A stretch of DNA of 64,000 nucleotides from assembly GCA_963695555.1 (NCBI GenBank), contig CAVOGR010000012.1:1-64000 (forward strand), written 5' to 3'. Of this stretch, positions 1 to 64,000 are shown one piece after another. The stretch is from an uncultured Gemmatimonadales bacterium (GTDB taxonomy: Bacteria; Gemmatimonadota; Gemmatimonadetes; Gemmatimonadales; GWC2-71-9). The notes beneath the pieces are model-generated. The model ran no database searches and was not told the origin of the DNA. It worked only from the letters and a program-made list of their open reading frames with translations. A program made the translations under genes and the position numbers. The number at the start of each line of letters is the position of its first letter. Within the stretch, counting starts at the first letter, position 1.

Positions 1-703
1 TTTTGGCAGTAATCAGCTGTAAAGTGAATCACGGGCGGAGTTTTCGCGCGCTCCGTTCGGCCGTCCCGGGGCCCCCCGCGACGCAATAGTATACGACCCT
101 TCACCACAGTGACAACTTGTCAGCCCGTCTCACCCCGCGCCACGACCAGCGGCGCGCGGACCCAATTCACCCTTCGACTGCCCCGCCACGCGACCGTCAC
201 CCGCCCCGATACCCGCCGGTTCGCCAGCATCGGCGTCTCGGTTCGGACCCATCGTGTTACCCGAATGAATCCGAGAAACGCGTCGGCAACCCGCTTGTCG
301 GTGATGTCGATCGTGCACCACTTGACCGGGCCGGTTCGCTGTCCCTCGCGATGGCTTGCTCCACCTCTCGTTCAAGCGGGCCACCTATGCGCCCCGTAAT
401 CGGTGAGGGGCGTGGGCACTGACGCCCGACTTCATGACATGGAGCCAGCACAGTTTCCGGCTGCCCACGCAAACTCCCAGGCCCAGTGCCACTTGGGTCC
501 CAGGTATCGCACGTTCTCCCCGATACCCTTTTCGCCCTTAAACCTCTTCGGACATCGATTTGCGCTGTTGGTAGGAAGTTGCTTGTACGGAGCATATGGA
601 ACTGGCGGGGTGGAGGTAGAGGTTGCTCCTCCAGAAAGATGATGATTTCCCCACGCAGACGCTCCAGTTCGAAAGGAGGGCGGACATGCACCTGAGAAGG
701 TAA

Positions 704-1626
704 TTAGGACCCAGTCTTGTGCACTGCGGCATGGACCCATGGTCTCCAATACCAATCCAGAGAACTCGCCCCGGCCCCGCAGTGGTCTGAGAGCAAGTTG
801 CGACTGCGTTGGGCCCGGTAGGACCGGCGAGCCAGAGCGGTGATGCGGCGTATCCGCCGGACTGTTTCTGGCCCGCGACCGGGCGCGCGAGCGCGTTCCA
901 AATAGCGGTATACCTCGATGCCCATGGCCGCTGAAGAGCGCAGCCTCGCGTCCATCCAAGTCGGCACGGAAGGCCGACTTCGCGCAGCGACCGCACTACC
1001 GTGTCCGGTTGCTGGCGTCTTGAAGAAATCAATGGCCCAGAGCGCGCGCTCCCAGGTGCGGGCAAAGCGCCGGTCCAGTTGAGCACCCGGAGCCGGACCA
1101 GCCGCGGGGCCGCTGCGGACCACGCGGCCTTCGGTGCGCGCCCGCCATACTTCGTAGCTCATGATGGCCACGGCTTGCGCCAGGTTGAGCGAGCGGTAGG
1201 CGGAAGAGGTAGGAATCACCGCCATGCCGTGGCATGAATCGAGTTCGGCGTTGGGTCAACCCCTTGTCTTCCCGACCCACCACCATTGCCACTGGGCCTT
1301 TGGAGCACGTCACCGTCGGGTCAGTTCTCTGCCGCATCCAAGGCGTGAGGGTGCTGCCGCTTGCCGCCGCTTCGTGTCGTGAGCGCCACGGAATAGACGC
1401 AATCCCCGAGTGCGGAGCCGAGGTCGTCGTGAAGCTCGATCTGCTCCACGACATGCCGGTGTTGTGGGCGATGCCCTCGATACGGTAGGCATCGAACACC
1501 CGCGGTCGCACCGACCGGAATCAGACCATCAGGAAGTTCTTGGCGATTCGGACGGCGCTCGATGTTGACGATGTCTTGCGGCTCGACGAGCACGAGCACG
1601 GAGACAGGTGGCGTGATGCCGCTCAT
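704..1626 (-). pseudogene. TrmJ/TrmH-family (SPOUT) RNA methyltransferase, split by several frameshifts (likely sequencing errors)
   Basis: Fragments in different frames: VLVEPQDIVNI, VVGREDKGLT, IPTSSAYRSLNLAQAVAIMSYE (SPOUT motifs). 3' end approximate. Confidence 0.8.
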
Positions 1627-1653
1627 CGGGACATGGGCCTGGGTTGGGCGGAG

Positions 1654-2506
1654 TCATTCCCTGATCTCCACGCCGACTTCCCGCTCGTTCAGCTTGATGA
1701 CCTCGAGGTAGTCGGCTTCCTCACCAGCTCATTCGCCGCATCGTGCAGCAACTCGCTCACGCGGTGGAGCACCGGCCTCGAACGCCGGCCTCCTCGAGCA
1801 CGGCCAGGGCGATGCGAGCATCCTCTGCGAGCAAGGCGAGCCGGAAGGTGGCGGGCCACGCGCCTGACCGTGGGATCAACCGCTCACTCACAAAAGACCG
1901 CCCGCTCGAGGCATTGAGCACCTGCACCGCGCGGCACCCACCTTGACCAACGCCGCCAAGGCCCTCGCCGAGCGCCAGGATGTTGGTGGCCGGCGCTGCC
2001 TGGTTCACGGCCTTGAGGGCGTGCCCTGTGCCAACGGGACCGATGTGCTCGACCTCGACGCGAACGCCGAAAAGATCGCCGAAGCACGGGCAAACGCTGC
2101 ATCGGTTCCTCCAACCATCACGGTGAGGGTCCCGGCCTCTGCCCCGTCCGCTAGCAGGGGGCGTCCGCGAACCCGACTCCACGTCGGGCCAGGTCGTCGG
2201 CTATTCGCCTGGACCTGGCGGGGTCGCCCGAAGTGCAATCGACCACCAAGCTGTCCGAAGCAAGTCCTTCCGCCAGCCCCCAGTCCCGGCCCCCAGCGCC
2301 TCGGCCACCTCGGCCGAGGTGGGGAGGCAGGTAAATGGCGGCATCAACCCGGTGGGCGAGGGCGCGCGGCGTGTCCGCCCACTCTGCCCATAGTGGGCCG
2401 CGAATGGCACGGGCCGCCCGATATCGTCCGATTCCAAGCGGTCCTGGTCGACCAGATGGCTCGCCATGGGCGTCCAATCGCCCCCAGCGAGAAAGCCGAT
2501 TCGCAT
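1654..2506 (-). pseudogene. NAD(P)-dependent oxidoreductase, 3-hydroxyisobutyrate dehydrogenase family, frameshifted
   Basis: MRIGFL start, VDCTSGDP, GAEAGTLTVMVGG, ALKAVNQ and ADYLEVIK pieces spread over several frames. Confidence 0.8.
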
Positions 2507-2526
2507 GAAGTACAGCCGGGCGGAAA

Positions 2527-3030
2527 CTAGGCCGAGTGCCGACCCGCCGACTCCGCGAGTTCCTTGTCGACCATGAAGAGCCCGGGCGCGCTGTCTCCTA
2601 CCATCCGAAGGGTCTCCACGATTTGACTCGCGGTCTTCTCCTCTTCAACCTGTTCGGTAATGAACCACTGGAGGAGAGCCTGACTTGCGTAATCGCGTTC
2701 CTTCGCGGCCAGGTCGTACAGGCTATGGATTTGGGCCGACACGGCGGCTTCATGAGAGGCGGTAAACTCGAAGGCCTCGAGCGCTGAGCGCGAATTCGAG
2801 GCGCGGCTGGGCAAGGGCCTGGAGCGCCACGCGGCCGCCACGTACTCGACATGGTCGATGAACTTCATGGCATGGCTAGTCCTTTGCGCTGGATCCGCAT
2901 CCAGTGGCAAGCCCACCCCCAATTCTTTGGGCTGAAGAAAGTTGCCATCGACAAGTAGAGGTAGGCCGACTCGAGTTCCGACTCGAATCTGCTGGTTCAT
3001 CGCGTCCTGCATTGCGGCGCTGAGCTTCTA
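2527..3030 (-). CDS. ftnA: Non-heme ferritin (FtnA type), with local indel damage
   Basis: MQDAMNQQI, HAMKFIDHV, LQWFITEQVEEEK, LFMVDKEL. The true start appears damaged near 3030. Confidence 0.85.
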
Positions 3031-3142
3031 TCTCCAATGGGGGTATTCACTCGACCTCGTGCGAGGATCTGGTGAGTCTTACCCGAATGCCGCCAATTCT
3101 CAAGGCTGGACCGAGCCCATCCTGGAGACGAGGCCGTAACTG

Positions 3143-3900
3143 ATGCGACGGATGCAATGGGGACACCTCCTCACCGCGGGCCTTGGCGCGGTGCTGGTCT
3201 TGTTCATCGTCGGGCCACTGCTCCGGCTCTTGTTCAAGGCATCGCCCGCTGGCCTGATGGCAGCATTTCAAGACCCCGAGTTGGGTCTCGCGCTCGCTCT
3301 GTTCCACGGCAACGACCGCCGCCATCGGCATCCTCCTGGGTGTGCCACTCGCGCACTTTCTGGCACGGACCAGGTTTCCCGGACGACGATTGTTCCAAGG
3401 CATCATCGACCTGCCGGTAGTCGTTCCCACCCTGTCGCCGGAATCGCCTTGGTGCCTCTTTCTCGGTCGGCGCTCACCGCTTGGAGGCGCCTTCGCGGCC
3501 GAGCTTGGCCTTGAATTCGTCAGTCATGTTCCGGGCATCGTCGCGGCCATGTTGTTCGTGTCGGCGCCGATCCTGGTGAGCGGGGCCCGGGAGGCGTTTG
3601 CTGCCGTGGACCCGCACCTCGAACGTGCGCTGGGTGACCGCCCGTGGACCGCCTTTCGCCATGCTCGCTCCCCTGGCCGGACGGGAGTCTTGGCGGCGTC
3701 GTTTCTCGCGTGGGCCCGAAGCGTGAGCGAATTGCGGGCGATCGTGGTGATCACCTACAATGCCCAAGGTGGCGAGCGTTTGTGTTCGATCGGTTCACGT
3801 CCTTCGGGTTGGGGGCGGCCATTCCCGCCGCAGTCATTCTCCTGCTGGTCGCCCTGGCCGTACTTCGCCATCGTGCGGCTGCTCGACACCGGGAGCTGGA
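3143..3900 (+). pseudogene. Molybdate/tungstate ABC transporter permease (ModB/WtpB-like), frameshifted
   Basis: PLAHFLARTRFPGRRLFQGIIDLPVVVP, AMLFVSAP, LAWARSVSE; hydrophobic segments. End approximate. Confidence 0.75.
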
Positions 3901-4234
3901 GCGACTCGGTTGGAAGCGGTGGGACTCCGTGTGGGCACGTTCGAGTTGCGGGACATCACCCTCGATGTCCCGCGGGGTGTATCGGCCTCGTGATCGGGCC
4001 GAGCGGCTCGGGTAAGACGACCCTGCTGGAGGCGGTGGCGGGACTTGCGCGAAGTCAAGAGCGGCCGAATTACCGTGCAAGGCGAAGACGTAACCAACCG
4101 CCCCGCCCCGAACGTCGGGGGGTGTGGGAGTGGTGTACCAACGCTACCACTTCCGCACTTCTCCGTTGCGGACAACATCCGCTGCGCCTGCCATCGTGGC
4201 CACGGTCAAGGCGACCGCTATCCACCTGGTCTAG
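3890..4234 (+). pseudogene. ABC ATPase (ModC/WtpC-like) with most of the central region missing
   Basis: Walker A GPSGSGKTTLL and PHFSVADNI are joined almost directly to a TOBE-like C-terminus VATVKATAIHLV-stop. Confidence 0.65.
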
Positions 4235-4284
4235 GTACTCAGAGGCGATGTCCTCGCGGACTCGTCCAAAGGAAATCATCAGCT

Positions 4285-5520
4285 GTGACGACCCGGATAC
4301 TCCACCTGGATCTCAATGCCTTCTTCGTCGAAGTGTGTCGGCGCCAGAACCCCGAGCTGCGCGAGGTCGACCTGCTCGTGGTTGGCGGGCGCCGCGACGA
4401 ACGCGGCGTCGTGCAGTCGGCCTCGTATGGCGCCAGGCGCTTCGGGATTGCCTCGGCATGCCGATCGCGCAGGCGGTGCGGCTGTGCCCCGAGGCGACGT
4501 TCGTTCAAGGAGAGTTCAAGCACTACCGGGCCGCGTCCAAGGCGGTACGGAGAATTCTCCGGGAGTACTCGCCGGTGGTGGTCATGGCATCGCTCGACGA
4601 GGCCTACTTGGATTTTTCGGGCACCGACCGTCTGCATCCTGGTTCGCTCCTGCCCGTGGCCGAGCAGATCCGGAATGCCGTGAAGCAAGAGACGGGGCTC
4701 GACGCAAGCATCGGGATCGGTCCCAACCGGATGATCGCCAAGATCGCCTCGGAAATGGCAAAGCCGCGTGGCTTGTTGGAAGTGCGCTCCGGTTCAGAAG
4801 GGCTTCATGGCCGGCCTGCCGCTCCGCGCGATCCCGGGCATCAGCACCAAAACCGCTCAGCGCTTGACCGGCTTAGGCCTCACGGACATCCACAGATCCA
4901 GGAACTCGACCTCACGAACTCGAGCGACTCGTCCATCCGGACCATGCGAAACTCCTGAAACTCCGCGCCCACGGCTACGGCGGCGTGGCCCTGCGAATTC
5001 CCGGATGCCAAAATCGGTCAGCCGGGAAGCGACGCTATCGACCGATGTGACGGACCGGGAGCGGCTCGAGGGACGGCTCGAACTCTTGACCGCGCGGGTG
5101 GCGGCGGCGCTTCGGGCGGACGCGCTCATGGCGCGCACGGTGACCCTCAAGCTTCGCCACGGCGATTTCCGCACCGTGACGCGGCAACGCACCCTCGGGG
5201 TCCCGACCGATCTAGACCGCGAGATGTGGGAGGCCGTGCGTGGGTTGTTTCGGGCAGCCTTCGGCGAGGTGGAACGCCGGGGGAAAGGCGTACGCCTGAT
5301 CGGGGTCGCGGCTACCAACCTCGCGCAGCCGCTGAGCCGGCTGATCTGTTCGAGCCACCGGACCGCCAACGCCTGCGCACGTTAACCGCCGCGGTCGACC
5401 GAGCCGGTCGAAATACGGCTTCAACGCCGTAACGCCGGGAAGTGAGTTTCGGACTCGACTGGCGTCCGGCAGCGAAGGCGAAGCCTCCACCGCGACACCC
5501 CCCGCACGGACCCCTAGTAG
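4285..5520 (+). pseudogene. dinB: DNA polymerase IV (Y family), frameshifted
   Basis: ILHLDLNAFF, SASYGARRFGI, ASLDEAYLD, AKIASEMAKPRG, TVTLKLRHGDF, VRLIGV. End approximate. Confidence 0.88.
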
Positions 5521-6006
5521 CGGCGCTGGAGCTCGTCCGGCCAACCGAAGTCCTTCGGCTCAAATCTGAGCCCGGATCGCCGATGCGGGGATCGACCTTC
5601 GGACCAAGGTCTTTGAAGCGGGCCACCCGTCCGTCCGGGGACCTGGCTTCCACGGTGGAATTGGTGAAGAGCGGGTAGTACCCGATGACGGCGCGGGTGG
5701 CCCCCGGGGGCACGGTGCAGGTGCTTGAACCGCGCCAGCATCCCCTCGGTCCACGCGATGCCCGGTCGCAGGACCTTGATGGCCAGCCGGCGGTGAAGCT
5801 CCTCATCCCAGACCTCGTACACCTCCGCGAACCCGCCGCGACCGATGAGGCGCCGCACGCCGTACTTGGGTCCGAGAGCCAGCGATAGCCTCGACTGGAT
5901 CTCGTGATCCAGCTCGGGGCGCTCGGCCGCGCCGGTCACCTTGGTGGCAGCAAGGGCGCCGCACTGGGAACAGAACGCGGCGTCTCGGGCGAGTGGCGCC
6001 CGGCAT
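5514..6006 (-). pseudogene. Zinc-ribbon Ser/Thr protein kinase remnant (N-terminus joined to an apparent C-terminus)
   Basis: [25 protein letters not shown] and ARFK are present; HRD and DFG are absent; the sequence then jumps to [13 protein letters not shown]... Confidence 0.7.
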
Positions 6007-6233
6007 TGGAGACGACGTCGATCGCTGTCGGCAGCGGGCCGCCAGGAATCAGGCCGCCCCGATGATCCTCGTTAAACTCAAACAAGACAATATTTTAGGT
6101 AACTCTCACATCGAGGTTTGCGCCGCGGGTGGCAGAGAGTTGCAACGAGGAAGGAAGACTGCGCCCGTGGCCCCCATTGTGGCCGGACCAGGACTTCGAT
6201 AACTTGCTGGACAGCTAGCAAGTTAGGAGCGCT

Positions 6234-6899
6234 ATGGCGGGTGTCACATCAACAACCGATCGGACGCGGGATCCGGTGCGCACGCGGGAGGCCATCCTCG
6301 ATGCCGCCGAGCAGTTGTTTGCCGCGCGAGGATATGAGTCGACCAGCCTGCAGGACGTCGGGGCGATGGCCGGCGTGTCCAGGGCCACGCCCGGCTACTT
6401 CTTCGGTTCGAAGGCCGATCTGTACCGTGCGGTGCTCGAACGATGTTTCGCCGCCGTCCGCGACGCCGTGCGCGAGGGCCGGCGCCGTACCCTGTCGAGC
6501 GGCAAGAGCGCCGAAGTCGTGCTGGCGGGCGTGGTCTCGGACTATTTCGATTTCATCACGGCCAACCCCAACCTCGTTCGCCTGATCGAGTGGGAGGCCT
6601 TGAGCGGCGGCAAGCACCTCCAGGAGCTCCCGCCGCATTTGGAAGCAGCTCAGGAAGCGCTAGGCGCGCTGCGCGAGGAGCTGGACTTGGAGCACGAATG
6701 GGGCGTGGATGCGAGTCAGCTCCTGCTGAGCGTGATCGGGCTCTGTTGGTTCCCGTTGGTCCACTCCGAAACTATCATGCGGGCCCTCGGCATCGATCCC
6801 GGCAACCAGGAATTTCTCGATGCCCGCAAGCGGCACGTAGTGGACCTCGTCCTGCACGGAATGGCGCATCGCGCATCGGCGCCCCTTTCAATTACCTGA
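6234..6899 (+). CDS. TetR/AcrR family transcriptional regulator
   Basis: REAILDAAEQLFAARGYESTSLQDVGAMAGVSRATPGYFFGSKADLY HTH; AGGAG SD upstream. Confidence 0.93.
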   Translation: MAGVTSTTDRTRDPVRTREAILDAAEQLFAARGYESTSLQDVGAMAGVSRATPGYFFGSKADLYRAVLERCFAAVRDAVREGRRRTLSSGKSAEVVLAGVVSDYFDFITANPNLVRLIEWEALSGGKHLQELPPHLEAAQEALGALREELDLEHEWGVDASQLLLSVIGLCWFPLVHSETIMRALGIDPGNQEFLDARKRHVVDLVLHGMAHRASAPLSIT

Positions 6900-6933
6900 C
6901 AATGGCACAACGACCCCCTACCAGGACCAACCC

Positions 6934-8802
6934 ATGACCGACGTCATCACCGCACCCGCACCGCACACGAGCCCGGAGGGCCGGTTGGCAACCGAGCAGG
7001 AGGCCCGGGACGTCGCCGAGGCCGCGCGGGAAAAGGAGTGGCAGGCCCCGAGCTTCGTCCGGCAGTTGTTCGAAGGTTCGTTCCTGCTCCACCTGGTCCA
7101 CCCGTTTCCCGAAATCGATCCGGCAGAGGAGGCGAGGGCGCGGCCCTTCATGGAGCGGCTCGAACGGTTCATGCGGGAGGAGGTCGACAGCGATCGGATC
7201 GACCGCGAGGGTCAGATCCCGCCTGAGGTAATCAAGGGGCTTCAGGAGATGGGCGCCTTTGGTATCAAGATCAGCGAGGAATACGGCGGACTCGGCCTGA
7301 GTCAGACCATGTATACCCACGCGATCGGGTTGGTCACCAGCCAGGACGGCAACCTCACCGCACTCCTCTCGGCCGCGCAGTCGATTGGAGTCCCCACGCC
7401 GCTCAAGCTGTTCGGCACCCCGGAACAGAAGAAGCGCCTATTGCCGCGCTGTGCCAAAGGGGCCATCTCGGCCTTCGCGCTCACCGAAACCAACGTCGGG
7501 TCCGATCCCGCCGCGATGACCACGACCGCAACACTGTCCGAGGACGGGACCCACTACATCCTGAACGGCGAAAAACTGTGGTGCACCAACGGCACGATCG
7601 CCGAGCTCCTCGTGGTGATGGCTCGGACCGGCAAGCGGGACATCTCGGCATTCATCGTCGAGAGCAGCTGGCCGGGGGTCGAGGTGGTGCAACGGCTCCA
7701 CTTCATGGGCCTCAAGGCTATCGAGAATGGGGTCATGCGGTTTACCAACGTGAAGGTCCCGGTCGAGAACCTCCTGTGGGGCGAGGGCAAGGGACTCAAG
7801 CTCGCCCTGATCACCCTCAACACCGGTCGCCTCACCCTACCCGCGTCGGCGGTGGCCGGCGCCAAGCGGTGTCTCGAGATCTCGCGCCGTTGGGGCTCCG
7901 AGCGGGTCCAATGGGGCCAGGCGATCGGGAAACATGACGCCATCGCCCAAAAGATTGGCCGGATGGCCGCTGACATCTTCGCCATGGAGTCGGTGAGCGA
8001 CCTCGCATCCCTCCTGGCCGATCGGGGCACCCACGACATCCGCCTCGAGGCGGCGATGGCCAAGATGTGGAACACCGAGATCGGTTGGCGCATCGTCGAT
8101 GATACGATGCAGATCAAGGGCGGGCGCGGCTATGAGACCGTGGACAGCCTGCGGAGCCGGGGTGACAGGCCGGACCCGGTCGAACGCATGATGCGCGACT
8201 ACCGGATCAACCTCGTGTTCGAAGGGTCGAGCGAGATCATGCGGTTGTTCATTGCCCGCGAGGCCGTCGATACCCATCTCGACGTTGCGGGGGACATCAT
8301 CAATCCCAAGGCATCGCTCGGCACCAAGCTCAAGGCCCTCGGCCGGGCTGGGGTCTTCTACGCCCGCTGGTATCCGAGCATGTGGCTGGGTTGGGGTCGA
8401 TGGCCCCGGTATGGAGAATTCGGCCCGCTGGCGACCCACGTCCGGTTCGTGAACCGGGCATCCCGCCGGCTGGGGCGGACCCTCTTTCACGCGATGGTCC
8501 GGTTCGGGGCGAAGCTGGAGAAACGGCAGGCGGTTCTGGGGCGGCTCGTCGAAATCGGCGCCGAACTCTTGGCCATCACGGCGGCGTGTTCCCGCGCCCA
8601 GGCCCTGGTGCAGAAGGATCCCTCGAATCGGGGGCCAGTCGAACTGGCCGATCTGTTCTCGCGGCATGCCCGGCGTCGAGTCGAGGACCGGTTCAGCTCG
8701 GTCTTCCGGAATGACGACGTCCGGACCTACGCCACGGCGCGCAAGGTACTGGACGACGCCTATCTTTGGCTCGAGGAGGGGATGGTTCGCTCAGACGCCT
8801 GA
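6934..8802 (+). CDS. Acyl-CoA dehydrogenase (long VLCAD/FadE10-like form)
   Basis: AFALTETNVGSD, LNGEKLWCTNG, GGRGYE, RINLVFEGSSEI. Confidence 0.95.
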   Translation: MTDVITAPAPHTSPEGRLATEQEARDVAEAAREKEWQAPSFVRQLFEGSFLLHLVHPFPEIDPAEEARARPFMERLERFMREEVDSDRIDREGQIPPEVIKGLQEMGAFGIKISEEYGGLGLSQTMYTHAIGLVTSQDGNLTALLSAAQSIGVPTPLKLFGTPEQKKRLLPRCAKGAISAFALTETNVGSDPAAMTTTATLSEDGTHYILNGEKLWCTNGTIAELLVVMARTGKRDISAFIVESSWPGVEVVQRLHFMGLKAIENGVMRFTNVKVPVENLLWGEGKGLKLALITLNTGRLTLPASAVAGAKRCLEISRRWGSERVQWGQAIGKHDAIAQKIGRMAADIFAMESVSDLASLLADRGTHDIRLEAAMAKMWNTEIGWRIVDDTMQIKGGRGYETVDSLRSRGDRPDPVERMMRDYRINLVFEGSSEIMRLFIAREAVDTHLDVAGDIINPKASLGTKLKALGRAGVFYARWYPSMWLGWGRWPRYGEFGPLATHVRFVNRASRRLGRTLFHAMVRFGAKLEKRQAVLGRLVEIGAELLAITAACSRAQALVQKDPSNRGPVELADLFSRHARRRVEDRFSSVFRNDDVRTYATARKVLDDAYLWLEEGMVRSDA

Positions 8803-8820
8803 CGTCAGGCCCGCATCCCG

Positions 8821-8860
8821 GAGCCCCCGCCGGCCACCGCCGACGGGGGCTCTCTTTCTT
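8821..8860 (+). terminator. Rho-independent terminator after the acyl-CoA dehydrogenase
   Basis: gagcccccg...cgggggctc stem followed by tctttctt. Confidence 0.75.
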
Positions 8861-9120
8861 CACGCGACGGCGGGTGCGGGCAGGATCGGAAGCGACTAGT
8901 TTTCAGCCGAGGCGGAGGGCCGTCCGGTGACGGAAGCGAGTTTCCTCCGACCTTCAGGCTTTTTTCCAACTTTCCATGCTATCTCTTGACCCGGAACCCT
9001 AGGAGGGTGCCCAAGAGCTTCGAGCTTTTCACTCCGGCAAGGATGCGCAGCATGGGACAAGAGACGCTGACCACCGACGAGCGGACTCCCGATGTTTATG
9101 AATCCGCGAGGAAACCCGAC

Positions 9121-10407
9121 ATGGCAGAAGAAACGCTGACCGTCAAGGACAACAGGACCGGAAAAGTCTATACGCTGCCCATCACGGACGGCACGGTCCG
9201 AGGGATGGATCTCCGGCAAATCAAAGTCTCGGAAGACGACTTTGGGCTGATGTCCTACGACCCGGCCTACATGAACACGGCGTCCTGTCGGAGCGCCATT
9301 ACGTTCATCGACGGCGACAAAGGGATCCTCCGCTACCGGGGATACCCCATCGAGCAAGTGGCGGAGCATTGCTCCTTCCTCGAAGTCGCCTACCTCGTGG
9401 CCGAAGGGGAGCTTCCGAAGCAAGCCCAGCTCGATAAGTGGGTCCATGATGTGACCTACCATACCTACGTCCACACCAACCTCACCAAGTTTTTGGAGGG
9501 CTTCCGGTACGACGCCCACCCCATGGGAGTGTTCTTGGGGACGGTCGGGGCGCTCTCCACGTTCTACCCCGATGCGAAGAACATCCACGATCCGGCCAAC
9601 CGCTACACCCAGCGCGTGCGGCTGATCGCCAAGCTGCCCACGATCGCGGCCTACGCGTTCAGGCAAGCCCACGGCCTTCCCATCGTGCTGCCGGACAACG
9701 ACCTCGATTACATCGCCAACTTCGTGAACATGACCTTCAGCATCGGCGGGAAACACAAACCCAACAAGGTGCTGCAGCGGGCGCTCGAGATCCTGCTGAT
9801 TCTCCATGCCGATCACGAGCAGAATTGCTCGACCAGCTCGGTCCGCGCGGTCGGGTCGTCGCACGTCGATCCGTTCTCCGCTATCGCAGCCGGCATCGGC
9901 GCCCTATATGGACCGCTGCACGGTGGCGCGAACGAAGCCGTGCTCCGCATGCTCGACGAGATTCCGGACAAAGCCGCCGTGCCGAAGTTCATGGAACGGG
10001 TCAAGGCCGGCGAGATGAGGCTCATGGGCTTCGGGCACCGGGTCTACAAGTCCTACGATCCGCGCGCCAAGCTGATCAAGCGAGTGGCCGATGAGGTCTT
10101 CGAGCAGACCGGCTTGAATCCGAAGCTGGAGATCGCGCTCGAGCTGGAACGGATTGCATTGCAGGACGACTATTTCGTCTCTCGAAAACTCTATCCCAAT
10201 GTGGACTTCTACTCCGGCCTGATTTATCAGGCGATGGGCTACCCGAGGGACTTCTTCACAGTCCTGTTTGCTCTCGGGCGGCTCCCCGGATGGTTGGCGC
10301 AGTGGGAAGAGATGTTGCTCGACAAGGAGCAGAAGATCGCTCGGCCGCGGCAAGTCTACGTGGGCAAGGACGAGCGCCAGTTCGTCCCGATGAAGAATCG
10401 CCGCTAG
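9121..10407 (+). CDS. gltA: Citrate synthase
   Basis: ITFIDGDKGILRYRGY, LHADHEQNCST, GPLHGGANE, MGFGHRVYK, YPNVDFYSG. Confidence 0.97.
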   Translation: MAEETLTVKDNRTGKVYTLPITDGTVRGMDLRQIKVSEDDFGLMSYDPAYMNTASCRSAITFIDGDKGILRYRGYPIEQVAEHCSFLEVAYLVAEGELPKQAQLDKWVHDVTYHTYVHTNLTKFLEGFRYDAHPMGVFLGTVGALSTFYPDAKNIHDPANRYTQRVRLIAKLPTIAAYAFRQAHGLPIVLPDNDLDYIANFVNMTFSIGGKHKPNKVLQRALEILLILHADHEQNCSTSSVRAVGSSHVDPFSAIAAGIGALYGPLHGGANEAVLRMLDEIPDKAAVPKFMERVKAGEMRLMGFGHRVYKSYDPRAKLIKRVADEVFEQTGLNPKLEIALELERIALQDDYFVSRKLYPNVDFYSGLIYQAMGYPRDFFTVLFALGRLPGWLAQWEEMLLDKEQKIARPRQVYVGKDERQFVPMKNRR

Positions 10408-10430
10408 CAACAGCGGCCGCGGGCGCGAAC

Positions 10431-10462
10431 AGCCCGGCGGGCCCTATGGGTCCCGCCGGGCT
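10431..10462. terminator. Hairpin between convergent gltA and speA, overlapping the speA stop
   Basis: agcccggcggg...cccgccgggct inverted repeat. Confidence 0.65.
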
Positions 10463-12384
10463 TCTCCTTCCAGGTAGGTGTACCCCTCCAGCCCGGCCAC
10501 GTAATCGGCAATGAAGTTATTGGCTTCCGCCCGGGTCAGGCCGGCTGCGCGGCCCACCTTACGGCGGAATGTGGCCAGCAAATCGGCTGCATGGAACTGG
10601 ACGAATGTGAGCACCTCGGTGACGGTGTCGCCATGAACCATGTCGGTGATCTCATAGCCCGCCTTGGTCATGCGCACATGCACTGCGTTGGTGTCGCCAA
10701 AAAGATTGTGGAGGTCGCCCAGGATCTCCTGGTAGGCGCCAACGAGGAAGACGCCCAGTACATACGGCTCGTCTTCGCGCAGCGGGTGGAGCAACAGACT
10801 ATGTTGAGGCTCGCCGCTGCCGACGAAGAGATCGATGACGCCATCGGAGTCGCAGGTAATGTCGTGGAGCGTGCCCCGCCGCGTCGGTTCCTCGTCGAGT
10901 CGATGAATCGGCATGATTGGGAAGACCTGGTCGATAGCCCAACTGTCAGGCAGCGACTGAAAGACCGAGAAGTTACAAAAATACCGATCCACCAGTGCCG
11001 ACTCGATATGGCCTCCGAGTTCCGGATGAGCGGCGCGACTCTCTCCCACCACCCCTGCCACCGCGTTCATGGTGCGAAGATAGAGCTGCTCCGCCTGGGC
11101 CCGCTGCCGGAGCGACAGGACGCCGCTGCCAAAGAGATCCTGCGCACGCTGCTTGGCGAACACGGCGTCGTGGAAGACCTCCATCGTCCGGTCTGACGCA
11201 ACGAGGTCCAAGTTTTCCAGCATCTCGTGCAACAGCGGGTGCGCATTGGGCTCCAATTGCGGCACGTCGGGGCCCTCCTGGGACTCGACGTCTGTGACAT
11301 CGACCAGCAAGATTGCGTGGTGCGCCGTGATGGCACGGCCCGATTCCGACACGACATGCGGCATCGGCAGCTTTTCCTGCCGGCAGATGGTGGCCATGCT
11401 GTGCACCACGTCGTTGGCGTACTCCGCCACGGTGTAGTTGGTGCTGGTGGGTCGATTGGACCGGGTGCCATCGTAGTCCACGCCGAGGCCGCCGCCGACG
11501 TCCACATGCGAGATGGCGAAGCCCAGACGGTGGAGTTCGACATAGAACCGTCCGATCTCCTGAAGCCCAACCTTGATCTGCCGAATGTCGGTGATCTGGC
11601 TGCCCAAGTGGAAGTGGATCATCTTGAGCAGGTCTTGCCGCCCCTCCGCAACCAGCCGGTCGAGCAGTGACACGAGCTGGGCCGCGCCAAGCCCGAACTT
11701 CGACCGCTCGCCCCCGCTCTTTGCCCACCGGCCAGCCCCTTCAGCCGCCAGTTTGATCCGCACGCCGATCTGGGGGGCTGCATTGAGTTCCTCGGCCGCC
11801 TCGAGCAACGTGTCCAACTCACTCAGTTGCTCGAGAACCACGAAAACCCGGTGCCCCAGCCGCTGGCCCATGAGGGCCAGCCGCATGAACTCCGCGTCTT
11901 TGTAGCCGTTACAGACAATCAGATGATCGGTGTCTTCGCTCAGCCCGAGAATGGCCTGCAGCTCCCCCTTGCTGCCGCACTCGAGTCCGACACCGTATCG
12001 CTCGCCGAATTCGACCACTTCCTGCACCACATGGCGCTGCTGGTTGACCTTGATGGGATAGACTGTGGTATACCCGCCGTCGTAGCCCGCTTCCTGGATG
12101 GCGTTCGCGAAGGCCGCCCCCAGTGCTTCGATCCGCGCCTGGAGCACATCCGAGAAGCGGAGCAGCAGGGGAAGATGGATGCCTTGCGCCCGGAGGTCTC
12201 CGGCCAATTCAAAGAGATCGAGACCCCGGCGTCGACCATCGGCGCTGGGGTTCACCGTCACGTGTCCCTTGGAGTTGATCCTGAAAAAACCGAGCCCCCA
12301 CCGGCGCATCCGGTAGAGCTTCTCGGAATCCTTGCTGGTCCAGCCGGCGTCGGCTGCAGCTTCAGGCGTGGTGGTGGTGGTGAT
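10444..12384 (-). CDS. speA: Biosynthetic arginine decarboxylase
   Basis: VYPIKVNQ (PLP Lys), CNGYKD, HFHLGSQI, DVGGGLG, SESGRA, DITCDSDG, GAYQEILGDLHNLFG. Start uncertain: ATC at 12384 is proposed; the ORF is open to 12453. Confidence 0.95.
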   Translation of the reverse strand: MTTTTTPEAAADAGWTSKDSEKLYRMRRWGLGFFRINSKGHVTVNPSADGRRRGLDLFELAGDLRAQGIHLPLLLRFSDVLQARIEALGAAFANAIQEAGYDGGYTTVYPIKVNQQRHVVQEVVEFGERYGVGLECGSKGELQAILGLSEDTDHLIVCNGYKDAEFMRLALMGQRLGHRVFVVLEQLSELDTLLEAAEELNAAPQIGVRIKLAAEGAGRWAKSGGERSKFGLGAAQLVSLLDRLVAEGRQDLLKMIHFHLGSQITDIRQIKVGLQEIGRFYVELHRLGFAISHVDVGGGLGVDYDGTRSNRPTSTNYTVAEYANDVVHSMATICRQEKLPMPHVVSESGRAITAHHAILLVDVTDVESQEGPDVPQLEPNAHPLLHEMLENLDLVASDRTMEVFHDAVFAKQRAQDLFGSGVLSLRQRAQAEQLYLRTMNAVAGVVGESRAAHPELGGHIESALVDRYFCNFSVFQSLPDSWAIDQVFPIMPIHRLDEEPTRRGTLHDITCDSDGVIDLFVGSGEPQHSLLLHPLREDEPYVLGVFLVGAYQEILGDLHNLFGDTNAVHVRMTKAGYEITDMVHGDTVTEVLTFVQFHAADLLATFRRKVGRAAGLTRAEANNFIADYVAGLEGYTYLEGEARRDP

Positions 12385-12412
12385 CGCGCTCCTCCGGTCC
12401 CGGGGCAGGCCC

Positions 12413-12418
12413 ATTCTA
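12413..12418 (-). promoter_or_regulatory. Putative -10 element (TAGAAT) of the speA promoter
   Basis: TAGAAT on the minus strand, TTCCCG 18 nt upstream, GGAGGA SD downstream. Confidence 0.5.
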
Positions 12419-12461
12419 ACCCCGGCACCCCGCACTCGGGAAGCGCCCTCCACGAAGAGCC

Positions 12462-12490
12462 TTGACCGAGCGGGGGCACCCCACTAGTCT
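12462..12490 (+). promoter_or_regulatory. Sigma70-like promoter TTGACC-N17-TAGTCT
   Basis: Near-consensus -35 and -10 with 17-nt spacer. Confidence 0.6.
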
Positions 12491-12496
12491 TCTCTC

Positions 12497-12608
12497 CCAA
12501 GGACATAGCCCGCAAGGGCCCCAGGGGTCATGGACTGCTTCCGGCCTGGGTGATCAAAACCCGGAGGACGAGCCACCCGGTTCCGCGCATGCGGACCGGG
12601 GGTTTTTG
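12497..12608 (+). ncRNA. Candidate ~110-nt small RNA or attenuated leader (unassigned family)
   Basis: Bounded by the promoter above and a GC hairpin plus T-tract; contains a GCAA tetraloop hairpin and repeated GGAC motifs. Confidence 0.5.
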
Positions 12609-12693
12609 CTTGTGGGCATTTGAGCCGGCACCGTCTCACACGCCAGTGCGAGGTATATTTGGAGCAATCACACCTTCCACCAGGGAGCAGTCG

Positions 12694-13782
12694 GTGAAGT
12701 GGTCCTATCGCATCGGTCAGATCGCCGGAACGGACATCAAAGTCCACATCACGTTCCTCCTCCTCCTGGCGTTCATTGCATTCGTCAGCTACACGAGCGG
12801 CGGCCTCGCCAGTGCCGTGGGGACCACCGTGATGATCGTGGCGCTCTTCGCCTGCGTCCTGCTCCATGAATTCGGCCACATCCTGATGGCCCGGCGATTT
12901 GGGGTCCGCACGCCGGACGTCATTCTCCTTCCCATCGGCGGACTGGCCCGGTTGGAGCGCATGCCGGAGGAGCCCCGCCAGGAGCTGCTCATCGCCCTCG
13001 CAGGCCCGGCCGTCACCCTCGCCATCGCAGTGATCTTGTATCTCGTGCTGATGCTCAGTGGCGCCACGCTCACTGTCCAAGAGTTGACGCGGCTCGACCA
13101 GCCGCTGCTCCAGAATCTCATGGTCATCAACGTGATGCTGCTCCTGTTCAACCTGATTCCCGCCTTCCCGATGGATGGCGGTCGAGTGCTTCGGGCCGTG
13201 CTCGCAAGCCGAATGGGGCTTCGTCGTGCCACCCGAATCGCCGCGAGCATCGGCCAGGCCCTAGCCGTGCTGTTCGGGATGTGGGCGGTGTTCTACTCCT
13301 GGAATCCAATTCTCCTGCTCATCGCCGTGTTCGTGTTCCTCGCGGCCGGTGCCGAGGCCACCGCTATCGAAACGTCGTCGGCGGGCAAAGGCGTCGTCGT
13401 GGCCGACATGATGATCACCAATTTTCGCACCATCCCCGTATACGCGCCGCTCCAGCAGGCGGTCGAATTTCTGCTCGAAGGCGAGCAGCGCGAGTTCCCC
13501 GTGGTAGACAACGATGGACGCGTGGAGGGGTTGCTCACGCGGGAAAACCTCATCAAGGCGTTGGCGGAGCACGGCCCGGGCTCCATCGTGGGCGAGGCGA
13601 TGACGCCGCGCGTGGCCGGTGTGTCTCCCGCCCTGGAGTTCAACCAGGCCCTTACGCAGCTCCGCTCGAGCGGGCTCTCGGCGCTGCCGGTGCTCGATCC
13701 GGCCGGCCGCCTGATCGGCCTCCTCACGATGGACAACATCTCCGACCTCCTCCTGGTGCGCCGGGCCCAGGGCGTCGAATGA
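12694..13782 (+). CDS. Site-2 protease (peptidase M50) with tandem CBS domains
   Basis: LLHEFGH, NLIPAFPMDGGR, C-terminal CBS pair; GTG start with GGAG SD. Confidence 0.93.
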   Translation: MKWSYRIGQIAGTDIKVHITFLLLLAFIAFVSYTSGGLASAVGTTVMIVALFACVLLHEFGHILMARRFGVRTPDVILLPIGGLARLERMPEEPRQELLIALAGPAVTLAIAVILYLVLMLSGATLTVQELTRLDQPLLQNLMVINVMLLLFNLIPAFPMDGGRVLRAVLASRMGLRRATRIAASIGQALAVLFGMWAVFYSWNPILLLIAVFVFLAAGAEATAIETSSAGKGVVVADMMITNFRTIPVYAPLQQAVEFLLEGEQREFPVVDNDGRVEGLLTRENLIKALAEHGPGSIVGEAMTPRVAGVSPALEFNQALTQLRSSGLSALPVLDPAGRLIGLLTMDNISDLLLVRRAQGVE

Positions 13783-15182
13783 GCGGGCGTGCATCCGACG
13801 CGTCGCCGTTTCGGATAGCCGAGCGAACCTCACTCATCGCGGCGCCTCCCGAGAAGGTGTTCGCGTGGCACGCCCACCCGGGCGCGCTGGAGCGCCTGAT
13901 CCCACCGTGGGAATCAGTCGAGGTGGTGGAACAGAGCGCCGGCTTCGAGGATGGTGCCCGCGTAACACTGCGCGTCAGGCAGGGGCCCCTCACCTTTCGA
14001 TGGGTCGCCATCCATCGGGATACGATCCCGGGGCGGCAGTTCGTCGACGAGCAGGTCGAAGGGCCTTTTTCGCACTGGATTCACACCCACCGGATGGATC
14101 CCGCCGAGGACGGCAGCTGCCGGCTCTCGGATCGCATCGAGTATGCTCCGCCCTTCGGTCTCGTGGGAGCAGCGGCAGGACAGTGGTGCCTGGCCCCGCA
14201 GATCGAGCGTATGCTACGCTATCGTCACGATGTCACGCGAGAGGACCTCGCCGCGCACTCGCGGTTTCGGGATAGTCCCCGTCTGACGATCGCAGTGACC
14301 GGCTCCCACGGCCTCATCGGATCGGCGCTGGTCCCCTTCCTCACGACCGGCGGGCACCGGGTCGTGCGGCTGGTGCGCTCGCGGCCCGCCCCTGGTGACG
14401 TGCTCTGGGATGCGGCAACCGGCCGATTCGATCCTGAGGCTCTTGGCTCGGTCGACGCCGTCATCCACCTCGCCGGCGAGAACATTGCGGCAGGCCGATG
14501 GACCGAGAGCCAGAAGCGTCGCATCCGTGAAAGCCGTCTCCGGACGACTGGCGGCCTGAGTCACGCCCTCGCCGCGCTCGACCGGCCTCCGTCGGTGCTG
14601 ATTTGCGCCTCGGCGATCGGGTTCTATGGCGACCGGGCCGATGAGCCCCTGAGTGAGGACAGCCCGGCGGGGACAGGCTTCTTGGCTGACCTGGCGCGCG
14701 ATTGGGAGGCGGCAACGGAGCCAGCGGCGGCACGGGATCTGCGGGTGGTCCACACGCGCTTCGGCGTCGTGCTGTCTCCGCAAGGCGGGGCGCTCAAGGC
14801 CATGTTGCCCGTGTTCAGGATCGGGCTCGGAGGGCGCTTGGGACCGGGCTCACAGTGGATGAGTTGGATATCGATCGACGACACCATCGGCGCCATTTAT
14901 CACGCCTTGCACACTGCTGACCTGCGCGGACCCGTCAATGTGGTCGCCCCCGCGGCCGTGAGGAATCGGGCCTTTGCCGAGACCTTGGCGAACCTACTTG
15001 GCCGGCCCGCGCTCGGGCCGGTGCCCGCACCGCTTCTTCGGCTCGTTGTCGGCGAGATGGCCGGTGAGGCATTGTTGGCCAGCGCGCGGGTCACGCCCTT
15101 GCGGCTCAGCGACACCGGGTATCATTTCCGACACGCGACCCTGGAAGCGGCACTATCGCACGTCTTAGGTAAGTCGATCTAG
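13779..15182 (+). CDS. SRPBCC-domain/TIGR01777-family NAD-dependent epimerase fusion
   Basis: N-terminal FVDEQVEGPFSHWIHTH; VTGSHGLIG, HLAGENI, SAIGFYG, GSQWMSWI. ATGA overlap with the upstream gene. Confidence 0.9.
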   Translation: MSGRASDASPFRIAERTSLIAAPPEKVFAWHAHPGALERLIPPWESVEVVEQSAGFEDGARVTLRVRQGPLTFRWVAIHRDTIPGRQFVDEQVEGPFSHWIHTHRMDPAEDGSCRLSDRIEYAPPFGLVGAAAGQWCLAPQIERMLRYRHDVTREDLAAHSRFRDSPRLTIAVTGSHGLIGSALVPFLTTGGHRVVRLVRSRPAPGDVLWDAATGRFDPEALGSVDAVIHLAGENIAAGRWTESQKRRIRESRLRTTGGLSHALAALDRPPSVLICASAIGFYGDRADEPLSEDSPAGTGFLADLARDWEAATEPAAARDLRVVHTRFGVVLSPQGGALKAMLPVFRIGLGGRLGPGSQWMSWISIDDTIGAIYHALHTADLRGPVNVVAPAAVRNRAFAETLANLLGRPALGPVPAPLLRLVVGEMAGEALLASARVTPLRLSDTGYHFRHATLEAALSHVLGKSI

Positions 15183-15229
15183 CGCCGTCGGGCCGCACCT
15201 TTTTCCGATCCCTGCAAAACGGTACCACC

Positions 15230-15844
15230 ATGACGCCCCCGTCCTACAGCGACCGCATCGATCATGCTTTCGCGTACCTCGTTAAGCACTACGGCGCGGG
15301 GAGCCCGCGCTTTGCGTCCCCCGCACCCCATGCCCGGGCCATGAACGTCGCTGTGACGCTGGCAAGATTCGGCTGCGATGAAGAAACCATCGTCGCGGGT
15401 ATCCTGCGCTATGTCTTCGAGGAAGCCGCCCCGCGGGTCAGGCCGGCGCTAGAGGGCAAAGTCGAGCAGAAGTTCGGGAACTCGTCCTTCCTCGCCGCCC
15501 GAGATGCCACATTCCCAAAGTATGATGCCACCGGGCGCGAGCGATCCTGGATGGACTACCGCCACGCGTACCTCGACCGGCTGCACGGCACGGCTCCCCG
15601 AACACTGGACCTGGTGGCCGCACACGAGATTCATTGGTGCGGTTCCGCCCTGTCCACCATCGAGCGATTAGGCGACGAGTACCTTCATGGTTTGACCCCT
15701 GCCACACATGCCGAGCTCCTCTGGTGGTATCGATCCCTGGGTGAGGTGCTCGACGAGCGGGCTGATTGGGTACATCCTTCCATGCTCGGGGAACTCCGAC
15801 GTCTGAGTGCGCGGCTAATCCGGTCCTCACCGAACCCTCGCTAG
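15230..15844 (+). CDS. HD-domain (RelA/SpoT hydrolase/Mesh1-like) protein with degenerate HD motif
   Basis: RIDHAFAYLVKHY...NVAVTLARFGCDEETIVAGILRYVFEE...KFG matches the HD_4 pattern, but HD is replaced by RY. Confidence 0.7.
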   Translation: MTPPSYSDRIDHAFAYLVKHYGAGSPRFASPAPHARAMNVAVTLARFGCDEETIVAGILRYVFEEAAPRVRPALEGKVEQKFGNSSFLAARDATFPKYDATGRERSWMDYRHAYLDRLHGTAPRTLDLVAAHEIHWCGSALSTIERLGDEYLHGLTPATHAELLWWYRSLGEVLDERADWVHPSMLGELRRLSARLIRSSPNPR

Positions 15845-15890
15845 CCCCAACGACACGGCCCTCGCGACCGTCCGCGGCTGGGACCGGCCG

Positions 15891-17294
15891 ATGTACAGTC
15901 TGGTTTGGCGGATGGCCATGGGCCAGCTATTTTGCACGCACATGGGAACCTTCCCTCACTCGGCACCTCTGTCCCCAATTCCAACCGCGTTCGCGGAAGC
16001 GTGCCGCGTCTCCCGTACGGACGCGGAGCTGTTCGAGCGATGTCGGGATGTGCTGGTCAATCGTTTCGGCAGCGAGAAGATCTGGTTCACCATCACGTCG
16101 CCTCGTGGTCCGGACCGGCGGATTGGCGCCGCGGCCGGGTATGAAGACGCCCGGCAAGTGGCCCACGTTGGGAGCGGAGACATCGAACTCACAATTGCCG
16201 CAGACACCGGTGTCGCCGACCAGATTCGAGGCGATGCTGTCCCGCTGGCATGGGGCCTCCTGGTCACCTTGGAGCTTCGGAGCGTCCTGGTCGAGCGGCA
16301 GGCGGACCTCGATGATGCCGTCTTCCAACTGCGTGCCCTCCGGCAGGTCGCGCGGCTCTTGTCTTCGGTCCATTCCACCGAAGAAACCGAGCACCTCATC
16401 GTCGATTTCACCGCGGAGGTGTTCATCACGAGCTGGGCTTGTTTGTATCGGCCTCGGGGCAAGGAATACCACCCGGTCGCGTTTCGCAGCCGTGAGGAAG
16501 CCCCACCACCTGCGGGGATCCCGCGCGAGCAGCTCGACCGCGTGGTCCCGCTCGGCGGCTCCGCCGCGGCGTGCGACCAGACGCCGCTTGCCGCGGTGGT
16601 GACTCCCGGTACGCAGTTCGTGGTTCCGCTCGATGCCGGACCGGAACGGATGGCGGTCCTGGCCTTCGGCCCCCGGGTCACGGGGCAGCAGCTTGGCAAC
16701 GCCGAGCTCGAGCTGGCCGGTACGCTCTCGTTTGCCGCGGCGATCGCACTCAAGAACGCAGCCTTGGTGGAAGAACTCCATAGCGCGGCCACCACGGACC
16801 AACTCACGGGGCTCTACAACCGCCGGGCGCTCGAGGAACGGCTCAAGGCGGAACTGCAGCGGGCAAGTCGCCATGCGCTGCATACCACGATCGTCTTGAT
16901 CGATATCGACTACTTCAAGCTGGTCAACGACAACCTCGGGCATCTCGAGGGCGACCGGCTGCTGGTGCTACTCGGAAAGATCTTCTCGAAACAGAGCCGG
17001 AACCTGGATATCGTCGGCCGGCTCGGGGGAGACGAGTTCTTGGTGATCCTGCCGATGACCAATGGCGAGGAAGCACAGATCTACGTGAAGCGGGTTCTCG
17101 ACACTCTTCGTCGCTTACCCGAGGATTATCCGGAATTTGGGCCGCAGACGATCAGCCTGGGTTTGGCGGTGGCCCCGCGTCACGGATCGACGCCGAGCGC
17201 CCTCCTCCGCGCGGCGGATGCAGCGCTCTACCGTGCGAAACGTACCGGCGGCAACAGGGTTGAAGTGGCGGAGGGTGAGGATGGTAGCGGGTGA
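15891..17294 (+). CDS. Diguanylate cyclase with GAF-like sensor region
   Basis: TDQLTGLYNRR, DIDYFKLVND, RNLD I-site, RLGGDEF, ADAALYRAK. Start uncertain. Confidence 0.92.
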   Translation: MYSLVWRMAMGQLFCTHMGTFPHSAPLSPIPTAFAEACRVSRTDAELFERCRDVLVNRFGSEKIWFTITSPRGPDRRIGAAAGYEDARQVAHVGSGDIELTIAADTGVADQIRGDAVPLAWGLLVTLELRSVLVERQADLDDAVFQLRALRQVARLLSSVHSTEETEHLIVDFTAEVFITSWACLYRPRGKEYHPVAFRSREEAPPPAGIPREQLDRVVPLGGSAAACDQTPLAAVVTPGTQFVVPLDAGPERMAVLAFGPRVTGQQLGNAELELAGTLSFAAAIALKNAALVEELHSAATTDQLTGLYNRRALEERLKAELQRASRHALHTTIVLIDIDYFKLVNDNLGHLEGDRLLVLLGKIFSKQSRNLDIVGRLGGDEFLVILPMTNGEEAQIYVKRVLDTLRRLPEDYPEFGPQTISLGLAVAPRHGSTPSALLRAADAALYRAKRTGGNRVEVAEGEDGSG

Positions 17295-19080
17295 TGCAGA
17301 CACCCCTGTAGCCGAGTCTTCTCCCGCGGCTGGCTACCTCGCTCGCACCGAGGCCTTGCTGGGCGAGCGGTTCCGGCTGGACCGAATGGTTGCCTCCTCT
17401 CGCGAGCGTGTGCTGTTCCTCGCCTTCGATCGCCTGGTCCATCGCAAGGTCAGTCTCCGCGTCAACATCTTCAGCGATGAGCAATACCGCACTTGGTTCC
17501 TGACCGAGGCCAAGGCCCTGGCGCAGTTGGACCATCCCGCAATCCGGCACCTGTACGAGGCCGGCATCGCCGGCGACATCGCCTATCGCGTCGGGAATTG
17601 GGTGGACGGCGAAGGTCTCGACCATGCGGTCGCGCGTGGCCCGCGCCCCATTCCAACGGTACTGCGCTTTGCCCGCGACCTGTTGGGCGCCCTGGAGCAC
17701 GCCCACGATCGCGGGGTCATCCTTCGACGAATCGTTCCGACCGCCATCGTGATCGGGCCATCAGGCCGCGGGGTGGTCACGGACTTGCGATTCTCGAATT
17801 TCACGCTGCACACCATCCCGCCCGGCATCAGGCCGAGCGGCGAAGCGTTCGTGGCACCCGAAGCCCGCGAAAGCGACGCCAGTGATCCGCTCGGCGACGT
17901 CTACACCGCGGGGGCCATTCTCTACTACACGGTCACCGGCCAGGCGCCGCCGCTCGACCCCGCAGAAGTCGTATTGCCCACGACGCTCCGACCGGTGTGC
18001 CCCAAGATCCTCGAGCAAGTCATCCTCCGCGCGCTGGAATACGAACCGGTGCGGCGCTATCTCACCGCATCGGAAATGCTGGACGACCTCGTGTCCGCGG
18101 CGGGGCTCTTCGAGACCACCCCCACCCCAGCCATGGACTCCACGGAACTCTATGGGACGGCGGACGCCTGGGAAGGACATCTGCGCCGGGCCTTGGGCGA
18201 CGATTACGAACTGCTCGATACCCTGGGGCAAGGCGGATTCGGACGCGTGTACCGGGTCCGAGATCTACACCTCGAGCGCGAAGTCGCGCTCAAACTGCTG
18301 CATCCCTACCTGACCCAACACCCCTCGGGCGTGGAGCGGTTTCGGCGGGAGGCGCAGCTTGCTGCCAAGCTCAAGCATCCCCACATCGTCGACATCTATG
18401 ACATTTCGGGACGAGCCGGCCTGCTATGGTACACCATGGAGCTGGTGAAGGGCTCCAACGTCGCACAATGGGTCGAGCGCAACGGCCCCATGCCGCTCGA
18501 CCAGGTTCTGCGCCTGATGCGCGAGGCGTTATCGGCGCTCGCCCACGCCCACGCGAGCGACCTGGTCCACCGCGATATCAAGCCGGAGAACCTCTTGATC
18601 GACGAGCGCGGCAGCCTGCGAATTACTGACTTCGGCTTGGCAATGGCGCTGCAGTCCCAGGAATACGGCGGCGCGACCAGCCGCAGTGGAACGCCCCAAT
18701 TCGCGAGCCCGGAACAGTTGCTCGGTGAACAGGTCGATCAGCGGTCGGACCTCTACAGCCTCGCAGTGGTGGCGTACTATGCCCTGCTCGGCTTTCCGCC
18801 CTTTACCGGCTCCAGTGCGGCCCAAATTCTCGTGAAGCAAACGACCGACCAGGTCCCGGCGCTCAGGAGCTACCGTCATGACGTGAGCCAAGAACTCGAG
18901 GCGGTCCTCCGGCGGGCAGTCCGCAACGATGTGGCGGCTCGCTTCGCCACGGCGTCCGAGTTTTTCCAGGCCTTGCGCCAAGCATTGCGGATCGCGCCGA
19001 CCCGACCCCCTTCCGACCCCCTCCGTCCCGGGTCGCGTTGGTGGCGCCCACGCGGGAGCTCCCGGGGCGACGGGGTGTGA
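17281..19080 (+). CDS. Tandem Hanks-type kinase: N-terminal pseudokinase plus intact C-terminal Ser/Thr kinase
   Basis: C domain has GQGGFG, VALK, HRDIKPEN, DFG, SPE. N domain has degenerate equivalents but keeps APE and DVYTAG. Confidence 0.92.
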   Translation: MVAGDADTPVAESSPAAGYLARTEALLGERFRLDRMVASSRERVLFLAFDRLVHRKVSLRVNIFSDEQYRTWFLTEAKALAQLDHPAIRHLYEAGIAGDIAYRVGNWVDGEGLDHAVARGPRPIPTVLRFARDLLGALEHAHDRGVILRRIVPTAIVIGPSGRGVVTDLRFSNFTLHTIPPGIRPSGEAFVAPEARESDASDPLGDVYTAGAILYYTVTGQAPPLDPAEVVLPTTLRPVCPKILEQVILRALEYEPVRRYLTASEMLDDLVSAAGLFETTPTPAMDSTELYGTADAWEGHLRRALGDDYELLDTLGQGGFGRVYRVRDLHLEREVALKLLHPYLTQHPSGVERFRREAQLAAKLKHPHIVDIYDISGRAGLLWYTMELVKGSNVAQWVERNGPMPLDQVLRLMREALSALAHAHASDLVHRDIKPENLLIDERGSLRITDFGLAMALQSQEYGGATSRSGTPQFASPEQLLGEQVDQRSDLYSLAVVAYYALLGFPPFTGSSAAQILVKQTTDQVPALRSYRHDVSQELEAVLRRAVRNDVAARFATASEFFQALRQALRIAPTRPPSDPLRPGSRWWRPRGSSRGDGV

Positions 19081-19243
19081 TCGCCTTGAGTTTCACCGCA
19101 GGCCTTGACGACGCCCCACACCAGGCAGATCTTGTCCGAATCCGGCCTGGGCAGAGCACGTAGGCAGGGTCCTAGAGCGCTGGAATTGTCGGCGGGTCTA
19201 TTCGATAGATCCAAAGCGTCGACCCAACACCTGGAGTGAGTCC

Positions 19244-19456
19244 ATGGCACGTACGACCGGAACGGTGAAGTGGTTCAACGATACGAAGGGATTTGGCTTT
19301 ATTACCCCCGAAGATGGCAGCAAGGACTGTTTCGTCCATCACACGGCCATTGTTGCCGAGGGGTTCCGGACCCTGGCGGAAGGCGATAGGGTCGAGTTCG
19401 AAATGGTCGAGGGTGCCAAAGGCCCCGCCGCCGGGAATGTCGCCAAGATCACCTAG
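19244..19456 (+). CDS. Cold-shock protein (CspA family)
   Basis: [32 protein letters not shown]. Confidence 0.97.
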
Positions 19457-19474
19457 CCGCGTTCCGAATACCAT

Positions 19475-19513
19475 CAACCACGAGGGCCGCTCAGCGAGCG
19501 GCCCTCGTGGTTG
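19475..19513. terminator. Inverted repeat between convergent csp and infA
   Basis: caaccacgagggccgctc...gagcggccctcgtggttg perfect stem. Confidence 0.75.
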
Positions 19514-19537
19514 ATGGAGCGGTTACAGCGTGACGTA

Positions 19538-19756
19538 CTATTTATGACGGTAGATCACGCGGCCACGCGTCAGATCGTAGGGGGACAGCACCACCGTGAC
19601 GCGGTCGCCCTCCAAGACCCGGATCTTGAACTTGCTCATCTTCCCAGCCGCATACGCCAGGACTTCATGGCCGTTTTCCAGGAGGACCCGGTAGTTCCGA
19701 TCGGGAAGCACCTCGGACACGACGCCTTCCATCTCAATGCCTTCTTCCTTCGCCAT
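19538..19756 (-). CDS. infA: Translation initiation factor IF-1
   Basis: [18 protein letters not shown]...[16 protein letters not shown]. Confidence 0.97.
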
Positions 19757-19871
19757 CTAAGCACTCCACCTTCGGTGTGATTCGAGGACCGGGCTCCGAT
19801 GAGCCAGGTCGCGGCTTACAATCTCACTATTCACTGACCAAACCGCAACAGCGCTGTCTACAGGTGGGCCG

Positions 19872-21578
19872 TCACGACTCAGCAGCGAGCCGCCCTATCT
19901 CGCCGTCCACAAACCTGACGAGGGCGCGCATCTCGCCGGCATCGAAAAGGAGTCGTGCGCCGGCGCGGCCATATAGTGCCGGAAGCGACTGCGTCGCCCC
20001 GAGTGCCAGGGCGCTGCGATACTGGGCAAGGGCTTCCGCAGCATTCTCGAGACTCCGCCGCCACACTTGCAGCGCCCCCAACTGCGCGATGCCGTACTCG
20101 ATGTAGTAGAACGGATATGCAAAAATGTGAATCTGGCGATACCACCGGCCAATGCGCTCTCGTTCGAGATCCGACCAATCAACACCGGGGTCAAAGCGCT
20201 GGCGGATGGCGACCCACGCCTCATCCCGGGCCTGGGCATCGTGGCCACGGCCACTGGTATAGATCCAACTCTGGAACGCATCGACCGACGCGACATGGAG
20301 CAGAGTGGTCAAAATATCTTCGAGGTGTTCGAGGCGCGCCAATCGCAGTTCGTCCTGGGTGAGCAACTCCCCCGGATCCGATAAGTAGGGAGCCGCAAGC
20401 AGCTCCATGGACATGGAGGCAAGCTCCGCGGCCTCGGAGCCGGGCTGGCGCTGCCAAATGAACGGTTGGGCATGCGCCGCAAAGGAATGAAATGCATGCC
20501 CGGCCTCATGGAGAAGTGTCATGACATCATCCATGACGCCCACGGCGTTCATGAAGATGAACGGACGACCCCGCGATGCGAGCGTTTCACAGTACCCGCC
20601 GGGCGCCTTTCCCAGCCGGCTGTCCAGGTCGAGGAGTTGTTCGTCTATCATCGTCTTGAAATTCCGACCCAACACCGGGTCGAGCCGGTCGAAGATCCGC
20701 GCCGCTTTTTCACTGAGCTCGCGCCCGTCGGCGAAGGGCCGGACCGGGGATCGGAGATGGGGATCCACTGCCAGATCCCACGGCTTGAGGACTGGAACGC
20801 CCAACAGCTGCCTTCGGCTCTCACGGATCCGCTGCACCACCGGCACGACCTCCGATTCGACCGCCCGATGAAACGCCCGACAATCCACCGGTGAGTAGTC
20901 GTACCGGCACTTGGCAGCGAACGAGAATGCCTCAAAGTCGGGGAATCCCGCCTGTATCGCCGCCTTTTGGCGCAAGGCATACATCTCGTCGAACAGCGTG
21001 GCCAAGGCTTCATGGGATGCAAGATAGGGCGCAGTGATTCCATGGAACGCGCGCTCACGGATCGCTCGATCGGGACTCTTGAGATGGGGCGAGAGCTGCG
21101 GGACCGGCACCTCCTTGCCGTCCCACGTCGCGGTCATTCCGCCGGTTATCTCGTGGTACCGGCTCGAGAGATGCTCCAGCTCGGCAAAGACCTCGACATT
21201 CTCCTCGCGGAAGATGTCGACCGCGGTCCGGAATCGCCGGATCGTGGTCTCGAGGTCGGGACGACTCCAGCCGGTGGCCAGGAGCCGACGCACCAACCCC
21301 ACGCTCTGCTCTTCGAGCTTCGGGTAGATGTCGGTGGAGAAACGCAGATGTGCCGCCTGCTTCCCGGCGTCGGTCGTGTCCCCGGTGTAGGCAATCATGG
21401 CGAGGCCGGCCGCCTCCGTCACCAATTCCTCGAGCTGCGACCATGACGCGAGCCACGGCTCGATGTCCCCATCTCCCAGCGGAGCCTCGGCTAAGGTCAC
21501 ATAGTACGGCTCGATGTCACTCCAGGTGGCGTCGGCGAAGCCGGCGCTCGTAGCCGGAAGCTCACGGAACAGCGTCAC
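19872..21578 (-). CDS. M3 family oligoendopeptidase
   Basis: GKAPGGYC, LLHEAGHAFH (HEXXH), ELASMSME, PFYYIEY. Confidence 0.93.
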   Translation of the reverse strand: MTLFRELPATSAGFADATWSDIEPYYVTLAEAPLGDGDIEPWLASWSQLEELVTEAAGLAMIAYTGDTTDAGKQAAHLRFSTDIYPKLEEQSVGLVRRLLATGWSRPDLETTIRRFRTAVDIFREENVEVFAELEHLSSRYHEITGGMTATWDGKEVPVPQLSPHLKSPDRAIRERAFHGITAPYLASHEALATLFDEMYALRQKAAIQAGFPDFEAFSFAAKCRYDYSPVDCRAFHRAVESEVVPVVQRIRESRRQLLGVPVLKPWDLAVDPHLRSPVRPFADGRELSEKAARIFDRLDPVLGRNFKTMIDEQLLDLDSRLGKAPGGYCETLASRGRPFIFMNAVGVMDDVMTLLHEAGHAFHSFAAHAQPFIWQRQPGSEAAELASMSMELLAAPYLSDPGELLTQDELRLARLEHLEDILTTLLHVASVDAFQSWIYTSGRGHDAQARDEAWVAIRQRFDPGVDWSDLERERIGRWYRQIHIFAYPFYYIEYGIAQLGALQVWRRSLENAAEALAQYRSALALGATQSLPALYGRAGARLLFDAGEMRALVRFVDGEIGRLAAES

Positions 21579-21611
21579 GTCGTCTCCATCGATATTAGGT
21601 TCGGCATTGCC

Positions 21612-22841
21612 TCAGCCCCCAGTGGTCGGCTCGGCCACAGGGCCCTCGACGCCAGTGGCCACCCCAAGCGTCAGCACGCTCACCAGCATGAGAACTGCCG
21701 CAGCGGCAAAGAACGGCACCGCGTGCCCCAGCCGCTGAAACAGGAAGGTCGCCATGAGCGGGGCGGCAACCCTGGCCATTCCAGCGAACGCCTGCGCCGT
21801 CCCCATCGTGGCACCGACCTCTCCCTCCGGCGAGTAGCGGGACATGAGTGACGTAGTGGACGGAAAGAGCAGCGCGGTCCCAATGGGAACGAGCGGCATG
21901 ACGAGAATGACCAATTTGAGGCTGGGCATAAGTGGGTACAACACGAGCCCGACGGCGAGCGCCAACGCCCCGACGCGCATGGCCCAGCCTTCACCGATAC
22001 GCTCGACGATCGGGCCCAGCAAGAAGGAGCGGATGACAAAACTGAGCGCGCCGATGTAGAAGAAGAAGTATCCAATCGTCCGCGCGGTGATGGCGTATTC
22101 CGCCTCGAAGAACAGCGAAAAGACCGCGGTCAGAGACGTAAAGGCCAACATCCCGACGGCGTAGATCCAGATCAACCGTGGGACTCTTTGGCCGGGATGC
22201 AGCAAGACTTGGCCGACCGCATGCCAGATGGGCGCGCGCCTGGTTCCCGCAGCCTGCGCAGTGCCCGGCCGGGACTCCGGCAGCCACTTCCAGGCGAAGA
22301 ACACATTGATGAGGCAGAGACCAGCGGCGACGAACCCGGGTCCCCGCTGGCCGAGGTGCGCCGCTAAGGAGCCGAGGGCGGGTCCGATCATGACCCCGGC
22401 CGACGTCGCCGCCGATACCCACCCCAAGGCCCGGGCACGCTGCTCGGGTCGGACCATGTCGGACACATAGGCGTGGAGGACGCCGATCGTCCCTCCACCG
22501 AGACCCTGGACGATCCGGGACACGAAGAGGAGCCACACGGTCGTGGCCAGCCCAAAGACCACGTAGGCGATGGCAGAGGCCGTGAGTCCGATGAGGATGG
22601 CTGGACGCCGCCCGTAGCGATCGGACACCCGCCCCCAGATCGGGGCCGAAATCAGCTGCGCAATGGAGAAGGCGGAAATGATCCAGCCGATCACGACGGG
22701 ACTTGCACGCATGTCCAGGGCGTAGAACGGCAACAGTGGAATCACGATCATGAAACCGACCATGTCCACGAAGTTTGCAGCGATCAGTACGGCGAGCCGG
22801 CGAAATTGAACCGCGGAGGAGACGGTGTCGGTCGTCGTCAT
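21612..22841 (-). CDS. MFS transporter (TetA/DHA1-like)
   Basis: Motif A GRVSDRYGRRP; about 12 hydrophobic segments. Confidence 0.92.
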   Translation of the reverse strand: MTTTDTVSSAVQFRRLAVLIAANFVDMVGFMIVIPLLPFYALDMRASPVVIGWIISAFSIAQLISAPIWGRVSDRYGRRPAILIGLTASAIAYVVFGLATTVWLLFVSRIVQGLGGGTIGVLHAYVSDMVRPEQRARALGWVSAATSAGVMIGPALGSLAAHLGQRGPGFVAAGLCLINVFFAWKWLPESRPGTAQAAGTRRAPIWHAVGQVLLHPGQRVPRLIWIYAVGMLAFTSLTAVFSLFFEAEYAITARTIGYFFFYIGALSFVIRSFLLGPIVERIGEGWAMRVGALALAVGLVLYPLMPSLKLVILVMPLVPIGTALLFPSTTSLMSRYSPEGEVGATMGTAQAFAGMARVAAPLMATFLFQRLGHAVPFFAAAAVLMLVSVLTLGVATGVEGPVAEPTTGG

Positions 22842-24502
22842 GCACCGACCTCCCGCCGTTCACCGCCCAAGGCGAATACCACTGCGCTGGCGAGCATGAG
22901 AACGACGCCATAAGCGGCCGCGATACCCACGTCCGAGTCCCGGAGGCTCGAAAGAATCTCGAGCGAGATCGGCCGCGTATCGTAGGTATAGAGAATGATG
23001 GAGGTGACGAAATCGCCGAGCGCCGTGACGAACGCCAGCGTGGCCGCCGCCGTCAAGGCGGGCCGCAGGAGCGGAAGGGTCACACGGGTGAGGGTGCGCC
23101 ATGGACCGGCCCCGAGCGTCGCGGCGGCTTCCTCCAGCGAGGGATCGAGCTGGCGGAATCCGGCGACGATGCCCCGCCCCGCAATCGGCAGGTTCCGCAC
23201 CAGATAGGCGAGCGGCAAGATCCAAAAGGTTCCCACCAAGAGGAACCGCCCAGTCCATGGAGAAGACACGCTGAAGGCGGTTGCGATCGCGATCGCGAAC
23301 ACCGTCCCGGGCACCGCCCAGGGAAGCGCCAGCAGCGTTGTGATGATCCGCCGTGCCCGTACGCGCCGCCGCACGATCAGGATGGCCGCTGCGAGCGCGA
23401 GCGCCACCGCGGCGAGGGTCGCGACTGTGGCCATGGCCAGACTGTTGAGCAGGGGGCGAAGCCGAGCCGGCTCGCTCACCAGTGACACATAGTTCTCGAC
23501 CGAATAGGCCGGTGGGATGGACTCGGTGGTCCAGGTCCCCAATGGGACGAACGACACCAGGATGAGCGTCAGATGGGGCAGGAGGAGAACTACCGCAAGC
23601 GCCCACGCAGACGTCCCAGCCAATGCCCGGCTCCAGCGATGGTGGAGGCGCCGCGCAACCGGGGCAGCCCCTTTCGCCGGACCTACCAGCACATCCCCCC
23701 GGTCCCCCCGGCCAAAGACCCAAAATCCGACCAGCGCCAGTGACGCCAGTGCGGCTGTCTCGACCATTGCCAGCGAGTATTCCCCGTTCAGCCGCGTGCT
23801 GACGATCTGCGTCGTCATGACCCGGAAGCCACCCCCGAAGATGTACGGCGCGCTGAACGAGGCGAGCGACGTCATGAACGTGAGCAGGGCTGCACCGGTC
23901 AGAGCGGGACGCAGCAGCGGGAGCGTCACTTGACGGAATGTCCGCCACCGGCCCGCGCCCAAACTCGCGGCCGCCTCGAACAGGGAACCGTCCAGCCGGG
24001 CCAGACCAGCCCGCGCAAAGAGGTAGAAGTACACGTACATCGAATAGGCGTGCACCAGCAGGATGGCCCCGGCTCCTTCGAGGCGCCACGGTGGGCCATC
24101 CAATCGCAAGACCATGCGAACGAGATGCGAGACGAATCCGCTCTCGCCATACAAGAACAGGAAGGCGATCACGCCGACCAGCGGCGGGAGGACTGCAGGC
24201 AGCGCCACCAGACCACTCAAGATCCTCCGCCCCGGGAAGTCGTAGCGGGCGAACAGAAACGCGAGTGGGATCCCGATCGCGCCCGCCAGGCACACGCTGA
24301 CGGCGGAAATCCACAAGCTCCCCCAGAGTGCCGACCATTCATTCTTCCGGCCGGCAAACTGCCGAAGAAACTCGGTCGTCCAGTTGCCGGGGCCACCCAC
24401 GCTTTCGAGGAGGACCAGCGCGATCGGGTAGATCACGAGCCACCCCAACAGGACGACCAGCGCCCACCCGGCGAGTTGACCGTGATTCCTTCCGGCCCTC
24501 AT
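22838..24502 (-). CDS. ABC transporter permease, FbpB/ThiP-like (fused double domain)
   Basis: Two EAA motifs: LFEAAASLGA and LEEAAATLGA. Confidence 0.9.
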   Translation of the reverse strand: MRAGRNHGQLAGWALVVLLGWLVIYPIALVLLESVGGPGNWTTEFLRQFAGRKNEWSALWGSLWISAVSVCLAGAIGIPLAFLFARYDFPGRRILSGLVALPAVLPPLVGVIAFLFLYGESGFVSHLVRMVLRLDGPPWRLEGAGAILLVHAYSMYVYFYLFARAGLARLDGSLFEAAASLGAGRWRTFRQVTLPLLRPALTGAALLTFMTSLASFSAPYIFGGGFRVMTTQIVSTRLNGEYSLAMVETAALASLALVGFWVFGRGDRGDVLVGPAKGAAPVARRLHHRWSRALAGTSAWALAVVLLLPHLTLILVSFVPLGTWTTESIPPAYSVENYVSLVSEPARLRPLLNSLAMATVATLAAVALALAAAILIVRRRVRARRIITTLLALPWAVPGTVFAIAIATAFSVSSPWTGRFLLVGTFWILPLAYLVRNLPIAGRGIVAGFRQLDPSLEEAAATLGAGPWRTLTRVTLPLLRPALTAAATLAFVTALGDFVTSIILYTYDTRPISLEILSSLRDSDVGIAAAYGVVLMLASAVVFALGGERREVGA

Positions 24503-25602
24503 GCCTGGGCCCTCGGGTACACATGCACCCCCTGCCCCGTAGGTGCGACACCGACACGATCGCCAATGGCCGCGGCATCGGGCAGTGCGCTCACCTCGAT
24601 GATCAGCCCTCGGTCGGTCTCGACCGTAAACTGGGCGAGCGCTCCGGTAAACCGGCGACCGACGACCTCGCCGGACAACACAGTCGACGCCGGGTTCGCC
24701 AACCGCACGCTCTCTGGGCGGACAACGAGCAATACGCGCTCCTCGATGCCCGGCACCCAGGTACCGCTCTGTGAACGAGCCACGATCCACTCGACACCGT
24801 CGACTTCCAGCCAGAGGCTCTGGTCGTCCTGCCGCCGGACCAGGGCGTCCAATCGGCTCGAGCGGCCGACGAATCCCGCGACGAATGCGCTCCTCGGCGA
24901 GCCGTACAGCTCGTCGGCGGTCCCGACTTGTTCGAGACGCCCGCCCGCGAGGAGGGCCACCCGGTCACCGAGATCGAATGCTTCTTCCTGCTCGTGTGTC
25001 ACTAGGACCGTCGTGATGCCGATGCGGTGGATCACGCTCCGGAGCTCCCGACGGGTGCGCTCCCGAAGCGACGGATCGAGATTCGAGAGCGGCTCATCCA
25101 GGAGCAGCACGCGTGGTTCCGGGGCCAGGGCGCGCGCGAGGGCCACCCGCTGCTGCTGCCCACCGGACAGCTCTGTCACCCGCCGCCGCTCGAAGCCCGC
25201 CAGGTCGACCAACCGGAGTGCCTCCCCGATGCGTTGGACCAGCGCATCCCCGCGCACGCCACGGCTCCGCAGCCCGAACGCCACGTTCTCCGCCACATCC
25301 AGATGGGGAAAGAGCGCGTAGTGCTGGAACACCATGCCGAAGCGCCGGCCAACCGGTGTGGTGCGCGTTACATCCTGGCCCTCGAGCACGATGCGTCCGG
25401 TATCCGGCGCCTCGAACCCGGCAAGGAGCCGCAGGGTCGTGGTCTTGCCGCTTCCGCTGGGACCGAGGAGCGCGAGAATCTCCCCTCGGTCGATGGAGAG
25501 ACTCAGGTCTTCGACCGCGGCGGTCCCGGCAAATCGCTTCGTGAGATGTTCGAGCATCAGAAACGAGGCCGGCGATGCCGGTGTGGACCCGGCACCGGTC
25601 AC
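24499..25602 (-). CDS. ABC transporter ATP-binding protein (FbpC/PotA-like, TOBE domain)
   Basis: GPSGSGKT, LSGGQQQR, LLLDEP. Confidence 0.92.
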   Translation of the reverse strand: MTGAGSTPASPASFLMLEHLTKRFAGTAAVEDLSLSIDRGEILALLGPSGSGKTTTLRLLAGFEAPDTGRIVLEGQDVTRTTPVGRRFGMVFQHYALFPHLDVAENVAFGLRSRGVRGDALVQRIGEALRLVDLAGFERRRVTELSGGQQQRVALARALAPEPRVLLLDEPLSNLDPSLRERTRRELRSVIHRIGITTVLVTHEQEEAFDLGDRVALLAGGRLEQVGTADELYGSPRSAFVAGFVGRSSRLDALVRRQDDQSLWLEVDGVEWIVARSQSGTWVPGIEERVLLVVRPESVRLANPASTVLSGEVVGRRFTGALAQFTVETDRGLIIEVSALPDAAAIGDRVGVAPTGQGVHVYPRAQA

Positions 25603-26723
25603 CGTACGTCCTTTGCGGCTGACTTCCCGGTGCCCCGCACGTGTTGATCCCAATAGGACATCCACGCGGGGCCGTCGTGGGCGAGCATGTCCCAATCCAC
25701 GTTGGCCACCACCATGTCCCGTTCGACCTCACTGACCCAATCTGGCATCGAATCAAGCGGCAGGTCGTGTCGAGCCGGCACGCGGAAAACCCCGCGCGCC
25801 GTAAGCAGCTGTGCCTCTTTGCTACCGACGAAGTCGATGAACCGCTTGGCGGCGTTCGGGTGGCGGGCTCCCCGCACGAGTCCGATGGCGTCCTCGATGA
25901 CGACCGTGCCGCTCTTGGGGAATACGTATCCGAACGGTGCTCCCTTCGACCGGCTGATCAGGATGTCCTGAAGGTCCCACAGCGTGACGAGGCCCTCCTG
26001 CCGCGTGAGTTTTTCCACCAGGATGGCGGGGTTGAGGGTGTAGGTCTTTGTGTTGGCGTCGAGCCGCCGTAACCAGGCCATGCCCGCGGTCGTGTCTCCC
26101 GTGGTGGCGATACTCCGCTGAATGATCAGCCCCCAGATGGCACGCATGGTACCGCTTGCCATCGGGTCGCGGATGAGGACCTTCCCCGCCCACCGCGCCT
26201 CGAGTACGTCATCCCAATCCTGCGGCGCCTCCTCCGGAGCCAGTGCGGCGGCATTGTACGCGATCACCGCGGGGGTTCGGTATGCCGGGTAGTAGAGGTC
26301 GCGCGGTCCGATGCCATCGTCACCGACCGCCGACGCCCAGGCAGGCCGATAGGGCGCGAGCAGGGAATCGCGGATGCCACGGTCGAAGATGGTGGAAGGT
26401 CCGCCAAACCAGACGTCGGCCTGAGGGCTCTGCCGCTCGAACCTCAGTCGGTCGAGGATCTCCTGGCTTCCCATATCGAGCCAGCGAAGGTCGACATCGG
26501 GGTTCTTGGCTTCAAAGGCCCGCTCGAGGAGTTCGAGTTGGTCCCGCCCATGCGGCGTGTACACGAGCAGCCGCTCACGGGAATCTCCACTGCATCCGGC
26601 GAGCAGCACCACCAGCGCCGCAGCCATCCAAAGCGCGGCCGTGCTCGCCACCCGTTGACACGCGTTCCGGGTTGCAATCAGGGAGTGCCCTTGGGTCCGG
26701 AAGAGGGGGAGATCGTTAGCCAT
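25599..26723 (-). CDS. ABC substrate-binding lipoprotein (FbpA/AfuA-like)
   Basis: LLAGC lipobox, PQADVWFGG, DPMASGT. Start uncertain. Confidence 0.85.
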   Translation of the reverse strand: MANDLPLFRTQGHSLIATRNACQRVASTAALWMAAALVVLLAGCSGDSRERLLVYTPHGRDQLELLERAFEAKNPDVDLRWLDMGSQEILDRLRFERQSPQADVWFGGPSTIFDRGIRDSLLAPYRPAWASAVGDDGIGPRDLYYPAYRTPAVIAYNAAALAPEEAPQDWDDVLEARWAGKVLIRDPMASGTMRAIWGLIIQRSIATTGDTTAGMAWLRRLDANTKTYTLNPAILVEKLTRQEGLVTLWDLQDILISRSKGAPFGYVFPKSGTVVIEDAIGLVRGARHPNAAKRFIDFVGSKEAQLLTARGVFRVPARHDLPLDSMPDWVSEVERDMVVANVDWDMLAHDGPAWMSYWDQHVRGTGKSAAKDVR

Positions 26724-26804
26724 GGGGACGGAAAAGGTAATCCGCTCACCGGCGGAGTGCCTACCCGGTGTCGCGCTGCGACGGCAGTCGGCCAAAGGGA
26801 TTGA

Positions 26805-27683
26805 CTAGCGAACCGCGTTAGAGACCAAGAGGGCCAGGAGAGCGGGGAGATAGAGCACCGACGCTTTGAATAGGCGTCCGGCGGCATGGCGTGAGGGGCA
26901 CCGGGCCGCCTGCCACGCCGCCCGCAGCATCCAGCCGGAGAGGCCCAAGGCGCCCCAGAAGTATAGCCAGCCGGCCAATCCGAAGGCTACCGGCGCCAAG
27001 GAGAACGGCACCAGCACGAGGGTGTAGAGCGTGGCCTGTCGGAACGTCACGGTCCCGTCCTGGTCATCCACGCTCAGCATGTGGAGCCCGGCGCGAGAGT
27101 AATCCTCTCGGTACATCCACGCGAGCGCGAGGAAGTGCGGGATCTGCCACAAGAAGAGCACCGCAAAGAGCACCAGCGCTTCACCGCCCAGCGGCCCACC
27201 GGCGGCGACCCACCCACCGACGATTGGCAGCGCGCCGGGCACGGCGCCGACCAGCGTTGCCAGCGAGGTCGTGCGCTTGAGGGGCGTGTAGAGGAAGACG
27301 TAGGTCAGCAGGGTCAGAGCCGCAAGCGCCGCCACCATGGGAGCAACCAGCAGAGCCAAGTAGCCAACGCCCAGCGCGCCACCTGTCCAGGCCACGACGC
27401 CGGCCGCGCGAACCGTTATTCTCCCGGTTGGCAGCGGGCGATTGGCGGTGCGGTGCATCAGCGCGTCGACGTCGCGTTCGAGAATCTGATTCAACGCATT
27501 GGTGCCGGCTGCCACCATCGCCGTCCCGATCAGGGTATGGAACAGGAGCACCCAGCGGATATCGGTTGGATTGGCCACGTAGAAGCCGGCGGCTACCGTG
27601 ACGAGCACCAGGCCGACGATCCGGGCCTTGGCGAGCTCGAGGAAGTCGGCGGGACGTGCTACTGAGGGGGTCGGGAGAGCCAT
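26805..27683 (-). CDS. cyoE: Protoheme IX farnesyltransferase (heme o synthase)
   Basis: NQILERDVDALMHRTANRPLP, YTPLKR, LWQIPHF, YREDY. Confidence 0.93.
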   Translation of the reverse strand: MALPTPSVARPADFLELAKARIVGLVLVTVAAGFYVANPTDIRWVLLFHTLIGTAMVAAGTNALNQILERDVDALMHRTANRPLPTGRITVRAAGVVAWTGGALGVGYLALLVAPMVAALAALTLLTYVFLYTPLKRTTSLATLVGAVPGALPIVGGWVAAGGPLGGEALVLFAVLFLWQIPHFLALAWMYREDYSRAGLHMLSVDDQDGTVTFRQATLYTLVLVPFSLAPVAFGLAGWLYFWGALGLSGWMLRAAWQAARCPSRHAAGRLFKASVLYLPALLALLVSNAVR

Positions 27684-27787
27684 TCCTATCCTTACGTGGG
27701 CAATTGGCACAAAATAACCGTCCCTTCGGCAGGCGCTATCCCGCGAGCGGCAATCGACTCTGGGACCTCGATCCGCGCTCCCGAAGG

Positions 27788-28138
27788 TTATGCGGACGAA
27801 CCCGCGCCGTGGGCAAGCGGAGCCCGGCAGCGCGGGCATCCACACATCGATCGTAGTAGCTCGTAAGTATAGATGCCGGTGGCGTGGCCGTCGCTCCACG
27901 TCACCCTGATCCCGTATGCCCCGACCAGCGCCACCGCCACCGGCCGCACATCGCCAGGGACCGTCTCCGGGTTCAGGAGCGGGCGGCCGGTCATCTCTTC
28001 CTTACAGCCCGCGCACGGGCAGGCCATTCGGAGGTCCCGCGCACCAAGAAACGTCTCGTGGCCGCTTCGGTCCCATTCGATGCGAACGCCCGCGTCCTCG
28101 CGGCTAATCGTGACGGGGATGGAAGCTGGTCCGGGCAT
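27788..28138 (-). CDS. DUF971 (gamma-butyrobetaine hydroxylase N-terminal-like) protein
   Basis: LRMACPCAGC, VGAYGI, WSDGHATGIY. Confidence 0.85.
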   Translation of the reverse strand: MPGPASIPVTISREDAGVRIEWDRSGHETFLGARDLRMACPCAGCKEEMTGRPLLNPETVPGDVRPVAVALVGAYGIRVTWSDGHATGIYTYELLRSMCGCPRCRAPLAHGAGSSA

Positions 28139-28295
28139 GATTCCTAAGGTACACTGGTCACGTACGGTCGGCAGGTGCGGCGGACACCCGAGGCGCGACG
28201 TGCGGCGACAGGCCTCTCGAGCATGCTCCGTTTATATTGCCACCATCGCTCAACCGTGCTGGCATACCTCGTTCCCTTCCAACTCGACCATCAAC

Positions 28296-31090
28296 ATGGC
28301 AACCACAGCCCACAATCCGTTTGGCACCCGTGGCTCCATCTCGCTGGGAAATCAGTCGGCCACCGTCTACCGACTGCCCGAACTGGAGCGGCAAGGCCTG
28401 ACGACATTGGCGCGCCTCCCCTTCTCCATCCGTATTCTCCTGGAAAATGTGCTTCGCCATTGTGGCCGTGGGGCGGCAACCGAAGACCATGTCGCGAAGT
28501 TGGCCCACTGGGAAGCGCTTGCGAATGGACCCCGTGATGAGGTCCCCTTCATGCCAGCCCGCGTGGTCCTGCAGGATTTTACCGGGGTGCCGAGCGTCGT
28601 CGACTTGGCGGCGATGCGCGATGCGATGGCCCAGATGGGGGGCGATCCGGACAAGATCAACCCTGTCGTCCCGTGCGACTTGGTCATCGATCACTCGGTT
28701 CAGGTGGACTTCTACAACTCCGAGAAGGCCGTTCAGCTGAACGTGCAACTCGAAATGGAGCGGAACCGGGAACGGTATCAACTCTTGAAATATGCCCAGC
28801 AGGCTTTTCGGAACTTCCGGGTGGTGCCCCCCGGCACGGGCATCGTGCACCAAGTGAACCTGGAATACCTCGCATCGACGGTGCAACTGCGCGACCAATT
28901 CGGTGAGCTCACCGCCTTCCCCGATACGCTGGTTGGCACCGATTCCCACACCACGATGATCAACGGCCTTGGTGTGATGGGATGGGGCGTCGGCGGGATC
29001 GAAGCCGAGGCGGTCATGCTGGGGCAACCCTACTTCATGCTGGTGCCCGACGTGGTCGGCATGAAGCTCGTGGGCGAGCTTCCGCTCGGCACCACGGCGA
29101 CCGATCTCGTCCTGCGAGTCACCAAGATGCTGCGCCAGGCGGGCGTCGTCGGCAAGTTCGTCGAGTTCCACGGTCCGGGGCTGTCACGGCTGTCCTTGGC
29201 CGATCGCGCGACCATCGCCAACATGTCGCCCGAATACGGCGCCACGATGGGGTTCTTCCCGATCGATGCGGAGACACTCCGGTATCTCCGTGCCACCGGT
29301 CGGCCGGCGGAGGTGGTCGAACGGGTGGAGCGCTACTGTAAGGATCAGAACCTCTTTCACACGGCGCGGACTCCGGACCCGGAATTTACGACCCTGCTGG
29401 AGCTCGACCTCGCAACACTGGAGCCCAGCGTTGCCGGCCCCAGGCGCCCGCAAGATCTGGTTCCACTTCGGGAGCTGAAGCGGAACTTCGCGATCAGTCT
29501 TCCGGACCTGATGCATGCGAATACCCCCGCTCCGCGTCGCCAGATCGCCCAGGCCAACTATTCGCGGTGGATGAACGAAGGCGGCAGCGACAACGGGGCG
29601 GGCTCGGCCAAGGCCGCGGCGCCCGCCTCGACCGTGGAGGCGGACCTCGGGGGAGTCCAGGTTGCACTCCAGGACGGTTCCGTGGTCATCGCCGCCATTA
29701 CCAGTTGTACCAACACCTCCAATCCGTCGGTCATGATCGGCGCGGGGCTCCTGGCCAAGAAGGCGGTCGCGAGGGGCCTCAAGGCCCGGCCTTGGGTCAA
29801 GACCAGCATGGCCCCCGGATCCCGCGTGGTGACCGATTACCTCACCGGCTCGGGGCTGCTGCCGTCCCTGGCCGCGCTCGGGTTCCAAGTCGTGGGGTAC
29901 GGCTGTACCACGTGCATCGGCAACAGCGGCCCGCTGCCCGAGCCCGTGGCCCGGGCCATCGATGAGCATCACTTGGTTGCGGCCGCGGTCCTGAGCGGCA
30001 ACCGGAACTTCGAAGCGCGGATCCATCCGCAGGTGCGTGCCAGTTACCTCGCCTCTCCGCTCCTCGTGGTGGCCTTCGCTCTGGTCGGCCGCGTCGACAT
30101 CGATCTTGTGCACGAGCCGCTCGGAACGGACCCGGATGGCCAGCCGGTCTTCCTGCGCGACATCTGGCCCTCCCAACAGGAAGTCCATGAGGCCATGAGC
30201 GGATCGCTCAATCCCGGCCTCTACGTCCATCAGTACAGCCGGGTGTTCGAAGGAGACGACCAATGGGCCGCCCTCGAGGCCCCGCCAGGGAAGCGGTTCG
30301 CATGGGACCCCGCCTCCACCTACGTCCGGGAGCCGCCCTTCTTTCAGGATCTTCCCCATGCCCCGCCACCGTTGGCCGACATCGTCGACGCCCGCGTGCT
30401 GGTCAGCCTCGGTGACACCGTCACCACGGACCACATCTCGCCGGCTGGGGCGATCCCCAAGGACGGGCCGGCCGCACGCTATCTGCGCGAGCACGGAGTG
30501 GAGTCCGTCGATTGGAATACCTTCGGCTCCCGCCGAGGCAACCACGAAGTGATGATGCGGGGAACGTTTGGGAACGTCCGGATCAAGAACCGTTTGGCCC
30601 CGGCAAGGAGGGCAATTGGACGGTCCACTTGCCCAGCGGCGAGGTCGTCTCGATGTACGACGCCGCCATGCGCTACCAGGCCGAAGGAACGCCACTCATC
30701 GTGCTGGCGGGGAAGGAATACGGGACCGGGTCGAGTCGCGACTGGGCCGCGAAGGGGACGACGCTCCTGGGTGTCAAGGCGGTGCTCGCTGCAAGTTACG
30801 AGCGGATCCACCGCAGCAACCTGCTTGGCATGGGGGTGCTGCCACTCGCCTTCGAGCCCGGCCAGAATGCGGAAGCCCTCAGACTCACGGGCCGCGAGTA
30901 TTACAGCATCACGGGCATTGCCAACGGGCTCAAACCGGGAGGTCGGGTTGAGGTGCGTGCCCGGGGCGATACCGGGAAGGAGATCGTGTTCCCGGCTGTC
31001 GTACGCCTCAACTCCGACATCGAGATCGACTACTACCGTCACGGCGGCATTCTCCAGCGCGTGCTGCGCACCTTTGCCGCGGACACGTAG
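28296..31090 (+). CDS. acnA: Aconitate hydratase AcnA; one frameshift near 30600 (probable missing C in a homopolymer)
   Basis: QDFTGVP, GTDSHT, AITSCTNTSNP, GCTTCIGNSG, TTDHISP; the second frame carries GTGSSRDWAAKG and GGILQRVLR. Confidence 0.95.
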
Positions 31091-31107
31091 CATCCGAACC
31101 CAGCAGT

Positions 31108-31150
31108 CGACACAAAGGCCCCTCCGCGATGCGGAGGGGCCTTTGTGTCG
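31108..31150. terminator. Bidirectional terminator between acnA and the sigma factor gene
   Basis: cgacacaaaggcccctccgc-gat-gcggaggggcctttgtgtcg perfect stem. Confidence 0.85.
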
Positions 31151-31171
31151 GCCTTGGTAAGGCGGCGTCGG

Positions 31172-32065
31172 CTAGGCGACCAGATCCTTCAGTCGGTCGC
31201 CCGTTTCTCCTTCGCGGAGCCGGAGCAGCGCACGATCGCGCAGCTGGCGGATCCGCTCCCGGGTGACACCCATCATCCGGCCGATTTCCTCGAGCGTCCG
31301 GCTGTTGCCGTCGTCGAGCCCAAAGTACAGCCGGAGCACCTTCGCATCGCGCGGCGGCAGTGACGCAAGCGCCTGCTCGATGCCCTCGGTCCGGCTGTTG
31401 AGTATGGTGCTCGAATCGGTACCCTCCTGATCGGACCAGGAGAATCGCTCGATCCGCTCATGGCCATCGCCGTCGCGCGTCGGATGGTCGAGCCGCACCG
31501 CCTCGGAATTGAGGGCGCTCAGGCTGCGGACCGCCTCGAGCGTCAGCCCGGTAGCTCGCGCCAGCTCCTCCACCGTGGGCATCCGGCCCAGGCGCTCCTT
31601 GAGCAGGGTCGTGGTGCGGCCCAGGCGGCTGAGGTCGGCCGTCCGGTTGAGCGGCACCCGAACGGGCCTGCCGTGCCGGGCAATGGCGGCCTGCACGGCT
31701 TGGCGAATCCACCAGACCGCATACGAGATGAATTTGACGCCGCGGTCCGGATCGAACTTCCGGGCAGCCGTCATGAGACCGAGGTTCCCTTCGCCGATCA
31801 GATCGACGAGTGGGACACCGCGATTCTGGAATTTCTTAGCGACGGATACCACGAACCGCACGTTGTGCCGTGCCAGCCTTTCCTGAGCCGTCACATCGCC
31901 CCGGAACGCCTTGCGCGCGAGAGCCATCTCTTCTTCGCGATTGAGCAGCGGCACCCGGCTGATCTCGTCGAGGTAAAGATCGAGGCTCTCCCGCCCCTCA
32001 TCGACCGCACGGGCGATTTGAGCCGGCCGAACCTGGCGTCGCTTTGCTCGCGTCTTTGTTGCCAC
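31172..32065 (-). CDS. RNA polymerase sigma70 factor, RpoD/RpoS family, lacking region 1.1
   Basis: LDLYLDEISRVPLL, DLIGEGNLGL, FISYAVWWIRQ, TLEEIG...TRERIRQ. Confidence 0.93.
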   Translation of the reverse strand: MATKTRAKRRQVRPAQIARAVDEGRESLDLYLDEISRVPLLNREEEMALARKAFRGDVTAQERLARHNVRFVVSVAKKFQNRGVPLVDLIGEGNLGLMTAARKFDPDRGVKFISYAVWWIRQAVQAAIARHGRPVRVPLNRTADLSRLGRTTTLLKERLGRMPTVEELARATGLTLEAVRSLSALNSEAVRLDHPTRDGDGHERIERFSWSDQEGTDSSTILNSRTEGIEQALASLPPRDAKVLRLYFGLDDGNSRTLEEIGRMMGVTRERIRQLRDRALLRLREGETGDRLKDLVA

Positions 32066-32194
32066 TCAGCCTCCTTGGGGACTCCCGTCGTCCACACTGT
32101 ATACCAGCTTACCCTCGAGCGGGTTCCCATATCTGCGTGGGAATCGAGAGCTGTTCAAAAAGTAACCGTGCAAGATAACACGTAACTCACCATA

Positions 32195-32207
32195 AATCAA
32201 TACCTTA
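32195..32207 (+). promoter_or_regulatory. IHF-consensus site upstream of the sigma factor gene
   Basis: AATCAATACCTTA matches WATCAANNNNTTR in an AT-rich patch, next to a minus-strand TGnTATCTT extended -10. Confidence 0.4.
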
Positions 32208-32411
32208 GCTAACCACTTCTGTACCTAGGGTTTGCACGTTTGGACCGGTATTGGTGCCATTTCTCTAGATGCACCACTCGGAACAAGCGTCGCGCGAGCA
32301 GTGGACGTTCCATGTCGCAACGTTTAATCCATCCGGGCCCGACTCCACCGAGGGGACGCGCGGGGCCAGTACCCTTGCACGGCCTAAGTCTGGGCCCGTC
32401 ACCTCCAAAGC

Positions 32412-32446
32412 GGACGGGGGCGGCACCCCCGGTGCCGCCCCCGTCC
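32412..32446 (-). terminator. Strong hairpin downstream of the 32468-33115 gene
   Basis: ggacgggggcggcacc...ggtgccgcccccgtcc. Confidence 0.7.
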
Positions 32447-32467
32447 AGAAACCACTGGACCACAGTC

Positions 32468-33115
32468 CTAGAATCCTGGCATGTCCTGAATCGGTCCCGT
32501 AATCGCGCTGGTCGCGTCGCTCCCATGACCAGCCAGCTCGATTGAGCCGTCCTTGCTGGTGGCCTTGACGAGAAAGAATGACATGTCCTTGCTCAGCCAC
32601 ATGTCGCCGTCGTCACCGCGGTAATGGCGCGCGGTGAAGGTGCCCGCCGGGACGGTGACGGATTCCTCGCCGAGATCTGCGATCTTCTCACACCCCTCCA
32701 TCACGTCGGCCATTGGATCCTTCATCTTGTCCCGGAACATGGACATCATCCGCTCCGGCATCCGCATGGCGGGCTGGCCGGCCGGCTGCATCACGATCTC
32801 CTTGATTTCCCCCATGTTCTCCCATCCCGCCACCAGCATCTTCATGATGACGTTCCCGTCCTTCTTGTCACCTTTGAGCGCCATCTCCATCCAGTAATAT
32901 GCCTTCCCGTCCCGCTCTTCCTGCCCCACGATGGCCTGCTTCATGGTGCCGTGCGACGTCTGATAGGAGGCCCATGATCCGACCTCCATTCTCCTCCCTT
33001 TCGCGCCCTCGACTAGCTCGCAGGCGTTCTGGCCGTACAGCGGAGCCGCGGCGACCACCAGACCGAGCAGGAGGCCAGGCAGCGACCCACGACTGAGACG
33101 AATGACCTTCTCCAT
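32468..33115 (-). CDS. Secreted hypothetical protein with ESVTVPAGTF motif (DUF3108-like)
   Basis: Signal-peptide-like N-terminus; directly downstream of pntB. Confidence 0.7.
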   Translation of the reverse strand: MEKVIRLSRGSLPGLLLGLVVAAAPLYGQNACELVEGAKGRRMEVGSWASYQTSHGTMKQAIVGQEERDGKAYYWMEMALKGDKKDGNVIMKMLVAGWENMGEIKEIVMQPAGQPAMRMPERMMSMFRDKMKDPMADVMEGCEKIADLGEESVTVPAGTFTARHYRGDDGDMWLSKDMSFFLVKATSKDGSIELAGHGSDATSAITGPIQDMPGF

Positions 33116-33129
33116 TCCATTCCCCCTTG

Positions 33130-34512
33130 CTACAGAGACTTGACCTCATTCACCAGCCCTGTGAGCGAGGCCTTGGCATCGCCGAAGAGCATGGAGTTAC
33201 GAGGGTGGAAAAATAGCTCATTTTGGATGCCGGCAAACCCGGGATTCATGGAGCGCTTCATGACGATGATGCTCTGGGCCTCATCGACATTCAGAATCGG
33301 CATGCCGTAGATCGGGCTCGTCGGGTCGCTCCGGGCCGCGGGATTCACCACGTCATTGGCCCCAATGACCAAAGCCACGTCCGCCCGCTGGAATTCGTCG
33401 TTGATCTGGTCCATGTCGTACAGCTTGTCGTACGGCACGTTGGCCTCGGCCAACAGCACGTTCATATGGCCCGGCATCCGTCCGGCAACCGGGTGAATGG
33501 CGTACTTGACCTCGCCACCCCTCTTCTCAATCAGGTCGGCCAACTCCCGCACCTGGTGCTGAGCCTGGGCCACGGCCAAACCGTAGCCCGGCACCACGAT
33601 GACCAACCGGGCATAGGCCAGCTGGAGGGCCGCGTCCTCCACGGAGAGCGACCGCACGGTGCGCTCCTCGGCGCCTTTGCCCGGCCCCAGCGCCGTGACG
33701 GACCCAAACGCGCTGAAAAGCACGTTGCCGAGCGACCGGTTCATGGCCTTGCACATGATGGTCGTGAGGATGATACCGGACGAGCCCACCAACGCGCCGG
33801 CAATGATCAAGACGCTGTTGTTGATCACGAACCCGGTCATCGCCGCCGCCAATCCCGAATACGAATTCAGGAGGGCGATGACCACCGGCATGTCCGCACC
33901 GCCGATGGGAATGACGAAGAGCACACCCAACACGAGCGAAATGGTGATGACGATGTAGAAGCTCTGGAGTTGCTGCCCGGGCGTCACGACTTGATACACC
34001 GCGAGGCCGAGAATGCCGAGCAGTAGAATGGAGCTAACGATCTTCTGCAAGGGATAGGTGATGGGCTTCCCGGTCATCACTTCCTGCAGCTTAGCCCAGG
34101 CGATGACGCTGCCGGTGAAGGTCACGGCCCCGATCAGAAGACTCAACTGAATGGTGATGTCGGTGTCGACCGGGAGCGTTTCCACCTTCAGGAACTCCGC
34201 ACCACCCACGAGGAGCGACGCCGCGCCACCGAATCCGTTTAGGAGCGCCACCATCTGAGGCATGGCGGTCATCTTGACCGTACGGGCCATCCACAGGCCG
34301 GCCGCGGAGCCCACGAAAATACCCGCGATGATGACCTGGTACGACAGAATGTCGCGGTTGAAGAGGGTGACCGCGATGGCCACCAGCATGCCCAGGGCGG
34401 AGAGTTGGTTGCCGCGCGGGGCCGTATCGGGATGGCCCAGCTTCTTGAGCCCGATGATGAAGAGGCTGGCGGATACCAGGTAGATCAGAGCGGTCAAGCC
34501 GGAGGGTATCAT
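33130..34512 (-). CDS. pntB: NAD(P)+ transhydrogenase beta subunit
   Basis: MTAMPQMVALLNG, IGGADMPVV, HPVAGRMPGHMNVLLAEA, GANDVVNP. Confidence 0.96.
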   Translation of the reverse strand: MIPSGLTALIYLVSASLFIIGLKKLGHPDTAPRGNQLSALGMLVAIAVTLFNRDILSYQVIIAGIFVGSAAGLWMARTVKMTAMPQMVALLNGFGGAASLLVGGAEFLKVETLPVDTDITIQLSLLIGAVTFTGSVIAWAKLQEVMTGKPITYPLQKIVSSILLLGILGLAVYQVVTPGQQLQSFYIVITISLVLGVLFVIPIGGADMPVVIALLNSYSGLAAAMTGFVINNSVLIIAGALVGSSGIILTTIMCKAMNRSLGNVLFSAFGSVTALGPGKGAEERTVRSLSVEDAALQLAYARLVIVVPGYGLAVAQAQHQVRELADLIEKRGGEVKYAIHPVAGRMPGHMNVLLAEANVPYDKLYDMDQINDEFQRADVALVIGANDVVNPAARSDPTSPIYGMPILNVDEAQSIIVMKRSMNPGFAGIQNELFFHPRNSMLFGDAKASLTGLVNEVKSL

Positions 34513-34802
34513 TTCTCCTCCGGCTTCTTCTTGAACATGTGGAGCATGCGGTCCGTCACCATATACCCGCCGACCACGTTCATCATGGCCAGCACGACGG
34601 CGCCGAAGCCGAAGACCATCGAGACCCACCCGTGGCCTCCTCCCGCGACGATCAGCGCGCCGACGATGGTGATGCCACTGATCGCATTCGACCCGGACAT
34701 GAGCGGGGTGTGCAGCGTGGGCGGTACCCGATGGATGAGCTCGAAGCCCAGGAACGTTGCCAGCGTGAAGACCACAATGCCCAGGATGATGCCTTCGCTC
34801 AT
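34509..34802 (-). CDS. pntAB: NAD(P)+ transhydrogenase alpha subunit, part 2
   Basis: VPPTLHTPLMSGSNAISG, VTDRMLHMF. Confidence 0.94.
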   Translation of the reverse strand: MSEGIILGIVVFTLATFLGFELIHRVPPTLHTPLMSGSNAISGITIVGALIVAGGGHGWVSMVFGFGAVVLAMMNVVGGYMVTDRMLHMFKKKPEEK

Positions 34803-35917
34803 GCCGTTCTCCCGAACCGGACTGTGCCGTTATAGGTCACGCACATCGGCCCGACGACCGAATCATCGAGATCGATGTGCAGCGCGCCTTCTTTGGTCAC
34901 CGCGTCGACAAACGTCGACAAGTTCCTGCTGTACATCTGGCTGGCATGAATCGGCACCGAGGCTGGCAGGTTTGCCGGACCCAGGATGGTGACGCCGTGC
35001 CCGGTAACCGTTTCACCTGCACGGGTGAGTTCGCAATTCCCGCCGGATTCATTGGCCAGGTCGACGATGACGGACCCCGCCTGCATGCTCTTGACCATGG
35101 CATCGGTAATGAGCCTCGGCGCTGGCTTGCCCGGGATCTGGGCCGTGGTGATGATCAGGTCCATGCCGGGCACGTGGTTGCCGATCGCCTCCAGAACCTT
35201 CCGCTGCTGCTCCGCGGCCAGCTCCTTCGCATAGCCGCCGCTGTCTTCGGCCTCCTGGCTTACCGCCTCGGCTTCCACAAAGATGGCGCCGAGGCTCTCC
35301 ACCTGCTCCTTTACGACGGCCCGGACGTCGAACGCCGAGACCACGCCCCCGAGTCGGCGCGCCGTCGCGATGGCCTGAAGACCGGCCACACCAGCGCCGA
35401 TGATGAAGACCTTGGCCGGCGCAAGCGTCCCCGCCGCTGTCGTGAGCATGGGCAACAGCTTGCCGAGGTGGGAGGCCCCAAGCAGCACCGCTTTGTACCC
35501 GGCGATCGTCGCCTGGGATGACAAGGCGTCCATGGATTGGGCCTTGGTGATGCGTGGCACCAGCTCCATGGCAAACCCGCCGACCTTACGCTGGGCCATG
35601 TGCACGAACAGGTCGCCGGAGGCCGCCGGTTGCATGAACCCGACCACGGCGGCGCCGGCCTTGAGCAGGTCGATCTCCTGGAGCGGGGGTGGTTGGACCC
35701 GGAGCACCAGGTCGGCCTGGCCGACCGCCGCCTTGAGATCCGGGGCCACGGTCGCGCCGGCGCCGGTGTACAGATCGTCTCCAAGGCCGGCCTCAGCACC
35801 CGCTCCGCGCTGAATGGTCACGTCCAACCCGGCCTTCACCATTCGGCGGACCGTGTCGGGCACCAGGGCTACGCGGCGTTCACCCGGGGTGGTTTCCTTC
35901 GGGACGGCAATACGCAT
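34799..35917 (-). CDS. pntAA: NAD(P)+ transhydrogenase alpha subunit, part 1
   Basis: PKETTPGERRVALVP, RITKAQSMDALSS, GAGVAG, TTAQIPGKPAP. Confidence 0.95.
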   Translation of the reverse strand: MRIAVPKETTPGERRVALVPDTVRRMVKAGLDVTIQRGAGAEAGLGDDLYTGAGATVAPDLKAAVGQADLVLRVQPPPLQEIDLLKAGAAVVGFMQPAASGDLFVHMAQRKVGGFAMELVPRITKAQSMDALSSQATIAGYKAVLLGASHLGKLLPMLTTAAGTLAPAKVFIIGAGVAGLQAIATARRLGGVVSAFDVRAVVKEQVESLGAIFVEAEAVSQEAEDSGGYAKELAAEQQRKVLEAIGNHVPGMDLIITTAQIPGKPAPRLITDAMVKSMQAGSVIVDLANESGGNCELTRAGETVTGHGVTILGPANLPASVPIHASQMYSRNLSTFVDAVTKEGALHIDLDDSVVGPMCVTYNGTVRFGRTA

Positions 35918-36060
35918 ATGGATTTCTCGCGTCGAAAAAGCGCTGGGGAATCTAGTGGAAATCCAATTTCATGCGAGGGGTCGTTGGCATTCGTTCCAAT
36001 AGTCTTCAGGAAATATTCACGAACCCCCTGAGCGGGGCGCGACGAACCGGCCCCCTCGCC

Positions 36061-37011
36061 TCACCAGCGCCGCCGCACATCCAACCGGGTGAGCCCAATC
36101 TGGCGGGCCCAGTCTTGGGCCTCGCGGAACTCGTCCTGGGCGAGCAGGCGGTTGATTTCGGCATGCTGGTCTGCCTGGACCCGGCCCGCAGGCCGGTACT
36201 GGTTCATCAAGTTGAGGTAGCAGTCACCGCCGAGCTCGGAGGCGATCCAGCTCATGATGGCGCGCGTATCATCGAGGCACCCCGGCATGACCAAGTGCCG
36301 GATCAGCACGCCTCGCCTGGCCAATCCGTCGGACCCAATGACGAGCGGCCCGACCTGCTGGTACATGGCGCGGATTGCGGCGCGAGCCACGGCCGGATAG
36401 TCCTCGGCCATGAGATAGCGCTTGCTCCGCGCCGGGGACCAGAACTTGAAGTCGGGCATGTAGATGTCCACAATGCCGTCCAAGAGCGCCAGACTCTCCA
36501 ACGAATCGTAGGCGCTCGTGTTGTAGACGATCGGCAGCTCGAGGCCGCCATCGACCGCGAGGGAGAGCGCTTCGACGACCTGCGGGACGACGTGTTCGGG
36601 CGTTACCAAGTTGATGTTGTGGCACCCTCGGTCCTGAAGCTCGAGCATCATTTCAGCCAGGCGCTCTGGCGAGGTGCCGGGCGACCTCGCGCCCGGCCGG
36701 GCGCCCTGACTGATATCGAAGTTCTGACAGAAGACACACCGCAGGTTGCAGTGGGAGAAGAATATGGTTCCCGACCCGTTCCATCCTCGGAGGCAGTCCT
36801 CTTCTCCGGAATGCGGGAAGGAACTCCCCACCACCGCGTACCTGCCGGTCTTGCATGCGGACCATTTGTCCTCGAGCCGGTTGACGCCGCAATTGCGGGG
36901 GCAGCATCGGCAATCCTCGAGCAAGGCAAGCGCACGGTGGCTCCGCATCTGGAGTTCCGATGGCGGAAGCCGCTTGTATGCAGGTTCGAACGAGGCTTGG
37001 CGGCGAATCAA
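36061..37011 (-). CDS. Radical SAM protein, PflX-like
   Basis: CRCCPRNC plus CNLRCVFC (CxxxCxxC), HNINLVTP, DIYMPDFK, IRHLVMP. Confidence 0.9.
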   Translation of the reverse strand: MIRRQASFEPAYKRLPPSELQMRSHRALALLEDCRCCPRNCGVNRLEDKWSACKTGRYAVVGSSFPHSGEEDCLRGWNGSGTIFFSHCNLRCVFCQNFDISQGARPGARSPGTSPERLAEMMLELQDRGCHNINLVTPEHVVPQVVEALSLAVDGGLELPIVYNTSAYDSLESLALLDGIVDIYMPDFKFWSPARSKRYLMAEDYPAVARAAIRAMYQQVGPLVIGSDGLARRGVLIRHLVMPGCLDDTRAIMSWIASELGGDCYLNLMNQYRPAGRVQADQHAEINRLLAQDEFREAQDWARQIGLTRLDVRRRW

Positions 37012-38849
37012 CCGACTACCTCCCCGCGCCCAGGCAATGCGACGCCGATCAACCCACCCGATAGACGCCTCAGCAACTCTTCGAGACGTTGCTTTTCCTG
37101 ATCGAGCCTGCTCTGCCCTGCCTGCAGTTGCGTGTCCACCGAGTCCTTGAGTGCCAAGACGCGGCGTTTGATCGGGGTCACGTGGAGAGCCACCACGCTG
37201 TCCACCATCGCACGGGCCCGTGCTTCCGCCTTCGCTACCTCTTCTCCGGCGACTGCCCGAAGCCGGCGCTCAATGGCTGGGCCGATGTTCGATGACACCT
37301 CGATGTGCGGCTGACGGATGGTGCCGGTCAGCTGAGCCGAAATCGAGAGGGACGGCACCCCACTCAGCACCCGCCAAAGCAGTGTCTCGACCCCCGGCGG
37401 GATCGCCGAAGCTCGGTCGTGCCGCGACCATTCGACTCGATCCGATTGGAGGGTCCATCGAGCGAGGATGCTGTCGCCGGCAAGTTGGACCAGGAGCCGG
37501 GAATTGCCGAGACCCGGATCGACCCGAAACGGCAGCGGGCCCAAGTCGAACGCGGGCAGTCGCAGGCCCGTGACCGAAGCCTGAAGGGAATCCCGCGGGT
37601 TGAGACCGGTGTGGTCGATCACGGCGTCGACGTTCACCCTCCGAGGACCAGCATCCTGGGCAGTCCGCTCGGCAGACACGCGGGTCGGCCGGCCCAAAAT
37701 GGCAGGCGCCGAGGTGAGGTCCGAGATCCGGACTGAATACCGCGCCTCGCTGGCTCCGCCGGATCCCAGGACGAAATTCGCATCGCCCCGTTCGATCCAA
37801 AATTTCGGATACTCTTTCATGCGCGGGAAGTCGAACGTGGTCCCGGCACGGCGGACCCGAAAAGGTCCCGGCCGTTCTCGCGGAAGCAGTCCCGGCGGCA
37901 AGTAGCGCTTCACCAACTCGGCCCAATAGGCAGCCTGCTGCAGTCGGTCGATGCTGACCTGCCCGAACAGCGCACGGCTCACCTGTGGAGCCGAGAAATT
38001 AGGAACCTTGAGCAGGCCCCGGGCGGTGGCGTAGTCCAGTTGCGTCGCCGCATCTACCTGGCCCAAGCCGCGCTCCAGATTGGTGACACCCTGTGTGGCT
38101 CCAACCTGGAGTTGCTCCAGCCGCCGCCGTGCCGCCGCCAGACTGTCCATCGCTCGCCTCAGGTCGGAAACGGCCCGCCGGGTGCCGTCGAGCCCGAGCG
38201 TCAGCGGATTGGCGCCGGCCAGCCGACGCGCGACGGAAGCCGCGGTGTCGAGCACCGGCGCCAGGGCGAGCCCGGCAACTCCGGCCTGGAAGGCGGTGCG
38301 CGCGGAATCGACCTGACCCGCAAGGCGCGTGGCTGCTTGCACCGTCGCGAGAGACCCCGGATCGAGGATGATGCTTCGAATCGTGTCGATCGGCAGCAAG
38401 TTCTGGAGCGAGGCTTGGACATCGAGCGGCCACGACCGGATCGTCTGGAGGGTCTTGGCGGCAAAGCCATCGGGCGGGGCGGCAGCCGCAGGGCGCCGTC
38501 GTGCAGTGCCGAAGGTGAGGTCTTGAAGGCTGATGCGGCTCACCACCAGCTTCTTCTCGAGCAGGGGAACTGGCTCGATGTCGACCGTCACCAGAGCTGC
38601 TTCGAGCAGGTTGCGATTCCGATCGAACGGATCGGCAACTTCGAGTCTCTCCATCCTGACCGAGGCATCGCGCTCGTTGATGGTCAGGCTCCCGACATCG
38701 ACTTGGGTACCCAGCAGTTCGGTCGAGGCTTCCTCGGTTGTGGTTTCGGCTATCCGATCGGAGAAGACCCAGTACAGCACCCCGAGCAAGACCAACACGA
38801 GGAGCAGCGGCCCGACGGCCCGCCAGCGGAATATCTTGATCTTCCGCAC
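37008..38849 (-). CDS. TIGR03545-like membrane-anchored protein
   Basis: N-terminal TM segment, coiled-coil middle and beta-rich C-terminus; follows a TIGR03546-like gene. Confidence 0.7.
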   Translation of the reverse strand: MRKIKIFRWRAVGPLLLVLVLLGVLYWVFSDRIAETTTEEASTELLGTQVDVGSLTINERDASVRMERLEVADPFDRNRNLLEAALVTVDIEPVPLLEKKLVVSRISLQDLTFGTARRRPAAAAPPDGFAAKTLQTIRSWPLDVQASLQNLLPIDTIRSIILDPGSLATVQAATRLAGQVDSARTAFQAGVAGLALAPVLDTAASVARRLAGANPLTLGLDGTRRAVSDLRRAMDSLAAARRRLEQLQVGATQGVTNLERGLGQVDAATQLDYATARGLLKVPNFSAPQVSRALFGQVSIDRLQQAAYWAELVKRYLPPGLLPRERPGPFRVRRAGTTFDFPRMKEYPKFWIERGDANFVLGSGGASEARYSVRISDLTSAPAILGRPTRVSAERTAQDAGPRRVNVDAVIDHTGLNPRDSLQASVTGLRLPAFDLGPLPFRVDPGLGNSRLLVQLAGDSILARWTLQSDRVEWSRHDRASAIPPGVETLLWRVLSGVPSLSISAQLTGTIRQPHIEVSSNIGPAIERRLRAVAGEEVAKAEARARAMVDSVVALHVTPIKRRVLALKDSVDTQLQAGQSRLDQEKQRLEELLRRLSGGLIGVALPGRGEVVG

Positions 38850-38851
38850 GC

Positions 38852-39373
38852 TCAATCCGGCCGAAACAGGCGGTACAGGTTGTATACCTTGGATGCCTTC
38901 ACCGCCTTGTAAATCCGAAGCTGGCTGACCCGCGCGCCGATGGTTGCCCGATACCGGGCAATGCCGAACCGCGCGAGGAAGAAGATCGGTACGCTGAGGA
39001 GCACCCAGATGATGATGCTCCCCAAGACGACCGAATTGTTGAACTCCGTCAGTGGGACGACCGGAATGTTGTACCACGCCGTCCAGGCCGAGCGGAGGGC
39101 GGGGGCTTCAAGTACGGCCCGTCCGATCGAGTCCGAGGCCGGGTCCAGCAGGAAGCCGATCGGCGTGAACAGCACCCAACCAAGCATCCCACCGGCAAAT
39201 GACACATTGAGCAGCACAATCGCCGCGAAAACGACCAGGTTGTGGAGCGACATGAGCGGGGTCAGCCCCAGACAGGCACCGAGCGCAACCCCCAGCGCCA
39301 CCTGCCCGGGTGTGCCCTCCGAATGCAGGGACTTGACCAGCGATTGGATGAACTTGATGAGTAGTGTGAGCAT
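38852..39373 (-). CDS. TIGR03546/DUF2062-like membrane protein
   Basis: TPGQVALGVALGACLGLTP, FNNSVVLGS. Confidence 0.8.
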   Translation of the reverse strand: MLTLLIKFIQSLVKSLHSEGTPGQVALGVALGACLGLTPLMSLHNLVVFAAIVLLNVSFAGGMLGWVLFTPIGFLLDPASDSIGRAVLEAPALRSAWTAWYNIPVVPLTEFNNSVVLGSIIIWVLLSVPIFFLARFGIARYRATIGARVSQLRIYKAVKASKVYNLYRLFRPD

Positions 39374-39477
39374 CGATCTGCGAGCGACGGAGCGTGACCC
39401 GAAAGGTAGTGTATCGGCACGCGGCCTGCCGAAGTCCAGTGGACTTTGATTCGACAGACCGATATCCTCGATCCAGA

Positions 39478-40416
39478 ATGCCCCACCCACCCGTGGTGAC
39501 CGCCCATGCTCCGGGCTCGATCGGCAATGTCGGGCCGGGCCTCGACATCCTCGGCATGGCCGTGGCCGGCGCCGGCGATACCGTGACGGCGCGCCGCACG
39601 GACTCGGCACGGATCACGGTTCAGGATCCGGGGCACCCCGATCTCCCGACCGACCCCGAGCGCCACACCGCGGCTCTCGCCGCTCGCGAAGTGTTGCGGC
39701 AAGCCGGTGCCGGCGGGGGGCTGGAACTCCGGGTCCACAAGGGATTGCCGCTCGCCGGTGGTCAGGGGGGCAGCGCCGCTTCCGCCGTGGCCGGCGCCGT
39801 GGCCGTCAACAGGCTGCTCGGTCAGCCCCTGTCCACCAGCGAACTCATCGAGGCGTGCTTGATCGCCGAGACTGTCGTGGCCGGCCGGCACGCGGATAAC
39901 ATCGCGCCGTCGCTCTTGGGCGGGCTGGTGCTGGTCCGCTCACTCGAGCCGGTCGAGGTTGTCTCGATCCCCGTCCCCAGCAATCTCTGGATCGTGCTGG
40001 CCCACCCCGAGCAAGTGCTTCGAACGGCAGAAGGAAGAGCCCGGCTCCCGAAGCAGATTCCATGTGATCTGGCACTGAGACAGGCGGCCCAGGTGGCCGC
40101 CCTGGTCGTGGCGTGCGCGAACGACGATCTCCAGCTCTTGGGACGCGCCCTGGTCGATGAGATCGCCGAGCCGGCGCGCGCGCCGTTGCTCCCAGGATTT
40201 GTCGAGGCCAAGGCCGCGGCATTGGCTGCAGGAGCCATCGGCTGCTCGATCTCGGGCAGCGGCCCGACCTCATTTGCCTTTGCGGCCACGAAGGCAGTGG
40301 CGGAACGAGTCGCCGCGGCCATGCAGACCGCGTATCTGACCCGCGGCATTCCCTGCCGGGCCCGAGTCACCCAGCCTGACACTCGGGGTGCTCATGTGCT
40401 CCACCCTGAGCCATGA
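39478..40416 (+). CDS. thrB: Homoserine kinase
   Basis: APGSIGNVGPGLD, PLAGGQGGSAA, HADNIAP, ISGSGP; adjacent to thrC. Confidence 0.93.
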   Translation: MPHPPVVTAHAPGSIGNVGPGLDILGMAVAGAGDTVTARRTDSARITVQDPGHPDLPTDPERHTAALAAREVLRQAGAGGGLELRVHKGLPLAGGQGGSAASAVAGAVAVNRLLGQPLSTSELIEACLIAETVVAGRHADNIAPSLLGGLVLVRSLEPVEVVSIPVPSNLWIVLAHPEQVLRTAEGRARLPKQIPCDLALRQAAQVAALVVACANDDLQLLGRALVDEIAEPARAPLLPGFVEAKAAALAAGAIGCSISGSGPTSFAFAATKAVAERVAAAMQTAYLTRGIPCRARVTQPDTRGAHVLHPEP

Positions 40417-40426
40417 GATACGCGTC

Positions 40427-41725
40427 ATGTCCGTGACCTCTGAGACTCGAAAGAGCTGGCAAGTCTGCGCGACGTGCGGGGATCGCCTATCCGAGTTGGA
40501 TTCCTCCGCTCGGTGCGACTGCGGCGGTCTGCTCGATATCGTCCACCCCGCTCCACCATCGACGGGCGAAGAACTCCGCGGACTTCTCGATGCACGTCGG
40601 ACAGCATTCGAGGGACCTGCCGCTTCCGGCGTCTGGCGCTTCCGCGACTTGGTCCTTCCGTCCGCCGGCCTCGACGTCGTCAGCTATCCGGAAGGGAATA
40701 CACCCCTCCTCGAGCGCCGATCAATCAGCCGCTGGGCCGGGGTAACGCGTCTCGAACTCAAGCACGAAGGGCATAACCCGACGGGATCGTTCAAGGACCG
40801 AGGCATGACGGTGGGCATCACGCAGGCGCAGCGGATCCAAACGCCTGCCGTGGCGTGCGCATCGACCGGCAACACGGCGGCATCACTGGCGGCCTACGCG
40901 GCCACCGCAGGAGTGCGATGCCTAGTGCTGGTACCCAAGGGTCGGATCGCCGGGGGCAAGCTGGCGCAGGCGTTGGCCTATGGGGCGACGACCCTGCTCG
41001 TTCGGGACGGGTTCGACGGCTGTCTTGCCCTCATTGATCGAGCGTCCAGAGAGCTGGGAGTGTATCTCCTCAATTCCATCAATCCGTTCCGGATCGAGGG
41101 TCAAAAGACCATCATGTTCGAGCTGCTGCAGCAGCTCGCCTGGTCGACGCCGGACTGGCTCGTCGTGCCCGCAGGCAACCTTGGCAACACCGCCGCGTTT
41201 GGAAAGGCATTCCGGGAGGCGGTCGAGTGGGGTCTGATCGAGCGCTGTCCCCGAATGGCCGCCGTCCAGGCCGAAGGGGCGGCGCCGTTTGCGCAGAGCT
41301 ATCGTGAGGGATTTGCCAGACGCCATGAGGTCACTCCCGACACCGTCGCGACCGCGATCCGGATCGGCAACCCCGCGTCCTACGACCGCGCGGTACGCGC
41401 GATCCGAGAAACGGACGGCGTCGTCACGACAGCCACAGATCACGAGATCCTCGAGGCGAAGGCGGTGGTCGACGCGGCCGGCATTGGCTGCGAGCCGGCG
41501 AGCGCGGCAGCCGTGGCCGGCGTGCGGCGACTGGTGCGCGACGGGGTGATTGATCCCAGCCAACGGGTTGTCGCGGTCCTGACCGGCCACATCCTGAAGG
41601 ACCCCGAACTATTGCTCGCGTATCACCAGACGACAGAGCCGGCCCCCCCGAAGGCGAACCGGCCCATTGAAATCGATGCGGATCTGGATCAGCTGGCCCG
41701 CGTGCTCGATCGCTCGGCACGCTGA
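40427..41725 (+). CDS. thrC: Threonine synthase
   Basis: NPTGSFKDRG, CASTGNT, LNSINPFRIEGQKT, EPASAA, TGHILKD. Confidence 0.95.
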   Translation: MSVTSETRKSWQVCATCGDRLSELDSSARCDCGGLLDIVHPAPPSTGEELRGLLDARRTAFEGPAASGVWRFRDLVLPSAGLDVVSYPEGNTPLLERRSISRWAGVTRLELKHEGHNPTGSFKDRGMTVGITQAQRIQTPAVACASTGNTAASLAAYAATAGVRCLVLVPKGRIAGGKLAQALAYGATTLLVRDGFDGCLALIDRASRELGVYLLNSINPFRIEGQKTIMFELLQQLAWSTPDWLVVPAGNLGNTAAFGKAFREAVEWGLIERCPRMAAVQAEGAAPFAQSYREGFARRHEVTPDTVATAIRIGNPASYDRAVRAIRETDGVVTTATDHEILEAKAVVDAAGIGCEPASAAAVAGVRRLVRDGVIDPSQRVVAVLTGHILKDPELLLAYHQTTEPAPPKANRPIEIDADLDQLARVLDRSAR

Positions 41726-41746
41726 GCCTCTGCCCCTCGGTGTCTC

Positions 41747-42328
41747 CTACCCCTCTTCAGTCTGGTGCTCGTGGCTGCCGGCGATCTTGTCGATGGCCTT
41801 CTCGAGCTCGGTATAGGCCGTTGGGTCGACCTCGCGAAACGGGATCTGCCGGTACCCGATGGTGCCGTCGGGCGCGATCACAAACAGGTTCCGATTGTTG
41901 GTCCGACCGCTCGGGCTCATGGCGCCGTACAGCCGGCCAACCGCACTGCCGGGATCGCTCAGGAACGTGAACGGGAACCCTTCGTCCTTGGCCCAGGATG
42001 CCTGGGCCTCCGCTGGATCGGAGCTGATCGCGAGCAGAACCACGTCATCGCCATCATTGAACAGTGTCGCGTACTGATCACGGTACGCTTTCATTTGGAT
42101 GGTTCAGCCAGGGGTCCTCACCCGGTAGAAGAACGCAAGGACCACGGTTTTCCCGGCGAAGTCGCCCAACCGCACCGTGTCCGGCAGGACGCCCTCGCGG
42201 GTCGAGCCCACCAGCGTGAACTCCGGGGCGACCGTTCCGACCTCGAGCGGCGCTTGGGCCTCGAGCGCACCGGCCGCGAACACGCACCCGAGCCCGGCTG
42301 TTGCCAACGCAAGTCCTATTGGTCTCAC
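41747..42328 (-). CDS. Exported peroxiredoxin (Bcp/AhpC-TSA) with in-frame UGA at the peroxidatic position; probable selenoprotein
   Basis: ORFs 42104-42379 and 41747-42094 share a frame: VVLAFFYRVRTPG-[TGA]-TIQMKAYRD. GGAGGA SD before GTG 42328; signal peptide; SECIS-like hairpin. Confidence 0.85.
42069..42088 (-). promoter_or_regulatory. Candidate bacterial SECIS hairpin
   Basis: GCGUAC-CGUGAUCA-GUACGC, beginning 15 nt after the UGA. Confidence 0.55.
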
Positions 42329-42379
42329 ACGATCCTCCATCGGCATATGTTGCTGCCTACCGCCCCACGCTCCTACCAC

Positions 42380-43609
42380 CTACTCGCTGCCCTCCATCAT
42401 TACCCGCCAGATCTTCTGATCCCGGTCCGAGGCGATGTAGAGCGACCCGTCCGGACCCATCGCGACGCCCGACGCGCGAAGACTGGTCGGCCCGGCGGCC
42501 CCGGTGGCGAAGGTCGAGTATTCACCCGTGGGCCGGCCGTTCGCAAACGGAATGTACACCACCCGGTATCCGGCTTGTGGCAAGGGCGCCCGGTTCCATG
42601 AACCGTGGAACGCAAGGAAGGCACCGCCCTGGTACTCGGAACCCAACGCGGGCATGGTGTTGAAGGCCAGGGCCATCGGGGCCCAATGGGCCGGAAAGCC
42701 GATGATCGGGTCTTTCATTTCAGCGCACCGGCCCACCGCTCGTCCATCCCCGCCATACTCGGGCGCCAGGACCTTGGTCTGGGTCTGTGGGTCGTAGTAA
42801 CAGTAGGGCCAGCCGTAGTCGTCGCCCTTGGCGGCGACGCCGAACTCCTCGGCTGGCAGTTCCGCGTTCTGTTCGGCGGTGAATCCCCAGTTGGCGCTCA
42901 GCTGGTCGCGCCCATGTGACGCAAAGTAGAGCTCACCGGTCGACGGGTGAACCGCCAGGGCCATAGGGTTCCGCAGCCCGGTGGTCCACCGCTCTCCGTC
43001 CGACGGTGCTTGATCGAGCTTAGCGGCATCGAACCGCCAGATGCCGGCGCGCTCCTCGAGTTCCGTGCAGGGCATCCGTCCCGGTGACCGTGCGCTCCGA
43101 TCCTGTGCCTGGCAGCTGTTGCTCCTCGATCCGAAGTCGACGAAGAGCGATCCGTCCGGCCCGACCGCCATGGTCTTGGCGGCATGTCCGCCGGTCGGGA
43201 GGCCCGTGACAACCGTCTCGGGTTGGTCCGAGGGCACGAGGGCCCCGTTCGCCAACCGGTACCGTACGATCCGGTCGTTCGGCGCGAAGTATAGGTAACC
43301 ACCGTGGAGCGTCACGCCTGTTCCCGAGGCGCGCCCGATTGGACGGAGCATGTCCGCCTTGCCGTCACCGTCGGTGTCGCGAAGGGCCAAGAGGCCGCCT
43401 CCGCCACGTCCGCCAACGCCGGCGTAGATGTCGCCATTATCCGCTACCACAATGTGTCGCACGGCGCCTAGCCGCTCGCCCACCAGGAGAGCGCAGTAGC
43501 CGGCGGGAAGCACCAAGCCCGCGTTGCCTGGATCGCACACCGGACGTACTTGGGCCTGCACGAAGGTGCAGGGGACGATGACCAGGACTAGGAGGCTGAA
43601 ACGGGGCAT
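42380..43609 (-). CDS. PQQ-dependent sugar/sorbosone dehydrogenase family protein
   Basis: Signal peptide, GLRNPMAL, DYGWPYCY, AHWAPM, FHGSWNR. Confidence 0.88.
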   Translation of the reverse strand: MPRFSLLVLVIVPCTFVQAQVRPVCDPGNAGLVLPAGYCALLVGERLGAVRHIVVADNGDIYAGVGGRGGGGLLALRDTDGDGKADMLRPIGRASGTGVTLHGGYLYFAPNDRIVRYRLANGALVPSDQPETVVTGLPTGGHAAKTMAVGPDGSLFVDFGSRSNSCQAQDRSARSPGRMPCTELEERAGIWRFDAAKLDQAPSDGERWTTGLRNPMALAVHPSTGELYFASHGRDQLSANWGFTAEQNAELPAEEFGVAAKGDDYGWPYCYYDPQTQTKVLAPEYGGDGRAVGRCAEMKDPIIGFPAHWAPMALAFNTMPALGSEYQGGAFLAFHGSWNRAPLPQAGYRVVYIPFANGRPTGEYSTFATGAAGPTSLRASGVAMGPDGSLYIASDRDQKIWRVMMEGSE

Positions 43610-43651
43610 GCGTTCTCCAGCAAGGAACATGGAATGTAGAATAGCATCAGG

Positions 43652-45082
43652 TCAGCGCCCTTCTGGTGGGCTGGCCGGATCGATGCTCCCAGACACGATC
43701 GAGGCTTCGATCTCGGTTAGAAGGTCCGCTCTCGTGGCCCTATCGAACACTCTCCCCGCCGCAATCACGGTCTCGATCCGTCGCGTATTCGCCACGTCGG
43801 CAAGAGGGTCGGCGCTGAGCAGAACTAGGTCTGCGCGCTTTCCTCGCTCGATCGTCCCCGTCTCCGCCTCCATTCCCATGAAGGCCGCCGGAAGAGCTGT
43901 GGCGCTCTGCAGCGCCTCCATTGGCGTCATCCCGTAGTCTTGCACCAATAACGCGAGCTCGTCATGGAGGCTGAAGCCCAGGTATGTGCCCGTGGTCGGG
44001 ACATCGGTGCCCGCCAACATCTTCACGCCCGCCTGCCTTGCCTCGTACAGGAAGTGATTACTGCTCGCGATCATCTGCCCGATGACCTCCGGCGGCGGAC
44101 GCTCCCTATCGGCAGCATTGAAGGCAACTGTCTTGATCCACCCACGACGAATACTCGGAGATACATATCGGTTGCGGGAGTCGAGATTACCCCCGGTGTC
44201 CTTCACGATGGCGCTGACCCTATCGAGGGGCAGAGTTTCCATCTCATTCGTCACAAGAGTGGGCACCAGATGGGTGTCGTTTCGGAGCAGAGCTTGGAAG
44301 ATCGCGCGCTTCTCCTCAAGAGATCTCTCGTTGAACCCGGGCAAGATGTTGTGCTCGATGCTTCGCTGTCCGCCGTCGGCGCTCTCCTCGAGGCTCATGA
44401 TCCAGACGTAGTGACCGACGAGGTGGGTCCCAGCCTCGGCGGCCGCGTCCGCGATCGCGGCGAAGACCTCGGGCGACTCGGCGTGCCGGATCTTTATGAA
44501 ATCAGCCCCTCCAGCTATCAAAGAGTCCACGACGGCCCTGGCCTCTGTCGGGTCCGCCGTTGTGATCCTGGTGCGTAGAAACTCCTCGACCTCCGCCTCA
44601 TCCTGGCCACGCTCCTGCATCAGGTCGACGTACTGTGCGACCCATCGTGAGCTCTCGACCATCATGCCCGAGGTTCTTATGTCGGGGCCCACGAGGCTTC
44701 CATCTCTGACTCGCTCCCTCAACTCCACCGTCTTCTCGAGCTCGCTGCCCATATCGCGGACAGCGGTTATCCCGTTGATGATGAAAAGGGGAAGGGTGCC
44801 GTCCAGGTCCCGCAGGTGCACGTGCATGTCCCACAAGCCGGGGATGAGGAACTTACCGGTCCCGTCGATGACCCGTGCTGAAGAGGAAAAGTGCACGGAG
44901 TCTTCTTTGCCGACGGCACGGATTCGGCCCTGCTCGATGACGACGGTCATGCCGGATTGCGGACCGGCGCCCGTTCCATCGATGACAGTCACGTTACGAA
45001 TAGCCAAGACCCCGGGTTGCTTCGAGCAACCGGATGAGAATGAGAGCCCCAGAATCAAGGCCAGTACACCGGTATGCTTCAT
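43652..45082 (-). CDS. Amidohydrolase family lipoprotein
   Basis: PGLWDMHVH, FIKI, SIEH, AGTD, GKRADLVLL; FSSGC lipobox; GGAGG SD. Confidence 0.88.
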   Translation of the reverse strand: MKHTGVLALILGLSFSSGCSKQPGVLAIRNVTVIDGTGAGPQSGMTVVIEQGRIRAVGKEDSVHFSSSARVIDGTGKFLIPGLWDMHVHLRDLDGTLPLFIINGITAVRDMGSELEKTVELRERVRDGSLVGPDIRTSGMMVESSRWVAQYVDLMQERGQDEAEVEEFLRTRITTADPTEARAVVDSLIAGGADFIKIRHAESPEVFAAIADAAAEAGTHLVGHYVWIMSLEESADGGQRSIEHNILPGFNERSLEEKRAIFQALLRNDTHLVPTLVTNEMETLPLDRVSAIVKDTGGNLDSRNRYVSPSIRRGWIKTVAFNAADRERPPPEVIGQMIASSNHFLYEARQAGVKMLAGTDVPTTGTYLGFSLHDELALLVQDYGMTPMEALQSATALPAAFMGMEAETGTIERGKRADLVLLSADPLADVANTRRIETVIAAGRVFDRATRADLLTEIEASIVSGSIDPASPPEGR

Positions 45083-45274
45083 GGGACCTCCCCGTACGGC
45101 GAGCGACGACGTGACGCGAGGGATGACAAATCGCCCACCCTTGGACTGATGAGCGCAGGGGAAGTGTGGGGGACAGGAAGTGGGTTTGGCAACAGGAGGG
45201 TGATGGTGACCCAGGGACCGCGCTCGGCGACGCGTTGCTTCCAGGTAGACTGGGGCGCCTCTATCTTCCCGCCC

Positions 45275-46954
45275 ATGACCACACACCAGTACATCTTCAC
45301 CATGGTCGACCTGCGGAAGGTCGTCCCGCCCAAACGTGAGATCCTCAAGGGCATCAACCTGGCCTTCTTCCCGGGCGCCAAGATCGGCGTTCTGGGGGCG
45401 AACGGCGCAGGCAAGAGTTCCCTGCTCCGCATCATGGCGGGCGTGGACCAGGACTTCATTGGCGAGGCCCGCCCGGCACCAGACATTCGGATCGGGTTCT
45501 TGCCGCAGGAACCCGAACTCGATGCGAGCAAGACCGTCCGCGAAAACGTCGAGCAGGCCGTGGCGTCGACCAGGGCCCTGTTGAGGGAGTACGAGGCGAT
45601 CAGCGCCCAGTTTGCGGAGCCGATGTCGGACGACGAGATGACGGCACTGCTCGAGCGTCAGGGTGACCTCCAGACCCACATCGAAGCAATCGGAGCCTGG
45701 GACCTCGACCGGAAGATCGACATCGCGATGGACGCCCTCCGGTTGCCGCCGGGAGAAGCCGGCGTCACCAATCTTTCCGGCGGCGAGAAGCGGCGCGTGG
45801 CGCTCTGCCGCGTGCTGCTCGAGCAGCCCGACCTGCTGCTCCTGGATGAGCCCACCAATCATCTCGATGCCGAGTCGGTTGCCTGGCTCGAGCGCCACTT
45901 GGCAGAGTTCCCGGGCACGGTGGTGGCCGTGACCCACGACCGGTACTTCCTCGACAATGTGGCCGGCTGGATTCTCGAGCTCGACCGCGGAGCCGGGATT
46001 CCCTGGAAGGGGAACTACTCCTCCTGGCTCGACCAGAAGCGCCAGCGGCTCGCGGTGGAGGAGAAACAGGCCTCAGCACGACAGCGCACCCTGGAGCGCG
46101 AGCTCGAATGGATCCACATGGCACCGCGGGCGCGGCGTGCCAAGTCGAAGGCCCGCATCTCCGCCTACGAATCGCTCTTGGCCGAGGGCCAGCAGGACCA
46201 GGAAGGCAAGGCCGAGATCCTGATTCCCACGCCGGAGCGCCTCGGCGATCAGGTCGTGGTGGCGGAGGGCTTGCGGAAGGGCTACGGCGATACGCTGTTG
46301 ATCGATGACTTGAGTTTTGCCTTGCCGCCCGGTGGCATTGTGGGCGTGATCGGTCCGAATGGCGCGGGGAAGACGACGCTCTTTCGGATGATCGTGGGTG
46401 CGGAAGCGCCGGACAGCGGAGCGCTCACCGTCGGCTCGACCGTAGCAATCGCCTACGTCGATCAATCGCGCGAAGCCCTCGAGCCCGACCACACCGTGTA
46501 CCAGGAGATCTCGGGCGGCGTGGACGAATTCGAGTTTGGCAAGCGGACCGTCAACGCGCGGGCTTATGCTGCGGGGTTCAATTTCCGCGGCGCGGACCAG
46601 CAGAAGCGGGTCGGCGATCTATCGGGCGGCGAACGGAACCGGCTCCATTTGGCGAAGCTGCTCAAGAGCGGGGGCAACTTGTTGCTGTTGGACGAGCCGA
46701 CCAACGATCTCGACGTCGATACCCTTCGGGCATTGGAGGACGCATTGCTCCGCTTTGCAGGCTGCGCCGTGGTGATCAGCCACGATCGGTGGTTTCTCGA
46801 CCGGGTCGCGACCCACATGCTCGCCTTCGAAGGCAATAGCGAGGCGATCTGGTTCGAAGGGAATTATCAAGACTACGCCGCCGACTACAAACGGCGAAAG
46901 GGCGCGGACGTCGACCGACCCCACCGGATCAAGTACAAGAAGCTGGTGCACTGA
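45275..46954 (+). CDS. ettA: Energy-dependent translational throttle protein (ABC-F)
   Basis: FFPGAKIGVLGANGAGKS, two ABC domains, LERELEWI, C-terminal PHRIKYKKL. Confidence 0.95.
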   Translation: MTTHQYIFTMVDLRKVVPPKREILKGINLAFFPGAKIGVLGANGAGKSSLLRIMAGVDQDFIGEARPAPDIRIGFLPQEPELDASKTVRENVEQAVASTRALLREYEAISAQFAEPMSDDEMTALLERQGDLQTHIEAIGAWDLDRKIDIAMDALRLPPGEAGVTNLSGGEKRRVALCRVLLEQPDLLLLDEPTNHLDAESVAWLERHLAEFPGTVVAVTHDRYFLDNVAGWILELDRGAGIPWKGNYSSWLDQKRQRLAVEEKQASARQRTLERELEWIHMAPRARRAKSKARISAYESLLAEGQQDQEGKAEILIPTPERLGDQVVVAEGLRKGYGDTLLIDDLSFALPPGGIVGVIGPNGAGKTTLFRMIVGAEAPDSGALTVGSTVAIAYVDQSREALEPDHTVYQEISGGVDEFEFGKRTVNARAYAAGFNFRGADQQKRVGDLSGGERNRLHLAKLLKSGGNLLLLDEPTNDLDVDTLRALEDALLRFAGCAVVISHDRWFLDRVATHMLAFEGNSEAIWFEGNYQDYAADYKRRKGADVDRPHRIKYKKLVH

Positions 46955-46980
46955 ACCGGCAGGGTTCTCCGGCAGGAAGG

Positions 46981-48063
46981 TCAGCGCGGTCCTAAGATCG
47001 GGATCTCAAACGGCGCCTGGACCATGATCCGGTAGGAGTATTCCCAGTTCGTTCCGGAAATCGCCTTGCTCGTATCATTGTCGATTTTGTGGAACCGCAG
47101 CTCCACTCGAAAATGAACGGCCTCATCGATCGTCATCCGGCGGATGAAGCCGATCTCGGTATAGCGCCGCTCTGAGCGGTAGAAGGTCGGATCGAACCCG
47201 ACTGAGTTGTAGTTGTTGTCGCCTTCCTCCGACAAGAAATCGCGGCCCCACCAGAGAACGGTGAAAAACTCGCCCAACGGAGGCGTGACCGAAGCCTTCA
47301 GGTAGGTTCCATGACCCTTCTCGGGTCGGCCGGGCGGCGGGTCGGTCGCGAAGATCCCGCTGCTCCACAACTGAAAGAGCGCGAGACTGCCCTGCCGCAC
47401 TACGGGGAGTGCTGCGGTGAGCCTGATCCCCGGCCCTCCCGCAAAATTGTTGGTGACCGGGACGCCGGCGCTGAAGAGCTGGCCGCCACGATGCTTGCCG
47501 TGCCCTTGGTACTCGAGCGCCAAGAATGGGAGCGGCCGCACGCGAACCACCAACCCGTAGTCGAAGACCTCCCGACTCTCTGCGGTGTTGAGCACCTGCC
47601 AGTTGATGAACGCCTCAGCGTCCACGTGCTCCCGCCGCTCGACCCACTGGAGGCCATACTCGACCGGCCGAGTGATCTCGAGCGTCGTGACCTGAAGCGG
47701 CTCCAGAAACCCGTGCCGGTTCGCGGTCTCCAGGGTGCCTAGCACGCCGAGCGAGTGATCGGTGCGATAGCGGAAAGACAGGAGCGGTTTCACAGGATCG
47801 AGGAACTCGTCACTGCCGCTCCGCTGATCGCCGAATACCCCCGCGAGTACCTCAGTGTGTTCGCTGGTCTTGAAACGCAAGAAGCTCTTGAATTGTCCGC
47901 CAAGGAGGGTCTCCCCCTCGCGGAATGGCGTGAAGAACTCCGTGTTGTCGCCGTAGAACGTGAATTCGTTCCGCCAAACGAGCCGTTGAGCTGCCAACCG
48001 CGGGGCGGCCCATGGCACGATGGCCAACATGAATACGAAGGCGCGGGAAATGATTCTGATCAT
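46981..48063 (-). CDS. Hypothetical exported protein, possibly an outer-membrane beta-barrel
   Basis: Signal peptide and aromatic-rich alternating strands. Confidence 0.65.
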   Translation of the reverse strand: MIRIISRAFVFMLAIVPWAAPRLAAQRLVWRNEFTFYGDNTEFFTPFREGETLLGGQFKSFLRFKTSEHTEVLAGVFGDQRSGSDEFLDPVKPLLSFRYRTDHSLGVLGTLETANRHGFLEPLQVTTLEITRPVEYGLQWVERREHVDAEAFINWQVLNTAESREVFDYGLVVRVRPLPFLALEYQGHGKHRGGQLFSAGVPVTNNFAGGPGIRLTAALPVVRQGSLALFQLWSSGIFATDPPPGRPEKGHGTYLKASVTPPLGEFFTVLWWGRDFLSEEGDNNYNSVGFDPTFYRSERRYTEIGFIRRMTIDEAVHFRVELRFHKIDNDTSKAISGTNWEYSYRIMVQAPFEIPILGPR

Positions 48064-48070
48064 TCCGAGT

Positions 48071-49234
48071 TCACCGGCCCCCGCGGCAGAACTGGTAGAT
48101 GAGGCGGTCCAAGATCCCCGAAGCGGCAATGAACTCCCGTACAGGGAGGGATTCATTGGGTTTGTGCGCCACGGCGATGTCACCCGGCCCGAACACCACG
48201 CACTCGAGGCCCGCATGCTGCAACCAGCCGGCGTCGGTGGCGTACGACACGCTGTCCGGGCCGTTGCCCTGTGCCTCCCGTTGCACCGCTTGGAAGATCT
48301 CCGCCTGGGGGTCGAGCAGCAGCGCCGGGCTCTCACTGGTGCACTCGAACGCAAACTGGGTGTCTCCCAACGCCTCCGCCAGGAGATGCCCGAGGTGGTC
48401 TCGAATCACTCGAATCTCGGTTCCCGGCAAGACGCGGACGTCGAAGGCGATCGCGCATCGGTCCGGCACGACGTTCACCGCCACCCCGCCAGCAATCCGG
48501 CCGATGTTGAGCGTGAGGTGCGGCACGTCCGGAAAATGCCGCCCGGCGTCGGGCCGCTCGTCCCGCCACCGGTCGCGCAATGCGGCCAGCGCCACGATCG
48601 CCCGGCCGGCAGGTTCGATCGCGTTGGTGCCCAGGTGGGGGTAGCCACTGTGCGCGCTCGTGCCGTGGAACTCGAGCCGGAACTCCAGGTGCCCCTTGTG
48701 AATCCGCACCGCGCTGAGCGACGTGGGCTCGCCGATAATGGCGTGCCTCGGCAGGCTGGAGCGATCCTGCCAGGATTGGACGAAGTGCTTGGCGCCGACC
48801 GTCCCGACCTCTTCGTCATAGGTCAGCAACACGGCCAGCGGCTGGCGAAGCTCCGCGCGCGCCACAAGAGCGGCACGATTGATGGCGAGCGCCAGGAATC
48901 CCTTCATGTCGCAGGCCCCGCGCGCCACATAGGCGTCCCCGCGCTCGGTCAGGCGGAACGGGTCCGTGTCCCACTCCGTCGGGTCGGCCGGGACGACATC
49001 CATGTGGCCGGAGAGTACGAGGCCGTCGCGCCGCTCGGGGTCCGTCTCGGGGCCCACGAAGACCAGGACATTGGCCTTCTCCCCATCGGGCGACGGCACG
49101 CGGTGGACACGGATGCCAGGCCGGTCCAGATAGTCACAAATAAAATCGGCGATCGGCAGGTTGCTGTTCCGGCTGGTGGAATCGAATCCCACCAGTCGGG
49201 CCAGCAGCTGCTCGTCGGTCAGTAGGGCGGTCAC
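48071..49234 (-). CDS. argE: Acetylornithine deacetylase (M20 family)
   Basis: LSGHMDVVP, RGACDMKG, YDEEVG, IIGEPT, AHKPNE. Confidence 0.88.
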   Translation of the reverse strand: MTALLTDEQLLARLVGFDSTSRNSNLPIADFICDYLDRPGIRVHRVPSPDGEKANVLVFVGPETDPERRDGLVLSGHMDVVPADPTEWDTDPFRLTERGDAYVARGACDMKGFLALAINRAALVARAELRQPLAVLLTYDEEVGTVGAKHFVQSWQDRSSLPRHAIIGEPTSLSAVRIHKGHLEFRLEFHGTSAHSGYPHLGTNAIEPAGRAIVALAALRDRWRDERPDAGRHFPDVPHLTLNIGRIAGGVAVNVVPDRCAIAFDVRVLPGTEIRVIRDHLGHLLAEALGDTQFAFECTSESPALLLDPQAEIFQAVQREAQGNGPDSVSYATDAGWLQHAGLECVVFGPGDIAVAHKPNESLPVREFIAASGILDRLIYQFCRGGR

Positions 49235-49298
49235 GGGGTGAAGTCTGCCGGTGAATGCGCGGTGCGACAAGGGGGACGGGCGTGTTATACTTGCCGCC

Positions 49299-50186
49299 AT
49301 GTCGACGACGTCGCCGGGCACGGTCTCGCTGGGACTGGTCCAAATGCGCTGTTCGCCCGATCCCGAGGTCAACCTCGTGGCCGGCATCGAGCGGATACGC
49401 CTCGCGGCCGAACGGGGCGGGCAGATCATCTGCCTCCAGGAGCTCTTCAAGTCCCAGTATTTCTGCCAGACGGCGGATCATCGGCACTTTGACCTGGCCG
49501 AGCCGATTCCGGGCCCCTCGACCGAGGCGCTCACGCCCCTCGCCCGAGAACTCGGCATCGTCATCGTGGCGTCGCTGTTCGAGAAGCGCGCCGAGGGCGT
49601 CTACCACAACACCGCTGTGGTGATCGACGCCGACGGTCGGCTCGTCGGCAAGTACCGGAAGATGCATATTCCCGACGACCCGAGGTACCACGAGAAGTTC
49701 TATTTCGCACCGGGCGACCTCGGCTTTCGGAGCTGGGACACGCGCTTCGGCCGGATCGGCGTCTTGGTTTGCTGGGACCAGTGGTATCCCGAGGCGGCTC
49801 GACTCACGGCGCTCAGCGGGGCGCAGATCCTGTTCTATCCCACGGCAATTGGCTGGCTCCCCGAGGAAAAGGCGGCCGTCGGCGCCGCGCAGCAATCGGC
49901 CTGGGAGACCATGCAACGAGCCCACGCGATCGCCAACGGCGTGTACGTCGCTGCGGTCAACCGCGTTGGTCACGAAGGCAGCAGCGAGGGTGGGATCGAG
50001 TTCTGGGGCGGGAGTTTCGTCAGCGATCCCTACGGCAGCGTGCTCCAGCGTGCCGGGCACGAGGAAGAGGTCATGATCGTCCCGTGTGCGCTGAGCGCGG
50101 TCGAGACAGCGCGGACCCACTGGCCATTCCTCAGGGATCGCCGAATCGACGCTTACCAGGGCCTCACCGAGCGGTATCTGGATTGA
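49299..50186 (+). CDS. aguB: Carbon-nitrogen hydrolase, N-carbamoylputrescine amidase
   Basis: CLQELF, YRKMHIPDDP, VCWDQWYPE (E-K-C triad); coupled to agmatine deiminase. Confidence 0.88.
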   Translation: MSTTSPGTVSLGLVQMRCSPDPEVNLVAGIERIRLAAERGGQIICLQELFKSQYFCQTADHRHFDLAEPIPGPSTEALTPLARELGIVIVASLFEKRAEGVYHNTAVVIDADGRLVGKYRKMHIPDDPRYHEKFYFAPGDLGFRSWDTRFGRIGVLVCWDQWYPEAARLTALSGAQILFYPTAIGWLPEEKAAVGAAQQSAWETMQRAHAIANGVYVAAVNRVGHEGSSEGGIEFWGGSFVSDPYGSVLQRAGHEEEVMIVPCALSAVETARTHWPFLRDRRIDAYQGLTERYLD

Positions 50187-51226
50187 CCCTACCGGCCCAA
50201 CTCGGCTACCGCATGCCGGCGGAATGGGCGCCGCACCGAGGCACTTGGCTGAGCTGGCCGCACCGGGAGTCCTCCTGGCCGGGGAATTTCGAGACGATTC
50301 CGCACATCTTCGCCGCCATGGTTCGGGCCTTGGCACCGGGCGAGGAAGTGCACATCAATGTCACTGGTCCAGAGATGGAATCCGACGCGCGCCGCCTGCT
50401 CGACGATCTCGAAGTCCCGGCCCACCGCGTCCGCTTCTATCATCATCCGACCAACGACGCCTGGTGCCGGGATCACGGACCGGTGTTCATCCAGCGGACG
50501 GAGGGCGACCGCGTCGACGAAGCCATCGTCGATTGGGGGTACAACTCCTGGGGTAACAAGTACCCTCCGTTCGATCTCGATGACGCGATCCCCACTCGGA
50601 TCGGACAGACCCTAGGCGTTCGCGTTTTTCATCCGGGAATCGTGCTCGAGGGCGGCTCCATCGACGTGAATGGCGCCGGGAGCCTGCTCACCACCGAGGC
50701 GTGCCTTCTGAACCCGAACCGCAATCCGGACCTCTCACGAACGCAGGTTGAGCAGCACCTGCGTGACTATCTCGGCGTGGCCAACATTCTCTGGCTCGGC
50801 GACGGGATCGTGGGTGACGATACCGATGGGCACGTGGATGACATCGCGCGATTCGTCGGCCCGAGCACCATCGTCACGGCAGTCGAGGAGGATCCGGAGG
50901 ACGAGAACTTCGACCCCCTTCAGGATAACCTCCGCCGTCTTCAAGCGATGACGGATCAGGACGGACAACCGTTCCGGATTGTTCCTTTACCGATGCCGCC
51001 GCCACTCTTCTACCAGGGAGAGCGGTTGCCTGCCAGCTACGCCAATTTCTACATCGGGAATGAGGTGGTGTTGGTGCCGGGATACGATGCGGCCCGCGAT
51101 GCCGCGGCCGGTGCCGTGCTCCAGTCAGTCTTTCCGCGGCGGCGCATGACGTTCATCGACAGCCGAGACCTCGTCTGGGGACTCGGCAGCTTCCATTGCG
51201 TAACCCAGCAGTGGCCCGCGCGCTAG
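50183..51226 (+). CDS. aguA: Agmatine deiminase
   Basis: RMPAEW, DAWCRDHGP, LEGGS, DTDGHVD, ASYANF, SFHCVTQQ. Confidence 0.93.
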   Translation: MTLPAQLGYRMPAEWAPHRGTWLSWPHRESSWPGNFETIPHIFAAMVRALAPGEEVHINVTGPEMESDARRLLDDLEVPAHRVRFYHHPTNDAWCRDHGPVFIQRTEGDRVDEAIVDWGYNSWGNKYPPFDLDDAIPTRIGQTLGVRVFHPGIVLEGGSIDVNGAGSLLTTEACLLNPNRNPDLSRTQVEQHLRDYLGVANILWLGDGIVGDDTDGHVDDIARFVGPSTIVTAVEEDPEDENFDPLQDNLRRLQAMTDQDGQPFRIVPLPMPPPLFYQGERLPASYANFYIGNEVVLVPGYDAARDAAAGAVLQSVFPRRRMTFIDSRDLVWGLGSFHCVTQQWPAR

Positions 51227-52392
51227 GTCGGGGACGCGGTCGCGACTGCCTCCCGCAACACTTCGAGCAGCACCGCCATATCGCTGGCATCGTTGTAGAC
51301 GTGGGGAGCAATCCGGACGGCATCGCCTCGCACCGACACGGATAGTGCCCGTAAGGCCAGCAGGGCTTGAAGATCGGTGCGGCCTACCCCCGCCGGCATC
51401 CGCAGGCCGAAAAGGTGCGGCGCCTGCCAGTCGTCATCTTCCACTCCATACCCCAACCGGCGAACCTCGTCCTTGAAGTCTGCGCTAAGCTGACGGCAGT
51501 ACTGCTCGATCTCGCCCACGCCCCACGCCGCAATCTGTGCCAGCGCCGCCAAGAGCATGGGCACGAGAATGAAATTGCTCCCCTCGCCCACGTCGTAGCG
51601 AATCGCGCCGGGGCGGTACTTGTCGCGGTACCGCACCAACCCGCCGAAGTCGTCACTCTCCGGGCGGGACATCCAGGTCTCTTCCACCGGCATTCCCCGG
51701 TCATAGCGCTCGCCGAGGTACGCCAGGCCGATCGAGTACGGGCCCAAGAGCCACTTGTAGCCGGCGCACACGAGCGCATCAGGACGCACGCGCTCGATGT
51801 CGAACGGCATCGCTCCGATCGACTGCGTGCCGTCGAGCACCACGGCGGCGCCAACGTCACGGGCCCGGGCGGCAATCTGCTCGACATCGAACCGGGTCCC
51901 GTCGGTCCAATGCACCGGCGCAAGCGCCACCAGTCGGGTGGAGCGGTTGATGGATTCCAAGAGACGGGTGGTCCATGCCTCGCCCCGGACCGTCCCGTCC
52001 GGGGGCTCGACCGTGCGCAGCTTGGCCCCGGTCGTTGCCGCCAACCGGCGCCAGGCATACACGTTCGACGGGAATTGCTGATGGGCGGTGACGATGTTCT
52101 GCCGCGGGCCGATCCGCGTGTTCTTTGCCACGGTCGCCATGCCGTAGGAGACCGACGGGATGACGGCGATCCGGCGCGGATCCCCCGCGTTGATTAGGCG
52201 GGCGAAGAGTTCGCGCACACGCTGCACGTCCTCAAAGAACGCCGCGGGTGTGATCGCCGACGGGTCGCGCTTGCGGCGAATCCCCGCAATGCCGGCCTCC
52301 TCCACTGCCTTGAGCAATGGGGACATATAGGCACAATTGAGGTAATGGAGATTTGGCGGCAGTGAGAACAGGTGTCTCTGACACGTCAGCAT
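51223..52392 (-). CDS. Class V PLP-dependent enzyme (aminotransferase V fold)
   Basis: YLNCAYMSP, LDGTQSIGA, AGYKWLLGP, RIAPHVYN. Confidence 0.88.
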   Translation of the reverse strand: MLTCQRHLFSLPPNLHYLNCAYMSPLLKAVEEAGIAGIRRKRDPSAITPAAFFEDVQRVRELFARLINAGDPRRIAVIPSVSYGMATVAKNTRIGPRQNIVTAHQQFPSNVYAWRRLAATTGAKLRTVEPPDGTVRGEAWTTRLLESINRSTRLVALAPVHWTDGTRFDVEQIAARARDVGAAVVLDGTQSIGAMPFDIERVRPDALVCAGYKWLLGPYSIGLAYLGERYDRGMPVEETWMSRPESDDFGGLVRYRDKYRPGAIRYDVGEGSNFILVPMLLAALAQIAAWGVGEIEQYCRQLSADFKDEVRRLGYGVEDDDWQAPHLFGLRMPAGVGRTDLQALLALRALSVSVRGDAVRIAPHVYNDASDMAVLLEVLREAVATASPT

Positions 52393-52471
52393 ACGTGCAC
52401 CTTCGCGAGTGGGTGACCGCACACACAGCACGTTCCGCCCGTGCGCCGGACCGCGAGCCAGACGACCTGCG

Positions 52472-53692
52472 CTACGCTTTCCATCCCACCTGACCGTCCA
52501 CCACGGTCATCCGACACGTATCCGGCCGAAAGTGGTAGAGCCAGTGGGTCACATCGGGAGCATCGATCACGGCAAGATCGGCCGCCTTCCCTACTTCGAG
52601 CGAACCGAGATGCTGGTCCCGACCGACCGCCCGGGCCGCATGGAGTGTCCCCCCCTTCAGCGCTTCGGTAGGCGTCAGTCCCGATAGGGTGCACGCGAGC
52701 AGCAACGCAAGGTGCATGTCATAGCTCGGGGCCGACCCGGGATTGAAATCGGTCGCTACCGCCACCGGAACCCCCGCCGCCACGAATCGTCGAGCGGCCA
52801 TGGGCTGCTGGCCCAAGTACAGAGTGGCCAGAGGGAGCGCAACGGCGACCGCGCCGGAGCGCGCCATGTCCGTTATCCCTTCGGGCGAGGCGTGCTCGAG
52901 GTGGTCGGCGCTCACGGCCTGAACCTCCGCCGCGAGCTCCGCGCCGCCGCCCGACTCGAGCTGATCGGCGTGGAGCTTCGGCCGGAGCCCCGCCGCTTTC
53001 GCCGCGCGGAAGATCCGCCGCGCTTCGTCCGCCGTAAAGGCCGTATCCTCCACGAACACGTCACAGAAATCGGCCAGATGGTCCTCGGCAACCGCTGGAA
53101 TCATCTCCTCGATGATGAGGTCGACATACCGCACCCGGTCGGCTTGCCACTCCTTCGGAATGACGTGAGCTCCCAGAAACGTCGACACGATGCGAACGGG
53201 CTGCAGGTCGCGCACTCGGCGATACACCCGTAGCAGCTTGAGCTCGTTCTTGGTATCGAGTCCGTAGCCGCTCTTGCACTCGACGGTGGTGACGCCAAGC
53301 CGGACGATCGCATCGAGAAAGGTCAGGCAGCGTTGGCTGAGCTCGTCTTCGGAGAGCGCCCGGGTGGCCGTCACCGTCGAGGCGATGCCGCCGCCGCGAC
53401 GTGCGATGTCCTGGTACGTTGCGCCCAGCAGCCGCTGCTCGAACTCCCCGGCGCGCCAGCCGCCGAAGGCCAGGTGCGTGTGGCAGTCGATCAGGCCGGG
53501 AATGACGAGGCACCCACCGGCATCCCATGTCTCTCCGGCCGCGAGGGTTGGCGGGACATCGGCCTCGGCGCCCACCCAGGTGATGCGGCCGGCTTCCCAC
53601 GCGAGGGCTGCGTCGCGGATGGGATGGATTTCCCCCTGCCCGCCGGGGGCACGGCAGGTGGCGACCATTCCGATATTCCTGAGCAGCGGCAT
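52472..53692 (-). CDS. hutI: Imidazolonepropionase
   Basis: IDCHTH, ECKSGYG, KLHADQL, SADHLE, ATDFNPGS. Confidence 0.94.
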   Translation of the reverse strand: MPLLRNIGMVATCRAPGGQGEIHPIRDAALAWEAGRITWVGAEADVPPTLAAGETWDAGGCLVIPGLIDCHTHLAFGGWRAGEFEQRLLGATYQDIARRGGGIASTVTATRALSEDELSQRCLTFLDAIVRLGVTTVECKSGYGLDTKNELKLLRVYRRVRDLQPVRIVSTFLGAHVIPKEWQADRVRYVDLIIEEMIPAVAEDHLADFCDVFVEDTAFTADEARRIFRAAKAAGLRPKLHADQLESGGGAELAAEVQAVSADHLEHASPEGITDMARSGAVAVALPLATLYLGQQPMAARRFVAAGVPVAVATDFNPGSAPSYDMHLALLLACTLSGLTPTEALKGGTLHAARAVGRDQHLGSLEVGKAADLAVIDAPDVTHWLYHFRPDTCRMTVVDGQVGWKA

Positions 53693-53698
53693 GGGGTG

Positions 53699-55368
53699 TC
53701 AGTCTTGCATGGGAAGGTCGACGCCCCGCTCACGGGCCACGCGTATCGCATCGTCGTAGCCCGCGTCGGCGTGGCGCATAACTCCGGTGCCGGGATCCGC
53801 CGTGAGCACCCGCTCGAGCCGGCGGTCGGCCGACGCCGTCCCATCGGCGACGCACACCATGCCGGCGTGGATCGAGTATCCGATGCCGACCCCGCCGCCG
53901 TGATGGATCGAGACCCAACTCGCCCCGCAGGCCGTGTTCAACATGGCGTTCAACAGCGGCCAATCCGCGATCGCGTCGGAGCCGTCTGCCATGTTTTCCG
54001 TTTCGCGGTTGGGAGATGCCACGGAGCCGGCATCGAGATGATCGCGACCGATCACGAGCGGTGCCTCGACCTTCCCCTTCTTCACCAGCCAGTTGAACTT
54101 GAGCCCCATCTCGGCCCGTTCGCCGTATTCGAGCCAACAAATGCGGGCGGGAAGGCCCTGGAACTGCACCCGCTCGCGCGCCTGACGAATCCACCTGGCC
54201 AAAGAAGTGTTTTCGGGAAAGGTCTCGAGCACCGCGTCGTCGGTAGCCGCGATGTCCTTCGGGTTCCCCGAGAGGGCAGCCCACCGGAACGGGCCGGCGC
54301 CCCGACAGAAGAGGGGCCGAATGAATTCGGGAACGAAGCCGGGGATCCGGAATGCCTCACGCAATCCGCGATGATCGGACACTTGCCCCCGGAGGTTGTT
54401 GCCATAGTCGAACGTCACGGCCCCTTGACCCATGAGGTCGAGCATCGCCTTGACGTGCGTTGCCATTGAATCGAGTACCCGAGCGTCATAGCCCGCAGGA
54501 TCACGCTCGCGTTCCCCGGCTGCTTGCTCCACCGTCATTCCCACCGGGATATAACCGAGCCGGATGTCATGGGCCGACGTCTGATCGGTCAGCATGTCGG
54601 GTACCACCCCGCGTCGGACCAACTCGGGAAGCACGTCTGCAATGTTACCCAGCAAGCCGACCGAGAGCGCCTCCTTCCGTTGTTTTGCCGATTCGACCAA
54701 TTCCAGCGCCTCATCGAGATCGGTGCTCATCCGGTCGCAGTAGCCGGTCTCCACCCGTCGCTGGATGCGAAGCGGATCGACCTCGACGCCGAGAAACGCA
54801 GCCCCATTCATCGTGGCGGCGAGCGGCTGAGCTCCTCCATGCCTCCGAGGCCGGCGGTTACCACCAACCGCCCGGCCAGGGTGCCTCCGAAATGCTTTCG
54901 CGCGCACTCGGCGAAGGTCTCGTAGGTCCCTTGGAGGATGCCCTGGGTACCGATGTAGATCCACGAACCCGCGGTCATCTGGCCGTACATGGTGAGGCCG
55001 AGGGCGTCCAGCCGCCGGAACTCATCCCACGTGGCCCAGCGAGGAACCAGATGCGCATTCGCGATCAGGACACGCGGGGCCTCGTCATGGGTGCGAAACA
55101 CCCCGACGGGCTTCCCGCTCTGCACCAGTAGGGTTTCATCGTTCTTCAACCGGCGGAGGGTCTCAACGATCGAGGCGTAGCATTCCCAGTTGCGTGCGGC
55201 CTTTCCCCCGCCCCCGTAGACGATGAGCTCGGCGGGGTTCTCCGCCACATCCGGGTCGAGGTTGTTCATGAGCATCCGGAGCGCTGCCTCCTGGTGCCAT
55301 CCCTTGCATGACAGGGAGGTACCGGTCGGGGCCCGAATGACGTCTGGTGGGTTCTGAGTGGCTGGCAT
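53699..55368 (-). CDS. hutU: Urocanate hydratase; one frameshift near 54837 (probable missing G)
   Basis: [58 protein letters not shown]. Confidence 0.95.
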
Positions 55369-55564
55369 GGTTGAATCGACACCCGTTCAGGAGGGTGGAG
55401 GGTGTGCGCACCCACCGGGGGGCGCGGCCCATATCTCTGGAGGCTACAATAGGAAGTGCCTCGGCGCGACCCCGACCCGACGATGGGGGTGCGCGGTCCT
55501 GGTTTGGCCCATGGGCGAGGCACCCTTCCAACCCTTCGCCTCCTCCTGCTATCCAATGGGATGC

Positions 55565-56140
55565 ATGCGGAGACCAGGCCCTGGAGTCGCAACGCTGACC
55601 GGAAGCCGGCGGATCACCACAGCGGGATCGGACATCGCGGACGTCGCCCTGGCCGCGAGCGGAGATGCGCACGCGTTCGAGCGCCTCTACCGCAGACATG
55701 TGGCTCGAATCCGCAGCCTGGCATGCCGCATGTTGAACCAGGATCTCGCTGATGAGGTCACGCAGGACATTTTCGTTCGGGCCTGGGAAAAGCTCAAGAC
55801 CTTTCGCGGAGAGGCTCAGTTCGGGACATGGCTCTATCGCTTGGGAATCAACGTGATTCTTGCCCAGCGCGCGACTCTCGGGAAGCACCGGGACCGTTAC
55901 GTGGAGGGCGATGCGACCCTGGCACGCCTGCCGAGCCGACCCGAGGCGCCGGGGGCCATGGTGGATTTCGAGGAAGCCCTCAGCCGGCTTCCGGACGGCG
56001 CCCGCCAGGTGTTCGTGCTCCACGACGTGGAAGGGTATCGGCACGAGGAAATCGCCGGCATGCTCGGCGTCGCGGAAGGCACCAGCAAATCGCAGCTGCA
56101 CCGGGCGCGCATGGCACTACGTGGGTATCTGGATCGATGA
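55565..56140 (+). CDS. ECF sigma factor
   Basis: AFERLYRRH, TQDIFVRAW, FGTWLYR, FVLHDVEGY..EEIA, SKSQLHRAR. Start uncertain. Confidence 0.92.
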   Translation: MRRPGPGVATLTGSRRITTAGSDIADVALAASGDAHAFERLYRRHVARIRSLACRMLNQDLADEVTQDIFVRAWEKLKTFRGEAQFGTWLYRLGINVILAQRATLGKHRDRYVEGDATLARLPSRPEAPGAMVDFEEALSRLPDGARQVFVLHDVEGYRHEEIAGMLGVAEGTSKSQLHRARMALRGYLDR

Positions 56141-56153
56141 CTGGAGAAGGCCG

Positions 56154-56828
56154 ATGATGGATCAGTGGACGGAACGTCTGTCCGAATACGTCGACGGCAC
56201 GCTGGAGGCGGAGGAACGCCGCCAGGTGGAAGCCCATGTGTCCGGGTGCGAGGCCTGCACCGCGATCGCGAATGAATTGCGAGCGGTTGCCGCGCGCGCG
56301 AGCACGCTGGCGGACCGTCCGCCGACGCGAGACCTCTGGCCCGGGATTGCCGCGCGCATCGCAGTGACCGGCGAATCGGACATCCTCGATCTCTCGCACG
56401 CTCGGACTCGGCGGCGGTTCGCCTTCACCGTCCCGCAACTCGCGGCGGCGGCGATCGGTTTGATCCTCCTCTCCGCAGGCGGCGCATGGCTCATGCAGCC
56501 CAGCCCAGTGCCGGCACCCGTGGCCGCGGCTTCAGTCCCATCGCCCGTCGTCCAAGCAGTGACGGGCACAGCGTCGTACCAGCACTACGACCGGGCCGTG
56601 GCTGAGCTTTCGCTGGTGCTCGAGGCCGGGAGGGCCCGGCTCAACCCCAGCACCGTCCGCATTTTGGAGCGCAATCTCCGGGTGATCGACGCGGCGCTGG
56701 CCGAAGCCGTCCAGGCCGTGGCCGACGATCCGGCAAGCGTGTACCTCCAAGACCACTTGGCAAACACCATGCAGCGAAAACTGGCTCTCATGCGCCAAGC
56801 CGCTGATCTCGTCACGGCTTCCAGCTGA
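56154..56828 (+). CDS. Zinc-finger (zf-HC2) anti-sigma factor
   Basis: LSEYVDG...HVSGCEAC (HxxxCxxC) and one TM segment. Confidence 0.87.
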   Translation: MMDQWTERLSEYVDGTLEAEERRQVEAHVSGCEACTAIANELRAVAARASTLADRPPTRDLWPGIAARIAVTGESDILDLSHARTRRRFAFTVPQLAAAAIGLILLSAGGAWLMQPSPVPAPVAAASVPSPVVQAVTGTASYQHYDRAVAELSLVLEAGRARLNPSTVRILERNLRVIDAALAEAVQAVADDPASVYLQDHLANTMQRKLALMRQAADLVTASS

Positions 56829-56847
56829 GACCTGCTACGGAGACGAC

Positions 56848-57687
56848 ATGTTACTCACCACCACTCTCGGGTTGATCACCGCGCTCGCGGCAGGACCGCA
56901 GGACACGACATTTACCGTGTCGCGCGATGCGCGTCTGCACGTGGCGAACTTCGCCGGCACCATCACCGTGGGGGTGTGGAACCGTGGCGAGGTCCGGATT
57001 CAGACGGATGCCGATCAGGGCGCGCTTGCAGTCAGCCAGACCGGCTCGGTCATCCGGGTCAAGACCCGCGGACCGTACCAGCACGAGGAAAAGGCATACA
57101 CGCTGACCGTACCCCGCTGGCTCCCGCTCGAACTCTCGGGCACGGAGACTGACATCGTGGTCGAGGGAACCGACGCTTCGGTCACGGCATCGACCGTCGA
57201 TGGGGACGTGACCATCCGCGGCGGACGGGGCCAGGTCATGGCCAGCTCGATCGAGGGCGACGTCAGCATTGAAGGCGCAAACGCTCACATCACCGCAACG
57301 TCAGTCGACGGCGACATCGTTGTGTCGAGTTCCACCGGCGATGTGTCGGCCCAGAGCGTCGATGGGTCCATCGAGTTGACGGGAGTGACGGCCTCCTCGG
57401 TGAAGGCCAGCACCGTCGATGGGGATATCTATTTTCGTGGACCGATTCAGGCGAACGGTCGCTACGGACTCACCACCCATGACGGCGACGTGACCCTCGT
57501 CGCAGGGCGAGGCATCAACGCCAATATCACCGTGTCGACCTTCGCCGGCGAGTTCGAGTCGGACTTCCCGGTCACGATTCAGGGAACGACCCAGCGGGAG
57601 CGATTCTCGTTTACGCTTGGCACCGGCAGCGCCCAAATCACGCTCGAAGCGTTCGACGGAACGATTCGATTGCAGCGTGGGCAATAG
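56848..57687 (+). CDS. DUF4097 beta-strand repeat exported protein
   Basis: Repeated S(T/V)DGDV/I motifs; signal peptide. Confidence 0.8.
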   Translation: MLLTTTLGLITALAAGPQDTTFTVSRDARLHVANFAGTITVGVWNRGEVRIQTDADQGALAVSQTGSVIRVKTRGPYQHEEKAYTLTVPRWLPLELSGTETDIVVEGTDASVTASTVDGDVTIRGGRGQVMASSIEGDVSIEGANAHITATSVDGDIVVSSSTGDVSAQSVDGSIELTGVTASSVKASTVDGDIYFRGPIQANGRYGLTTHDGDVTLVAGRGINANITVSTFAGEFESDFPVTIQGTTQRERFSFTLGTGSAQITLEAFDGTIRLQRGQ

Positions 57688-57716
57688 TTCCGCGACCATC
57701 CTTAAGGAGACGACCT

Positions 57717-58547
57717 ATGCTGAAGTCTTTTGCCCTTGCTGTCGCCACCGCCGGCATCCTCGGCTGGCAAGCCACGGCCGATCACGAGGGCGCGTTCACT
57801 CTGACGGAGCCTGGTCATGCAAACAGGGCCCAGCAGGATTTTCGCTGGAGCGGCAGGATTCCGGCCGGGAAGGCGATCGAGATCAAAGGGATCAATGGCA
57901 ACCTCGTGGCCCAAGGGACGAGCGGCGGCGAGGTCATCGTGACCGCCGACAAAGACGGTCACGGTGACGACCCCGAGAGCGTCAGGATCGAGGTCGTCGA
58001 GCACGATGACGGCGTCACGATCTGCGCGGTCTATCCGGATACCCGGAGAAACCGGCCCAATATGTGCGCTCCCAAGAACGAGGGCCGCCTCAACAGCGAC
58101 GATAACGACGTGTCCGTCGACTTCGAGATCAAGGTCCCTGCCGGCGTGCGGTTCATCGGGCGCACCGTCAATGGCGACGTTGATGCCACCGGGCTCACCG
58201 CCGATGCCGATGTGTCGACCGTGAATGGTGACGTGCACGTGAGCACCGCCGGGGAGGCGGAAGCGAGTACCGTGAACGGCGGTATCCGCGCCTCGATGGG
58301 CCGGGCCACATGGAGCGGAACCGTCGAATTCCACACGGTGAATGGCAGCATCGAGGTGACGCTCCCATCCGATTTCAGCGCTGACGTGCGGGCCAGCACG
58401 GTCAACGGGGATATCAGTACCGATTTTCCCCTGACCGTGACAGGGCGTTTCGGACCGCGGCGAATCTCAGGAACGGTCGGGGGCGGTGGTCGGAAGCTCG
58501 AGCTGGAGACCGTGAACGGCAGTATTTCGCTTCGCAAGGGCGGCTGA
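57717..58547 (+). CDS. DUF4097 beta-strand repeat exported protein
   Basis: Repeated TVNG(D/S) motifs; signal peptide. Confidence 0.82.
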   Translation: MLKSFALAVATAGILGWQATADHEGAFTLTEPGHANRAQQDFRWSGRIPAGKAIEIKGINGNLVAQGTSGGEVIVTADKDGHGDDPESVRIEVVEHDDGVTICAVYPDTRRNRPNMCAPKNEGRLNSDDNDVSVDFEIKVPAGVRFIGRTVNGDVDATGLTADADVSTVNGDVHVSTAGEAEASTVNGGIRASMGRATWSGTVEFHTVNGSIEVTLPSDFSADVRASTVNGDISTDFPLTVTGRFGPRRISGTVGGGGRKLELETVNGSISLRKGG

Positions 58548-58558
58548 GCCACCAGCGT

Positions 58559-58583
58559 GGCCGGCACCCGTGAGGTGCCGGCC
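58559..58583. terminator. Hairpin between convergent genes
   Basis: ggccggcacc-cgtga-ggtgccggcc. Confidence 0.6.
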
Positions 58584-58585
58584 TC

Positions 58586-59725
58586 TCATGGTTCGTAGGT
58601 AATGCGGTAAATCACATCCGCCACATCGTCGGACACGAGCAGAGATCCGTCCGGCAATGCTAGCACATCCACCGGCCGCCCCCAGGCACGCCGCCGTCCC
58701 AACCAGCCCTCCGCAAAGACATCGTAGATCGGCACGCTATCTTGACGCTCCCGGACGACCATGAGTCGATACCCAACTGGCTGCTCGCGGTTCCAGCTGC
58801 CATGTTCGGCGACGAATAGTGCGTTGCGATAGAACTCCGGGAAGGCCGTGCCTGTGTAAAATCGCATGCCAAGCGGAGCCGCGTGGGCGGGAAGATCCAG
58901 CAGCGGCGGGGTGGACGCCCCACAATCGCCTTCGATGCCGAAGTCGGGATCGACGATGTCGGTCCCAAAGCATTTGGGAAAACCGAAATCCAACCCCGCT
59001 CGGACGGCGACGTTGATCTCATCGGGCGGGACGTCATCGCCCAACATGTCTCGGCTGTTGTCGCCGAACCAGAGGACCCCCGTCTCGGGATGCCAGTCGA
59101 ACCCGACCGTGTTTCTCACACCGCGGGCAAAGACGGTCCGGTCCGTCCCGTCAGGGCGCATGCGGAACATCGCCGCGTATCGGTCTTCGACCACGCGGCA
59201 CACGTTGCAGGGCGCTCCCACCGGCACGTACAGGTATCCGTCCGGACCGAATGCGATGTACTTCCACCCATGCTGGGTGTCCCGAGGAAACCCCGCATAG
59301 GTCACGATCGGAAGCGGAGCGGCATCGAGCCGCGATTCGATGGCGTCGAACCGGAGCACTCGGCTCACCTCCGCCACGTACAGCGCACCGTCGCGAAAGG
59401 CCACGCCGCTGGGCATCTGGAGCCCTCGGGCAATGGTCAGAACCGCATCTGCCGTGCCGTCCCCATCTGCGTCGGGCAGCGCATAGACGTTGCCGGCGGT
59501 GCGGCTGCCGACGAACACCGTGCCGTTGTCGCCCCTCGCAAGCGCTCGGGCGTTGTCAACACCGGTGGCAAAGAGCCGGACCGTGAATCCCGGGGGCAAG
59601 CGAAGTCGCTCCGGATACGGCCGCGGACCATTGTAGTGCCAGTAGAGACCAACCGCCGTCAGTACCGCGAGCCAGAACATCCAGCGAATACGCGATCGTC
59701 GCCCAAGGGCAGTCGGCGAGGTCAT
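58586..59725 (-). CDS. PQQ-dependent sugar/sorbosone dehydrogenase family protein
   Basis: HGWKYIAFGPDG, VGAPCNVC, GVRNTVG, EHGSWNR, GRPVD. Confidence 0.9.
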   Translation of the reverse strand: MTSPTALGRRSRIRWMFWLAVLTAVGLYWHYNGPRPYPERLRLPPGFTVRLFATGVDNARALARGDNGTVFVGSRTAGNVYALPDADGDGTADAVLTIARGLQMPSGVAFRDGALYVAEVSRVLRFDAIESRLDAAPLPIVTYAGFPRDTQHGWKYIAFGPDGYLYVPVGAPCNVCRVVEDRYAAMFRMRPDGTDRTVFARGVRNTVGFDWHPETGVLWFGDNSRDMLGDDVPPDEINVAVRAGLDFGFPKCFGTDIVDPDFGIEGDCGASTPPLLDLPAHAAPLGMRFYTGTAFPEFYRNALFVAEHGSWNREQPVGYRLMVVRERQDSVPIYDVFAEGWLGRRRAWGRPVDVLALPDGSLLVSDDVADVIYRITYEP

Positions 59726-59833
59726 GGGTAGATGGCCATCGATGATGGCACTCCCAGAAACGAGGTGAACGTGGTCTCCAGCCGCCGGAGGGCGAGCGCG
59801 AACTCGGCGAGGCTCATCTCCCCTACCCTCGGA

Positions 59834-60358
59834 TCAGTTGCGCTTTCGGTAGAGCCCGTCGAAAACGACCTTCCACGTCGAGCCGCCGTCCCTCGACTGC
59901 TCCCACACTTGTTTGACTGTTGATTCCGCGGTGTTGTCATAGAATGTCAGCTTGTGCATCACGGGACTTCCGTCCGGGGCTCGGGACTCGCCCGACAAAG
60001 CGAGGCGCCCGTCGGCATACCGGCCGGAAAACCGTAACACACCGCCAGTGCCGTCGATCCAGATCTGGTGCCAGAGCCCCGTGGAACGATCGAAGAAATT
60101 CCAGCTCTCTCCGGTACCGCCCTGGGAGCCCTTCCAATGCTCGTGCAACACACAGCCGTCATCCCGCAACGTGACGAGGTTCGTGCCAGCCACCCCTCCC
60201 TGTGCGGTCACCTCCCAATCACCCACCCAGAAATCGAATTGCCGATGCTCGGGCCCGGTGCAGTCCGGCCGGGTGGCCTGAGCCGCGGCGTCGGTCCCGC
60301 CGAGCATTCCGAATGCAACCACGGTAGCCAGTACCATGCGGCGAGTCTCATGTGCCAT
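59834..60358 (-). CDS. Conserved exported hypothetical protein (QFDFWVGDW family)
   Basis: Signal peptide, HRQFDFWVGDW, SRDGGSTW; GGAG SD. Confidence 0.75.
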   Translation of the reverse strand: MAHETRRMVLATVVAFGMLGGTDAAAQATRPDCTGPEHRQFDFWVGDWEVTAQGGVAGTNLVTLRDDGCVLHEHWKGSQGGTGESWNFFDRSTGLWHQIWIDGTGGVLRFSGRYADGRLALSGESRAPDGSPVMHKLTFYDNTAESTVKQVWEQSRDGGSTWKVVFDGLYRKRN

Positions 60359-60507
60359 TGATCTCTCCAAACTCGGGGCTTGTTTCGCAACCTAATGCGG
60401 CGTCCGGTCACCAGCCACTGACGCATGGGGCCGCGGTCGAGCACACAGGCCGGCCACGAAGAGCCGCGCTCGGGCGAGCGCGTTGCCCCCGTCAGCCGAA
60501 TAAAACG

Positions 60508-60543
60508 AAGCGGAGCGACCAACGCTGCGTTGATCGCTCCGCC
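60508..60543 (-). terminator. Terminator downstream of tRNA-Pro
   Basis: gcggagcgatcaacg...cgttggtcgctccgc followed by ttcgtttt on the minus strand. Confidence 0.75.
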
Positions 60544-60547
60544 CAAA

Positions 60548-60621
60548 TCGGGACGGCGGGATTTGAACCCGCGACCCCTGCAACCCCATTGCAGTGCGCT
60601 ACCGGACTGCGCCACGTCCCG
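60548..60621 (-). tRNA. tRNA-Pro (GGG), CCA not encoded
   Basis: CGGGACG acceptor stem, TGGCGCAGTCCGGTAGCGC D-arm, anticodon loop AT-GGG-GT, GGTTCAAATCC T-arm. Confidence 0.96.
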
Positions 60622-60949
60622 TTCACCCGGCCGTGTGCCGACTGCGGCCCAGGATTCCCAAGTCTATCCCCGGGGGGCCAGCGTGGGAAGGGTTTCTCCC
60701 GCTGAAAGAAATGCGGACGCGGCTACGACCGGATGGCCCCTGGACCGCCTCGGCCAGGCAGGCCACCGAAACAAGCCCCTGTCATCGCATTCCTCGACTG
60801 CCCGCCGGCCGCTGTCTCCGAGCTGAGACCGGCGTGGACTACCCGAGCCGGCTGGCCACAGGCCGTATCTGATTGCACGGCAAGATATTACATCGGCCGA
60901 CGTGAAGCTGCAGTCCCGTTCGTGCGCGGCTCGGGGGACCTAATCATTT

Positions 60950-60965
60950 GGGCCTGAGACTTGCA
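60950..60965 (+). promoter_or_regulatory. Putative sigma54 (-24/-12) promoter
   Basis: GGGCCTGAGACTTGCA gives GG-N10-GC with TTGCA. Confidence 0.45.
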
Positions 60966-61052
60966 CTAATCTCACGCGGGCACTCTCAACCCTGAGGGTG
61001 CTGGCCACTCGGAGGACCCACCGGCGATCGTGCGAGCCGAAGGCAGGCGAAG

Positions 61053-61346
61053 ATGAGCAACCCGTGGACCCCACAACCGAACGACGAAGAGGACGACGTC
61101 CTGTTTTCATCCGGCGGCAGTGACGAAGCCTGGCGGGGCGATCTGCACCTGGAAGACGACGAGAGCTGGAGAATCGACGTGGAAGAGGAAAGCACGGGGT
61201 TCTACGACGACTTCGAGGACGACGCCGGTGTCGTCGAAACCGAGGAGGATTGGGGTGCCGAGGAGGAGGCCGCCGACTGGCCGGAGTGGCTGTCCGATCC
61301 GGAGTACTGGCTGTATGAGGACCGCGACGAGGGAGAGGCTGCCTAA
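61053..61346 (+). CDS. Small, highly acidic, Trp-rich hypothetical protein
   Basis: 97 aa; by my count 37 D/E and 7 W; coding-like codon pattern. Confidence 0.7.
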   Translation: MSNPWTPQPNDEEDDVLFSSGGSDEAWRGDLHLEDDESWRIDVEEESTGFYDDFEDDAGVVETEEDWGAEEEAADWPEWLSDPEYWLYEDRDEGEAA

Positions 61347-61526
61347 CAACCCTCAGCGAGAACCTCGTTCCAGAGCGCACGTCCGCATAGCCCGCCACTG
61401 CCCGATTCGTGAAATATCCTGCACGCCGACCTATGACTCGTAGGTGCCTTCGAGCATATCGTCCGTGATCTCAGCCAAAGCAGACCGACTCCACTCGACC
61501 ATCGCATGCGGGCTCGTGGTCCATGG

Positions 61527-62438
61527 CTAGTGCTCCGCGGTCGGTCGGCAAATCAGCACGGGCACGGTCGCGCCGCGCAGTATCTTGTCGGCGACGCTTC
61601 CGAGCAGGAAGCGGCGGACGCCTGATTCTCCATGGCTCGCGATGGCCACCATACCGGCGTCGTTCTCCTCGACGAGACCGAGAATCGTCGTCGCGGTGTC
61701 TCCTCCAGACGCGATTCGGGTGATCACAGCCAGGCCCTTCTGCCGCAGGACACCCGCGAGGGCACCGAGATAGGCTTCCGCTTGCGATTCCAACTGCTTG
61801 GCAACTTCCTCGTCATACCCGACAACGTACGGTAAGGGCGGCTCCGCAATCGGGAGAGGCGGGTGGACCACGTGCAGCAGCACCAACTCCGCTTGGAACA
61901 TCGCGGCCAGGTCTCCGGCAGGGCCGAGCACCGTCTCCCCGAAGCCCGAGCGATCGAGGGCTACCGCAATCCGAGCCGGGACGGGCGCCGGCCCAGCGGA
62001 GGTGTCATCGGGGTCCGTCCGGATCAGGACCATCGGGATCGGCAGCGACCGAACCAGCCGGTCAGCGACACTTCCCATCCAGAATCGGTTGAAGGCACCT
62101 CGCCCATGGGTGCTCATCACGATGAGGTCCGGCCGCGTGTCGAGGACGTGCGTGCTGATGGCCTCGGCCACCGGCCCTTCGAGCAACGACGTGGTCGTCT
62201 TGATGACCTGACCCGGAACCAACCGCCCGGGCGCCTGACCCAGATATGCCTGCGCCGCCTTCCGAGAGGCCTCGGCATAGGCAGTAAACCCCTCGGGAAT
62301 ACCGCCGGGCACGGCTGAGTGATGGACCAGGACGAATTCGAGCCCGGCGCCCGAGCGCTCGGCGATGGCTCGCGCAAGAGGTACGGCGGCTTCGGCGGAG
62401 TGCGAGCCATCGAGCGGAACGAGAATCGTGCGATACAC
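61527..62438 (-). CDS. Universal stress protein (tandem USP domains)
   Basis: ILVPLDGS, IVMSTHGRG...GSVAD, ASHGESG...GSVAD. Confidence 0.93.
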   Translation of the reverse strand: MYRTILVPLDGSHSAEAAVPLARAIAERSGAGLEFVLVHHSAVPGGIPEGFTAYAEASRKAAQAYLGQAPGRLVPGQVIKTTTSLLEGPVAEAISTHVLDTRPDLIVMSTHGRGAFNRFWMGSVADRLVRSLPIPMVLIRTDPDDTSAGPAPVPARIAVALDRSGFGETVLGPAGDLAAMFQAELVLLHVVHPPLPIAEPPLPYVVGYDEEVAKQLESQAEAYLGALAGVLRQKGLAVITRIASGGDTATTILGLVEENDAGMVAIASHGESGVRRFLLGSVADKILRGATVPVLICRPTAEH

Positions 62439-62654
62439 CAGTACCTCCTCAGCTCCGAATCGGCCTTGCGGCGAAGGAGCCCTTTAGAAATGTCGGCTGC
62501 GCAGTGTGAAGGACCTGTGAAGCCCTCGCGAACCTCCCTTGCGCACCCCAATCTTCCATATTTCTTCCACTGGCGTTCATGCACGGAGTCCTACTGTAGG
62601 CGGGTCATGAGGCAAGCCAACTCACCGCCGGCACAACAGAGGAGGTACGATTCC

Positions 62655-63848
62655 ATGCCGCGTCGTGTGTTCCAGGGGTCCACGCTGGCCGTGCTCGGTA
62701 TCCTGCTCGCATTCCCGGTGCGGAATGCTGACGCCATTCCCGTCTTTGCCCGGCGATACAAGGTCAGCTGCCAGCTGTGCCACAACGTCATCCCGGCACT
62801 CACCGCCTTTGGGGAGACCTTTGCGGGCAACGGCTTCCGCATGGCGCCGCGCGAGGAAAGCCCGGGTCTCCTCGCCACGGGCGACAGCGCGCTGTCGCTC
62901 CTCGAGCAATTTCCCTTGGCCGCACGCTTGGACGCCTACGTCCAGGGGTTCGCCAATGGCAACGCGGTGACCGATTTCGAGACCCCGTACGGCCTCAAGA
63001 TCCTGTCGAGCGGGGCGATCTCGAAATCGATTTCCTATTACTTCTATGCCTTCCTGTTTGAGCGCGGCGAAGTCGGCGGTGTCGAGGACGCGTTCCTTTA
63101 CGTGGATGACATCAAGGGAGCCAAGCTCGACCTCGCAGTAGGCCAGTTTCAGATCTCCGACCCCATTTTTAAGCGGGAGCTTCGGCTGGAGTTCGAGGAT
63201 TATGCCGTGTACCGTGCCCGCGTCGGCGATTCTCCGGTCGACCTCACCTACGACCGCGGCATCATGGCCATTGCCGACATCGCCGGCTTTACGGTGACCG
63301 GCGAAATCGTCAACGGAAACGGGAAGGGCGAAGCACTCCCCAACCGTCGATTCGATGGCGATGGCGGCAAGGATGTGCTGCTGCACGTGTCGCGGGACGT
63401 GACCGAGGGCCTTCGGCTCGGGGCGTTTGGATACTACGGCCGGGCGCGGAGCGGGGGGTTCCGGAACGAGACGAGCATGTTCGGCGCGGACGGTACCGTG
63501 ACGCACGGCGCCCTGGAATTCAACGTCCAGTACATTCACCGCGAGGACGATCGCCCGACCTTTGCGCTGTCAGAGCCGCGCGCCAAGCTGGACGGAGGGT
63601 TCGGCGAGCTTCTGGTTCGCCCGCCAGGGAGCCCGTGGTACGGATTCGCCCTCTACAACCTGGTGTCTACCAATCGTCCCCTGCTCGACGTGAGACTCGG
63701 TGGACCGGCCAACGTCGATCGATACGAGGCCGTGTCGGCGGGGGTCGGGCGCTTGATCCAACGCAACCTGCGGGTGACAACCGAGCTCACCTACGATATC
63801 GAACTGGAGGAAGGTCGATGGACACTCGGATTCGTAACTGCCTTCTGA
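62655..63848 (+). CDS. Cyc2-like monoheme cytochrome c-porin fusion
   Basis: Signal peptide, then AIPVFARRY-KVS-CQLCH-NVI-PAL-TAFGETF..NGF, then a beta-barrel-like region ending in Phe. Confidence 0.78.
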   Translation: MPRRVFQGSTLAVLGILLAFPVRNADAIPVFARRYKVSCQLCHNVIPALTAFGETFAGNGFRMAPREESPGLLATGDSALSLLEQFPLAARLDAYVQGFANGNAVTDFETPYGLKILSSGAISKSISYYFYAFLFERGEVGGVEDAFLYVDDIKGAKLDLAVGQFQISDPIFKRELRLEFEDYAVYRARVGDSPVDLTYDRGIMAIADIAGFTVTGEIVNGNGKGEALPNRRFDGDGGKDVLLHVSRDVTEGLRLGAFGYYGRARSGGFRNETSMFGADGTVTHGALEFNVQYIHREDDRPTFALSEPRAKLDGGFGELLVRPPGSPWYGFALYNLVSTNRPLLDVRLGGPANVDRYEAVSAGVGRLIQRNLRVTTELTYDIELEEGRWTLGFVTAF

Positions 63849-64000
63849 CCGTTGCCGCCTTGGTGTGCTTGGCCCCAGCCCTTGCGGCCCAGGAAAAGAC
63901 GGTCGAGACCCCGAAGGACGTGACGCCGGAGACGATCGCCGCGGGAAAGAAGCTGTTCGGCGGTACGGGCCTGTGCAGTGCGTGTCACGGAGCAAAGGCG
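63818..64000 (+). CDS. Periplasmic cytochrome c (partial, runs off the window)
   Basis: GGAGG SD, ATG 63818, signal peptide (..PALAA), IAAGKKLF..GLCSACHG. Not in the supplied ORF track. Confidence 0.85.
   Translation, partial: MDTRIRNCLLTVAALVCLAPALAAQEKTVETPKDVTPETIAAGKKLFGGTGLCSACHGAKA

Follow-up and report, generated by a model that had tools for sequence, protein, structure and literature searches.

Between the divergent gene speA and a peptidase M50 gene, the window (the whole 64,000-nucleotide stretch of DNA analysed here, from an uncultured Gemmatimonadales genome, G000) holds a short segment with the appearance of a transcription unit. Does this segment encode an RNA of its own and, if so, of what kind and with what mode of action? 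The original prediction proposed a stand-alone small RNA (sRNA) of no known family, possibly a CsrA sponge, with a new attenuator or riboswitch for the M50 cluster as the alternative. The first part of this proposal is borne out by a promoter-like site and a terminator belonging to the RNA itself, by the absence of an Rfam match and by conserved homologues. We are highly confident that the segment is a genuine gene for a structured sRNA, and that this sRNA represents a new family. It would be transcribed independently from the plus strand at approximately 12497–12608, under its own sigma-70-like promoter and terminator.

The locus, its signals and known families

The features of the locus are as follows; column numbers refer to alignment A7 of the homologues, described below.

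10444–12453 (−): speA, biosynthetic arginine decarboxylase (Pfam), divergent from the RNA, likely ATG at 12414
12462–12467 (+): −35-like hexamer TTGACC of the sRNA promoter (direct reading; matching site in homologues)
12485–12490 (+): −10-like hexamer TAGTCT, 17-nt spacer to the −35 (direct reading; position conserved)
Between TAGTCT and CAUAG (+): short C/U-rich 5' tail (direct reading)
12504–12508 (+): CAUAG, near-invariant and unpaired, at the 5' edge of the fold (columns 4–8, same letter in 91–92 of 92)
12508–12519 (+): P1 hairpin, GCCC-GCAA-GGGC
12520–12525 (+): 5' strand of the pseudoknot helix, CCCAGG, partner of 12545–12550
12526–12537 (+): L1, variable in length and sequence, holding one GGAC (columns 27–41, gap-rich and variable)
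12538–12544 (+): 5' strand of P2, CUUCCGG
12545–12550 (+): 3' strand of the pseudoknot helix, CCUGGG, within the P2 loop
12551–12560 (+): L3, UGAUCAAAAC, with conserved U-G-A-N-N-A-A (columns 56–58 and 61–62)
12561–12567 (+): 3' strand of P2, CCGGAGG, covarying with 12538–12544
Between the P2 3' strand and the terminator (+): spacer of 8 nt (direct reading)
12576–12600 (+): intrinsic terminator, CCCGGTTCCGC-GCAT-GCGGACCGGG, a bulged 10-bp GC-rich hairpin (direct reading and fold)
12603–12607 (+): TTTTT (U5), preceded by GG, forming the 3' end of the terminator (12576–12607)
12501, 12532, 12566 and 12593 (+): four copies of GGAC (direct reading)
12654–12659 (+): TATATT, putative −10-like element for M50 (conserved in G000, G004, G001, G003 and L038)
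12694–13782 (+): peptidase M50 + CBS gene with a GTG start and GGGAG 7 nt upstream (Pfam)
15230–15844 (+): HD-domain gene (Pfam)
15891–17294 (+): GAF-GGDEF cyclase gene (Pfam)

The TTGACC-N17-TAGTCT pair described in the original prediction is present at 12462–12490, and we infer a transcription start near 12497. A site of the form TTGNNN-N16-18-TANNNT, ending 6–25 nt upstream of the core, occurs in 67 of 90 homologues, against a chance rate that we roughly estimate at less than 1 in 90. The terminator was also read correctly on the plus strand: where 60 nt or more of downstream flank is available, 90 of 90 copies carry a hairpin (−10 kcal/mol or better) no further than about 25 nt from the core, and the next 10 positions include at least 5 T. 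A consensus scanner missed both signals in the window, the promoter with 8 of 12 matches, which is under the scanner cut-off, and the terminator because its stem is bulged. The −10-like TATATT ahead of M50, likewise part of the prediction, is found at its place and is conserved in relatives as a candidate promoter element.

The orientation of the RNA is assigned from its terminators and promoter-like sites, together with the copies found after cold-shock genes (see below), since the wobble pairs are ambiguous for strand (GU/UG 32 vs. AC/CA 35 over all pairs). The two inner P2 pairs give GU 12 vs. AC 0, and the outer, poorly aligned pairs lean towards AC. Predicted folding was more stable on the plus strand in 63 of the 92 copies, only with the terminator included. 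As for expression, one 2027-base contig from RNA library X1, which may be DNA or the source sample, spans the whole stretch, and libraries X2–X4 show no coverage of 12486–12617; neither observation speaks for or against a transcript. RNAs of about 110 nt are usually lost from standard libraries. A further RNA-library contig, from a related strain, covers the 5' end of speA (12301–12485) and ends inside the sRNA promoter. Should this contig be speA mRNA, and not DNA carry-over, the sRNA gene and the promoter of speA would overlap.

The Rfam covariance models returned no family for the RNA at gathering or permissive thresholds. At gathering score, the only match of Rfam 15 in the whole window was a tRNA gene at 60548–60621 (−), and a search of 12380–12720 at E ≤ 10 gave zero matches, CsrB/Rsm families included. 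Six homologous loci from four contexts, searched at E ≤ 1, also gave no family match to the RNA; their only matches were tRNAs, a sub-threshold cspA mRNA and weak antisense-tRNA matches to a plastid family. The bacterial small SRP RNA (RF00169) was considered and rejected: G000 has its own copy on contig 1 (841776–841873, 44.3 bits). A full-text literature search, with subscription journals and supplementary motif lists outside its scope, found neither a description of this RNA nor a regulatory RNA specific to Gemmatimonadota, and a prior listing in a large motif survey is possible. The paper on a spermidine riboswitch (PMC10853860) concerns SAM-I variants and is unrelated to the sRNA.

A pseudoknot maintained by covariation

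The covariation check was carried out on alignment A7, comprising 92 non-redundant copies; one further match (L178, 31.7 bits) was left out as coding-like sequence without a terminator. The scored structure consisted of P1, the pseudoknot helix and P2, with 17 pairs and 1536 cells in total. Standard pairs filled 92.6% of these cells, as compared to 83.7 ± 0.5% in shuffled alignments, and 10 of the 17 pairs showed changes on both sides, carried by 141 cells vs. 44 expected. None of 500 shuffles reached the observed value on any structure measure. In a control where the partners were slid by one to three columns, paired cells did not exceed 62.9%.

The pairing first noted as CCAGG/CCTGG proved to be a six-pair helix, CCCAGG at 12520–12525 with CCTGGG at 12545–12550 (columns 21–26/50–55), paired in 98.4% of cells and with double-sided changes in two of its pairs. 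A12523-U12547 is A-U in 83 copies, G-C in 8 and unpaired in none, while the last pair of the helix is G-C in 80, A-U in 2 and unpaired in 9. The helix P2, absent from the original prediction, joins CTTCCGG (12538–12544) to CCGGAGG (12561–12567; columns 42–48/70–78), and all seven of its pairs changed on both sides; in the closest relative (G004), the window's CCGG/CCGG is replaced by the compensatory CCAG/CUGG. The CCUGGG strand is enclosed by the P2 loop, so that the two helices cross in an H-type pseudoknot, each with covariation support.

The GCCC-GCAA-GGGC hairpin (P1) was read as predicted, with 100% of cells paired across homologues. It is nearly invariant, with one replacement of G-C by A-U. 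The P1 loop reads GNRA in the class of the window copy and UUCG in most relatives, and is therefore probably structural in itself. P1 is continuous with the pseudoknot helix on one strand, and so is likely stacked on this 6-bp helix. RNAalifold, applied to 46 full-length copies, independently recovered P1, the CCCAGG/CCUGGG helix and the terminator. Within L3, columns 56–58 are identical in 90–92 of the 92 copies and columns 61–62 in 88. The GGGT/ACCC pairing that had also been proposed was dropped: its covariation was 0.159 vs. 0.148 in shuffles, with 66 of 500 shuffles equally high, and it competes with the covarying P2 helix.

The folding energy of the window copy alone was ordinary (z of −0.81 on the plus and −0.08 on the minus strand), and single-sequence folding cannot represent a pseudoknot. 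The case for more than chance is thus comparative, since neither single-sequence energy nor the consensus scan gave anything. From 5' to 3', the predicted layout would be a 5' tail up to CAUAG, P1, the H-type pseudoknot, an A-rich L3 (UGANNAA), a short spacer and the terminator.

A conserved, aptamer-like fold with covariation invites comparison, at the level of architecture, with the preQ1-I/II, SAM-II/V and fluoride aptamers. Like the sRNA, these are compact H-type pseudoknots, with one helix whose 3' strand falls within the loop of the second, an A-rich third loop, near-invariant junction bases and a terminator. The sRNA differs by its extra 5' hairpin P1, has no match to these Rfam models at E ≤ 10 and, unlike H-type pseudoknot riboswitches, has no downstream gene to control in 95 of 123 loci.

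Distribution and genomic contexts

A BLAST search with 12400–12700 against 41 related genomes gave matches in 7, the window genome included. In the more distant of these, only query positions ~102–211, the RNA itself, were conserved (76–83% identity): the element is conserved and its flanks are not. Of 151 genomes from the same GTDB family, 57 matched a covariance model of the 69-nt core (R1) at E ≤ 0.01, with carriers in 35 of 78 genera, and 35 genomes matched at E ≤ 1e-8. An exact-pattern scan with one genome per species matched at least 119 contigs. Among the matches listed, 117 were labeled Gemmatimonadota, Gemmatimonadales or Gemmatimonadaceae and the other two Bacillota and Acidimicrobiia; the Acidimicrobiia label seems to reflect an error of binning or naming. 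The family now counts more than 120 distinct sequences.

A second model (R2), built from 100 sequences, was applied to a phylum-wide set of 151 genomes. Among the 71 that belong to the sRNA's own GTDB family, 32 gave a match, a tally that includes the unpublished genome G193. Outside this family, six matches of 19–21 bits were obtained (4 of 16 genomes in family f7, 2 of 13 in f10 and 0 of 50 in the other nine families). These six were judged false by eye, as were eight matches below 24 bits in near-complete genomes; all lie in coding-like sequence and none has a terminator. Among the genomes sampled, carriers of the RNA are thus limited to a single GTDB family of Gemmatimonadota. All of these carriers are metagenome bins, and near-complete genomes hold one or two true copies each, in different context classes.

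The genomic context was tallied over 123 distinct loci, with Pfam run on 29. In 82 of them, a GAF-GGDEF cyclase gene is divergent from the RNA, mostly together with a convergent 5'-nucleotidase or HD gene past the terminator; 13 further loci have the convergent gene alone, which brings this arrangement (class A) to 95 of 123. The window arrangement, speA | RNA | M50-CBS (class B), accounts for 20 loci. Wherever class B loci have enough flank, M50-CBS follows on the same strand (16 with speA and M50, 1 with M50 only, plus L197). A GGDEF gene lies downstream on the same strand at one locus, and 7 of 123 fall outside the named arrangements.

The R2 search added further classes. Some copies lie directly after a cold-shock gene (L194, region 1048–1602, and L195, L196, L169 and L199), whose CSD domain was confirmed by Pfam at L194. 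They start about 17 nt past the csp stop codon, with no promoter-like site between, and end at the terminator of the csp gene, so that this class looks like a 3'-UTR-embedded version of the RNA. At L194, five tRNA genes lie just upstream of the csp gene. Two copies (L172 and L176) are divergent from a DEAD-box helicase gene, and others are near unrelated genes (RlmL, LPG synthase, sulfatase and PAS).

The class A cyclase is the orthologue of the window gene at 15891–17294 (52–62% identity by BLAST). In the window, the HD and GAF-GGDEF genes (15230–17294) are adjacent, with a gap of about 50 nt and no RNA between. This pair lies 2.6 kb downstream of the class B copy, and its orthologues flank the RNA in most other genera; the window genus seems to have lost the class A copy and kept only the one between speA and M50. 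The intervening ORF (13281–15182) encodes a fusion of SRPBCC (polyketide cyclase-like), NAD-epimerase and DUF1731 domains; as the GTG listed for it overlaps the end of the M50 gene, translation probably starts further downstream.

A conserved Met of the divergent cyclase lies about 93 nt from CAUAG, and the likely speA ATG (12414) 47 nt from the −35 hexamer. Given these short distances, the promoters of the sRNA and of the divergent gene are presumably back to back or overlapping, an arrangement that may couple their expression. A c-di-GMP role based on the GGDEF neighbor was considered and set aside, with nothing specific in its support and ordinary c-di-GMP-I riboswitches already present. 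The latter occur in 31 of 41 family genomes, with up to 8 matches per genome; G066 holds tandem arrays (C3 and C36), and G000 has a copy on contig 2 (269765–269846).

Mode of action and significance

We consider it probable that the locus encodes a stand-alone, structured sRNA of about 112 nt, of a new family, which acts in trans through its fold. A stand-alone RNA is preferred to a leader because the gene past the terminator is convergent in most loci (95 of 123). As a mechanism, we tentatively propose fold-dependent binding, suggested by the conservation pattern: the pseudoknot would be offered to a partner, either a protein or a small ligand, and would not serve as a linear Hfq-type seed. 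This proposal draws on selection acting on both the fold and its unpaired bases, and on the lack of Hfq and CsrA. No Hfq was found in G000 or in any of 41 family genomes, of which 40 were 95% complete or better, and CsrA was present in 5 of 41 family genomes of that completeness; these tallies, like that of c-di-GMP-I, include the unpublished genome G087. The neighbors (GAF-GGDEF, speA/M50-CBS, cold-shock and DEAD-box helicase genes) point to a link with signaling and RNA remodeling.

The position of the class B copies invites the reading, raised in the original prediction, of a cis leader (riboswitch or attenuator) of M50-CBS, in which the pseudoknot senses a signal and the terminator sets read-through. 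M50-CBS is downstream on the same strand in all class B loci with enough flank, the fold resembles a compact aptamer followed by a terminator, and RNA-library contigs from two studies begin at 12618 and 12625, before TATATT, a weak hint of read-through into M50. However, a same-strand M50 gene is present in only 20 of 123 loci, and the next gene is convergent in 95; other copies follow a cold-shock gene or precede RlmL, LPG synthase, sulfatase or PAS genes. The TATATT element before M50 is conserved in the genus, and by eye no conserved alternative pairing with the terminator (antiterminator) was seen. In L168, L170 and L171, the M50 ATG lies 12–16 nt past the T tract, preceded by a −10-like hexamer but no Shine-Dalgarno sequence, which points to leaderless M50 mRNAs and to an overlap of their promoter with the sRNA terminator. 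A leader function is therefore improbable for the family, although some cis effect by read-through into M50 is possible in class B only. It is highly unlikely that the RNA is instead a 3'-end module, in which pseudoknot and terminator protect or mark transcripts, as an exonuclease block or processing guide, and do not regulate in trans. The terminator directly follows the fold in all 90 homologues, and the cold-shock class, about 17 nt past the stop codon without a promoter-like site between, would suit such a role, but most copies have their own promoter-like site and so would protect only themselves. The cold-shock class also resembles 3'-UTR-derived sRNAs, from which the window copy and most others differ by that site.

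Base pairing without Hfq, with L3 (UGANNAA) or the 5' CAUAG as the seed for mRNAs, is unlikely. A promoter, a 5' domain and a terminator make up the usual sRNA layout, paralogous copies occur within one genome, and one class lies within a 3' UTR, a frequent origin of sRNAs. On the other hand, the invariant unpaired stretches are just 3–5 nt long and flank helices, selection clearly maintains the pseudoknot, and no family genome has Hfq. The sponge proposal, in which repeated GGA motifs titrate CsrA/RsmA, has next to no probability. CsrB/RsmY/RsmZ sRNAs titrate CsrA through ANGGA repeats, and they share with our sRNA a stand-alone layout with promoter and terminator. The window copy does have the four GGAC motifs noted earlier, vs. 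~0.7 expected from base composition by our estimate, but only 2 of 92 homologues, those of the window genome and its closest relative, have four; 58 have none, 25 have one and 7 have two. Even same-genus copies carry one and two, and ANGGA is absent from 41 of 92. Three of the four motifs lie in the variable loop, a covarying helix strand and the terminator stem, and what the homologues conserve is a pseudoknot instead of an array of GGA hairpins. The check for csrA that accompanied the prediction did not find CsrA in G000 (87% complete), nor was it found in the carriers G002 (98% complete), G011, G042, G043, G079 and G082. The Rfam search gave no CsrB/Rsm match. It is rather unlikely, finally, that the RNA is a riboswitch-like aptamer in free-standing form, binding a small signaling molecule or a dedicated protein. 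Such an RNA would be a trans sensor or buffer, its expression coupled via back-to-back promoters to that of the diguanylate cyclase, of speA and thus polyamine synthesis, and of the csp and DEAD-box helicase genes. The Bdellovibrio c-di-GMP 'merRNA' is reportedly a stand-alone sRNA derived from a riboswitch; it too is an aptamer-like RNA made as its own short transcript, as predicted for our sRNA, most copies of which adjoin a diguanylate cyclase gene, but the sRNA has no similarity to the c-di-GMP-I or -II models. If the aptamer reading were true, this would be a new regulatory RNA class, the first described for Gemmatimonadota.

Overall, a stand-alone sRNA acting in trans through its fold remains our preferred reading. 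The RNA is a well-supported new structured family, suited to an Rfam-style seed alignment, with an unusual layout: an aptamer-like fold found for the most part outside leaders. Its repeated linkage to the c-di-GMP cyclase, speA and cold-shock genes provides testable leads. Gemmatimonadota are abundant in soils and sediments and almost uncultured. As none of the 41 genomes yielded Hfq and just 5 yielded CsrA, RNA-based regulation in this Gemmatimonadota family must use helpers other than Hfq and CsrA. The unusual layout, the absence of Hfq and the rarity of CsrA thus make the sRNA a useful entry point to RNA-based regulation in such bacteria.

Follow-up and report, generated by a model that had tools for sequence, protein, structure and literature searches.

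We found that two adjacent open reading frames in an uncultured Gemmatimonadales bacterium are very probably a single gene (positions 41747-42328) for an exported 1-Sec peroxiredoxin, which by its sequence belongs to an AhpE/BCP-like clade of the AhpC/TSA family. The two apparent frames would together form one secreted peroxiredoxin because an internal UGA encodes selenocysteine (Sec, U) at the catalytic site. Positions refer to the 64,000-nucleotide stretch of DNA that was analysed (the window), and the gene, its parts and its upstream neighbour lie on its minus strand.

The product is predicted to incorporate selenium, to be exported and to act as a peroxidase. In the mechanism that we propose, SelB bound to Sec-tRNA(Sec) would decode the UGA at codon 75 as Sec, and a 20-nt hairpin inside the coding sequence, 15 nt downstream of this codon, would recruit SelB. 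An N-terminal signal peptide would route the product to the cell envelope. Once there, the selenolate, at the N-terminal end of helix 2, would act with Thr72 and Arg146 to reduce peroxides and would be converted to a selenenic acid. Since the protein has no resolving Cys, recycling of the selenenic acid would depend on an external reductant.

One reading frame interrupted by UGA

The two open reading frames (42104-42379 and 41747-42094) are in frame with each other. Their sole break is a TGA at 42104-42106, around which the minus strand reads GGC TGA ACC. The original prediction that they are one frame split only by this codon is borne out. With TGA translated as U, a complete gene of 193 codons plus a stop codon runs from a GTG at 42328 to a TAG at 41747-41749, and its 193-residue product reads AFFYRVRTPG-U-TIQMKAYRDQYA across the Sec. 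The Pfam domain AhpC-TSA (PF00578, E 1.5e-25, residues 30-159) spans the UGA. The GTG start is backed by an orthologue (L025), in which MTRLTSL begins at the equivalent place. A GGAGGA located 4 nt 5′ of the start (42333-42338) resembles a Shine-Dalgarno sequence and may serve as one.

Residues 1-24 (approximately 42257-42328) read as a signal peptide, with one basic residue, a hydrophobic core and the ending ALEAQA. All orthologues have a hydrophobic N-terminus and an A-x-A/AQ-like motif ahead of the domain. In the AF2 model, pLDDT is below 50 at residues 1-16 and 18-20. A protein carrying such a signal peptide would be exported.

The upstream neighbour (42380-43630) is a predicted exported glucose/sorbosone-dehydrogenase-like gene (Pfam GSDH, PF07995, E 1.3e-16). 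It lies on the same strand, 51 nt before the peroxiredoxin start, and the two genes could be co-transcribed. GSDH-like genes adjoin the peroxiredoxin in 7 of 29 loci taken with 1.5-kb flanks and in 17 of 22 loci taken with 3-kb flanks, where the two sets have four loci in common. We rejected the gene as a defined operon partner, given that the first set yields only 7 of 29 and that the 17 loci of the second are mostly Cys forms.

The active site

The putative Sec residue, U75 (42104-42106), is at the peroxidatic position: it matches the T..C Cys column of AhpE in a phmmer alignment, and in the AF2 model residue 75 opens helix 73-84 (pLDDT 86.5). Thr72 of the T-x-x-U motif (42113-42115) is nearly invariant in the alignment. 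Arg146 (41891-41893), which we take to be the conserved active-site Arg of peroxiredoxins, occupies an invariant column in an alignment of 38 sequences (A1).

The Pro of the canonical PxxxTxxC motif is seven residues before the catalytic residue. The original prediction had this Pro replaced by Arg, but that was off by one position: the residue at -7 is Tyr68 (42125-42127), and Arg69 is at -6. Among the 50 Sec forms, position -7 is F in 24, Y in 21, P in 3, S in 1 and I in 1, whereas among 106 full-length Cys forms in the listed public proteins it is P in 105 and Y in 1. The Pro is thus missing from 47/50 Sec forms and from 1/106 Cys forms. This Pro is a residue of the motif; catalogues define the Prx selenoprotein family by T/SxxU instead.

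The claim that the mature part has no resolving Cys also stands. The only other Cys is C15, whose location in the N-terminal hydrophobic segment leaves the mature part without a second Cys. In 49 of the 50 Sec loci, no Cys occurs after U or in the 44 residues before it, and a downstream Cys is absent from all 106 listed Cys orthologues.

A conserved hairpin downstream of the UGA

The predicted SECIS hairpin, GCGUAC-CGUGAUCA-GUACGC, occupies positions 42069-42088 and has a 6-bp stem and an 8-nt loop (CGUGAUCA). It was correctly placed in the original prediction. It begins 15 nt 3′ of the UGA, its loop begins 21 nt after the UGA, and loop positions 2-3 are GU. Published rules for bSECIS elements specify a loop of 3-9 nt, a stem of 4-16 bp, a spacing of 16-37 nt, a G within the first two positions of the loop and a minimum free energy (MFE) of at most -7.5 kcal/mol (PMC13188914, Fig. 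2 legend). The loop length, stem length, G at loop position 2 and spacing of 21 nt all fall inside the published ranges. On its own, the 20-mer has a folding energy of -7.0 kcal/mol, which narrowly misses the model threshold of -7.5. A 71-nt stretch gives -12.2 for the centroid and -12.5 for the MFE, values that include flanking pairs specific to the window.

There is no thermodynamic signal in the fold of the 71-nt stretch (z = +0.28; 118 of 200 shuffled sequences are at least equally stable). The argument that the hairpin exceeds chance comes instead from recurrence of the TGA together with the exact 20-mer, which is identical in all 50 TGA-bearing orthologous loci, synonymous sites included. 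Codons +6 to +11 have zero synonymous variation across these loci, and the third base of codon +12 varies (G 32, C 13, A 4, T 1). Seven Cys forms that share the peptide AYRDQY served as a control, and their codon use varies: Arg is CGC in six, CGG in one and never CGT, and Tyr at +7 is TAT in five and TAC in two. Synonymous changes, by wobble or by compensation, that would preserve pairing (GCA with UAU, or UAU with CAA) are never seen in the 50 loci, and loop bases U9 and U12 are fixed although they are at fully degenerate third positions. This region is under an RNA-level constraint that is tied to the UGA. Since the stem never varies in the 50 loci, it shows no covariation, and the structure is predicted without support from compensatory changes.

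We rejected the idea that the 20-mer is a repeat or mobile motif, as no second copy occurs in its own genome even when 3 mismatches are allowed. A SECIS common to the peroxiredoxin and selD was also rejected, since the selD hairpin differs in its 7-bp stem and GUC loop. The core of the selD hairpin is invariant at 11/17 positions in 21 Sec forms. Given that this core is also conserved, the invariance in the peroxiredoxin is stricter, but not unique.

Sec and Cys forms among relatives

The same TGA is found in the best match in 50/61 related Gemmatimonadales genomes, which represent three families and extend to approximately 45% identity. One of these 50 genomes (G018) is unpublished. Other homologues have Cys at this column, encoded by TGC or TGT as opposed to the TGA of all 50 Sec loci. 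Such Cys forms occur in L033, L067, L073-76 and 17 of the 18 loci L087-L104 (L088-L104), as well as in 106 full-length proteins among 120 listed public proteins. By alignment, the peroxidatic column exhibits a pairing of predicted Sec with Cys.

The exact TGA-plus-hairpin pattern is present in 257/401 genomes sampled from the phylum, two of which (G186 and G211) are unpublished, and the reversed control gave 0. The matching genomes all belong to families f1-f7 within the class of the window (257/382 genomes of that class), and none was found among the 19 genomes from outside this class. In a quick tree, the Sec clade has an SH-aLRT of 86. The backbone of this tree is unresolved, and we therefore do not draw a direction of change from Cys to Sec beyond parsimony.

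Alternative readings of the UGA

A genome that inserts Sec should encode the machinery for it, and this one does. It has a tRNA-Sec (70.7 bits; called SeC(tca) by ARAGORN), selA (505 bits), selB (286 bits) and selD (367 bits), and selD itself has an in-frame UGA (HGAG-U-ACK). The presence of this full machinery argues against the likeliest alternative, in which the UGA is read as Cys, Trp or Gly, either by near-cognate decoding or by lineage-specific recoding unrelated to Sec, and the hairpin stimulates read-through. Also against it, three genomes that are 98-100% complete and in which neither selA nor selD was found (G049, G057 and G059) carry Cys forms. Counting against Sec insertion, we did not find selA in two TGA-bearing genomes that have selD: G033 (91% complete, 550 contigs) and G054 (85% complete, 420 contigs). 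Another genome (G010) likewise counts against it in having Sec machinery alongside a Cys form.

Recoding unrelated to Sec gains some plausibility from the lack of any curated SECIS family that matches the hairpin. A scan of positions 41700-42400 against Rfam (E ≤10) found no family; its sole match, to a lncRNA (E 5.2), is attributable to chance. In addition, the invariant loop bases could reflect sequence-specific recognition by some factor. On the other hand, the hairpin fits the bSECIS geometry, and a UGA exactly on the redox Cys column is a hallmark of Sec/Cys pairs. Reassignment is further opposed by the usage of TGA, which ends more long frames in the window than any other stop codon (34/53) and is the true terminator of 15/50 Sec-peroxiredoxin genes. 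We consider this alternative very unlikely.

Insertion of Sec at the UGA can also be weighed against the gene being a pseudogene or really being split, with a nonsense codon at the catalytic position and either a 74-residue N-terminal fragment or two products. Standard gene calling does yield two open reading frames. As anticipated in the original prediction, gene callers split the gene: in public protein sets, the Sec form appears only as a 115-residue C-terminal fragment, and 10 of the 120 listed public proteins are fragments of 107-115 residues that start with MKAYRDQY. By contrast, the TGA is kept in 50/61 relatives at 45-95% protein identity, both halves are under purifying selection, and most copies have no other stops. 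Moreover, the break falls exactly at the catalytic residue, and the nucleotide-level constraint starts after the TGA. Decay or a genuine split is accordingly even less probable than recoding without Sec.

Finally, there is a negligible chance that TGC or TGT was misread or misassembled as TGA, since contigs from four independent public runs (two from RNA libraries and two from DNA) are identical at 42104-42106 and 42069-42088, one 1,229-nt contig covers this whole region, and the same codon occurs in fifty independently assembled genomes. One of the RNA-library contigs (X1) also covers the end of the convergent gene thrC, and therefore does not prove transcription; we rejected it as evidence for this, given that it spans convergent genes and that DNA carry-over is possible. 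We likewise set aside runs X16-X20 as indicators of habitat, as they share only small fractions of words and are uninformative.

Implications

The finding leaves the known mechanisms of Sec insertion and of peroxiredoxins unchanged. Its interest lies partly in distribution, in that the gene occurs in roughly two thirds of the sampled genomes (257/382) from a major class of soils and sediments. Public protein sets show it only as the 115-residue fragment, which looks catalytically dead. With such fragment-only annotation, both the antioxidant capacity of Gemmatimonadales and their dependence on selenium would be under-counted. These soil and sediment bacteria are largely aerobic, and the predicted selenoenzyme would work in their envelope.

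The dense series of Sec and Cys forms, in which the canonical Pro was lost almost only in Sec forms, constitutes a natural experiment. The single-base constraints on the SECIS are another, and could define what the SelB of this lineage recognizes. We tentatively raise the possibility, which we regard as less probable than not holding, that acquisition of Sec coincided with loss of the otherwise near-universal active-site Pro, and that the SECIS is read base by base and not only by its shape. If both parts were true, the protein would be a 1-Sec envelope peroxidase of the Y/FxxxTxxU type with a distinct mechanism, and the lineage would have its own SelB recognition code, which would be more than another Sec-for-Cys swap.

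Comparison with known peroxiredoxins

By sequence and modelled fold, the protein appears to be an AhpE-like peroxiredoxin of the 1-Cys type. A Foldseek search with the AF2 model gave only peroxiredoxins as top matches, and the best PDB folds were AhpE (TM 0.85, 32% identity). AhpE of Mycobacterium tuberculosis (Rv2238c; PDB 1xxu, 1xvw, 4x0x and 5id2) is also the best sequence match (E 2e-12). It is a 1-Cys enzyme, whose one catalytic Cys is not accompanied by a resolving Cys, and the same 1-Cys/Sec pattern is seen here. However, AhpE differs from the protein described here in using Cys, in retaining the motif Pro (FFPLAFTGIC) and in showing no signal peptide in its deposited chains. The reductant system of AhpE (mycothiol is in the title of 5id2) is presumably not to be expected in this organism.

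The similarity to BCP/PrxQ lies in the T-P-G-[C/U]-T context of the active site. Unlike BCP/PrxQ, which are atypical 2-Cys thiol peroxidases, the protein does not have the CxxxxC resolving Cys, which would be five residues after the peroxidatic residue (UTIQMK), and its score against the NCBIfam Bcp/PrxQ model (NF006960) is 57.2 bits, far under the curated cut-off of 140. The same genomes also carry ordinary BCP paralogues with FYPKDFTPGCT, which the quick tree places in separate clades. The label that JGI gives to the Cys-form orthologues is “peroxiredoxin Q/BCP”. A Sec-PrxQ occurs in an Acidobacteria MAG (L105).

A precedent for an extracytoplasmic peroxiredoxin that is fed electrons by a membrane transporter is PprX, a cell-envelope peroxiredoxin reduced via the DsbD-family transporter ScsB (Cho et al., mBio 2012, PMC3322552). 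PprX is a proteobacterial Cys enzyme, unlike the predicted Sec enzyme.

Sec-peroxiredoxins (PF00578, TxxU) are a catalogued selenoprotein family, with PrxU of Eubacterium acidaminophilum as the prototype (Sohling et al. 2001, cited in PMC13188914). A review refers to a “highly conserved PxxxTxxU motif”. The main texts of the review and of the BSepDB paper do not name Gemmatimonadales; Table S1 of the latter lists all 64,762 genomes analysed. Our protein differs from the motif in having Tyr for Pro, with Tyr or Phe in 45/50 members of its clade, and from PrxU in scoring 52.4 bits against the NCBIfam equivalog (NF040737), far under the curated cut-off of 270. The predicted signal peptide and the missing resolving Cys also set it apart. 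It shares with the family the AhpC/TSA fold, the UGA at the position of the peroxidatic Cys, the existence of Cys homologues and the in-frame bSECIS-like hairpin 3′ of the UGA. The gene is an added member of this catalogued family.

Reading frame and protein family

Sec-prx, the minus-strand gene at 41747..42328, is very probably a genuine selenoprotein gene, as the original prediction proposed; TGA conservation, hairpin constraint, sel genes and Cys homologues all support this reading. Read directly, the strand contains GTG AGG ACC CCT GGC TGA ACC ATC CAA ATG AAA, followed by the hairpin codons GCG TAC CGT GAT CAG TAC and then GCG, with the TGA at 42106-42104. Mechanical ORF calling places the ORFs 42104..42379(-) and 41747..42094(-) in one common frame, so they are indeed a single frame parted by the TGA at 42104-42106. 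When TGA is translated as selenocysteine (U), the product expected earlier is obtained: 193 residues from the GTG at 42328 to the TAG at 41749-41747, reading AFFYRVRTPG-U-TIQMKAYRDQYA across the UGA, where U is residue 75.

The AhpC/TSA domain (Pfam) covers residues 30-159 (E 1.5e-25) and therefore spans the UGA. By sequence, the best PDB matches are to archaeal Bcp proteins and to AhpE of M. tuberculosis, which is a 1-Cys peroxiredoxin; in these alignments residue 75 aligns with the Cys of T..C and Tyr68 with the motif Pro. The original claim that this Pro is replaced by Arg is wrong: the Pro of PxxxTxxC lies seven residues before the catalytic residue, a position taken here by Tyr68. In an AlphaFold2 model (alignment A1, 38 sequences; pLDDT 86.5, pTM 0.81), residue 75 is at the start of a helix (73-84) and the first 20 residues are disordered. 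Its top Foldseek matches are AhpE chains (TM 0.85 on target, 32% identity), then other peroxiredoxins. Scores against the curated NCBIfam models are far under the cut-offs (Bcp 57 versus 140, PrxU 52 versus 270). Sec-prx is a peroxiredoxin, yet lies outside both curated equivalogs, Bcp and PrxU.

The sole other Cys, C15, is within the N-terminal hydrophobic stretch, and 49 of 50 Sec orthologues have no Cys in the 44 residues preceding U or anywhere downstream, in agreement with the predicted lack of a resolving Cys in the mature part. A second downstream Cys occurs in none of 106 full-length Cys orthologues. Sec-prx and its orthologues are of the 1-Sec/1-Cys type. We infer an N-terminal signal peptide, and hence export, from the sequence, the orthologues and the low model confidence in this region. 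Sec-prx is very probably a 1-Sec peroxiredoxin of an AhpE/BCP-like clade, with predicted export.

Conservation of the UGA

We searched 61 genomes in six frames (that of the window and 60 relatives from three families of one order), and each of the 61 gave a match. In the extracted and translated loci, TGA is exactly at the catalytic column in 50/61, within RT.G-U-T[IVA]Q[ML] and to about 45% identity (49/60 without G018, an unpublished genome contributing locus L035). Six best matches have Cys in this column (loci L033, L067 and L073-L076), and the other five comprise paralogues and a fragment. Further Gemmatimonadota loci in a named collection include one Sec form, L087, and 17 Cys forms, L088-L104, which read FFP[RK]ARTSGCTIQMKAYRD.... 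Homologues keep TGA or carry Cys at the column that was to be checked, the classic Sec/Cys pair.

A reassigned code is rejected, since TGA is the stop codon of 34 of the window's 53 long frames and of 15 of 50 Sec-prx genes. Sequencing error is rejected too: contigs from two RNA-library and two DNA runs cover the site with TGA unchanged and have no listed variant within 42104-42106 or 42069-42088. The closest change listed, 42101 G>C, turns ACC into the synonymous codon ACG. A 1,229-nt contig from the metatranscriptome library X1 covers 41600-42500 with 26 differences; because it also runs over the end of thrC, which is convergent, and RNA libraries such as X1 can contain DNA, it is not taken to prove transcription. 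In all four metagenome runs except X2, several short contigs match just ~42068-42110 and are divergent on either side. They appear to be other organisms' copies having only the UGA-hairpin block in common, and this block appears to be common to many co-occurring organisms.

Other peroxiredoxin-like loci were noticed. L080, a Bcp-like paralogue in relative genome G024, reads LPRAFTRSSVEQL, with neither Cys nor Sec at the catalytic column. More distant AhpC/TSA-like matches in relatives (30-39% identity) bear one or two in-frame TGA codons, for example G029:C21:6598-6990, G013:C33:19920-20363, G007:C296:51829-52212 and G041:C2:316022-316342, and may be further Prx-like selenoprotein families. 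Outside Gemmatimonadota, a match at 3001-3408 of L105, an Acidobacteria MAG locus, is a separate Sec PrxQ-type peroxiredoxin whose motif, FYPKADTPG-U-TIEGC, keeps the Pro and a resolving Cys; the 20-nt hairpin sequence of Sec-prx is missing there.

The probable SECIS hairpin

The 6-bp hairpin GCGUAC/CGUGAUCA/GUACGC occupies 42088-42069 on the minus strand and starts 15 nt after the UGA, as originally described. All 20 bases are identical in 50/50 Sec loci, with no synonymous variation at codons +6 to +11 after the UGA (GCG TAC CGT GAT CAG TAC), of which CGT and GAT are unusual choices given the window's G+C content of 65%. The constraint does not extend past the final paired base: in these loci codon +12 has G32/C13/A4/T1 at its third position, and variation is unrestricted in the flanking codons for Ala, Arg, Thr and Leu. 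As a control, seven Cys orthologues encode the identical peptide AYRDQY with varied codons (Arg CGC 6, CGG 1, CGT 0; Tyr at +7 TAT 5, TAC 2; Asp GAC 4, GAT 3). The nucleotide constraint is therefore tied to the UGA, not to the protein. In 21 Cys-form rows, 2-9 positions of the 20-mer are different. The Gln at codon +3 (42095-42097) is CAA in 43/50 Sec forms versus CAG in 21/21 Cys-form rows, which adds a further nucleotide preference in the stretch from the UGA to the hairpin.

The bacterial SECIS rules in the Fig. 2 legend of a 2026 review (PMC13188914) specify a loop of 3-9 nt, a stem of 4-16 bp and a UGA-to-loop distance of 16-37 nt. The Sec-prx hairpin is within these ranges, with a loop of 8 nt (G then U from loop position 2), a stem of 6 bp and a distance of 21 nt. 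Folding energies are -7.0 kcal/mol for the 20-mer alone and -12.2 to -12.5 kcal/mol with window flanks, borderline by the threshold of -7.5 kcal/mol or lower stated in that review.

Two changes that are synonymous and preserve pairing, GCA with UAU (G3-C18 pair) and UAU with CAA (C6-G15 pair), are never seen in the 50 Sec loci, and loop bases U9 and U12 are fixed despite being at third codon positions free to vary. These patterns argue for a hairpin that would be recognised by base identity, beyond shape alone. The selD SECIS of the same genome is distinct, having a GUC loop on a 7-bp stem. As a benchmark, 11 of its 17 positions are invariant among 21 Sec forms of the same relatives, and it has G-U wobble along with one compensatory A-U change at the stem base. 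It is strongly conserved yet variable; the greater strictness of the Sec-prx hairpin is therefore a difference of degree, not of kind.

The motif Pro and its evolution

Residue counts at the motif Pro position are F 24, Y 21, P 3, S 1 and I 1 among the 50 Sec forms, against P 105 and Y 1 among 106 full-length Cys forms; since the sequences are related, the counts do not represent independent events. The 2026 review describes PxxxTxxU as highly conserved in Sec-Prx, a description from which the Gemmatimonadales Sec clade departs.

A quick tree includes 49 clade Sec forms, since L035 was left out and L087 added. Of these, 46 group in a single clade (SH-aLRT 86) whose 48 rows are all Sec, the motif being left unscored in two of the 48. 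The backbone is unresolved; the Cys/Pro lineages and, separately, the Sec/Pro pair L069 and L071 branch off it, and F and Y flip many times. All outgroup paralogues are Cys/Pro, which by parsimony on this midpoint-drawn tree suggests the order Cys/Pro, Sec/Pro, Sec/aromatic. The single full-length Cys form with Tyr is the public protein P0012 (LAFFYKARTRGCTIQMDTYRDRYP), which looks to be a Sec form with Tyr that reverted to Cys.

Sec machinery and gene neighbourhood

All four Sec components whose presence was to be checked (selA, selB, selC and selD) occur in the window's own genome (3.57 Mb, 14 contigs, 87% complete), with scores over the cut-offs where given: selA 505 bits (cut-off 268), selB 286 (242), tRNA-Sec 70.7 (called SeC, anticodon tca, by ARAGORN) and selD 367, with its own in-frame TGA in HGAG-U-ACK. 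This selD (contig 7: 793584-794507; locus L018, TGA at locus position 1531) is itself a selenoprotein, and relatives' selD loci are 21/25 Sec and 4/25 Cys. On contig 1, at 634434-634907, an EF-Tu-like GTPase match has one TGA within a 451-codon open frame and adjoins tRNA-like matches at 634011-634180.

Among the 61 genomes, selA was found in 54 and selD in 57. Both are absent from G049, G057 and G059 (98-100% complete), all three with Cys forms. No selA match was found in TGA-bearing G033 and G054, which are fragmented (550 and 420 contigs) and have selD. The correlation between machinery and Sec form is imperfect, because G010 pairs the machinery with a Cys form.

An exported glucose/sorbosone-dehydrogenase-like gene (GSDH, PF07995) is 51 nt upstream on the same strand, and an amidohydrolase is further upstream. 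Sec-prx is convergent with a threonine synthase gene, beyond which is a GHMP kinase. The GSDH neighbour is retained in 7/29 loci with 1.5-kb flanks and 17/22 with 3-kb flanks, sets that have four loci in common; the 17 are mostly Cys forms. The association is loose.

Distribution and annotation

We searched 401 genomes sampled across the phylum for the exact pattern TGA-ACN-NNN-CAR-MTG-NNN plus the 20-mer, and 257 matched (255/399 without the unpublished G186 and G211); a reversed control pattern had 0 matches in the sampled genomes. By family, with the window's own matching genome excluded, the counts are 117/166 (f1), 47/93 (f2), 4/5 (f3), 5/7 (f4), 2/2 (f5), 23/30 (f6) and 58/70 (f7), with 0/8 in f8-f9 of the same class and 0/19 in f10-f12 outside the class. 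The exact search is blind to variant hairpins, so the 144 non-matching genomes may hold Cys forms, variants or nothing, and the unbiased invariance figure is the homology-based 50/50. Six listed genomes (G170, G173, G194, G372, G314 and G325) have two copies; Sec-prx is therefore duplicated in some lineages.

Gene callers split the gene, as anticipated: among 120 public protein matches listed, Sec forms are present only as fragments starting MKAYRDQY (10), one of them named "redoxin domain-containing protein". The gene is conserved across one Gemmatimonadota class, and annotation routinely cuts it short.

Comparison with known systems

The Sec-peroxiredoxin type is already known. A table in PMC13188914 places Sec-containing peroxiredoxin (PF00578, TxxU) among experimentally supported prokaryotic selenoproteins, and Table 1 of Zhang et al. 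2006 also includes it, counting 12 Prx selenoproteins and inferring 5 Cys-to-Sec events. Judged by titles and the start of abstracts, none of the papers matched in full-text searches on Gemmatimonadetes/Gemmatimonadota selenocysteine or selenoproteins is about this gene, and "Gemmatimon" is absent from the main text of PMC13188914 and of the BSepDB paper. BSepDB analysed Gemmatimonadota genomes (its Table S1 is of all genomes analysed) and, given its tblastn method, may well hold these genes already. The added interest is modest: an active site with Tyr or Phe instead of Pro, the lack of a resolving Cys, the predicted envelope location and a SECIS invariant base by base. The periplasmic peroxiredoxin PprX, which draws on the DsbD-family transporter ScsB (PMC3322552), is a precedent by analogy for possible recycling of a 1-Sec Prx in the envelope.
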